A stretch of 64,000 nt of DNA, from contig NIVC01000678.1 of assembly GCA_002269645.1 (NCBI GenBank), positions 1 to 64,000 on the forward strand, in the 5' to 3' direction. Positions 1 through 64,000 of this stretch are shown piece after piece (position 1 is the stretch's first letter; each line of letters starts with the position of its first letter). The position numbers and the translations under genes are program-made. This DNA comes from Macrostomum lignano. Its lineage: Eukaryota. The notes under the pieces were generated by a model. The model did no database searches and was not told the DNA's origin. It worked only from the letters and a program-made list of their open reading frames with translations.

Positions 1-1
1 C

Positions 2-208
2 GCCATCCTGGATGCCGTTGAGTTGAATTTGTCCGCCAACCAGCGCCTGGCGGATCAGACCCGGCTGAAGTGGCGCTCCATGCAGACAGAGGCAGTTGAT
101 CAGCAACCTCGCAGGGGACCGCTCACCAAGTCGCTCGAGATGACGCTGAGGCCTATGGAAATCAGGACGTTTGAAATTCGAGTAGCTTACAAAGGCGGAA
201 CTCTGTAG
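2..208 (+). CDS. MAN2B1: Last coding exon (partial) of lysosomal alpha-mannosidase, GH38 C-terminus
   Basis: Frame 2 reads AILDAVELNLSANQRLADQTRLKWRS...MTLRPMEIRTFEIRV*. This matches the recalled MAN2B1 C-terminal pattern (ETTLxANQ...RLKW...ITLEPMEIRTF). Runs off the window start. Confidence 0.75.
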   Translation, partial: AILDAVELNLSANQRLADQTRLKWRSMQTEAVDQQPRRGPLTKSLEMTLRPMEIRTFEIRVAYKGGTL

Positions 209-3200
209 CCACACGTGTAATTATGGTCAGAATATGGACACTTGGTTGCCTAGATCAAGTTTTTTAACCCTTTCAAATTGATTAGATTTTTAAAATACAT
301 GTAAATGATTATATTATCCAAGACGAATCAGAAAATCTGCTTGTGAGCAATAGTTATTTTTCTTTGTGAAGTTGCTTTTATTCAGCATGATGTACACCTA
401 TTGGTGGGTGGTGCTAATGCAGCAGGTGCTCTAACATCGAGGACAAGCGCGTGTTCGTAGACTGTCTGTTGGAGGACGCTGCCCCAGTGTGTCTGTTTGT
501 TTCACAAACTTACAGATTCCTGCTATACAGATGTCGATCATTGCAGTTGATATCGCTTAGGCATTCCAGGATGTTCAATGCTGAGAGTCTAACACGCACA
601 TATATTTACGAATTGCCACACACCTGTGTAGGTACATTTGTACATAATAAGCAGTTGATCTAGTTTAGTGCAGCTTATGCTGGGTTCGGCCTTCAAAACA
701 TTTAATCGATGCCTCGAGGTAAAGCGAAGATATATGTGGCAGCAGCTAGGTCCTATATAATTAAGAGGTCAGCGAGAGACAAGCAGAGAGAACTTGAAGG
801 TAGAAATCAACTATTACGTAGATTAGCTAGGCTATCCGCCGCCACAACCCGTGTCCTCCTTTAACTGTCAATCTCGAGGACACAGCCGATTAAAGAAACG
901 TTGCCAAGACAAAATGGATCGCATTAACCGTATAGGGACAGAGAGGACATTTTGCAGGGGATTCTAGTACTGGCGAGTCATGATACAGTATACAGCAGAC
1001 GTTGGCAATTGTGAGCCATTAACCAAAAGTTTAATTAGTTTTTAAGTAGGCCTAGGTAAACCGAGTTTCAAACTCCTATAATTTTTGGAGCCAAAACGGC
1101 CCAAAAGTGACAGTCAGACGAGCATAGGTCATATAAAAACTAAAAAAATAGGAGAAAAAACACACTGAGAGTTGCTTTTCCAGACTTGTGACATCGATCC
1201 TTAAAGGTCCTCAAACCGCCGGCCATAAAGCCAGCCTATTCACTAAGAATGGGTGTTGCTTTGTGGGAAATTTCTAATCTAACGATGTTCCATACATAAA
1301 ACACGAAGTGCTCTAATAACACGAATTTTACTGTGATTCCAGTTCGCGTTGAATCCTGCATTTTATAATACATAAATAAACTTTTATTTACGTAATTCAC
1401 GCTTTTGGGATTTATTCGCACTGATTTAAATGACCATATTAGACATTTTTACTGAAACAAACTGAAACAGACATATCAGCAGTGAAATAAATCCGCCTTT
1501 CCCATTTTTAATTTCCTACTAAATTAGCACTTAATTAGTATTTAATTAGTTTCCTATCTAATACCTATTTAAATCGTCGTCATTCGCTTAACGTAAAGTC
1601 CCTTCGAAGTTCGTTTTTGTTCATTTTTCTTTCGTTTTTACTTTTATTAACTGCAATACTTTTTTTTAACTCCTTGCTTTTTCTTTCGCTTCGTTAGTCG
1701 TCCAAGTATCGTTAATAACTTTTCCGCGTTCTTTCAAATACCATTTTGCAAAACTCGTACTAATCATAATTAAATAACTAGTGCTAAAATATTGTCTCCT
1801 ATTCCTGAAGCAATCTTAAATACATAGAAATATATTGGCCAAACAGGCTTCTTGCCTGAGCCAACTTACTACTACTACTCTTTGGCTTAAAAGCATCCCT
1901 AGTCCCTGATTACTCAAATGAACGATACCATCATGTCTCATTAATATATTTAAATAGTTGTAAATTATCCAAAAATACTTGCTATTCAACTTCTCCCTGT
2001 TTTTTTTTCTGTCTACTTCATTGTGAGACTGAGAGGTTGATTCAAGTGCAATACAATTACTAGGTACTGCCGTTGCCGTTGCCGGGTCCCGGGTCAAGTG
2101 GACCTGCACCTGCATAACGTTCGCTAACCATTTTACGGTAGGCCTACATATTAAAAAAATAGTCTTTATATTAGAGGTCAAATTTCCAGTAGGCCTAACC
2201 AGACATTTCGTTTTGTCAATGTCAACCAGCACTTCATCGACTAGGGCCTAGGCCTAGCATTTTGTCAACTGTATGAAAGCAGCAAAGCTCAATAAAATGC
2301 TCAAAGTATCGCACCAGTGTTTCAGTCGCGGTAAAACCATTTCTTGCTGCTGTTGCAGTTGAATCCATCCTTATCACACTTGATGCCTTGCCTTGGCTTT
2401 TGGTAAGCAGGGCACAGCGCACAGGTGCAGATCCAGTTTATTTGAATGGGGTGCGTATTACTAAGGTACATGTATTTTATATCATACATCTACAATACTA
2501 CATGATAATGCATGAGCCTATTACCCATAGAAAAAAATAAATAGAAATTAAACTTCATGGGTAGGCCTACTGTGCATCCTGTATGCCTCCCCCTAAATCC
2601 ATTAAGGTTAATGCCAAGCTTAGTTATTCTGGCTACTAATAATAGGCCTAGGCCCTAATAATAAAGAGCCTTGCAAAGTGAAAACTTAAATAAGGTATTT
2701 AAGTATTAGCTCTAAGTCTTATGCTATAGTAATAAAAACCTTAAAGTCTTTAATTGCTAGATAGAACCTAGGCCTCTATATTGGCAGCTTTTTTCCTTTT
2801 AAATAGGCCTACTAATTTCATTAGAAATATCATAAAATTTGCCTATTTACTTATTTAAATCAACCAAGATAGGACCTAGGATAAAAGATTTTTCATGTCA
2901 ATAGGAAATAAAAAATCTATTAAGACAAATTTTATTCTTGCATTCAAAATGTCAAAAAAGACAAAAGGTTACTATAAATGCAAATTTTTTCTTTTTCCTT
3001 AGTTAGAACTTAAAAAATAAATTTGTCTATGGCTTGTTTATTGCTAAGCTTGGCTTTAAATAATTGGCTTAGGCCTATAATTCTATAATATTTGCTAGGT
3101 CTAAATACCTTTTTTGCATTGCATAGATCTAATAAGTATAATAAAGGTCTAATAAAAATATTTTTTTGGATTATGATCTTATTTTTACCTCATAGCTAAA

Positions 3201-4156
3201 GGTATTCACATTAGCATTTGCTAACTTGACTTGATATTTTAATAAGTGTAACAAGTGTTTAAAATAAAAAGTTCAACATATTTGTTTTTGTAGACAAATT
3301 AGTTATTATAATTGTAATATAGGGGTCTATATAAATGATCTACATGATTTTGCACAAAAATATAAATTCTTAAAAAGTCTTATTTTTTAAACCATGCCAT
3401 GTCCTTCTATTATATAGTTTAAATGGATTATTAAATTTTAATCTAAAATTCGCCTTGTAATACTGCTTAGAATTTTTTATATAGATTATATGTCTAATAC
3501 TAATAGTTTGACTAAATTGTATCTAAAAAATCTATTAAAAAATCATATTGTAGAACATTTTGTCAGTTTGTCAATATCATTAAGTCTTTAATGATAAGTA
3601 ATAAATAATAATATTTAATTAGCTTTTGTTTTCTAAATATTTGCTATCAAAATTTAATAACCTTTTATCCAAAAATAAACTGCTATACCAGAAATTTTTG
3701 GTATGAAGTTGCTTTGGGTTCTTTAAAATATTTTGCTTGTATATTGTTTGTTGCAAAATTTTCTGATAGATTGGTAATGGTAATTATAATAAAATCAATA
3801 GTATTAAAGTAATCATTAGACAAATCCAAAGCAGAAAGTTGCATAATTATTTTATGTTGGACATAAAATGAGCATATTTTATGCTTTATATGTTGGCTGA
3901 GTAATTGCATTTAAAATTATTAATAAGTCAATCTTTTTTTCATTTCTGTTTCCAATCAAGTTCTGGTAACAAAAGCCAGAATCTAAATTTAGGTGTATTT
4001 TTTCTGATTTTCTACTATAAGTAGCAAAATTGCATCGCCTAAATTGAAAACATGCCATTGTTCCAATTGCTGCCTTAGCAACAGTGCAAGCATTCGAACA
4101 GCCATTTAGGCCATCATGATCTTTCAAAAGACCGTTAATAATCGTTTCTATGCCAG

Positions 4157-7100
4157 CCCTAGTGGCGCCCCAGCTAAGCCAGACCCGCCTGGCATTGTGC
4201 CAGCTGGCCCTCCAGCTACTGGTCTGCCTAAGCTGCTGTCGCTCACTACTCAGGCATCGTCTAGCATTATCTCTGTGGCTGGCGGCGGCGGAAGCGCTGC
4301 CGGCGGTGGAGGCGGCGGTGCGGCCGGAGCGGACAGCCAAGCTGGGGTGGGCCGGCCGGCCGGCGAGTTCATGCACATCGCTGCCGTGGCCAAGCCGCAT
4401 ACGGACGACATTCTGCAGTTTAGAATTCGCTCATCCAACAATGCGCCAGGTTTGTCCTCATACATGCGCAACCCCTGATTTACACTGGCCATGCGACTTA
4501 CTTTTTGACCAAAAATGTGACTTACATGTGAAAGAAAGAGCAAAATTAAAGCAATTTTGGGTAAACGGCAGGAGTAACAATGACTGTTATATAAGGGCTA
4601 AATACCTCGTCATCTAGTTAGTACTACATATTAGTATTAGTACTATGGCTATGAATTGAATTTGGATAATATCTCTATTAGAATGTGGATATGCTTTTGC
4701 AGAGCCTACTATTAGTAATATTAAACTAACCATGCGCCATACTTTATAATCATTAGCGGCGGCAGCGGCGGCAGCGGCGGCCGCCCAGGACCCTCTGGCA
4801 CAGAGCCAATCAGCTGGCAAGGCCGGCCTCGGCCTGCGTCAGGCGCCGTCAATTCTGCGCAAACGCGGCACTGAACTTGCCACTGCGGCGGCGGGCGCGG
4901 CCGGCGCCAACAACGCCAATTCCGGCGCTAATCGAGCCGGCGACCCGGCCGGTGCTGCGGACGCCAGTCCGAGAAAGCGGGCCCGGAAACAGCAGCTGCA
5001 GCCGGACTCCGCTTCCCAGCTGCTGGCCGCCGCTGCTGCTGCCGCCGCCGCTGCCTCCGCTGGCAGCATCGAAGCGCTGGCGCCGCAGGCTCAGCCTGCA
5101 TTGACTCCGGCGTCTGCGGCATCACCATCCAGCGCAATGTCCCCGGCCGGCGCTGCCACCATGCTGTACCGTCAGAATCATTCGCAGCCACCGCCAGCCG
5201 ATCCAGGCGGCGGTCGGGCGCTTCCAGCTGGCGCGGCCGCCGCTGCTGCGTTCGCCTCGCCGGCGCTGCCGAACCAGACGCTGCCAGCTGGCTCGGCTCC
5301 GGCCAGCGTCCGGCTGACCCGACCGGTCCCGACCGGACAAACGGCCGGCCCGATTCGCCTAGTAAAGGAGGAGCTGGTGCTGGCGGACGCGGATATTGCG
5401 CTGGGGTCGCACGAGAATGTCGGGCCGGACTCGCCAGCCTGCAGTCCGGAGGATGAGCAGTACAGGCGGATGCTGCGGGTACTCCAGGAGGAGCCTTGCA
5501 GGCCGCAGGTTTGTTGCCATTTTGCTGTTTGATTGCACTGCTTGACCTGAGAGAGAAGAGGGTGAGAAAGGAGAGGGGAGGTCAGAAAGGCGAGGGGAGA
5601 TGAGAAACGAGAGGGAAGATAAGAAAGGCGAGGGGAGATGAGAAACGAGAGGGGAGATAAGAAACGAGAGGGGAGATAAGAAACGAGAGGGGAGATGAGA
5701 AACGAGAGGGGAGATAAGATTAGAAAGGAGAGAGGAGATGAGAAACGAGAGGGGAGATACGATGAGAAAGGAGAGGGGAGATTAGAAAGGAGAGAGGAGA
5801 TAAGAAAGGCGAGGGGAGATGAGAAACGAGAGTGGAGATGAGAAAATCGAGGGGAGATGAGAAAGGCGAGGGGAGATGAGAAACTAGAGGGGAGATAAGA
5901 TGAGAAAGGAGAAAGGAGATGAGAAAGGAGAGGGGATATGAGAAAGGAGAGGGGAGATGAGAAAGGAGAGGGGAGATGAGATGAGAAAGGAGAGGGGAGA
6001 TGAGAAAGGTGAGGGGAGATGAGAAAGGAGAGGGGAGATGAGAAAGGAGAGGGGAGATAAGAAAGGAGAGGGGAGATGAGAAAGGAGAGGGGAGATGAGA
6101 AAGGAGAGGGGAGATGAGAAAGGAGAGGGGAGATGAGAAAGGAGAGGGGAGATGAGATGATAAAGGAGAGGGGAGATGAGAAAGGTGAGGGGAGATGAGA
6201 AAGGAGAGGGGAGATGAGAAAGGAGAGGGGAGATGAGAAAGGAGAGGGGAGATGAGAAAGGAGAGGGGAGATAAGAAAGGAGAGGGGAGATGAGAAAGGA
6301 GAGGGGAGATGAGAAAGGGAAGGGGAGATGAGAAAGGAGAGGGGAGATGAGAAAGGAGAGGGGAGATGAGAAAGGAGAGGGGAGATGAGAAAGGTGAGGG
6401 GAGATGAGAAAGGAGAGGGGAGATAAGAAAGGAGAGGGGAGATGAGAAAGGAGAGGGGAGATGAGAAAGGGAAGGGGAGATGAGAAAGGAGAGGGGAGAT
6501 GAGAAAGGAGAGGGGAGATGAGAAAGGCGAGGGGAGATGAGAAACTAGAGGGGAGATAAGATGAGAAAGGAGAGGGGAGATGAGAAAGAGGAGGGGAGAT
6601 GAGAAAGGGAAGGGGAGATGAGAAAGGAGAGGGGAGATGAGAAAGGAGAGGGGAGATGAGAAAGGAGAGGGGAGATGAGAAAGGAGAGGGGAGATGAGAA
6701 AGGAGAGGGGAGATAAGAAAGGAGAGGGGAGATGAGAAAGGAGAGGGGACAGAGTGCAGAAGAGGCACGAACCTTGAGCAGGCCGGATTGCTATTGTGAA
6801 GTTTCAAAGAACCTAATGGCCGGATAGAGAGGCTTCGTGGGCCGGAGTTTGCCAACCCTGTGTTGAGAGCTGGTTTTCATTTTGAAAATTGTCTGAAAAG
6901 CTATAGAATTATTAGTAGTTTGTTGTAGCAGTCTGGAATGGAAACTGCTGCATTAAACAACTGACCGAATTTCTTTGCTAATTGATTCTAAAAAACTCTG
7001 GGACGAGTCTTGAGTGGCAATCAATAAAATGTCTTATTTGGCGCGAATTTAAATTGAACAAACTGCTGTAGAATGGCCTCATCAAAGCTGCATTTCCCTA

Positions 7101-7818
7101 CTCTGTTAATCACCCAACCCTCTCCGTACAGGTGTTCAGCCGGCCCCGAGCCTGCCTCCTGCCTCCCGAGCAGCTCTGTCCGGCTCCGGCCGACCGTGGC
7201 CGCGCCCGTCTCGGCCATTTCCTTCGGCCGGCCGACGTCCGCCGAATTCCTCCGTCGAAGCGGCCGAGCCCGATCGAGCTGGGCCGCTCGGCCCGGGGCC
7301 TGGCCGACTGCCGGCGGGTCTGCAGCCTCGCCGACGGACTTGACGATCTGCGAGCCAGCGAGGAGCGCCTGGCCGCTCGCCTGGTTGCCGTCTCCCGCCG
7401 GCTGGCACCGTCTGGCAGCTCGCCAGCCGGCTGCGCCGCCGCCATGGCGCTGTCATCGCCGGACAAAAATTCGGCGGCTGCCGGCCCGGCGCCTCTGCTG
7501 CAGGCGTCCGCCCAGCCTAGCCGGGTGCTGGCCGAGCTGCTGGCTCGGACACGGGCGATGCTGTTGGACTTGCTGTCCGCACACGCGCCCGCAGCTTTTG
7601 TCGCGATGCGTTCGGCCATGGCCGCCGCTTCTGGATCCGCCTCGTCGTCCTCTTCGTCCGCAGCGGCAGCAGCGTCCATAGCTGACGACGAGCGGGCCTC
7701 GTCTGTCGCCTCGCCGACTTTCGCCAACGTCGAGGTGGACAGCGCACGAAATCGTTCAAGTAGGCGGCGTCGGCGGACCACGTCGATAAGTCGAGGCGAA
7801 GTCAGCGACGCCAGCTAG
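4157..7818 (+). CDS. SAP130: Low-complexity Ala/Gly/Pro-rich nuclear protein, SAP130-like; exons 4157-4449, 4757-5508, 7132-7818; 5' exon(s) not located
   Basis: GT-AG junctions are phase-compatible (phase 1 at 4449/4757, phase 0 at 5508/7132). Motifs PSILRKR, ASPRKRARKQQ, LVKEE and RARLGHFLRPADVR occur in the same order as recalled SAP130 motifs PSILRKK, ASPRKKPRKQQ and KAAYHHFQRYSDVR. Exon structure is firmer than the family call. Confidence 0.55.
5545..6750. repeat. 19-bp purine-rich minisatellite (GAGAAAGGAGAGGGGAGAT)n in an intron of the SAP130-like gene
   Basis: Directly visible tandem array between donor 5509 and acceptor 7131. Confidence 0.95.
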
Positions 7819-9644
7819 CTGGGGCTCTTCAATTAATTGTGAGCCCAGTGAAATTATTTAGATTGCGAGGCGCTATCGTTACTACTGTCAGCTCAGTAGT
7901 TGCAACGCAGTGGCAACACGGCCTTCTTTCTACATTGTTTTGTTAATAATTAACTGGCCAAGTTCTGTAAAAATGGGAGCGAATTTGAAGCAATCGCTAA
8001 ATTCATATTTTGACTTGCACGCATTGCTTTCTGTTGTTAGTAGCTATATATTTGCAATGTCCAAAATCAGCTTGGCAGTGATGCGAGAGATAATGCCCCC
8101 GCCAACTTGGCAGCTTTGTTTTTCCATTTAGCAAATGCGTTTGTCCCTAAAGCTACAGCACAGTTTTACTTGTTAGATTTGATTGTGTCATTTTAATTAG
8201 CCTCTTAATATGCATTTTGAAATGCATTGACCTCTTATCCCCCCTCTTAAATCGTTATGGTCAAACTCTAGTTCTCCTATGGTCTCTTCAAAGTGCTTGT
8301 GTATAACAGTGTAAATTATATCAGTCGTGTCTGGATCGACCGGTTTGGATCTCTTTTAAATCAACTTCTGTCTCGCTTCTTTTTTAATTGTCCATTTAGA
8401 TTGTTTGGTTAGTGTCATTGCTAATTGTTCTATACGTTATCCCTGATAGTAGCCGTATGAACGTGCGATAAAGTAGCTGTTTTTTTACAACAAACTCATT
8501 TCCATTGACCTCCACATACGTAAATTAATTTATTACAGTAAAAGCAATATAATTTGTATAATAATAAAACGCGAATTTCATTATAAAGTTCTTCTATGTA
8601 CTTTTATTGTTGGTGTGAATTATCCTTAACTATCTGAATATATTTATCTCTCTTTTGGATTATGTTTTTCAGCACTTTCTTGATCTGATCTGCTTCTGTT
8701 TGCTTGTTGTTCTCTAACATAGATTGTGCTTATAAAAATCGCATGAAATTTGCTGCAATTGCTCTCTGCAGCAAGTGCTCTTCTATTGCGCGCCCAGGGC
8801 AGCTTTTTGTAGAGCCAAATTTTATAAAAATATTATTTGCAACTGGTTTCCCTTTATTGATTCTGATATAATGCTTGGTCTGTATTGTTCATGCTCTATT
8901 GTCGGGATTCCCCTTTGTCGCCTTGAACCTGCTTACTTACATAAATCAGCAATTTCTATTCGTTTCTTACTTTTTCATCCCGTGACTGACTCTAGGAAAG
9001 TTCTAATGTAATTACTGTAACTCTTGAGCAAGATTGTTTTTAAACATATGCTCGATGTCCGGCATGTATGTACATGTATGCCTTTAGAACAAGGGGCTTT
9101 TTGCAAAGTATTTTTGCAGTTCCTTCAGTTTCTATAAATAAATATATATCAACCATATGATGTAATTTCACTGTACATAACGTATATTTTAGGAAATCAA
9201 TAAATCAAAAAATTAATGGAATTCTGTTTTTTGCTTTATTTTTATATTTTACGGCCGATGCTCTTCGACAAGCAAGATATATAGAAAATATTGAGATTTA
9301 CTTGTCGGTTAAAGCACGCTACGGTAGCCAGCGATAGCTCAAGCAATATATTTTTAAGGGAGCTGTACCACGTGCAAAAATGTACCAATCGAAAAAAATT
9401 GACATTAAATTTGTTACACGAAAATTTAGACCCATATAGCGTAGTCCGTGTCTACAGGAGCGCAATATACATGTGCGTTTAAGCTGCCGATTGTGAAGGA
9501 ATTCACCAGGATGCCATTAAAATCTTTGTGCGTGAAATTTGTGCGTGCGTCGACTTTAGTCGTGAGTTGCTTTTTTAAAGTAGCTTTTCTTCGAATCGTA
9601 CTGCCTGCAGTACGTTCGTCCCGACTTTTGTGAAATTCAGAATT

Positions 9645-9830
9645 GTAATACTAATATACTAAAAATGAGTTGTCTGTCGGTAGGTAGGTATGCGATAGAT
9701 TTCAGAAAAAATGGCTCAACCGATTTTCTTCAAATTTGCACCATTCGATCAGAAATTTTCCTGGGACGGTACATGCATCTTGGCTAAGAAATTGCTCAAT
9801 GTTAAAAGCATTAAATATTTGTAATACTAA
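9645..9830 (+). mobile_element. Possible 5' end of a non-autonomous Helitron-like element
   Basis: ATACTAATATACTAAAAATGAG, then a short (GGTA)/CTGT microsatellite, then GGCTCAACCGATTTTCTTCAAATTTG. Layout resembles recalled non-autonomous Helitron 5' ends. No CTAG 3' end found. Confidence 0.3.
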
Positions 9831-11109
9831 AGCTAAAGGTAGTGACTTCTCTAAGAGTCCCTTGATTTTAAAGTAGGGCCTATGCATGCAAAAGTCAAAT
9901 TTGAATAAAAAGTAGGTTTTTTGCAAGGCAGTTGCATCATGTTTAACAGTTTAATAGGGGCATAGGGCCAAAAACTAAGTTTAATAGGTTTTTAAATTTT
10001 TACTTGGTCAACAAAGGAAAAAATAAAAGAAGCTAGGTTTTAGTCTAGGTTTGGTCTTAAAAGTTTTTAAGGTAATTGAGCACTTTAAGAAAGTTGTGAA
10101 CTTATATTATGCTTAGGCCTATCTATGAAGGCCATGAAGGGTCATATGCAAAATTAGTTTTTGAAACCCTAATATTATCTTAGACTTAGGCCTATCTTTG
10201 ACTGCAGATTAAATATAGATTTATCATCTATCTTGGCTATACTTAAGACAAAATAATTAGAATTCAATATGCATAGGGATTGCTATTAAAATGACTATTT
10301 AGGACCTATTTAGGTACTATACAAAAATGACCAAGTTTAAGTTTTAGTGTAGTCCCTATGTGCATAGGCCTAGTTGAGAAGCTAAATTTTGATCAAAAGA
10401 AGTAGAATATAGGCCTATTCTAAAAAGTAAATAAAAATAAATTAAAATTTGTTGTATTTAACTTTTCTAAGAAAAAAGACTAAAAGTAGGCCTAGGCCTA
10501 AAACAAAAATAATTAAATAAACTAGTTCCCTACAATTTTAATAAAATATTACCCAGTTTTCATTTACTTTTTTTGCATAGATTAAAAACCTAAGCTCTAA
10601 ATATAGTTGGCCAATTTTCATTTTTGTTTTAGTATAAAGCCTATAAAAGCTAAAGAAACAAATTTCATTCTAGCATGCACTAGTATATAATCTAGATATT
10701 GGTCTATATATTATCATTTTGTTTTAAATAGCAAGAAAAAATATTAGGCCTATAAATAGATGATAGCTAAAAGCCAAACCAAATAAACTTGTTCTTATTT
10801 ATCTACAAGCTGTTGAAACCTGCGGATTTTGAACCCAGGGAATTCCAATACCTGGAACTTTACTTTTGCATGTATTCTGAAATCTAAGGCCATACACAAA
10901 AAAATTTGTTAATAGTTAGTAGGATAGAGGTAGACATAAAATGGAGCACATTCGTGTAAAATTAGGATTTGAGGAAAAAATTGATACTGTTGGCTGGGGT
11001 ACTGCGCAGAATGTCAGGCGAAATGTCTGTTTGACTCTAAAACATGTATTGGCAAACTCTGGCCTCTCCCTGACTCTCCCTACATCCCTTGGATCCTTTA
11101 AAATTTCTA

Positions 11110-11553
11110 TCGTCTCTTCTGTTTCCTTTCTTCTCTCTCATCCCATCTCTCCTCTCTCCTCTCTCCCCTCTTCTCTCGTATCTTCCCTCATCTCTCTTCT
11201 CTTTCATCTCTCTTATCTCATTTCTTGTCTCTTCTTTTCTCTCTCCTCTCCTCTCTCCCCCCCTTTTCTCGTCTCTCCCTTCTCCTCTCTATTCTTTTCT
11301 CTTTTCTCTTAACTCTCTCCTCTAATCTCTCATCTCTCCTCTTTACTCTTTTCTCTCTCTCTCCTCTCATCTCTTCTTTCCTCTCTCCTCTCTCTTTCTC
11401 CTCTCTTCTCTATTCTCTTCCCTCACCTCTTTTCTCTCTCGTCTAGTTGCTCTATCATCTTTCCTTTCTCCTCTTTTATCTTTTCTCTCTTATCTCTTCT
11501 CATTTCTCTCTGTTCCCCTCCCTCTCTCTCCCTCCCTCCCTCCCTGTCCCTCC

Positions 11554-11652
<99 letters not shown>

Positions 11653-12500
11653 TATCTCTCCTCTCCCATCTCTCTTCTCCTCTCTACTCTCTCCCCTCTT
11701 CATTGTCCTATTTCCTCTGCTCTCTCCCTGTCTCTCCTCTCTCCTCTAGTCTCTGTAATCTCTTCTCTCTTATCTCTCCTCTGTTCTCTCTACTCTCCCA
11801 TCTCTCATCTGCTCTCTCATCTGTCATCTTTACTCACTTATACATTCTCTCACTTATCTCCTCTGTACTCTTCTCTTTCACCTCTTCTGACTCCTCTCTT
11901 TCCTTTCTCCTCTCTTCTTTTCTCTTCCTTCTATACTCTCTCTCCTCTATTATCTTCTCTCGTCTCTCTGCACTCTCCTCTCACCTTTTTCATCTCTTAT
12001 CTTTACTCTCTCATCTCTCCTTTAATCTGTCTCATCTCTGCAATCTCATCTCTTTCCTCTCTTCTCCTCTTCCCTTTACTCTCTCATCTCTCCTTTCTCC
12101 CCTCTTCTTACACCCCTCTCTTATCACTATCTCTTCTCTTCTCACTCCTCTCTCCCTATCTTATCTCCTCTCTTCTCTATCCTTTCTACTCTCTCCTCTC
12201 TAATCTCTCCTTTCCTATTGACCCTGTCCTCTTCTTTCTGCTCTCTAATCTCTACTATCTTCTCACTCTTCTCTACTCTCCTCTCATTGATCCTCTATCT
12301 CATCTCTCCCCTCTTCTCACCTTTACTCTTTCCTCTCCCTCCTTTCTCCCCTCCTCTCGCTTCTTCCTCCCTTCTTCTCTGCTCTCTCCTCGTCCTCATC
12401 ACTTGTCTCTTCCTCTTACTCGTATGTTTAATGTTTTCTCAGATCCCCCTCTCGCCTCTCCTCTCTTCTAATAGTCTATTCCTTCTCCTTTCCACTCTCA
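11110..12500. repeat. Degenerate pyrimidine (CT-rich) low-complexity tract with a near-perfect (CT)n core at about 11560-11650
   Basis: Visible composition. Confidence 0.9.
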
Positions 12501-13239
12501 TCTGGCCCGCACATAAGCTGGATTCTTTATCTGGCTTTTGAAGTAAAAATCTGCCCATTCCTGCTTGGAAAGCCAGTTTGTGGGACGTAGTACTCTCATG
12601 GCTGTTCTCATGCTTTGATCATGTCATCTTTCTTGCCAATTTGCAGTCTTGAAAAGAATCTGTGTATCTTCAGCTCCACTGCAGTCTGCATCAGTCTAAC
12701 AATCAAGGAAATACGCATTTCTTAGGAGGACATTTAAAATTTAAAGTACTTTTAAGAGAAACTTAAAATTTCCATGGTGTGCCTAATTTATTAGGGTTGT
12801 ATTGCATTGCATCGCCTTTTCATAAATCTTTCACTTTTACAAACCATGCCAGATTGCCTTGATTTGCCAATTGCCATCCTCTGTTAAACTGCTGCAGAGT
12901 TTGCCAATATAGAGGTGAGGGCAGTGGTTAGAATTTCTCACTAAACTGTTGTGGCTAAACGTAGCCTCCACGGGGGTGCAAAGAAGGATATAAAGAAAGC
13001 TATTCCAAAACACTGTACATTTGCTATGTACATTGAGTCCCATTGCCTGACCCTTGGTCTGGCTCTGGGGGAATGAGTGAGTGAGTGGCACAAACAACAG
13101 AAAAAGCAGACAAACTTCACATGCTTACAGTTTCTGTTCTGATTGGGTTACAGAGTTGAAACTTTACATGTAAGCAGAGAATGAGTCAATGAAAAATTGT
13201 GTCAAGTTTGAAGTCAATCGCTTTACGTGAAGCAAACTT

Positions 13240-13717
13240 ATGGCAGCTGAAAGTTAGTCAATTTTGAAACCCCTTTTACACATCTAGGCCCAGTTCAAGA
13301 AAGAGAGGCAGGCGGGCAGAGGTTGGGGTGGTTGCTACGCTGAAAAAAACAGCCTAACTTAGAAAGTGCACAGCGCCGTTCAGAATTGACTTTGAGACTC
13401 AAAATTTTACATGATCGTGCCAAAATAGTTGAAGATTGTCTGTGTCAAATTTGAAGAGAATCGGTAGAAGTAGAGTGGCGCTATGGAGGATTTAGTGAAA
13501 AAATCGCGCATTTTGAGCAGTTTTTTGTACTTTTAGGTAGGAAGACTCAAATTTAGGAAATTAAAAGGTAGCCTAAGACATTCTCTGTAGTAAGTTTAGG
13601 GTGGGTGTAAAGTTTGGTGTCATTTGGTTGAGCGGTTTGGGAGTCCATAGCGAAGTAATTTGTCCACAGACAGACAGACAGACAGACAGACAGAGTTTTG
13701 ATTTTTATATGTATAGA
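13240..13717 (-). mobile_element. Non-autonomous Helitron-like element, 5' terminus at 13717
   Basis: Minus strand reads A|TCTATACATATAAAAATCAAAACT(CTGT)n...CCGCTCAACCAAATGACACCAAACTT. This gives a 5'-TC terminus followed by a CTGT microsatellite. The 3' CTAG/hairpin was not identified, so the left boundary is approximate. Confidence 0.45.
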
Positions 13718-15879
13718 TTCTTTTGAGCATTTGAGTTCATATCTCTCTAAAGCCTAGGTATTCTATTTAAAAGAATTTGAAACAAAATTAATAATTAGCT
13801 TCAATGGTAATGCTTATTTTCATGTTACCTTTTGAGTAATTGATACTTATATAAGAATAGGCCTAACCCTAAAGAGAATAAACTATTTAGAATTAAGATA
13901 TTTACTTTAGAATCTAGTAAATTGCTTAAAGGGCAGAATTTCTACCAAAGGGCCACACTCCAGATCATGTAGTATATGCCAAAAAATTTGGGTATGCATT
14001 GGCCTTGCATACCAAAAGTTGGCATACACAGTTGGTGTGTGGGACTCCCAAGAAAAAAGTATGCATATACACCTTATGTATATTAGATAGAATCAAGCAA
14101 AAAGAGTTAGTGTTACTTGTAAATAGAAAAAAATCATTTAAAAAAGTTTGCTTTTATCCAGGGATATATATTTAAAAATCAGAATACTTGTATAATAGTA
14201 TTTTGCATTGTCTACTTTGCAGTGTCTACTTTTACCTGAGATAAATCTTAGAACATTAACTTATTTATGTACTTTGCTTTACAAGCATTGCTATTTTATG
14301 TTGATTAATAATTATCAATATTATACTTATATGATTGTAATCTTATCTTAAAAGCTAATCTATAGAAATTTGCTCTAAGTATCCATAAAATAATCCAAAT
14401 ATATTAAATCTCTAATATTTGTATGCTTGTCCATAATGCTTTAGAGCTTGCAATTCTTCACCAATTTTGATCACGTTTTCGCCAAAAGATAATTTACTAA
14501 ATTCATAGACAAGAATATCTAGATAAATATTTATAAATAGACAAAATGCTTGGTTAGGTCTATAGTGGCTTATAATATACCTTACTAGATAAGTTGTTAA
14601 CATTTAAGTTTGGCAAATAAGCTTACTTATATATCTTTTGGCAGACAATAATAGACAATGCAACAAAAAGCTATGTATATATATTTATATGCAATACCTC
14701 ATCAACCTGGCCTATGGCTATTCTAGCTAAATTAAAGGCTATTAGCCAAGGTAAATTTTTAATTTGATTATTCCAAAAGTTTAAAGGCAATAAAGATGAC
14801 AGAGAACCAATGCAAAAAAGATAAAAGAGAAAGAAAAAAAATTCAAAAAAAGATAATAGAAAAAGAGAAAAACCTAAAATTGACTTTTAAAATGAACTAA
14901 AGTTGCATAGCAAGTCTAAACTATAGAATTTGCATGTGTATAGATAGGCATATACATGTAGGCATATGATATTTTCATGAGTGATTTAACCAAATACAAT
15001 TTGTTATGTGGCTAAGATAAAATTGTTTTGAGACTAGAGACATGGCAGCCATATTATAGTAGCTTGTATCAAATATTGTAAAAGAGTAATTATGTTATGA
15101 AAAAAATTAAGAGTGAGGAACAATAGGATGGATTGGAATTATATTACTCAAATTATATTAAAGAAACATCTATTGGTAAGCTAGGCTTATCTAAAAAGTA
15201 AAAGATGTAAACAAATTATTGAAAAAGTAAATTTTGATTTAAGACTTTTATTTTTTTATCAACTATAATGATAAATTGTCAATTTGTATTGTGAGTTGCC
15301 AAATTTTAACTTACTAGATCAGTCAGCAGTTGTATAAATATATGCCTCACTTTTATAGCCCCTAAGAGATCAATACTATTAGGTCAAATAAAGGTCTCAA
15401 ATACAAAAAAATTGTTTGCTTTTACTAATAAAGTAAATAGATTTAAAACTTACTAAACTATTGCTCTATTTAGTTAAATGTAATGTCAAAAGTTCACATT
15501 TATACTTTATTTTAAAAAGACAATATTTAGCTACAAAAGTTTTTGTAGGGAGTATTGCAAAAAGTGATTCTATTCATATCTTTTGTATTTCAGTTGAGGC
15601 ATGGGTTTATTGCACTTAAATTTGGAGCGCGAGCTTCAAGTTATTGATGGGCTGATAGCTAGTCTAAATATTTCGCAGGTAAGCATTCCAATTGTATGGA
15701 TTATACAACTATAGGTTTTTCTAGGGGACAGGATTTTTGTGAGCATAAAAACCAATAAATATGACTTGTCAGCTCAGCTTGTTAAAGAGAGTAGATTTTA
15801 GTCGATAAAAAAGGTCCCGACTGCAATGGTTAAAAGTTTCTGACTGATTCTCCTGTCTCGCAACTCGACCAGTCTGCAA

Positions 15880-16677
15880 TCAGAACACCTGCTGGCACTC
15901 GCAGATGAAAGCTATGGTCGAATCGCAAGCAAAGTCGTCAATTCCATTTGTAAACCCGCTAAACAGAGCCGTGCAGGCCTGGTCTGGGAATCCATTGTCC
16001 GGCTGTCCTTTACCTTTGTCCCACACGTGCTGGCTGATTGACAGGTTGCAGTCTGCCCAACGCCAGCCGTCAAGTTTTATGGTGTTGGCCGAAGCCTGAC
16101 TGCCGCCCAGGTAGTAGTCCAATGCCCCCATCTCAGGAGTTGTCAGGCTTAGATTTGTCAGTCGCATTAGATAGGCCGCTTCGTCAGTATCGATTGCGTC
16201 AGCCAACTTGGTTAAGCCCGGATCTAAATTGCAATGCAGATGAGCATTCGCCCAGGTGGCTGGCGATTTGCTCACCAGCTTGTAGGCGGTGCCGTGCAGA
16301 GTGTGCTCGTATCCGGGCGGACACAGGCGACCCGGAGGTAGGCCGGGTAGAGACCTCACATACACAGTCACCTGACGAGTGCAGCTCGGCACAGACTGCA
16401 CCCGGTGACTGCACGCATCGAACAGGAACAGCTTGCACTGACAGGCGCTATCAGTCAGCAGTCGGAAGGCCTGACACTTGTTCTTCCTAGCGCAGGCGAT
16501 GCTGCACTCTAGCGGAGTGCACAGACCCGGCACAGTCTGGGTGAAGCTGGCGTTCACGCAGTCCAGTCCAACAGTTTGATGGAATGCCCTCCTGTGCTGC
16601 TCGCTGCAGGACTCCGAAAGATTCACCGCTGTGCTTAGCAGGTGCAGCAGAATCGTTCTGATGATGAAGAGCGACAT
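15880..16677 (-). CDS. Intronless secreted protein, 265 aa: signal peptide + PAN/apple-like domain + C-type lectin domain
   Basis: Hydrophobic N-terminus, CSIACARKNKCQAF (PAN/apple core), and CTLD hallmarks CPPGY...TWANAHLHC...LA...YYLGG...WRWAD...W...QPD...C...DDFACDSTIAFICE. Confidence 0.9.
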   Translation of the reverse strand: MSLFIIRTILLHLLSTAVNLSESCSEQHRRAFHQTVGLDCVNASFTQTVPGLCTPLECSIACARKNKCQAFRLLTDSACQCKLFLFDACSHRVQSVPSCTRQVTVYVRSLPGLPPGRLCPPGYEHTLHGTAYKLVSKSPATWANAHLHCNLDPGLTKLADAIDTDEAAYLMRLTNLSLTTPEMGALDYYLGGSQASANTIKLDGWRWADCNLSISQHVWDKGKGQPDNGFPDQACTALFSGFTNGIDDFACDSTIAFICECQQVF

Positions 16678-17579
16678 TTTAGTCAGAAGGGTGCAAAAAT
16701 TTATCGGAGGCCGTGTGACTCTGTCTCGGCTTTTATTGACTGATTAATTTTACTCGATTTTTCCTGTAAAACTGAGTCAATACTTGACCGATGCAAAGCC
16801 TTCCACTAGCTATTGTCCTATTGTCGTCCAACTTGGTAATCATCTAACAATGAATTTTTCCATTAGCTAGCGCTTCTTTCATCGCAAACACAATAGACAT
16901 GGCCTGTCGTCATTCTGCTTTTTATTAAAAATTTTCCCCCGTCTTATCAATGAATAGCGATCCGTGACCGAATCCTGTCTAAAAAATTGCAATAAAATGT
17001 TGGATTATTTGCCAATCAACTTTTCAGTGCAACTGCTAGCTCGCTCAGATAATTGACACTGGCATTGTCTGTATCCCTACTGTCTGTATTTGAATTGGAT
17101 CTTGCCAATGATTGACAGAGTCTGTTTAGAAAATTTTCCCTGTTCATGGAAAAAATATGGCTGTACTACTGACATCAATCAACAGGAGAAAATCTTGACT
17201 TTCGCTGCAGCAATAGTAGGATCTGCGGCTTGTAATGATAGTTGAGGCTGAGAATTTAGCACAGACTTGGACAAAAAGGGCTGGACGCGCAATCTGGGCC
17301 TGGTGAAATGTGGTGCTGGGGCACTCACAAAACACTTCTATGTAGCAATATTATAATAGTATAGTACCTAATGATAGCGAATCTACAGAACAGGCGTAAG
17401 GACGCGCTAGCCTTTACTGATACGGTACGGTAGCACAGTCCTGGCAATTCCAAAGGAGGAACACAGAAAAGGCAGCGCTTACCGGTCAAGTCACGTGAAT
17501 CTCATATATCGTATATCTTTTATCTCGGGAAAAATCTCTTACTCGTATGTTCTCTTCGAAGAGATTCGCACTAGTTCTC

Positions 17580-18380
17580 TTAGTTTTTATATAACTCAAC
17601 TTGACTTTTCAAGCTAAAATCGGACGAAAACCAGAGTTGACTCAAACCCCGCAGAGTCGGCCAACATGTACCCAAAAAAGAGAGCATAAAAGACAAAAAA
17701 CACAACCAATCGGCGTGGCCCGCAGGGCAGAGCTGACCAGCCAGGGAAGGGCAGAGCCAATCAAAGCACACAAAGGGGTGGGGCCTAAAGCCCCCTGCCA
17801 GAGGACACGGCCCCCAACCCCCCAACCAGTCGGTACTGGTCTGGAGCAGCCGGTCCCGACAAACAAACAAAACAAGCAGTGCGCCTGCACTACAAAAGAA
17901 CTGTTTTCCCAAACCATAAATTAACTGTTTAAGTCTCTGGTACATTGCTGCATAAATGGCATTGCTGGCATCACATTCAAAGGCAACAAAAAGATCTTCG
18001 GATCTGTAGTAGTGATTCAAAGAATACAAATTACAAACGGTTGCTACACAATTTGACACATCAATTTTAATCTTTAACAGATCCTTGGAATTTCTTCAGT
18101 CAGAGGCTGGCAAAATTCTGTTTGAAAGGGCAGCGTCAGACATAGCCAGATACTCGTAAAATGAGCGACTTCTGCAAAGCCGACATGAAAGACCAAATGT
18201 TCCAAAGCCAAGCGACATGTTTTATATAATAATGGATCACAAGTGTACTTCCATTAAGTTTGTTAGTTTGCAACCAGCAATCTGTTAGGCCCATTCCGTT
18301 CGTACTTCTGAGCCACGTGGCTTCTGAGGGTGTACAGCAGCTCTGACTTTCTTTTCGTTGGGCATGCACGCTGTCTTTAG
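17580..18380 (-). mobile_element. Possible degenerate non-LTR retrotransposon 3' end (ORF2 C-terminal knuckle + 3' UTR)
   Basis: Minus-strand fragment TCRLALEHLVFH resembles the C-terminal CCHC-like motif of LINE ORF2. Frames are broken; weak evidence. Confidence 0.3.
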
Positions 18381-18415
18381 ATAGCTAGCTCGTAGATGGA
18401 TGGATACGAGCTTGT

Positions 18416-19024
<609 letters not shown>

Positions 19025-19068
19025 TAGTTACGTGCGTATTGCTCACTATCTTCATTTCTCTCTCTCAG

Positions 19069-22000
19069 ACAGACGAATTCGACCGGCGGCTGCTGCAGCT
19101 GATCGGTTCCGAAGTTGCCTCCCCGCTGCGACTCCTGCTGGCCAGCGCGCTGCGAGAAGCCGCCGCTGACGCCGACGTCGCCACGGCTGCCGCTGTTCAA
19201 GTCCGCCTGCTGTGCTGGGCAGCCGACTGCGCGACCGTCTTTCAGGTGCCTGATTGACAGCTTATGCAAAGTGTGGTAAACTATCTAAACTAGCCATACA
19301 AGCTTTTCACGCCACATTCTATACTTTCTACTTATCAGTAGACGAACTCTGACAGTGAGAAAATCTGTCGAAAAGCGTAGAAATTCTGACTGTTCTTTGA
19401 AAATCATTGACTGACTGACTGAGCCCTTCCCCGTGGCCGCTATTGCAGTTCCTCTCCGTGCTGCCGGCCACTCGTCGCCGTGTCCGATTCCGCGAGCTGC
19501 TGCAGTTCTGCTTGGACCGGGACGAATCACTGCCGGCCCTGCGCCTGCTGGACGGCCTCTGGCGCCTGGCTGCGCCGGCTCCTACCGCTAAGGAGGCCAA
19601 GGATTCGGCGACTAAAGTTGCCGATCTGGTTGTCGGGCCGCTGGCTTTGGAAGCGGCGCTACGCTTCGGCGGCGCTCTGCCCGCCCGTTGGGGCCGACCT
19701 GCTCAAGAGGCGGTCGTGCGCGCTCACCTGCTCGTGTTTGCTCGGCTTCCCGCCTCGATATCCGCTCCTAAATCCGCCCCTTCATCCGCCCCTGCGCCTG
19801 GCCTACTCGGCGTCTACCAAACCGCCCAGCGTCTCCTCGGCTCGCCGCCGCCTCCGAAGCCGCTGGCCTCCGCCCTGTCTGGCGACATTTTAAACTTCCT
19901 GATTCGCCAGTTCCTGCACCTCACCGACGGCGAGGAGGCCGACCCGGCTGCCTGGATCGAGGCCGCGTTGTCCTCGGCTGACCTCGCCGAGCTCCTGCCG
20001 CTGGCCGAGGCCGTTGCCGGCCTTCAGCCGCTGCTGTCGACGTCCTCGACGTCGCCTGAGCTTGTCGACCGACTCCGTGTGCTGTGCGCTGAGCTGTTGG
20101 CGCCGCTGCTGGACGCTGGCGGCGCGGCGCTTCGGCCCTGCCTGCCAACCGGCGGTCAGGCCGGCCTGCTCACCTGGCTGCTGGCCAAGCGGCCCGGTCT
20201 GGCTGCCGATGTGCTCGCCGACTGCCTGCTGGCTGCTGGCGGCGGTGGCGGAGGAAGTCGCGACGATGAACTGCTGGAGAATCTCGAGTGAGATTTATTG
20301 GCTGGGTGACATGGGCGCTTTTCTAATTTGGGCTTGGGTCTCTGAGACTCTTTAGTAGGGATTCGAAATCTTTGTTATTCAGCCAAGCTTAAACATCATC
20401 GGTTAGAGATATTTAGAATCCTGGATTGGGGTTCTGTGGGTTCCATTAGGTATATGGATTTGTATGATCCCAGCAGGATTAGGGATCTGTATGATCCCAT
20501 TCCCAGTAGGATTAAGGATCTGTATGATCCTAGCAGGATTAGGGATCTGTACGATCCTAGCAGGATTAGGGATCTGTATGATCTCAGCAGGATTAGGAAT
20601 CTGTATGATCCCAGCAGGATTAGGGATTTGTATGATCCCATTCCCAGTAGGATTAAGGATCTGTATGATCCCAGTAGGATTCGGGATCTGTACGATCCCA
20701 GTAGGATTAAGGATATGTATGATCCCAGTAGGATTCGGGATCTGTACGATCCCAGTAGGATTAAGGATATGTATGATCCCAGTAGGATTAGGGATCTGTA
20801 CGATCCCAGTAGGATTAGGGATCTGTATGATTCCAGTAGGATTAGGGATCTGTATGATTCCAGTAGGATTCGGGATCTGTATGATCCCAGAAGGATTAGG
20901 GATCTGTATGATTCCAGTAGGATTCGGGATCTGTATGATCCCAGTAGGATTAGAGATCTGTACGATCCCAGTAGGATTAGGGATCTGTATGATCCTAGTA
21001 GGATTAGGGATCTGTATGATCCCAGCGGGATTAGGGATCTGTATGATCCTAGTAGGATTAGGGATCTGTATGATCCCAGCGGGATTAGGGATCTGTCCTA
21101 AATATGAGTCTTAGAGATCTCAAGCCACAGGGATCATACAGATCCCTAATCCTACGGTGCCTAGAATTTTAGAATCTTAGAAAGTCGAAACTCGAATCTC
21201 TGCAAAAATTTTAACGACACCCAACTTCACCCCTTCCCTTCGCAGTCTGATTCGCCAGCTGTCAGCCAGCCTGTCCCATCTGGACTTACCTGCTCTGTGC
21301 CGCCGCCTACACGACGCGGGCTGCCTCGGCCGCCTGTGCGACATTCTGCCGCGTCTACGTCGAAACGCCGATCTGCTGTCCTCGTCGCGCCGGTCTCGTG
21401 AGCTGGCCAACGCCTGGACAGAGCTGTACTGCCGCCTGGTCACAGGCATGCCACCCGACCTGGCCGCCGAGCAGCCGCCGGGCCTGCACGCCTCCGCCCT
21501 GGCTGCCGAGCGGATCGAGTCCGGCCTGGTCCGCCTGGCCAACCGGGTCACCGCCGAGGCCGGGCCCGGCGCCATCGACGACCCGCTGCTGCCAGCCCTG
21601 CTGCTGGCTGCCCCGGCTGACACCCTGGCTAAGCTGATTGGCTGCTGCGCCCAGCTGACTGGCAGGCGGTCGACTGACGCAGTTGTGCAGGTGAGAATTG
21701 GGGGTATTTGACTGACTTACCTGTAGTTTTATTGTTGATAACTTCATTTGAAGCTTCGTGATTCGAATTTATAAAACTCCAAGTTTGTAAGGCTTCCAGC
21801 TGGTAAATCTCCGAGCTGGTAAATTATCGGGCAGGTAAAGCTTCCAGCTGGTAAATCTCCGAGCTGGTAAATCTCCGAGCTGGTAAATCATCGGGCAGGT
21901 AAAGCTTCCAGCTGGTAAATCTCCGAGCTGGTAAATCTCCGAGCTGGTAAATCATCGGGCAGGTAAAGCTTCCAGCTGGTAAATCTCCGAGCTGGTAAAT

Positions 22001-25000
22001 CTCCGAGCTGGTAAATCATCGAGCAGGTAAAGCTTCCAGCTGGTAAATCTCCGAGCTGGTAAATCTCCGAGCTGGTAAATCTCCGAGCTGGTAAATCATC
22101 GAGCAGGTAAAGCTTCCAGCTGGTAAATCTCCGAGCTGGTAAATCTCCGAGCTGGTAAATCTCCGAGCTGGTAAATCTCCGAGCTGGTAAATCTCCGAGC
22201 TGGTAAATCTCCGAGCTGGTAAATCTCCGAGCTGGTAAATCTCCGAGCTGGTAAATCTCCGAGCTGGTAAATCTCCGAGCTGGTAAATCTCCGAGCTGGT
22301 AAATCTCCGAGCTGGTAAATCTCCGAGCTGGTAAATCACCGAGCTGGTAAATCTCCGAGCTGGTAAATCTCCGAGCTGGTAAATCTCCGAGCTGGTAAAT
22401 CTCCGAGCTGGTAATTGGTAAAGATTATAGCTGGTAAAGCACATCTGGCTTTTATTATAAATTATTTCATCAAATCCGCAGGCCATCCTCTCCCATCCGC
22501 TCGTGGCCGCCGCCCTGTCGGCCAATCCGGGCCTGCTGGCCGACTCCGCTGCCCGGTCGCTGTCCAACGCCGCCGACGACCCGGTCGCTCAGGCCAGCAT
22601 TGTGGCCTCGTTGAACTGTCGACCGGCCGGCTCCGAGTCTGCCGATGCGTCTCAGCTGCTGCTGCTGCCGCAGATTCTGGCCGCAGCCGCAGCCCAGTCT
22701 GTCCGGCTTGGCGCCAAATTCTGGTTGGAGCTGATGCGACTCGTGCCGGATGAGGCTGCGCGTTGGTAAGCCACTGCTGGGGACGAGGGAAGGCCCGGAG
22801 CCATGGGAGATACAGTAATGACCAAAATGGGTTGGCTGTGACTGCGGTTGAAGAGAGACTTTGGGAAGCGAATAAAGGTGAACTGAGGTTAATGAGAGTT
22901 GAGCAGAGGGGATTGAGGTGTAACCGGGGGGGAAATGAGAGCTGAGCAGAGGGCAGATAGGAATGAGGGTCGGGCAGAGGGGAATGAGGGTCGGGCAGAG
23001 GGGGGATGAGGGTCGGGCAGAGGGGGAATGAGGATCGGGCAGAGGGGAATGAGGGTCGGGCAGAGGGGAATGAGGGTCGGGCAGAGGGGAATGAGGGTCG
23101 GGCAGAGGGGAATGAATCGCAAGATCAGATGTCACAATTAGGATTAAGGGGCAGGTATATAAAAGGCCAAGCCGATATGTAGCGTGGCAGACTATGAGTT
23201 TCCTATTCCCACTAATTCGCTAACTCCTCACCTTTCCCCTAATTAACGCAGCCTTGAAGGCCTCAGCGCCGCAGATCTGGCAGCCGCTCTGCTTCTAGTC
23301 TTCGGTGCCACCTGCGCGGCCAGTCAGCAGCTGCCCGACACACCGGAAGTGGACTCGGCGATTTCCGGTCTGGCCGAGGGTCTAGCGGCTTCCACTGACG
23401 CTGCCGCGCCCTCGACTGGCCTGGCCGCGTTAGAGGCCTGCGGCCGCCTGGCTGCTGGCCGACTGTCCGACCGAGTCCGCCTGGTTGCCCTCTGCGGCCC
23501 TCTGCTAAGGGCTAACGGCCGGGTTGGTACCGGGTTCGAATTCCTAGGAGCCGAGCTGGCAGCGTTGACAAACGAATCTGCTGCGATCTGCGTCCTCTTC
23601 ATCGTTGGTTGCTATGGCGGGGAGGCTGGGTTCGCCTATCTGACCGCCAACGCTGCCATCGGTGGCTCGTTGGTGCCGCGGCTGACGAAACCGCTGGATG
23701 CCGCCGCGGGTTTGGTCTGCTTGAGTCTGGTGAGTCTCGGCTTTCAGTTTAGATTGTGTTCTTGGCGCCAGCCCTGATAGCTCAGGTGTGTTCATGGCGC
23801 CAGCCCTGATGGGTCAGGTGTGTTCATGGCGCCAGCCCTGATAGCTCGGGTGTGTTCATGGCGCCAACCTTGATGGGTCAGGTGTGTTCATGGCGCCAAC
23901 CCTGATAGCTCAGGTGTGTTCATGGCGCCAGCCCTGATAGCTCAGGTGTGCTTTAGCGCCAACCTTGATGGGTCAGGTGTGTTCATGGCGCCAGCCTTGA
24001 TGGGTCAGGTGTGTTCATGGCGCCAACCCTGATAGCTCAGGTGTGTTCATGGCGCCAACCCTGATAGCTCAGGTGTGTTCATGGCGCCAACCCTGATAGC
24101 TCAGGTGTGGTCATGGCGCCAACCCTAATAGCTCAGGTGTTTTCATGGCGCCAACCCTAATAGCTCAGGTGTGTTCATGGCGCCAACCCTGATAGCTCAG
24201 GTGTGTTCATGGCGCCAACCCTGATAGCTCAGGTGTGTTCATGGCGCCAACCTTGATGGGTCAGGTGTGTTTTTGGCGCCAACCTTGATCGGTCAGGTGT
24301 GTTTTAGGTGCCAATCTTGATCGGTCAGGTGTGTTTTTGGCGCCAACCTTGAAGGGTCAGGTGTGTTTTTGGCGCCAACCTTGATCGGTCAGGTGTGTTT
24401 TAGGTGCCAATCTTGATCGGTCAGGTGTGTTTTAGGTGCCAACCTTGATCGGTCAGGTGTGTTTTAGGTGCCAATCTTGATCGGTCAGGTGTGTTTTAGG
24501 TGCCAATCTTGATCGGTCAGGTGTGTTTTTGGCGCCAACCTTGATCGGTCAGGTGTGTTTTTGGCGCTAACCTTGATGGGTCAGGTGTGTTTTAGGCGCC
24601 AATTGTGATGAGTCAGGTGTGTTTTTGGCGCCAACCCTGAATGATCAGGTGTTTTTGGCGCCCACCTCAATGGTCAGGTGTTTTGGCGCCAACCCTCAAT
24701 GCCCAGGTGTTTTTGGCGCCAGTGCTAGAAGAGATAAAACCAATTACATTGATTGACCCCTCAATACGTTCAATCCCAGCTGGATCAGCGCTGCGGTTCC
24801 CACCGATGGCGCCGCTGCCTGCAGACCCTGGAGCTGCTGTGCGACCGAGGCATGCTGGACTGTCGGGCCGCGCTGGCCGCCCAGGCTGCTGATGGAGACC
24901 GGCTTGACGATTGGCTGGTCGGTAAAGTCGACGCCCGACTGCAGGCGCTCGGCCTGGCGCTGCTGCACCTCCGCTGCCGACTGGAGGGGTCGGCAGCCGC

Positions 25001-26310
25001 CGGCTCTCAGGTGGAGCCGCTGATCAGCGCTGTCAGGGTGAGGAACTGTGCGGATGGGATCTTTGTGCCGGGGGAACTTCCTCTGCGCTCATGTGATTCG
25101 GGTTGTTTCTTTGAATTCACTCATTGATTGAGGGGTATTTTCTTTAAATTCCCTCATTGATTGAGGGGTATTTTCTTTGAATTCACTCATTGATTGAAGG
25201 GTATTTTCTTTGAATTCACTCATTGATTGAGGGGTATTTTCTTTGAATTCACTCATTGATTAATGGGGTATTTTCTTTGAATTTACTCATTGATTGAGGG
25301 GGTATTTTCTTTAAATTCACTCATTGTTTAAAGGGTATTTTCTTTGAATTCACTCATAGATTGAGGGGTATTTTCTTTGAATTCACTCATTGATTGAGGG
25401 GTATTTTCTTTAAATTCCCTCATTGATTGAGGGGTATTTTCTTTGAATTCACTCATTGATTAAAGGGTATTTTCTTTGAATTCACTCATTGATTGAGGGG
25501 TATTTTCTTTGAATTCACTCATTGATTGAGGGGGTATTTTCTTTGAATTCACTCATTGATTGAGGGGTATTTTCTTTGAATTCACTCATTGATTGAGGGG
25601 TATTTTCTTTGAATTCACTCATTGATTAATGGGGTATTTTCTTTGAATTTACTCATTGGTTGAGGGGGTATTTTCTTTGAATTCACTCATTGATTGAGGG
25701 GTATTTTCTTTGAATTCACTCATTGATTAATGGGGTATTTTCTTTGAATTTACTCATTGGTTGAGGGGGTATTTTCTTTGAATTCACTCATTGATTGAGG
25801 GGTATTTTCTTTGAATTCAATCATTAATTGAGGGGTATTTTCTTTGAATTCCATCATTGGTTGAGGGGTATTTTCTTTGAATTCAATCATTGGTTGAGGG
25901 GGTATTTTCTTTGAATTCACTCATCGATTGAGGGGATATTTTTTAGATATTTTCTCTGGTTTTCTGATTCCTTGGGGGTATTTTTCCACTAATCCAGAGA
26001 TTGCCACTCAGCTGCCAGTCGCGCCCCCACCCGCATCCCCCAGTCGCAGTGCCAGTCGTGGCTCGCCAAACCGACCGACTGCGCCGCCGTTCTCCGCCGT
26101 CTCCTGCTGCCAATGGCAACCGTGGCGTCGCCCGGCCTGGCTCTGCTGGTGGCCGAGACCCTCGCCCGGCTGACTGCTCCGGCCGCTTCCGCCGCGGCTG
26201 CCGACTGTCGGATGCTGGCCGACTTGGCCGAAGGTCTGCGCGGCTCCAACTGGCTCCGGGATCCCGCTGTGCGCAGGGCCGGAGCGCGCCTGCTCGACAT
26301 GTCGAGCTAG
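19069..26310 (+). CDS. GEMIN4: Large alpha-helical Leu/Ala-rich protein, probably GEMIN4-like; exons 19069-19245, 19449-20287, 21246-21690, 22482-22765, 23252-23729, 24780-25037, 26044-26310; start exon unresolved
   Basis: All six junctions are GT-AG and phase-compatible, giving one open frame. Colinear similarity to recalled human Gemin4: ASALREAAA...VRLLCWA vs VEALREISS...ALIIIWA; [16 protein letters not shown] vs CSPQEWQRLHQLTRRLL; SQCQSWL vs SHSCRDWL; MLADLAEGL vs FLKSIAEGI. Gene structure about 0.9; the name is less certain. Confidence 0.55.
20440..21100. repeat. 27-bp intronic minisatellite (GATCTGTATGATCCCAGTAGGATTAGG)n
   Basis: Visible array inside intron 20288-21245. Confidence 0.95.
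21795..22415. repeat. 16-bp intronic minisatellite (CTCCGAGCTGGTAAAT)n with higher-order units in its 5' half
   Basis: Visible array inside intron 21691-22481. Confidence 0.95.
22960..23115. repeat. 21-bp intronic minisatellite (GAGGGGAATGAGGGTCGGGCA)n
   Basis: Visible array inside intron 22766-23251. Confidence 0.9.
23765..24720. repeat. 32-bp intronic minisatellite (GGCGCCAACCCTGATAGCTCAGGTGTGTTCAT)n
   Basis: Visible array inside intron 23730-24779; the sequence drifts from 5' to 3'. Confidence 0.95.
25100..25925. repeat. 33-bp intronic minisatellite (TTTCTTTGAATTCACTCATTGATTGAGGGGTAT)n
   Basis: Visible array inside intron 25038-26043. Confidence 0.95.
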
Positions 26311-26479
26311 GGATAATTTTCCCCTTTTAACTGATTATTAATATTACTTTCATTGTGATTATCGAATGGGATTATAATCGCATTTATTTTAGAAATGCAC
26401 TTATCGAATGTAAATAATATATTCATTGGGATTTTTGGCTATTTGATTAAATAAAATAGGGTATTGTGAAGATTTTTGG

Positions 26480-26960
26480 GATCTTTATCCTCAATAGTGA
26501 TTATGGGATCTTTATCCTCAATAATTGTTATGTGATCTTTATCCTCAATAATTGTTATGTGATCTTTATCCTCAATAATTGTTATGTGATCTTTATCCTC
26601 AATAGTGATTATGGGATATTTATCCTCAAAATTTTTATGGGATCTTTATCCTCAATAGTTATTATGGGATCTTTATCCTCAATAGTTATTATGGGATCTT
26701 TATCCTCAATAGTGATTATGGGATCTTTTTCCTCAATAATTATATAGATATTTATCCTCAAAATTTTTATGGGATCTTTATCCTCAATAGTTATTATGGG
26801 ATATTTATCCTCAATAATTATTATGGTATCTTTATCCTCAATAGTGATTATGGGATATTTATCCTCAATAATTGTTATGGTATCTTTATCCTCAATAGTG
26901 ATTATGGGATATTTATCCTCAAATAATTGTTATGGGATCTTTATCCTCAATAATTTTCAA
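26480..26960. repeat. 27-bp minisatellite (GGGATCTTTATCCTCAATAGTTATTAT)n between the GEMIN4-like stop and SLC25A26
   Basis: Visible array. Confidence 0.9.
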
Positions 26961-27294
26961 TAAGTACAAACGTGACTTGCATAACTACTGTTCTGTTTAT
27001 AGATTGCAACTCGCCATTACTCTTGTATTCAGTGTCACGTGATGGCATTTTGTTTGCTCAATTACACAGCTCTGCATTGCATACCCCAAATGCATTTTGT
27101 AGACTTCAGACCTCCGAAGTTTTTGGTAAATTTTTTTAGAAATGTCAAAGCAGTTGGTCTCAGAGTTTGTCATTTGATATATCAGACTGTCTGCATTAAA
27201 TAGTGTCGTTTTTCTGAGGGTGGGGTTTGTGAGGGTATCTCACTGATGCTGGATTATTTCTAATGGAGTTACTTATTGTCTGTACTAATTGTCC

Positions 27295-29185
27295 AGTCTG
27301 ATCCAGTCTGTTCTGTGTGTCCTGTCTGATCCAGTCTGTTCTGTGTGTCCTGTCTGATCCAGTCTGGTCTGTGTGTCCTGTCTGATCCAGTCTGATCTGT
27401 GTGTCCTGTCTGATCCAGTCTGGTCTGTGTGTCCTGTCTGATCCAGTCTGATCTGTGTGTCCTGTCTGATCCAGTCTGGTCTGTGTGTCCTGTCTGATCC
27501 AGTCTGGTCTGTGTGTCCTGTCTGATCCAGTCTGATCTGTGTGTCCTGTCTGATCCAGTCTGGTCTGTGTGTCCTGTCTGATCCAGTCTGTTCTGTGTGT
27601 CCTGTCTGATCCAGTCTGGTCTGTGTGTCCTGTCTGATCCAGTCTGTTCTGTGTGTCCTGTCTGATCCAGTCTGGTCTGTGTGTCCTGTCTAATCCAGTC
27701 CTTGTCTCTGCCACCCTGTCTGTGTGTCCTGTCTGATCCAGTCTGGTCTGTGTGTCCTGTCTGATCCAGTCTGGTCTGTGTGTCCTGTCTGATCCAGTCT
27801 GTTCTGTGTGTCCTGTCTGATCCAGTCTGGTCTGTGTGTCCTGTCTGATCCAGTCTGGTCTGTGTGTCCTGTCTGATCCAGTCTGGTCTGTGTGTCCTGT
27901 CTAATCCAGTCTGATCTGTGTGTCCTGTCTGATCCAGTCTGGTCTGTGTGTCCTGTCTGATCCAGTCTGGTCTGTGTGTCCTGTCTGATCCAGTCTGTTC
28001 TGTGTGTCCTGTCTGATCCAGTCTGGTCTGTGTGTCCTGTCTGATCCAGTCTGATCTGTGTGTCCTGTCTGATCCAGTCTGATCTGTGTCCTGTCTGATC
28101 CAGTCTGGTCTGTGTGTCCTGTCTGATCCAGTCTGGTCTGTGTGTCCTGTCTGATCCAGTCTGGTCTGTGTGTCCTGTCTGATCCAGTCTGGTCTGTGTG
28201 TCCTGTCTGATCCAGTCTGGTCTGTGTGTCCTGTCTGATCCAGTCTGGTCTGTGTGTCCTGTCTGATCCAGTCTGGTCTGTGTGTCCTGTCTGATCCAGT
28301 CTGGTCTGTGTGTCCTGTCTGATCCAGTCTGGTCTGTGTGTCCTGTCTGATCCAGTCTGTTCTGTGTGTCCTGTCTGATCCAGTCTGGTCTGTGTGTCCT
28401 GTCTGATCCAGTCTGTTCTGTGTGTCCCGTCTGATCCAGTCTGGTCTGTGTGTCCTGTCTGATCCAGTCTGGTCTGTGTGTCCTGTCTGATCCAGTCTGT
28501 TCTGTGTGTCCTGTCTGATCAAGTCTGGTCTGTGTGTCCTGTCTGATCCAGTCTGGTCTGTGTGTCCTGTCTGATCCAGTCTGGTCTGTGTGTCCTGTCT
28601 GATCCAGTCTGGTCTGTGTGTCCTGTCTGATCCAGTCTGTTCTGTGTGTCCTGTCTGATTCAGTCTGGTCTGTGTGTCCTGTCTGATCCAGTCTGGTCTG
28701 TGTGTCCTGTCTGATCCAGTCTGGTCTGTGTGTCCTGTCTGATCCAGTCTGTTCTGTGTGTCCCGTCTGATCCAGTCTGGTCTGTGTGTCCTGTCTGATC
28801 CAGTCTGGTCTGTGTGTCCTGTCTGATCCAGTCTGTTCTGTGTGTCCTGTCTGATAAAGTCTGGTCTGTGTGTCCTGTCTGATCCAGTCTGGTCTGTGTG
28901 TCCTGTCTGATCCAGTCTGGTCTGTGTGTCCTGTCTGATCCAGTCTGGTCTGTGTGTCCTGTCTGATCCAGTCTGTTCTGTGTGTCCCGTCTGATCCAGT
29001 CTGGTCTGTGTGTCCTGTCTGATCCAGTCTGGTCTGTGTGTCCTGTCTGATCCAGTCTGGTCTGTGTGTCCTGTCTAATCCAGTCCTTGTCTCTGCCACC
29101 CTGTCTGTGTGTCCTGTCTGATCCAGTCTGGTCTGTGTGTCCTGTCTAATCCAGTCCTTGTCTCTGCCACCCTGTCTGGTCTCTA
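27295..29185. repeat. 28-bp minisatellite (GTCTGATCCAGTCTGGTCTGTGTGTCCT)n, about 65 units, probably in SLC25A26 intron 1
   Basis: Visible array ending upstream of the acceptor at 29335. Confidence 0.95.
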
Positions 29186-29335
29186 TCTCTATCCAGGTCT
29201 GGTTCGTTAATATTTTTCCTACTACAATATGTTCTGCCCAGAAAAGAACAACCAACAGCTGATAGGGAATGCAGCTCAGACTCCTGATCCAGACTCTCCT
29301 CCCCATCAATTCCCCATCAAAATCTCCCGCACCAG

Positions 29336-30629
29336 GAGGCCCTGCTGAGCGGCGCCGCAGCGGGCCTGCTAGTGGACCTGTCCCTGTACCCGCTGGACAC
29401 CCTGAAGACCCGCGCCCAGTCCAGCGCCGGCTTCTGGTCCTCGGGCGGCCTGCGCGGCCTCTTCCAGGGCGTCTCCGTTGTCTCCCTGCTGTCCATGCCG
29501 GGCGCCGCCGTCTTCTTCGTCACCTACGACACTGGCAAGCGGCGCCGACTGCCTCTGCCGGTCGCCGCTTGCCTCGGCGAAGCCGCCGCCTGCCTCGTCC
29601 GCGTGCCCTGCGAGGTGGTGAAGCAGCGCGCCCAGATCGACCGGCTGGGCCGTCGGCCCTACCGGATCTTCGCCGACTGCCTTCGCGAGGAGGGCCCGGC
29701 GGGACTCTACCGAGGCTTTCGCAGCACCATCATCCGCGAGCTGCCCTTCGCCAGCCTGCAGTTCCCGCTGTGGGAGGCCTTGAAGGCTCTGGCCGGGCCG
29801 GGCTGGGCCGACAAGCCCGCCACCTCCGCCGCCTCCGGGTTCGCCGCTGGCGGGCTGGCCGCCTTCCTCACCACCCCGCTGGACGTGGCCAAGACTAGGA
29901 TTATGTTGGCGTCCAGGTGAGCACTGCGGGTCGAGACCTTAGTGTCCCATAGATTGGCTGAATTCCCACGTAGGCTAAATGAATTCCCCCCAGTAGGCTG
30001 ACAGAATTCCCCCTGTAGGCTGAATGAATTCTCCACAGTCTGATTGAATTCCTCCAGTAGGCTGACTGAATTCCCCCTGCTGGCTGGCTAAATTCCCGCC
30101 AGTAGGCTGACAGAATTCCCCCTGTAAACTGAATGAATTCTCCACAGTCTGATTGAATTCCTCCAGTAGGCTGACTGAATTCCCTCAGTGGGCTGGCTGA
30201 ATTCCCCCCCCCCGTAGGCTGACTGAATTACCCCAGTAGGCTGACTGAATTCCCTCAGTGGGCTGGCTGAATTCCCCCCCGTAGGCTGACGAAATTCCCT
30301 CTGTAGGCAGGCTGAATTGCCCGCAGTCTGATTGAATTCCCCTCAGCTTAAACGAATTCCCCATGCTCCATCTGAATTCCCTACAACCCAGTGTACAGCA
30401 AGCAATTTAACACAGAGGAACCTCTTCCTCAACTCCTGTCATTTGAAGCCACGACCGCCTGGCCTCCGGCAGCGTGCTGGCCGCCCTGTCCGCGGTGCAC
30501 TCGGAGCGCGGCCTGCCGGGCCTGTTCGCCGGGGCGGCGCCGCGAACGGCCATGATTGCCATCGGCGGCGCCGTGTTTCTTGGCGTCTACGACACCGTGA
30601 GACTCCTGCTGAGCAGGCTGGCCAGTTAG
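29336..30629 (+). CDS. SLC25A26: Mitochondrial S-adenosylmethionine carrier; exons 29336-29916 and 30449-30629; start exon upstream (candidate ATG 27142 after TTTTTTTAG)
   Basis: EALLSGAAAGLLVDLSLYPLDTLKTRAQS, LVRVPCEVVKQRAQ, TTPLDVAKTRIML, GLFAGAAPRTAMIAIGGAVFLGVYD: three PxD/ExxK carrier repeats closely matching SAMC. The phase-2 junction is compatible. Confidence 0.9.
29945..30350. repeat. About 22-bp intronic minisatellite (CTGAATTCCCCCAGTAGGCTGA-like)
   Basis: Visible degenerate array in intron 29917-30448. Confidence 0.9.
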
Positions 30630-30878
30630 TTACTGATAATGATCTGCATTTCCATCTTTGAATTTTATTGATTAATCTGAACGGCTCTACTTACAACTAG
30701 TATAATGATAGCTTGATTTTTGCAACCTTTTAAATAAAATTGCCTCACTTCTCACTATTTTATTTGTACTTGTTGACTGCGTTGAATACTATTATGACTC
30801 GTTTTCGGTTGTGGATTATTGATTTTTTCCTTGTCAAGGCGGATAAGTTGACAATTGGTATTCCAATATTCATTCTGA

Positions 30879-31148
30879 GGGGGGAATCATGGTTTCAAAC
30901 CCACGAGTCTCGCGGCCCCTGGTTCGACTCCTTGCGCGGCCACATTCATTTGGGGCTGATGTGCACGAAAATTGGCCGTGAGGGCAGGCCACCAAGGCAC
31001 AGAGAGAGTGTACATGCCGGACAATTAGACAGTCAGGGCCGCTGTACACCCGTGTGTACGCTGGTTGTGGGGCGTTGCGCCCGTTCCTGCAAACACATGA
31101 CCGTATAATCGACCTTCGAATTCCAATACTTTGGGGGGAATCATGGTT
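30879..31148 (+). mobile_element. tRNA-derived SINE-like insert bounded by a 16-bp direct repeat (GGGGGGAATCATGGTT at 30879 and 31133)
   Basis: B-box GGTTCGACTCC near 30920 and an exact 16-bp direct repeat. No full cloverleaf. Confidence 0.5.
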
Positions 31149-33914
31149 AAGGTAATGTTTCTCATGCTAAGTCGCCTGTTCGCCTGTGGATGAATCTTGC
31201 GGTGCATATCAGCGTTGTCTACTATCAGTAGTCTAAAAAGCATGTCAATTGACATTTTCAGCAGGCATCGGTCGGTGTTTATCACTACAGTCGGCGGCTC
31301 CAGCCGCTTCGCTGCGAGTTCTGCGGCGGCGTCGGTCGGTTCTCCGACATTGTGTCGCTCAGCCGGCTGGCTGTCACTGACTACGAGGCCCTGTTAAACC
31401 GCGGCTGGCGTCGAAGCGCCGGCAGGGTGTACCGGCTGCGGCCGGACCTGACCTGCTGCGCCAAGTTCCCAATGCGTCACCTGGTCGATGCGTTCCGGCC
31501 TAGCCGGAGCCAGCGGCGCTGTCTAAGGCGATTCGCCAGCGCTCTGTTTGGCAGCGCGCCAGTTGGGCCCGCTGGTGATTCCGATTTGCCAACCGGAAGT
31601 GGAATCTTTTATCAAACCGGAAGCGGAACTATCTATCAAGCCGGAAGTAGAACCAACTACCAAACCGAAAGCGGAACCAACTATCAAACCGGAAGTGGAA
31701 CCAACTACCAAACCGGAAGCGGAACCAACTATCAAACTGGAAGTGAAACCAACTATCAAACCGGAAGTGAAACCAACTATCAAACCGGAAGTGGAACCAA
31801 CTATCAAACCGGAAGTGGAACCAACTATCAAACCGGAAGTGAAACCAACTATCAAACCGGAAGTGGAACCAACTATCAAACCGGAAGTGGAACCAACTAC
31901 CAAACCGGAAGCGGAACCAACTATCAAACTGGAAGTGAAACCAACTATCAAACCGGAAGTGAAACCAACTATCAAACCGGAAGTGAAACCAACTATCAAA
32001 CCGGAAGTGAAACCAACTATCAAACCGGAAGTGAAACCAACTATCAAACCGGAAGTGAAACCAACTATCAAACCGGAAGTGGAACCAACTATCAAACCGG
32101 AAGTGGAACCAACTACCAAACCGGAAGCGGAACCAACTATCAAACTGGAAGTGAAACCAACTATCAAACCGGAAGCGGAACCAACTATCAAACTGGAAGT
32201 GAAACCAACTATCAAACCGGAAGTGAAACCAACTATCAAACCGGAAGTGAAACCAACTATCAAACCGGAAGTGAAACCAACTATCAAACCGGAAGTGGAA
32301 CCAACTATCAAACCGGAAGTGAAACCAACTATCAAACCGGAAGTGAAACCAACTATCAAACCGGAAGTGAAACCAACTATCAAACCGGAAGTGAAACCAA
32401 CTATCAAACCGGAAGTGGAACCAACTATCAAACCGGAAGTGAAAATATTTTACATTTTATCAGCAGCCGGATGCGCCCCGGAAAGGCCCGCTACAAGCGC
32501 TGGTCAGCCGGACTCGATGCACTGCGCGCCCGAGCCGGCGCCCTCGGCCAATCCGCCGACGCTCTGCTCGCCGAGCGCGCCAACCGTTGGCGCCGTCGTC
32601 GCGAGCTTCGCCAGCGCCGCCAGTCGGCGCCCAGCCTAGCCGAACTCGTCGACCCGCTGATGATTGGCGGTCCAGGCGGCCGCGGTCGCCTCCTGTGGCG
32701 CCTGGTGCCGTCGGACAGTCAGCTGGCCATCAGCTCCGGACACGCCTGCTACTCCGCCTACCAGTGCGCCGTCCACGGCGACTCCCCGGCCGACTGCGGC
32801 GAGGCCAAGTTCCGCCGATTTCTCTGCCTCAGTCCGCTGGCGGCGGAGGCGGCGGAGGCTGAGACCGACGTCCAGTGGCCGAAGGGATCCCACCATTCCC
32901 AGCTGCTGCTGGATGGCCGCCTGATCGGCGTTGACGTCATCGACATTCTTGACAGGTTTGTTGGCGGGGACAGAGCGACCACACTAGCAGCTGCCTCTGC
33001 CATTCTCAAAGCTGCCACTCAGCCTGTTAAAAACTCCCCTCAGCCCCTCATCTACACTGAGAATCGCCCCTCAACCACACTGAGAATCGCCCCTCAACCA
33101 CACTGAGAATCGCCCCTCATCTACACTGAGAATCGCCCCTCATCTACACTGAGAATCGCCCCTCAACCACACTGAGAATCGCCCCTCAACCACACTGAAA
33201 ATCGCCCCTCATCTACACTGAGAATCGCCCCTCAACCACACTGAGAATCGCCCCTCATCTACACTGAGAATCGCCCCTCATCTACACTGAGAATCGCCCC
33301 TCAACCACACTGAGAATCGCCCCTCAACCACACTGAGAATCGCCCCTCATCTACACTGAGAATCGCCCCTCAACCACACTGAGAATCGCCCCTCAACCAC
33401 ACTGAGAATCGCCCCTCATCTACACTGAGAATCGCCCCTCAACCACACTGAGAATCGCCCCTCAACCGCACTGAGAATCGCGCCTCAACCACACTCCCTC
33501 AGCACCGTCTCCTCCGCCTACTTCTTTTTCGACCCGGCCTTCAAGCGCCTGCAGCTGGGCAAGGTCAGCGCCCTGCTGCAGCTGCGCCGCCTGCAGGGAC
33601 ACCCGAGGCTGAGGCACTACACCATGGGCTCATACTCCCCGCTGTCTGTTAAGCTGGCCTACAAGGCGGAGTTTCAGCCGGCGCAGATCATGTGCCCCAT
33701 CGCTCTGCGCTGGCTTCCATTCGACAGAGACTATCGCTGTCGGCTTGAGGCCGGTCAGCTCAGAGGTCTCTATGCCGACCTCGGGGGTGCCGATGATGAC
33801 GCTGAGGTTGGCGACTCCTCGGACTCTGACGGTGTTCGGCGGGCTGGGCTGCGCCGGTTCGCCAGACTGGCTGGGCAGCAGTGCGCCTCTCGCTTTCGGC
33901 TGCTTGTTGACTGA
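31143..33914 (+). CDS. ATE1: Arginyl-tRNA--protein transferase 1; proposed exons 31143-31151 (MVK micro-exon), 31265-32955 (containing a 24-bp array that may be an intron), 33503-33914
   Basis: RCEFCG, DYEALLNRGWRRSAGRVY, TCC, FRPSRSQRRCLRRF, KFRRFLCLSPL, DGRLIGVDVIDIL, VSSAYFFFDP, LGKVSAL, YTMGSY, KLAYKAEFQP, MCP match the ATE-N and ATE-C domains. The start micro-exon (AAG|GTAATG...TTTTCAGCAG) is inferred. Confidence 0.9.
31600..32445. repeat. 24-bp tandem repeat (AACTATCAAACCGGAAGTGAAACC)n, about 35 units, in frame with ATE1 (NYQTGSET)
   Basis: Visible; the ORF track shows uninterrupted reading 31352-33106. Confidence 0.95.
33045..33495. repeat. 23-bp intronic minisatellite (CACACTGAGAATCGCCCCTCAAC)n
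   Basis: Visible array in ATE1 intron 32956-33502. Confidence 0.95.
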
Positions 33915-33924
33915 TGGAGGTCAG

Positions 33925-34400
33925 AGATGGAAGAGAGAGGGTGTGAAGGGAGAGGGGGTGAAGAGAGAGGGGTGAAAGAGAGAGGGGTGAAGGGAAAGGG
34001 TGTGAAGGGAGAGGAGTGAAGGGAGAGAGGTGAAGGTAGAGGGGTGAAGGGAGAGGAGTGAAGGGAGAGGGGTGAAGGGAGAGGGGTGAAGGGAGAGGGT
34101 TGAAGGGAGAGGAGTGAAGGGAGAGGGTTGAAGGGAGAGGGGTGAAGGGAGAGGGGTGAATCGAGAGGAGTGAAGGGAGAGGAGTGAAGGGAGAGGGGTG
34201 AAGGGAGAGGGGTGAAGGGAGAGGTGTGAAGGGAGAGGCGTGAAGGGAGAGGGGTGAAGGGAGAGGAGTGAAGGGAGAGGGGGGAAGGGAGAGGGGGGAA
34301 GGGAGAGGGGTGAAGGGAGAGGGGTGAAGGGAGATATGGTGAAGGGAGAGGGTGTGAACGGAGAGGCGGGTGAACAGAGAGGCGGGTGAAGGCAGAGAGA
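33925..34400. repeat. 14-bp purine-rich repeat (GAAGGGAGAGGGGT)n immediately after the ATE1 stop
   Basis: Visible. Confidence 0.9.
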
Positions 34401-34844
34401 GTGAAGAGACAGAAGATGAAGCGATTCCCTAGTCAACATGGATTCATGCACAGCTTATTCCGGTTTTATCCAATGTGTTTGCAGTCCATACCGTCAAACT
34501 GATAGAGCTACAATGTAAATTCATTAACAAAATCAATCAAAAAAATAATAAACGAAAGAAGAAATTAATATGTTGATTTTTACTATTTTAAAGCAACGAA
34601 CAAAAGCGCTCATTTAAAAAAATGGTTTGTTATATTTCTCTTGTCTTCTTGACTTTCTATGAAATGCGCTACAAAGCCGGAAAAAATCAAATATCGAGCA
34701 TGCAACTAAAAGCGATGATTTGGAAGCAATAAAGTTTATAAAACCATTGCAGCAGCTACAGCACTTCTATTGTGTAAAAAGTAACAAGCCGTAAATCACA
34801 TTAATTGCCATTCTAGAAAGCGACTACATTTCTGGGTGGGAAAA

Positions 34845-35146
34845 TCTGTCAGACTCCACAGCTTCCACCCCATAGATCTGTCAGACTCCACAGCTTCCAC
34901 CCCATAGATCTGTCAGACTCCACAGCTTCCACCCCATAGATCTGTCAGACTCCACAGCTTCCACCCCATAGATCTGTCAGACTCCACAGCTTCCACCCCA
35001 TAGATCTGTCAGACTCCACAGCTTCCACCCCATAGATCTGTCAGACTACACAGCTTCCACCCCATAGATCTGTCAGACTCCACAGCTTCCACCCCATAGA
35101 TCTGTCAGACTCCACAGCTTCCACCCCATAGATCTGTCAGACTCCA
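34845..35146. repeat. 32-bp near-perfect minisatellite (CTGTCAGACTCCACAGCTTCCACCCCATAGAT)n, about 9 units, between the convergent ATE1 and CFAP77-like 3' ends
   Basis: Visible; no unique spacers. Confidence 0.95.
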
Positions 35147-35168
35147 GAACCCCGTCAGCAGAATACTC

Positions 35169-36096
35169 TCAGCGCAATGTCAGCGCCGGCTCGGTGCGCA
35201 AATCCCGAGCCCGTTGACGCCCAGTCGGTGGCTGCGCTCCCCCAGCCACACCAGCCACACCCGCCTGCCGCGCCCCCTCGCTTCGGAACGTGTCCAGCCT
35301 CGGCTGCACCGCGGCCAGCTTTCGGCTTTTAGGTTTGTTGCTGCTGCTGGTGTTGCAGAAATTGCTTGAGCCTCTGACAGGCTGCTGCTGTTGCCGGCGC
35401 AGAAGAACTGCTCCGTTTCCCAAGGCCAATTCGGTGACTTTGCTCTGCTGCTGCTGTTCCTGGCCTCCCTGGCGTTGAAAAATTCATGTATGATTGGTTA
35501 GCCATTTTTGATTGATTAGCTACACAGCTACCTTTGAATGAGAATTTTTCTTAGTCATTTTCTTTACTTGCTACTTAGTGTGAGTAGTGTACTGGTCCAT
35601 CAAGATCAGGCACTTTTCTTCAGTCAACTTTCGCCTTACCTGAGCAGCTCCGTCGAGTCTGTCAGCAGAGAACTTGTTGGTCAGCAGCTGCTGCACAGAG
35701 TCGCCAAATCTGTTGAGTTTTTGTAGGAAATTAAATGTGCAGGTACGAGGCCGATAGAACATCATGTACTTTAGTTATTGATACGACATTCCTTACTTGG
35801 TCTTGTTGCCATGGCAACGCTCGTGCCGCTGCTGCCGAATCAGTCCGCATTCAACAGTTCTGCGATTCGATTCGATGAAGTTTTTCTGCAGGCAGCGTTT
35901 TGGCCGAATGAGCAGCGACTGCAGGCTGGACTCGATGATGGAGCGGGAGTCTGCGTGGGGTCGCGATGCTCACTGCTAATGTCATGACGACATGCAGTAT
36001 TACATCAACAACAATTTTATATCAAAATATAATTTTACCTTTTTGGGTCCCAGTTGATTGGTCTATTTGGCCGGGTTCGCTCCGAATATCATCCAT
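35169..36096 (-). CDS. CFAP77: CFAP77-like ciliary microtubule inner protein; exons 36096-36039, 35968 (or 35950)-35797, 35709-35640, 35468-35169
   Basis: Phase-compatible short introns (donors GTAAAA, GTAAGG, GTAAGG). Motifs KNFIESNRRTVECGL, SVQQLLTNKF, VLLRRQQ and VQPRLDTFRSEGARQ parallel recalled CFAP77 motifs xYIAMNRGAVKAGL, PFFDLLQHRY, SQLRKY and VGRHLDTFPTEADRQ. Confidence 0.5.
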
Positions 36097-36321
36097 TTTT
36101 TCTGAAACAATTGACAGTCCATAATTTGTGAGTTTTGTTTAAATGTGCTGGTCAGCTGATTCACACAAAACTATAAATGAAAATGACAAAATGACCTGGC
36201 ACCTGGGGAAAATTGATTTAAATTTCTGATAGAGCCAATGATTTTAATTGCATTACTATTATATTTATAATCATAAAATAAATTTGTTTTAACTTTCCTA
36301 AAATATCTTATCACTATAATT

Positions 36322-37995
36322 TTGAAATTTTTTTCGTTGGAAACCGAAAAACAACGGAATCCAGAACTGGAAAAACGAAAAGAAACCGCAATGCAGGACT
36401 TGGTCATGCCTACAGGCACGACAATCAGGTCACAGGAGACGCAAACGTCAAACAAGGTGGCGACTCCAAATGAACAAACAATGGAACCAGTTTGTACGAT
36501 CCCGATGAGTGAAGCAAGCGTGAAGACAAACACGACCATAAGAAGGCGAACTATGGAGAACAAGATGGTCGAAATGAGAGCGAACACAACAATAGCGCCA
36601 AGACAAACCCTACGAATCTGGCCAATGATTCTGATGGGACTGCTCATTTTTGCCGGAAGTTTCTGCGAAATCGAAGCGATGCAAACGGAAGGTACGCACA
36701 CGCAATATGTGGACAGTCCAAAATTTCGCACCGACATTGGAGCCCCCATAGCAATTCGGCTGCCGGAACAACAGGACTGCAAAATTCCAAAGGAAGGACA
36801 AGACGGACGGATAAAGCTTAAATTAACTTTACACGATGAGAACGCCGAGACACATAAAAGTGTCATGAAGATATGCCACAGAGAAGACTACAGTTTCACA
36901 GCGCAACTGTACAAAATCGCAGGAAAAACAGTATTCGTGGACTTGACAGTAGCGATTAAGCCACGAACAGTCACAGTGGAACAATGTAACTCGTGGAATG
37001 CAGGAGCTACAACAGAAGATGGAACATTGGAAGAAGACCTCAAAGTGGATGGTCGCATCAGCCGATACTCTACGAAAAAATGGGTTCGAAATGACCTAGA
37101 TAATCTGGCTAAGACCGGAGAGAAATTAGAAATAACAGTCAGCACTGTGTTGACGAATGTACCATACTACGTTTCGGAAAATGGAATGAACTCGTTGTAT
37201 GTGCCAGTAGACAAATGCAAATACAAGGAGAGCAAGTGCCAACGGGACGAGAAAGCGGCAAATTTTAAAATATGGCCACTAGAACGCACTTTACCAGAAC
37301 GACTTTGGTCAGTGACAAACTTCTACGACAGAGAATATCGAGTGCGAGGTTCAAGACTGTACCAGATGGTATGGACAGTGCATGAACATTACCAATGCCA
37401 GTACCAGAAAGGACGACAACTGGTCGGATACATGCACACGGACTGGTTTCAATCGGAAGATATGACATACGTGCTAACCTTTCAGAGACCAGTAAAACTG
37501 AATGCATCATGTGCAGAAGACAAGTATACTTTATACAAGGCGGAAGCTCTAAGATTAGCTCGAGAAATCGCCAGACACAATCTACAGCAAGCACAAAAGC
37601 GAACGCACAAACAAGCCAACAAGGGGCGACAGCAAACGACTCTACAAGTAGGTGACAGAGTCATGCTACAAGAACCACTAAGAACTGCAAAACATCAACC
37701 ACAATTTTCGGGACCGTATAGAGTGATTCGGAAACTCAACGAAACGAATGTAGCCATCCGATCGGAAGACAATAACAAGGAACCAATGCGGGTACACGTC
37801 GACAGATTAAAAAAGATGCAGAACCCGGAGGAATCTGTTTTCTTGCCCGATTTCCAACCGACGGACCCCAGAAGAATGGCACTACAGCAGAGGAAGCCGC
37901 TATATAGAACAATTGGCACGCAAGTCTCGGATGAACTGGAAGAGCATCCCGCTCATGCATACAACTTGCGGAGCAGGGACAAAATCCAACACTAA
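36322..37995 (+). CDS. 557-codon retroelement ORF (first ATG 36391): S/T-rich leader, internal signal/TM segment, Cys-rich viral-glycoprotein-like ectodomain, fused to a Gypsy integrase C-terminal region
   Basis: Hydrophobic IWPMILMGLLIFAGSFCEIEA. Cys spacing KICHRED...TVEQCNSW...DKCKYKESKCQ...KIW resembles class III (rhabdovirus G-like) fusogens. Integrase tail begins at about 37540. No RT, RNase H or DDE core. Confidence 0.7.
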   Translation: MKFFSLETEKQRNPELEKRKETAMQDLVMPTGTTIRSQETQTSNKVATPNEQTMEPVCTIPMSEASVKTNTTIRRRTMENKMVEMRANTTIAPRQTLRIWPMILMGLLIFAGSFCEIEAMQTEGTHTQYVDSPKFRTDIGAPIAIRLPEQQDCKIPKEGQDGRIKLKLTLHDENAETHKSVMKICHREDYSFTAQLYKIAGKTVFVDLTVAIKPRTVTVEQCNSWNAGATTEDGTLEEDLKVDGRISRYSTKKWVRNDLDNLAKTGEKLEITVSTVLTNVPYYVSENGMNSLYVPVDKCKYKESKCQRDEKAANFKIWPLERTLPERLWSVTNFYDREYRVRGSRLYQMVWTVHEHYQCQYQKGRQLVGYMHTDWFQSEDMTYVLTFQRPVKLNASCAEDKYTLYKAEALRLAREIARHNLQQAQKRTHKQANKGRQQTTLQVGDRVMLQEPLRTAKHQPQFSGPYRVIRKLNETNVAIRSEDNNKEPMRVHVDRLKKMQNPEESVFLPDFQPTDPRRMALQQRKPLYRTIGTQVSDELEEHPAHAYNLRSRDKIQH

Positions 37996-49935: not shown

Positions 49936-52900
49936 TCAGGAGAAGAAATACTCGGACCGCAACACCTCGGACAGATCGAAGTCGCCCTTGTCGGGAATCT
50001 GCAGAATTCGAGAATTAAATCGCTTAGCAGCCTGCAGCTTCTGGCCGCTGAGGCTGGCCAATTCTGACTGACGAAATGAGAACACGCGATCAATATGCGA
50101 GCTGAGATCGGCTAGGATTGGCTTGCTGTGCAGCTGGACAAACTGCTGCCTACAGATCCTGCCCATGGCGTCCACGTCGCACGGATGCGTCCAGAAGCAG
50201 TCGTGCACCGCGGCAAAAGTGACGCCAAACTTCTGGCACTCCAATGCCGTTAGCATCATATGACACGAGTCGAGCGAGTGCACAAAATTAGGCGGAAACG
50301 CGTTGGACTGTTTGACCGGATCGGGCGGATACGGCTGCACAATGGGCAGGCCTAGCGGAGTTCGCCATTGGATTGAAGCCTGCCTCAGCTTGGCCACGTC
50401 CTTGGCCAGATCGGTGAACCAGTGCTGAATGTGGGTGGCGCTAGTGAAAATCCTGCCAATGCTGGACAGGGTCAGTTTAGCCAAATAGGCTGCTGCCTTG
50501 TGCCGCATCTCGCTAGGGAACTCAGCGTCCTTCAGCCTGGCCAGGATCTGCTGTATGGCGCCGTACTCCGTGACGCCGTAGACTGTGGTCATCACCGACT
50601 GCTTGATTGTGCGCCTAACTACGTAGCCTTGAAGCGACTGGGCAACCGCGTGACCTTGAGCGGCATCGGCTACTCTGGTAGACTCTACCAGATCTACAAC
50701 AGCCTGGTAGACATCTTGCGGCCGGTCAACCGCTCGCAGATTGACAGCCAGAGCGCCGGCCACATCCCGGCCCATTGCGGCGTAGTGTTGCAGTCCGTTG
50801 CAGCTGCCGTCCTGGTGCACAGGGAACGAACTCACGTAGCGTTCCGGCCCGTCTGGATGCCTGGCAGCGGCGAGGATCTCAGAGCACGTGGCCAGAGTCT
50901 GCCAGGGAGCTTCGTCGTTCTGCCACCAGCCGCGCCCGGTCCAGGGCCGTTCGGCGCTGTCGATGATATCCGGCAGCAGCGAGTCGGCCATGTCTAGCCG
51001 TTCGGCGTTTGTCAATTTTTTGCCAAGATCCGCCACATTGATGGCGTGAATGCGGAGCCAGCGCCAGCCGCGCTCGCCCAGAGGCTTGGCATTGTTGAAG
51101 CGAAGCAGCGAGCGGGACAGATCGCAGCTCATGTGGTTCAGATGGGGTGGCATTGGGTAGGCCCGGCCTCTGCAAAAGTTAATTTTACTTTTCGATACAT
51201 ATTGGCTTTTTGTGCAGTTTTGTATTTTTCGATACATATCGGCTTTTTTGTGCAGTTTTGTATTTTTCGATACATATCGGCTTTTTTGTGCAGTTTTGTA
51301 TTTTTCGATACATATCGGCTTTTTTGTGCAGTTTTGTATTTTTCGTTACATATCGGCTTTATTTCTCAGCCAGACGGTTCTCGAAAAATTCAAAGACAGA
51401 CAGACAGCGCAAAACATATAGATTATACTACGCTCGTAATTATAATAATTAATATATTATTACTAACCGACTACTCACCGAAAGTCCATATTATGCGGCA
51501 AGTAGAACGGCCGGTCCTTCAGCCAATCGGCAATGGACAGCCGGTAAAGCTCCGTGCACCAGAGAGAATAGCGCTCCCTTTCAGCTTTGCGCTCGGCCGC
51601 TTTCTCCCGGCGTAGGGCGGCAATGTCGGCCCTCGACGCGCCCGGAGCCGGAGGCGCCAGGCGCTCTACAGATCGGGGTCGGGCAGGCAGCGCCAGGTGC
51701 TCGGCGCCGCCAGAATTGAAGCGGTCAGTTATCAAGCGGAGCATGGCTCTGTCAACTCGCCAGGCGCAGGAGCTCACGGTCTGGTCGCGGTTGTTGGGGA
51801 GAATTCAATTGATAGGATTAGCGCGTGAAAAAAGAAACAGATAAAATGAAATATAGGACTGTTTGAGTGTGAATATGGGGATGCTTAAGGAATTTGCAGC
51901 AGTATTTAGAAGTATGCATTGTATAGTAGTATAGGTTTCTGGGAAGAATCAAATTTAGTGGATTCTGAGTCTGAGATGATGCTGATTTAAAGGATTCGGG
52001 GATAATGCAGATTTAAAGGATTATGAGATGCAAATTTAGAGGATTCTGAGTCTGAGATGATGCAGAATTAGAGGATTTTAGGATGACGCCGGTTTAGAGA
52101 ATTCTGATATGATGCAGATTTAGAGAAGATTCTGGGATGATGCAAGCAGATTTAAAGGATTCTGGGATGATGCAAGCAGATTTAAAGGATTCTGGGATGA
52201 TGCAGATTTAAAGGATTCTGGGATAATGCAGATTTAAAGGATTCTGGGATAATGCAGATTTAAAGGATTCTGGGATGATGCAGATTTAAAGGATTCTGGG
52301 ATGATGCAGATTTATAGGATTCTGGGATAATGCAGATTTAAAGGATTCTGGGATGATGCAGATTTATAGGATTCTGGGATAATGCAGATTTATAGGGTTC
52401 TGGGATGATGCAGATTTATAGGATTCTGGGAGGATGCAAATCTAGAAGATTATGGAAAGATGTAGAACTAGATGATTTTGAAGAATTAAAACCAATATAT
52501 ACTAAAACAGACGAAGCCAAGAAGCCACAGATATTCTAATTGGCTAAAGAAGAAATCAAGTGACATGGAAAGCAAGAAAATAAGCTAACTCATACTCACA
52601 TGCAGTGCCTCAAGAACAGTCGGGGGCGGCCCAGACAGTCGGATTTCGCTCATCTGGGCCAGGGCATATTGCCTTAGCAATTCCGTATTTAAGGTCATGT
52701 AGCGAGCTGGCCAAAAAGGCTTAGTCAGCATTGGCAGCTTGGATGGCTGGAACATCAGCTTGGTGGCATCCTGCGCCTGCTGAAATGCTTTAGCGACTGT
52801 CGGATGAGCCCGGATGTGCTGCACGTTGCTATCGGGATCCAGAACTCCGTACGTGGCCGGCACGCCTCGATAAGTGAGCTGGGCCAGGTGATCGGTCAGG

Positions 52901-55900
52901 TATTTGCCTAATTCGATGCGCCAATGACGGGGCAGAGGCGGCCAGCCCAGGTCACCAGTTTCACGACCCAGCTCCTGGGGAATTATGGGAATTATTCGTA
53001 TTGCAATTAATTGCTCGAAGCTTAGATGCCACCACTTTTAACATTTAGATGACAGCTGATTGAGGATTTCTTTGATGTAAGATCCCATCTACTGAGTGGA
53101 TACTTACTGCGAATCTAAAATCCTATTTTTTAGGATCCCACTACTTAAGATCCGACGATATCCGACGATATAAGATACTATCAGCTTAGGATCAGACAGA
53201 TCTAAGATCCCATCAGTTTAGGATCAAACAGATCTAAGATCCCATCAGTTTAGGATCAGACAGATCTAAGATCCCATCAGTTTAGGATCAAACAGATCTA
53301 AGATCCCATCAGTTTAGGATCAGACAGATCTAAGATTCCATCAGCTTAGGATCAGACAGATCTAAGATCCCATCAGTTTAGGATCAAACAGATCTAAGAT
53401 CCCATCAGTTTAGGATCCCACAGATCTAAGATCCCATCAGCTTAGGATCAAACAGATCTAAGATTCCATCAGCTTACGATCAGACAGATCTAAGATCCCA
53501 TCAGCTTAGGATCCCACAGATCTAAGATCCCATCAGCTTAGGATCAGACAGATCTAAGATCCCATCAGCTTAGGATCAGACAGATCTAAGATCCCATCAG
53601 CTTAGGATCAGACAGATCTAAGATTCCATCAGCTTAGGATCCCACAGATCTAAGATCCCATCAGCTTAGGATCCCACAGATCTAAGATCCCATCAGCTTA
53701 GGATCAGACAGATCTAAGATTCCATCAGCTTAGGATCCCACAGATCTAAGATTCCATCAGCTTAGGATCCCACAGATCTAAGATCCCATCAGCTTAGGAT
53801 CCCACAGATCTAAGATCCCATCAGCTTAGGATCCCACAGATCTAAGATCCCATCAGCTTTCCCATCAGCTTAGGATCCCACAGATCAAAGATCCCATCAG
53901 CTTAGGATCCCACAGATCTAAGATCCCATCAGCTTAGGATCCCACAGATCTAAGATCCCATCAGCTTAGGATCCCACAGATCTAAGATCCCATCAGCTTA
54001 GGATCCCACAGATCTAAGATCCCATCAGCTTAGGATCCCACAGATCTAAGATCCCATCAGCTTAGGATCCCACAGATCTAAGATCCCATCAGCTTAGGAT
54101 CCCACAGATCAAAGATCCCATCAGCTTAGGATCTCACAGATTTAAGATCCCATCAGCTTAAGACCCGCTACTAGAGGACCCAGCCATGGAAAATCCCATT
54201 GCAAAGAAGTGTAATCAAAGCAGCACTGACCGCTCTAGCTTTGCGCTGAATTTTTTCATAGAACAAATCCGTCAGATCCCGCATAAAGTGAGGCTTTGGC
54301 ATGTACTGCACAGCCTGTATAGAGGCCAGCATCACAGCCTGGCTGAGCAGAAACTGTACAGTCTCCTCTTCATCAAGCGCAATCACCAGCGGATAGATGG
54401 TCCGCCTAGCGGTTCTCTCGTCTCTGACTTTCAACTGACGCCGACGCTCCGGCACCAGGCGGCGCAGCTCGCGCAGCCAGTGGTCGCGCACCGCGGCGGC
54501 CTCTTTGGCTGCCTGACGCCGAGCCGCAGGCGTCACGGCCGGCAGAGGCTCTGAGACGCAAACGATGGACACAGCGGGTTCGGACTGCTCCAGCTGTGAG
54601 GTAGGAATGATTTATTTCAATATATAAGGGGTTGCAGCCTAGTGGTTAAAGCGTCGGACTCGCGACTGAAAGGTCGGGGGTTCGATTCTAGACTCACTTA
54701 GAACAATTGTGTCCATGAGCAAAAGACACTTAACTCTGCATTGCTTCAGTTCACCCAGCTGTAAAATGGGTGCCAGCATTAGTTGGGGTAATTGACGGTG
54801 TGTGTGGCGACCCCCCCCCCCAGTCCTGAGCTGTCGGTTGCTTATCTGCCTATCAGGGCAGGTGTAATCAATTAATTTTATAGTATCGGAATAATAAACC
54901 AATCAGACTACTTTGCAGTTAGTGTTAATCAGTAGTGCTGGAGACATTTTCTCATTTATTCTGATTAATATGACAGCTAACAAAAGTCATGTTAACCTGC
55001 TCAGAAACTGGTCCTGGCCGGTAACACTTGCAGAGGCCCACAGCCTACAGAAAGAACTTACAGACAACTGAAGCGCTCGGTCCCCAGCGCTGTTGTCCTC
55101 GGGAGCAACAGACTCCGATTGCTGCTTTGTCGATAAAAGCGAAGGAAGCCCAGCCAAGCGCAGACCAGCCATCAGCTCAGCATCCTGAGCTTCATCCGAT
55201 AATTGATTTTGCCAATTGGAATCGGCCGCCAATCTTACTGTTAATTCGGCAACCTCGGCGCTGTTTAATCTGCCGGCTGCGCGTAGGCCGAGCGCCACCG
55301 CGCCTGCGCTCAACTGCTGACCATCGCGAGCGGCGCCGGCCAAGGTGGACAGGCTGGCCGAGAGGGTGGGCCGGTGCAGCAGGATGGCGGCCGGGATCTG
55401 CGAGGGTAAAGTGCGGTAGACCGGCATGTAAGAGCAGTCCTGGGGACGCTTCTGAGTGGCGGTTGACTCTAAACGTGTAGGGTCTGGAGACAAGATTCTC
55501 AATGGTAGTCTAGGGGCGATTCTCAATGGTTGTCTAGGTTCGATTCTCAATGGTAGTCTAGGGGCGATTCTCAATGGTAGTCTAGGGGCGATTCTCAAGG
55601 GTAGTCTATGGGCTATTCTCAATGGTAGTCTAGGGCGAGTCTCGATGGTAGTCTTTGGGCGATTCTCAAGGGTAGTCTATGGGCTATTCTCAATGGTAGT
55701 CTAGGGCGAGTCTCGATGGTAGTCTTTGGGCGATTCTCAAGGGTAGTCTATGGGCTATTCTCAATGGTAGTCTAGGGGCGATTCTCAATGGTAGTCTAGG
55801 GCGAGTCTCGATGGTAGTTTTTGGGCGATTCTCAAGGGTAGTCTAGGGCGAGTCTCGATGGTAGTCTTTGGGCGATTATCAAGGGTAGTCTAGGGGCGAT

Positions 55901-57289
55901 TCTCAATGGTAGTCAAGGGCGATTCTCAGTGTTAGTCTAGGGGCGATTCTCAATGGTGGTCTAGGGGCGATTCTCAATTGTAACCTAGGGGCGATTCTCA
56001 AAGGTAGTCTAGGGATGATTTGAAGGGTAGTTCAGTGCTTTTAGCGCCCTAGAAACGTCGGTTTCTAGACCAGCACAGGAACTAGCAGATCATTCAATAA
56101 TTTTTACCTGTTCGTCCAGCACAACCGCCCCGGACCACAGGCTGGCCAAGCTGCCAAACCTGGCCCGTTGCTCAGCCAAATAAGCCGCCGCTTTGTCATG
56201 CTCGCCTCGCAGACACAGGCACAGCAGCCAGGCCGCCAGCTCTTCATTATATCTATCGGATTTTTGAATAAAGGCCAGGCCAATGTTGGGCGCGAACTGG
56301 GCCGGGTCCGGCCGCTGACGGGGCGGCGGCACCCGAGCTTGGAGCAGCTCGACGGCCCGTCTACAACGCCGGCGTAGATTGGCATCGAGCCAGAGCAGCT
56401 CGGACATCTGGCTGAGCTGCTGGACGAGTACAACGGCCAGAGTGCGAGGACAGCGCACATTTTCTAGCCGCTGGGCCCAGTCAAAAACTGCCGCAATCTC
56501 CTTGGCTGACGCTTTTGCTTTCGCTTGGCTAGCAACGGGCGGCGATTTCGACTGCCCGCTCTGACGATGATCGTCGCCTGCTTCGCCTGTCGAGCGTCGA
56601 CGCCTGGCAACAGAGGCGGCGGGCGCAAGCGCCGCTGTGCTCCGCTGTTGCCGGGCCGCAAAGCCTGCGAGATTAGTGAATTGGTGGTTTTGTAAGAAAT
56701 ATTCATTATTAAAACAACAAAAATGGCTCTATCTTACTGTTAGTAGACCAAAGGGATATTAAATGACAGTAAATTAAAAAACATTGACATAGACATAGAC
56801 AGTAATTCTAAGCATTGTGTACGGGTTTTATGCTGTGCAGACAGGATTTTCTGTTGGTCTAGAGGCGATTCTTAAGGATAGTCTAAGGGTGATTATCAAG
56901 GATAGTCTAACGGTGATTCTCAAGGATAATCTAGGGGCGATTCTCAAGGATAGTCTATGGGCGATTCTCAAGGATAGTCTAGGAGTGATTCTCAAGGAAA
57001 GTCTAATGGTGATTCTCAAGGATAGTCTAACGGTGATTCTTAAGTATAGTATTAGAGTGATTCTGAAAGGTAGTCTAGGGGCGATTCTGAAAGGTAGTCT
57101 AGGGGCGATTCTGAAAAGTAGTCTAGGGGCGATTCTGAAAGGTAGTCTAGGGGCGATTCTGAAAGGTAGTCTAGGGGCGATTCTGAAAGGTAGTCTAGGG
57201 GCGATTCCAAGCTACAAACGGCAAAACTTACAGTGCCGACAAATATGTTGTGTCTCTGATAAGGCAAAAATGCGAAGCAGCGGCAACAT
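49936..57289 (-). CDS. POLRMT: Mitochondrial single-subunit (T7-like) RNA polymerase; exons 57289-57232, 56664-56108, ~55440 (acceptor uncertain)-55062, 54593-54231, 52974-52600, 51780-51479, 51169-49936
   Basis: HNMDFRGRAYPMPPHLNHM, PVHQDGSCNGLQHYAAMGRD, KQSVMTTVYGVT, WRTPLGLPIVQPY, AFPPNFVHSLDSCHMM, FAAVHDCFWTH. All junctions are phase-compatible. Exon 1 encodes a transit-peptide-like MLPLLRIFALSETQHICRH. Confidence 0.95.
51195..51350. repeat. 38-bp intronic repeat, about 4 units (TTTTTGTGCAGTTTTGTATTTTTCGATACATATCGGCT)
   Basis: Visible in the last POLRMT intron. Confidence 0.9.
52000..52450. repeat. 26-bp intronic minisatellite (GGATTCTGGGATGATGCAGATTTAAA)n
   Basis: Visible. Confidence 0.9.
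53180..54165. repeat. 32-bp intronic minisatellite (GATCCCATCAGCTTAGGATCCCACAGATCTAA)n
   Basis: Visible. Confidence 0.95.
54629..54850 (+). mobile_element. tRNA-derived SINE with a CORE/Deu-like central domain, antisense in a POLRMT intron
   Basis: A-box TAGTGGTTAAAG and B-box GGTTCGATTC, followed by TTGTGTCCATGAGCAAAAGACACTTAACTC...CACCCAGCTGTAAAATGGG, which resembles conserved SINE central domains. Confidence 0.75.
55495..56025. repeat. 24-bp intronic minisatellite (GGGGCGATTCTCAATGGTAGTCTA)n
   Basis: Visible in POLRMT intron 2. Confidence 0.95.
56860..57205. repeat. 24-bp intronic minisatellite (GGGGCGATTCTCAAGGATAGTCTA)n
   Basis: Visible in POLRMT intron 1; same family as 55495-56025. 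Confidence 0.95.
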
Positions 57290-60200
57290 TCCTGAAATTT
57301 GTATTTTAAATCAAGTATTGCATTGTCGTTAGGAAATTATTAATGATTTTATAATTTCAGGAATTCCAGCCATCCATCTTTAAATGGGCTTAATAAGCAA
57401 TTTTACATTTTCCAAAAAATGTTGCATTGATGCAAAACAGTCAATAAGCTTTATCCTATGTGAACATTTAGTGCTTTGTGACTAGGAATTAATCTAGTGA
57501 TATAAGGTTTTGGTAGATAGAGCATAAACCTAAGTTTTTTATCATCAAGATGACAGTCTCATTTGGCACCCTAGGTCTAGTCTAAACTTAGGATGCTAAA
57601 TTGAAAACAGGAATTCTAGCTGGCATCAATAGCAAATTCAAAGTCAAATAAAATGCCTAAGTCTAGCTTATCATTAAAATTTACATTTCCAAGATTCTCT
57701 AATGTACATAGGTTCAAAAAATCTAGACACCAGGTTTATAGAATCAAGGTTGAAAATCAATACACAAAAAGTCTTTAAACCCCAAGGATCCTAGCAATCC
57801 AAGAAGCTAAAGCACCTTTCAAGCTTACCACAAAAAAGACTATATGGCCAGAGGAAAATATGCAAAAAATGAAAAAAACCAGTAGAATTGCTTTGAATTC
57901 AAGCTGGTAATATTGGTATTTTTAAAATAATGTTTTATAACTAATTGGCCAAAAATGTGCTGCATACACCAAGGACTTCCATAGGCACTATGATTTTTAT
58001 ACCAGAGGTTAGCAAACTTTTTGCTTTGTAGTCTAAATACAAAACCTAGCATATGATTGTAGGCCAATAGAGAAAAGAGAGGAAGAAATAGAGAAGGGAG
58101 TAAAGATAGGAAAAGAAAAAAGAGAAAATAAAATAAAGAGGAGACACAAAAAGAGGAAGGATAAAATAAAAAGGGGAAAGTAGAAGAGAAAGGAAAGAAG
58201 ATTTCTTAATATAGGCCTATATAATTTTTGTGGTAAAGCCTATAAAGGCTAGGGCAAATTGAAAAAGTTTATGAGAAAGGGAAGAAGGACCAAGCTATAC
58301 TAAATACTATAATCCAATATTATAGAAAATAGACCTTACATAGTTATATAGACCTTACATAGACCTTATCTAATTTTTTGCCTTAGCTAAAGGGGGGGGG
58401 GCAATAGCCTCCTGCCCCCCTTAGCCTAGATCTGCCTTTGGCAAGGACTACTTCTTAAGTATGGATATTTTTATATGTTGAATAGCTTGAAGCTGCAGAT
58501 CTACTAAATCTATTCATTCATCTGATATATTTCTTTATCTTTTCTAAAGTTACTATTATAATTTTGCTTTGTGCATCCTTGTTTAATGTTAACCTACCAT
58601 AAACTTGAAAATTTGGCCATTAGACTATTAGGCTAGTAGATAATAAAATACTTAATAGTCATTATCTAGATAAACTCAAATATAAAAATAATTACACAAA
58701 GCAAATTGCAAGATTGCCAAATAAGAAAAGTGGTTAACATGACAATAGCACTGTTAAAAAGCATGATTTAAAAAAATTAATGGCACAACATTTAATAGAA
58801 GATAAGAAACATATATAGATCTTAGGTTTTTTATGTGTAGAATGTGTGTACTTTAAATTTTAAAATTGCACTTTGAAATTGGGCATAAGTTAGGATTTCA
58901 TACCTTGTCTGAGGCAAAAACCCAATATATATGCAAAATGCAAGCTATGCAACATGTTTAGTATATAGATAGATCCTAGTCAAATTATCAACTGGCATTT
59001 TGTTACTGGGAAGCCATTGCTCTTATGTCACTTTGTTGACTAGCCAATTAGTAGACCTCATAAATATGGTCACTTTATCAATTGCCAAACTATAATAGTT
59101 TGAAATAGTATAATGGGTTACACTGAATTCATCAACATCTAAGTTGTCAACAAATCTAAAATCCTAGAAATTGAAGGAAATTGAATTCATCAACAGTTAA
59201 AACAAGCTGAGCAAATTCATCAACAACAAGACAAGACTTTTCCTAAAGTTGTTCTTTAATGCAATAACTGTAAATTTCTATAATTTAATGAGCAAAATGT
59301 TGCCAAAGACTTCAACAAGACGAACTTGAGTGCACATTCTAAATGCTATTATGCATACACAACTCAAAATTTAATGAATTGGGCAATCAATGCTATGTAC
59401 ATAATTACTACCTTCTACATAGTTGTATATTCAGATGCAAATATATCAAGAGCTAGTCTATTGGGTGTTTTGTGCTGCATATGCTTTATTGCATCTTTAA
59501 AGTCACTTTAATTCAAGTTTTATACCAAGTTTGTTGATTTCCTTAACCATTACCAAAGGTTTTGTTTGAGTATGACTTCAGATTTCTAAATTTATGCAAA
59601 AATAGTTCTCTGGATTTATTGCAATTCAGTGGGTTTAAGATCTGCAGGTTTTAACAGGTTGTAAAAAAATATATATCAAATAAAAACCATTCACTTTTGT
59701 TATCTTATATGTACAAGTATCTTCTCAATATGCTTTTGTCTTTCATTTTTTTGCATATAGTAAAAAATATATACTAGCTACATGGTCAATAGTATATTGT
59801 CAGGTAACCAAATTTGTCAAACAGTGCATGATAAGGTAGACCGAATTGGTCAATAGAGTTGACAAATTAGATGTTGACAAATTTGGTGGCACCCAATATA
59901 ATAATCACTTTGTCAACTATTCATTATGTAAACATATATGTAATGCAATATTATATATATATATATATTAATGGCTATCTATGCCAAGAATTTTTCTATT
60001 AAACTCTGATATGAATGAAGCAAGTGAAGCAAGCAAGTGAGTTAATTTTGAAGTGCAATATACTACATTGACATATTGTTTTCAAATTGTATATGTTTAA
60101 ATTTTCTTAAATTGACTTGAATTGACTTATATTACAACAAAAAATATTTTAAAAAGAATAATAAATAATTATAAATAATTAATTAACCTAGCACTAAATA

Positions 60201-60347
60201 TTGACCTTCCTTCAATTAAAAAATTACTAAAAAAACTTTTATATAAAGCTTAATTCTCTAAACATATTTGGTACCAAAGACAAAGTAGGCCTAACTATAA
60301 CTAAAAACAAGGTCACTTTGTCAATTGCAAAAACTGCTAACATAACC

Positions 60348-61334
60348 GGCAATCCTACAGTTTTCCGCTTTTAATTATTTTTTGGCTTTTTTCTTGATTT
60401 CAGCTAAGCTGCAATGGCCGGTCGTCCATCTGCACCAACGATAGTCATTTCACCTGCAGAAATTGAACCTGCCGATGCATTGGCTGCCCTGGATATCAGT
60501 TATCGGGAGCTGGTACTGGAGATACGGTCTGTGTAAACATCGCAATAGACGCAACAGACTGCAACAGGACCGCAACGGACCTCAAGAAACTGCTACAGAC
60601 TTTAGGGTCTACCTAAAACACGCCCCGCACCGCCCCGAACCGCTACACATTATAACATTTTTTGTCAATGCAGTATTTGATTGCAAAGAAAACTATTTGT
60701 TGTAAGAGTAATGGAATAAATATCTTTAATTATTATTATAAATATTGTCATAATTTTTTATATTCTCGTTTTCATTATTAAATTATATTATTATTATTTT
60801 ATTAATATTATTATTAATATCACTTATTATTCACCGAATTTTATATTTCAAATTAAAGAAACTAAATTTAATAAAAACTTTAAAGCTTAACAGAAAACGC
60901 ATTTTTTAGTGTCTTCAGTTATAGTCCAATTTGTTTTAATGTGTAGCGCTGCAGGGCGGTGCGGGGCGTGTTTTAGGGAGACCCAGACTTTAAACGAAGT
61001 AAAATCGTACCTACAAGTATAATAAATTAGATTTCTGCCTAGCATTAGCTGGTAGATCGTTTTTATATTTATTACTTTGGTATTTTTTCATTCTGCATGT
61101 ATTTTAATACATGTACCTCCATATGTACCTCCAAGAGTTTTTATGGCGCCGGCTGTTCCAAGAGTGTCAATTCGGGAACATGTTGTATTGGATACGCCAT
61201 TATTATCCATGTAAACTGTTGTGACCATCATGAGTGACTATTATATAAGTTTATTGTAATTTCTTATTCCTGCTATGTCGTAATTTTTCAAAAAAGCCGA
61301 AAAATAATTAAAAGCGGAAAACTGTAGGATTGCC
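60348..61334 (+). mobile_element. Internally deleted Merlin-type DNA transposon
   Basis: About 35-bp TIRs GGCAATCCTACAGTTTTCCGCTTTTAATTATTTTT; 8-bp TSD ACATAACC (60340-60347 and 61335-61342); remnant EFLWRRLFQECQFGNMLYWIRH (~61135-61205) resembles the Merlin/ISXO2 transposase C-terminus. Confidence 0.8.
60605..60984. mobile_element. 380-bp MITE nested inside the Merlin-type element
   Basis: About 45-bp imperfect TIRs (GGGTCTACCTAAAACACGCCCCGCACCGCCC... / ...GGGCGGTGCGGGGCGTGTTTTAGGGAGACCC); 8-bp TSD AGACTTTA (60597-60604 and 60985-60992). Confidence 0.8.
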
Positions 61335-62554
61335 ACATAACCAAATAGGGCCTAGTCACTTTATCAAAGTAAATGGTTAACAAAGTGACTAGTACCTTAG
61401 CATATAGCCATAACTATTTAAAACATATTTGTAAGAGTTTCTATAGTGCAATAAATTCTTCCCTATGCCCTTACCACTATATGCAATTTGTGATCGCGCT
61501 CAGAGACAAAAAATCTTTCGTAAGTTTATTGTACAAATAATATATTTTTTGCGTAGAAGTTACACAAACTTCAAAATTACCCGGATGAAAATGTTACTGT
61601 ATGAAATATCGTTATGGAAGACTGATAGTAATCAGGAAAAGGATGACTTATGAAGTTAGAGAAGTAGCGGATTTAGAAGGCGGCACAAAAGGCGTCTCTA
61701 TTGAGTTTGATATTTTTTCTATGGGTATAACCACATTATGGAAAAATCAATGGAGTAATCCAAACGCAAAGTATACCTTTTTAGAATTCTGCACTGTTCA
61801 AACTGGATCCGTGCCTGGACGTGTGCTAATTCTTTTAAAAGACCTCGATCAACATGTATTCCAATTTAGCTGCCTCGATAGACTTGTATCAAATTAAGGA
61901 GGGATCAAAGTTGAAAGCATCTGCACTGTGGTGGAAATACAATATTCCATCATTGTACATATGTATGTTGTAGTACAGTACAACGCATGCAGTACAATTC
62001 GTAACGCGTATGCATGCTAATTTTTCGTTAGCCTCTGTACATTATTACGAGTCAGTATGCAGTAAAGCGTTCCTATAGAGCCAGCTACACCTAAAAGGAC
62101 TTGCTTTCACAAATTTCTTGCCATAGTTCTTGTATTTCAGAGAGCAGATGAAAGAGGATGTGAACTTAATAATGATAGCACTTTTATAATGATAATCACA
62201 GTATTATTAACACACTCAGCGTCGGCCACGCAAATGTACATGCAGTGCACATATGGGTGCGGGATTCAGATTGCGTAATCGATACTTAAATGCTCGTTGC
62301 CCAGCAAAAAGAAAGTTCAAGGTGTCAGGGGGCAATAAAAAGTGAAGAACACTCATTATAAAATGATATTGGCTAGCCAAGAATTACTTCGGCCCTCGAT
62401 ATAATGAGGATTTCAATATTAGGTCCATAAGATTTAGGCATATGATTACAAAGGCACAGCACCCTCGGCATCTCTGTCAGCCTATCTTGCCTACTAATGT
62501 ATAATCCCATCAGTACTCGAAATATGGCCCGTAAAAAATCATCAACGCAAGAGG

Positions 62555-62850
62555 GATGCGGTTTTCAACGATTCTTTTCTCATTGTCGGTCCAGTAGAGA
62601 GATCCGATAGAGAAACCGGCTCAATCGGCCACCGCTTCCATTTCAGAGCCTTAAGTTCACATGAAATCCCCGTTTTCCCCATTTATCCCATTCAGGGAGA
62701 CCAAATGATAGAGAGATGCGGTTTTCGACGATTCTTCTCTCATTGTCGGTCCAGTAGAGAGATCCGATAGAGAAACCGGCTCAATCGGCCACCGCTTCCA
62801 TTTCAGAGCCTTAAGTTCACATGAAATCCCCATTTTCCCCATTTATCCCA
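62555..62850. repeat. Near-identical 136-bp direct duplication (period 160 bp)
   Basis: 62555-62690 vs 62715-62850, about 3 mismatches by eye. Confidence 0.9.
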
Positions 62851-63781
62851 TGCGGAAGCGGCCGGGAAGCTATGAGTAAAAATGAGTTTTGCCTTTATGG
62901 AAGGATCAAGGATATCATGCAAGGTTCATGAATCTGTAAATCCTGCATTATTTCAGTACGAGTGACCCGATCGTTATAGCAAAATATATATACAAACCCA
63001 ATATACCTTGACTAATTGCATGTGCTTTTTGTCCCCATAAAATGTCATGTAACAATTTTTCGACAGTTTGATCGTGCTCAAGCCTCGATATATATACAAT
63101 ACAAGGATCACTGCCTCGATATTTAGAGGAAACGTGCATTCAAAATTTCTGAAAATCCAACTTTTAGGTTGTAAAAACCACCTGACGCTACAGAATCGAG
63201 AACTTATAGGTGCCACAATAAGAGAAGCAAAGAAAAATAGAAAAAGCAAATATAGCTAGGGCAGTGATCAGAAAAAGAACGGCCAAGGGCCACACATACA
63301 GAGGTGCTTTCACTGTATAACACTATATAACGAGAGTGCAGACATCAAAGTCATGAAGCGCGTAGGGCACATGTTACAAACGGCATCATTGTTTGGTTTA
63401 AATTCATGAATTGAAATTGGAGAAGAAAGTATACTGAATAATGTATGTACTTTAATGTACTCATACATACATGGCCACATGTATGCGTACAACAAATATA
63501 CCATTTTATTTGATCTGTGGCGCATCAAAAATGCACGCACACGTACAGTACATGTATATGTTACATTACAAGCTAAGTACACAGAAACAGGACAGAATCA
63601 GATTATTTTTGCTGATTATATTGTAAAATCATAATAAAAAGCAAAAGCTCGAATCAGCCTTTCACGGGTAGATATCACAGGCGATTGCTGATAATTTTCG
63701 TTGAATGAATTTACCGCATGCCCAAGCCTTACATAAAGACTGCATGAAAGTAATCCCGTCTCCATGGTTGCTCCAGCTTAT

Positions 63782-64000
63782 TTACTCAGATTTTGGGTCA
63801 TCTCCATCAACAACTTGGCGCCTCCGCTTGTTGTACAGCTCGTAGACAACAACAATGACCAGAATGGCGACAATTTCGCAGCCAATCGCCACGAGCGGAG
63901 TCAGGAAGCTCAGCGGACTCTTCACCCGCAGGAACAGCCTGGCGGTGTTCTCTCCGTACCTGTTTTTGGACGCGCAGGTGATGTAACCCCTGTCGGCTTC
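63782..64000 (-). CDS. C-terminal exon of a basigin/neuroplastin/embigin-family Ig-domain membrane protein (partial)
   Basis: EADRGYITCASKNRYGENTARLFLRVKSPLSFLTPLVAIGCEIVAILVIVVVYELYNKRRR: end of an Ig domain plus a TM helix with the family's intramembrane Glu and a basic cytoplasmic start. Confidence 0.8.
   Translation of the reverse strand, partial: EADRGYITCASKNRYGENTARLFLRVKSPLSFLTPLVAIGCEIVAILVIVVVYELYNKRRRQVVDGDDPKSE

What the first reader, a model, noticed from the sequence alone, without database searches (positions are those of the whole stretch)
36322..37995. Intact LTR-element ORF: class-III-like viral glycoprotein fused in frame upstream of a Gypsy integrase tail
Seen: a stop-free 557-codon ORF with an internal signal-like segment, a Cys-patterned ~280-aa domain, then an unmistakable Gypsy integrase C-terminus (GPY/F module, YNLRSR end). 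Known: rhabdovirus G has the pattern CH...W/Y.TT...G..Y.T.SI....P.VEQC...V.V....V.VD..TG...G.C....C.T.....W. This ORF parallels it (KICHREDYSFTAQ...AGKTVFVDLTVAIKPRTVTVEQCNSW; ITVSTVLTNVPYYVSENG...DKCKYKESKCQ...KIW). LTR elements have captured viral fusogens several times, normally downstream of pol. Here the order is reversed, and there is no TM anchor, Gag, RT or DDE core. Inference: an env-bearing lophotrochozoan Gypsy lineage, possibly with env upstream of or inside pol, or a non-autonomous element making a secreted glycoprotein-integrase-tail chimera that could be domesticated or act in receptor interference.
Basis: partly seen in the sequence, partly recalled or inferred. Interest (0 to 1): 0.8.

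Follow-up and report, generated by a model that had tools for sequence, protein, structure and literature searches.

The report
Deleted retroelement with half an envelope
This reading frame is a broken copy of a retrovirus-like mobile element in which a deletion joined the front half of a predicted herpesvirus-gB-like envelope gene to the tail of the integrase; intact relatives carry the envelope between gag and pol, an order already described, and this copy is likely non-functional.

Summary
The 557-codon ORF and its integrase tail are real. It is a remnant of a Ty3/gypsy element, missing its 5' end and about 4.4 kb inside. Six of 8 relatives read in full have LTRs and one 2,458-2,866-codon frame: Gag, signal, envelope ectodomain, membrane anchor, protease, RT, RNase H, integrase. 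A relative's ectodomain matches herpesvirus gB by profile (E 1.5e-13) and predicted fold (E 5e-20). The window keeps only its front half. The junction recurs at a second insertion site and in a public run, so it is no assembly chimera. Domestication is unsupported: pN/pS is 0.97 against the other insertion, which has three stops, and an empty version of the site exists. GAG-ENV-POL elements with gB-type envelope are published for flatworms (PMC13524379), and this scan met them before on other DNA. Left over: a sister family made a similar in-frame fusion independently and copied it to at least five sites. I found no account of that in two searches aimed near it, but no sign that the fragment is selected.

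The parts
36321..39496 (+). Whole insert: 5'-truncated, internally deleted Ty3/gypsy element (no 5' LTR, no gag core)
   Evidence: Contigs of 2 of 4 public runs join 36320 to 39510; LTR end from solo-LTR comparison
36322..37995 (+). The chimeric ORF (557 codons from TTG; 534 aa from ATG 36391)
36339..36615 (+). Remnant of the gag-env linker
   Evidence: 36339-36493 is 85-86% identical to DNA just after gag in three related deleted elements; the rest is inferred from position
36616..36666 (+). Hydrophobic signal or anchor segment in front of the envelope
   Evidence: Hydropathy peak 2.03; same position in 8 of 8 relatives read; cleavage is inferred
36676..37538 (+). Front half of a gB-type envelope ectodomain (predicted fusion domain I and most of domain II); lacks furin-like site, central helix, crown domain and membrane anchor
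   Evidence: Aligns to residues 3-301 of a 588-aa relative ectodomain at 35%; alignment A1; model and fold searches of the relative
37538..37539 (+). In-frame deletion junction (about 1,480 codons missing relative to G000:C1189)
   Evidence: identical in C1551, C2718, C2596; bridged by a contig of run X4
37539..37995 (+). Integrase C-terminal tail with GPY/F module and native stop
   Evidence: Pfam PF22938 at about 37711-37815; continuous with a full RNase H-integrase frame in G000:C20
37996..38646 (+). 3' untranslated region ending in a purine-rich tract (38637-38646)
   Evidence: shared with C20 and C1551
38647..39496 (+). 3' LTR (TAT...ATA ends); same family as solo LTRs elsewhere
   Evidence: 95-99% matches in 7 of 7 solo-type loci fetched; 5-base target duplications visible in 4 of those 7, a fifth with a variant end

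Best explanation
The ORF is a likely non-functional remnant of a Ty3/gypsy retroelement of the gag-env-pol type: an in-frame internal deletion of about 4.4 kb joined the front half of its predicted gB-type envelope gene to the integrase tail, and this copy has also lost its 5' LTR and gag. Shown: intact relatives in the same genome encode Gag, signal segment, envelope ectodomain, membrane anchor, protease, RT, RNase H and integrase in one frame between near-identical LTRs; the deleted form sits at two different insertion sites. Inferred mechanism of the parent: the single polyprotein threads through the ER membrane twice, leaving Gag and Pol in the cytoplasm and the envelope in the lumen, where signal peptidase and a furin-like protease would release a class III fusion protein. 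Inferred origin of the remnant: a template switch at short shared sequence during reverse transcription, then copying in trans by intact elements, then loss of the 5' end at this site. If translated, the product would enter the ER and have no anchor and no trimer-forming helix, so it could not fuse membranes. The open frame is likely a by-product of young age and a one-in-three frame.
For: Gene order in 6 of 8 relatives read in full, with LTR pairs 99.1-100% identical and Pfam domains in the order fusion glycoprotein, protease, RT, RNase H, integrase. Profile of 12 ectodomains hits EBV gB at E 1.5e-13; 7 of 12 match Pfam Monjiviricetes_fusion. Model of a relative's ectodomain: pLDDT 79.7; all 36 PDB rows listed are herpesvirus gB (best E 5e-20); PRV gB domain IV aligns at Z 10.9, 4.0 A over 169 residues. 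Junction against C20. Second insertion site: C1551, C2718, C2596 share flanks with each other (99.8-99.9%) but not with the window. Envelope half, window against C1551: 4 synonymous, 14 non-synonymous changes including 3 stops, pN/pS 0.97, plus a one-base gap in the tail. First cysteine is present in 11 of 11 other rows of A1 and absent in the window. Empty site in 2 of 4 runs. Deletions ending in the integrase tail are a recurring class: four were characterised, 3 in frame and 1 out of frame.
Against: The direct parent's envelope was not found (7 matches, none full-length), so the short shared sequence at this junction is inferred from relatives' protein motifs only. The pN/pS rests on 18 changes and cannot be assigned to one lineage; the three stops lie in the other insertion, while the window copy has stayed open. 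The fold was predicted for a 35%-identical relative, not for the window protein, whose own single-sequence model failed; whole-chain TM-scores are low (0.24-0.30) and rmsd high. The empty site may be a duplicated chromosome segment, not an allele. An independent in-frame fusion of the same type has been amplified in a sister family.
Confidence: 0.8

Rival explanations
1. Selected soluble envelope fragment: helper-dependent elements keep signal plus gB domains I-II in frame because the secreted fragment does something (blocks entry of envelope-bearing relatives, or aids spread). The window copy would be a decaying example and the sister family the active one.
For: Two families made the fusion independently. 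The sister form is a 1,031-codon Gag-envelope-half-integrase-tail frame at 6 loci, 5 of them with complete LTR pairs 99.8-100% identical, distinct flanks and 4-base target duplications. It keeps the furin-like site, so a free domain I-II piece would be predicted. It outnumbers near-identical undeleted envelope copies at that junction (6 against 4 at 97% or more). The one out-of-frame envelope-to-tail deletion is single-copy.
Against: 3 of 4 in frame is not significant (binomial 0.11, hand calculation). An in-frame gag-to-integrase deletion without envelope is also single-copy. Copies differ by only 1-3 of 3,093 bases, too few to test selection. The low pN/pS (0.12) against the full-length copy is identical in all five and may predate the deletion. 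Keeping Gag and the native stop could explain the frame without any envelope role.
Confidence: 0.12
2. Host domestication of the window copy as a secreted glycoprotein gene driven by a neighbouring promoter.
For: The frame is intact with an ATG and a signal-like segment.
Against: Only about 1-2% diverged from another insertion, neutral-looking substitutions, a lost conserved cysteine, an empty version of the site.
Confidence: 0.04
3. Assembly chimera.
For: Many related loci in this assembly show frameshifts, so errors occur.
Against: The same junction is at four contigs and two insertion sites and is bridged by a contig of run X4 with 117 and 93 letters on the two sides (that run may be related to the assembly's source).
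Confidence: 0.02
4. The junction is a splice junction of a subgenomic RNA that was reverse-transcribed.
For: The upstream side ends in AAG, a common exon end.
Against: The integrase-side sequence before the junction ends GTG, not AG; the sister junction shows a short shared stretch instead.
Confidence: 0.02

Closest known systems
GAG-ENV-POL Ty3/gypsy 'errantiviruses' with HSV/gB-type ENV (Chary and Hayashi, eLife 2026, PMC13524379)
   Same: Same gene order and envelope type, reported for Nematoda, Bryozoa and Platyhelminthes. Their table lists 9 flatworm elements, one from Macrostomum lignano with 16 copies, whose primer-binding site and LTR length match the C1470-type family here.
   Different: They kept only intact elements and removed truncated ones; 'non-autonomous' does not occur in the main text. 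The window copy is such a truncated derivative, and its envelope is only 20-35% identical to the other families. Nine envelope types are separable among my 12 aligned rows against one listed for that species.
Non-canonical nematode endogenous retroviruses (Sacco et al. 2022, J Gen Virol, doi 10.1099/jgv.0.001739)
   Same: Envelope before pol (as cited in PMC13524379). Homologues named from Meloidogyne, Globodera and Caenorhabditis are among my hits. From recall only: one continuous gag-env-pro-pol frame and a nyamivirus-like envelope, which fits the top viral fold match.
   Different: Different host phylum. The paper was not held, so nothing more was compared.
Herpesvirus glycoprotein B and nyamivirus/chuvirus G (class III fusion proteins)
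   Same: Profile and predicted-fold similarity over most of the relative's ectodomain.
   Different: 10-18% identity. The window protein has only the front half and no anchor. Fusion activity was not tested.
Soluble truncated envelopes of vertebrate endogenous retroviruses that block entry (Refrex-1, suppressyn; recalled, from no call)
   Same: Signal plus front part of an envelope without anchor.
   Different: Class I envelopes, fixed and conserved host genes; none of that is shown here.

Membership tests
Ty3/gypsy LTR retrotransposon (parent family) | Pol order protease-RT-RNase H-integrase | tested here: met
   Pfam order in two relatives; window tail continuous with RNase H-integrase of C20
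Ty3/gypsy LTR retrotransposon (parent family) | Paired LTRs, primer-binding site, purine tract, target duplication | tested here: met
   6 of 8 relatives have LTR pairs; window family LTR has solo copies with 5-base duplications
Ty3/gypsy LTR retrotransposon (parent family) | RT phylogeny or profile places it in Ty3/gypsy and not BEL/Pao or Copia | not tested
   No RT tree was built; assignment rests on domain order and the GPY/F tail
gB-type GAG-ENV-POL errantivirus (parent family) | Envelope between gag and pol | tested here: met
   for the window lineage itself: linker, envelope half, integrase tail in that order
gB-type GAG-ENV-POL errantivirus (parent family) | Ectodomain with gB-like fold between two hydrophobic segments | tested here: met
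   (predicted model of a relative)
gB-type GAG-ENV-POL errantivirus (parent family) | Trimer formation, fusion loops and cysteine-bridge class (C1/C2/C3) | not tested
   Only a monomer was modelled; the paper's figures are not held
Intact errantivirus (this copy) | Uninterrupted Gag, Env and Pol with two LTRs | tested here: not met
   No 5' LTR, gag core, anchor, protease, RT, RNase H or integrase core
Domesticated envelope gene | Purifying selection and fixation | tested here: not met
   pN/pS 0.97 on 18 changes; empty site in 2 of 4 runs. Both tests are weak.
Domesticated envelope gene | Expression | tested here: inconclusive
   Only assembled contigs of runs of uncertain kind were available
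Rhabdovirus G proper | Closest structural neighbour is vesiculovirus/lyssavirus G | tested here: inconclusive
   Listed PDB rows are all gB; rhabdo-like viral proteins appear among the viral rows. A family not listed is not excluded.

The most novel reading that the evidence does not exclude
Gag-env-pol elements repeatedly spin off helper-dependent derivatives that are selected to keep Gag plus a signal-led, anchorless gB domain I-II fragment. In the sister family this derivative is being copied and would release a soluble class III envelope subunit, the first invertebrate counterpart of entry-blocking truncated envelopes and a handle on whether these envelopes use a receptor at all.
Probability: 0.12. 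Interest if true: 0.65.

Novelty: new member of a known kind. Interest (0 to 1): 0.32.

Why it matters
The locus itself is a broken copy and matters little. Its family matters more: this genome holds at least nine envelope types of young gag-env-pol elements, several with 99-100% identical LTRs, and near-identical proteins are named from a laboratory flatworm with transgenic tools (PMC12801592 abstract). PMC13524379 states that the entry mechanism of gB-bearing elements is unknown, so this is a place where expression, processing and tissue niche could be observed. If the amplified half-envelope derivative proved to be selected, it would be a new kind of interference between retroelements.

Tried and rejected
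Single-sequence fold of the window domain failed (pLDDT 30) and was not searched. Pfam finds nothing in the window's envelope half alone. Two word-index protein searches with a relative's ectodomain found nothing (weak evidence), as did phmmer against PDB; profile searches then succeeded. A search for the direct full-length parent found none (lower bound only); C20 holds only RNase H to LTR. Expression: no RNA holder listed on record; contigs cannot show strand or level. Of 127 front-half matches, 17 lacked a back-half match nearby: 4 window type, 6 sister type, 7 others. Of those 7, four (C4120, C262, C738, C1417) continue into the back half with frameshifts or an insertion, two (C87, C1522) are old fragments, one (C1356) is a true out-of-frame deletion. 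No heat-shock element pattern in the window LTR. The envelope tree is a quick one with long branches meeting; I use only its grouping of the window with C368/C1189/C2598 (support 99). Literature: searches returned no paper, one search returned only irrelevant ones, one unrelated preprint (listing only). The claim that amplified half-envelope derivatives are not described rests alone and is weak; Sacco 2022 was not available, and figures and 2 of 7 supplementary files of PMC13524379 were not inspected beyond term search. No earlier notes exist for this genome. Rhabdovirus G as the nearest relative, splicing, assembly chimera and domestication were considered and set aside as above.

Full report
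Observation. The ORF is as described. The frame is open from 36277 to 37995, 557 codons from the TTG at 36322, 534 aa from the first ATG at 36391. It has one hydrophobic segment (residues 76-92), nine cysteines and no later anchor. Pfam finds only the integrase C-terminal module (PF22938, E 1.2e-8, above cut-off) and a weak SH3_Tf2-1 match on the same stretch. After 651 bases of 3' UTR and a purine tract comes an LTR at 38647-39496, with TAT...ATA ends; of 7 solo-type loci fetched, 4 show clean 5-base target duplications.

The parent family. Searching the own genome (G000) with the cysteine-rich domain gave 127 matches, many in open frames of 2,400-2,866 codons. I read 8 such loci in full, chosen to cover different identity bands. 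Six have LTR pairs 99.1-100% identical and one frame carrying a zinc knuckle, a hydrophobic segment, the cysteine-rich ectodomain with an RxxR furin-like site, a second hydrophobic segment, protease, RT and integrase motifs. The other two have the same order but a stop (C368) or a frameshift (C2598). Pfam confirms the order on two of them. So the envelope sits between gag and pol, in frame with both.

The envelope is gB-type. A profile of 12 ectodomains (A1) hits Epstein-Barr virus gB at E 1.5e-13; the first 22 of 26 rows are herpesvirus gB. Seven of 12 members match Pfam Monjiviricetes_fusion (best E 3e-10). A 52-sequence alignment gave a model of the C368 ectodomain with mean pLDDT 79.7 and a long central helix at 334-379. 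Foldseek lists only herpesvirus gB in its 36 PDB rows (best E 5e-20) and Midway nyavirus G first among viral models (E 5e-27). Whole-chain TM-scores are low (0.24-0.30), as expected if hinged domains sit differently (inference); the isolated PRV gB domain IV aligns at Z 10.9 and 4.0 A over 169 residues. The window protein aligns with residues 3-301 of this ectodomain at 35% and stops before the furin-like site and the central helix. Its assignment to domains I-II is inferred from the relative's model and from established gB architecture.

The junction is a deletion. A copy on G000:C20 is 97% identical to the window from 37539 onward but continues upstream into the integrase core and RNase H. 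Against the full-length C1189 frame about 1,480 codons are missing. The same junction occurs on C1551, C2718 and C2596; those three share flanks (99.8-99.9%) and count as one insertion, at a different site from the window's. A contig of run X4 bridges the junction with 117 and 93 letters; contigs of X2 and X14 reach 30 letters past it, one short of the tool's criterion; X1 shows the integrase-core form there. An assembly chimera is therefore very unlikely. The direct parent's envelope was not found, so the short shared sequence at this junction is inferred, not seen.

The window copy looks dead. It starts at 36321 in the gag-env linker with no 5' LTR. Contigs of 2 of 4 runs join 36320 to 39510, a version of the site without the insert; this may be an allele or a duplicated segment. 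Against the other insertion the envelope half shows 4 synonymous and 14 non-synonymous changes, three of them stops, pN/pS 0.97; the tail has a one-base gap; the non-coding part differs at 16 of 1,500 bases. The window copy lacks the first cysteine found in the 11 other rows of A1. With so few changes an open frame needs no selection (hand estimate). Against this reading: the numbers are small, and all three stops are in the other insertion.

A recurring event. Of 127 front-half matches, 17 lack a back-half match nearby. Six of them are an independent in-frame deletion of 4,416 bases in the C717-type family. It gives a 1,031-codon frame of Gag, signal, envelope half with its furin-like site, and the last integrase residues. 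Five of 5 loci fetched in full have LTR pairs 99.8-100% identical, different flanks and 4-base target duplications; the sixth is cut by a contig end. The junction has a short shared stretch on both sides. These copies lack RT and integrase core, so they were copied in trans (inference). C1356 is a third envelope-to-tail deletion, out of frame and single-copy. C4582 is an in-frame gag-to-integrase deletion with identical LTRs, also single-copy among 40 of 96 candidates scored. Three of four in frame is not significant. Keeping Gag and the native stop codon is a simpler reason for the amplified form than a role for the envelope piece (inference).

Mechanism. Shown: gene order, LTRs, deletion, recurrence, predicted fold of a relative. 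Inferred: two membrane crossings of one polyprotein, release of the envelope by signal peptidase and a furin-like protease, fusion by a class III mechanism, template switching as the cause of the deletions, copying by helpers. The window product, if made, would be an anchorless half-envelope carrying a stray integrase tail in the ER lumen and could not form the fusion trimer.

Comparison with what is known. PMC13524379 (I read the abstract, sections 5, 6 and 9 part 1, section 14, term passages, and term hits in supplementary files 2, 3, 5, 6, 7) reports GAG-ENV-POL Ty3/gypsy elements with gB-type envelope in Nematoda, Bryozoa and Platyhelminthes and lists nine flatworm elements. One, from Macrostomum lignano, has a primer-binding site and LTR length matching the C1470-type family here. 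A library protein nearly identical to the C247/C270 frame is named from that species, which is my basis for the likely host. The paper removed truncated elements. Sacco et al. 2022 I know only from its citation there and from recall. In the 50%-cluster library 499 proteins match the profile; of 151 proteins checked (the 150 listed plus the window's own) 25 carry a zinc knuckle before and a protease or RT motif after the envelope in one chain, and 3 of 10 looked up are named from nematodes. PMC12801592 (abstract and term passages) surveys this species' LTR elements without the words envelope or glycoprotein. Earlier notes of this scan describe the same arrangement on other DNA; one mentions anchorless gB fragments in a helper-dependent element, a lead I did not test.

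Verdict. Real feature, ordinary origin: a deleted copy of a published kind of element. Interest 0.32, carried mainly by the number of young envelope-bearing families and by the amplified half-envelope derivative.

Noticed in passing
L090:2223-9096 (G000:C2869), also L091-L095: Recently amplified helper-dependent element: one 1,031-codon frame of Gag, signal, envelope front half with furin-like site and integrase tail; 5 independent insertions, LTRs 99.8-100% identical.
   Followed up: yes
L062:4623-5420 (G000:C717): Extra 266-codon frame with RING fingers (Pfam zf-C3HC4_3, E 4.8e-7) between pol and the 3' LTR; that region is kept in the deleted sister copies.
   Followed up: partly
L085, L086, L087, L074 (G000:C1884, C247, C1695, C695): Envelopes with a 200-270-residue threonine-rich, mucin-like insert of variable length between two basic cleavage-like sites.
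   Followed up: no
L106 (C1356), L112 (C4582), L096-L098 (C3805, C4060, C2285): Further internally deleted derivatives ending in the integrase tail, with or without envelope.
   Followed up: partly
window 38647-39496; L047-L048: LTRs of the window family end in TAT...ATA and not TG...CA, with 5-base target duplications; other families have TG starts and 4-base duplications.
   Followed up: partly
L055:5387-6730 (G000:C1551): A 338-base direct repeat pair about 1 kb apart, the first followed by a primer-binding-like site of the C1189 type: possibly a miniature LTR element.
   Followed up: no
window 40600-41150, minus strand: Broken Tc1/mariner-like transposase remnant, judged from a recalled motif.
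   Followed up: no
window 29288-29920, 31253-33914, 43430-44609, 45845-46678: Ordinary host genes: mitochondrial carrier, arginyl-tRNA-protein transferase, ribosomal protein L15e, PP-loop/zinc-ribbon protein, with tandem-repeat arrays in between.
   Followed up: partly
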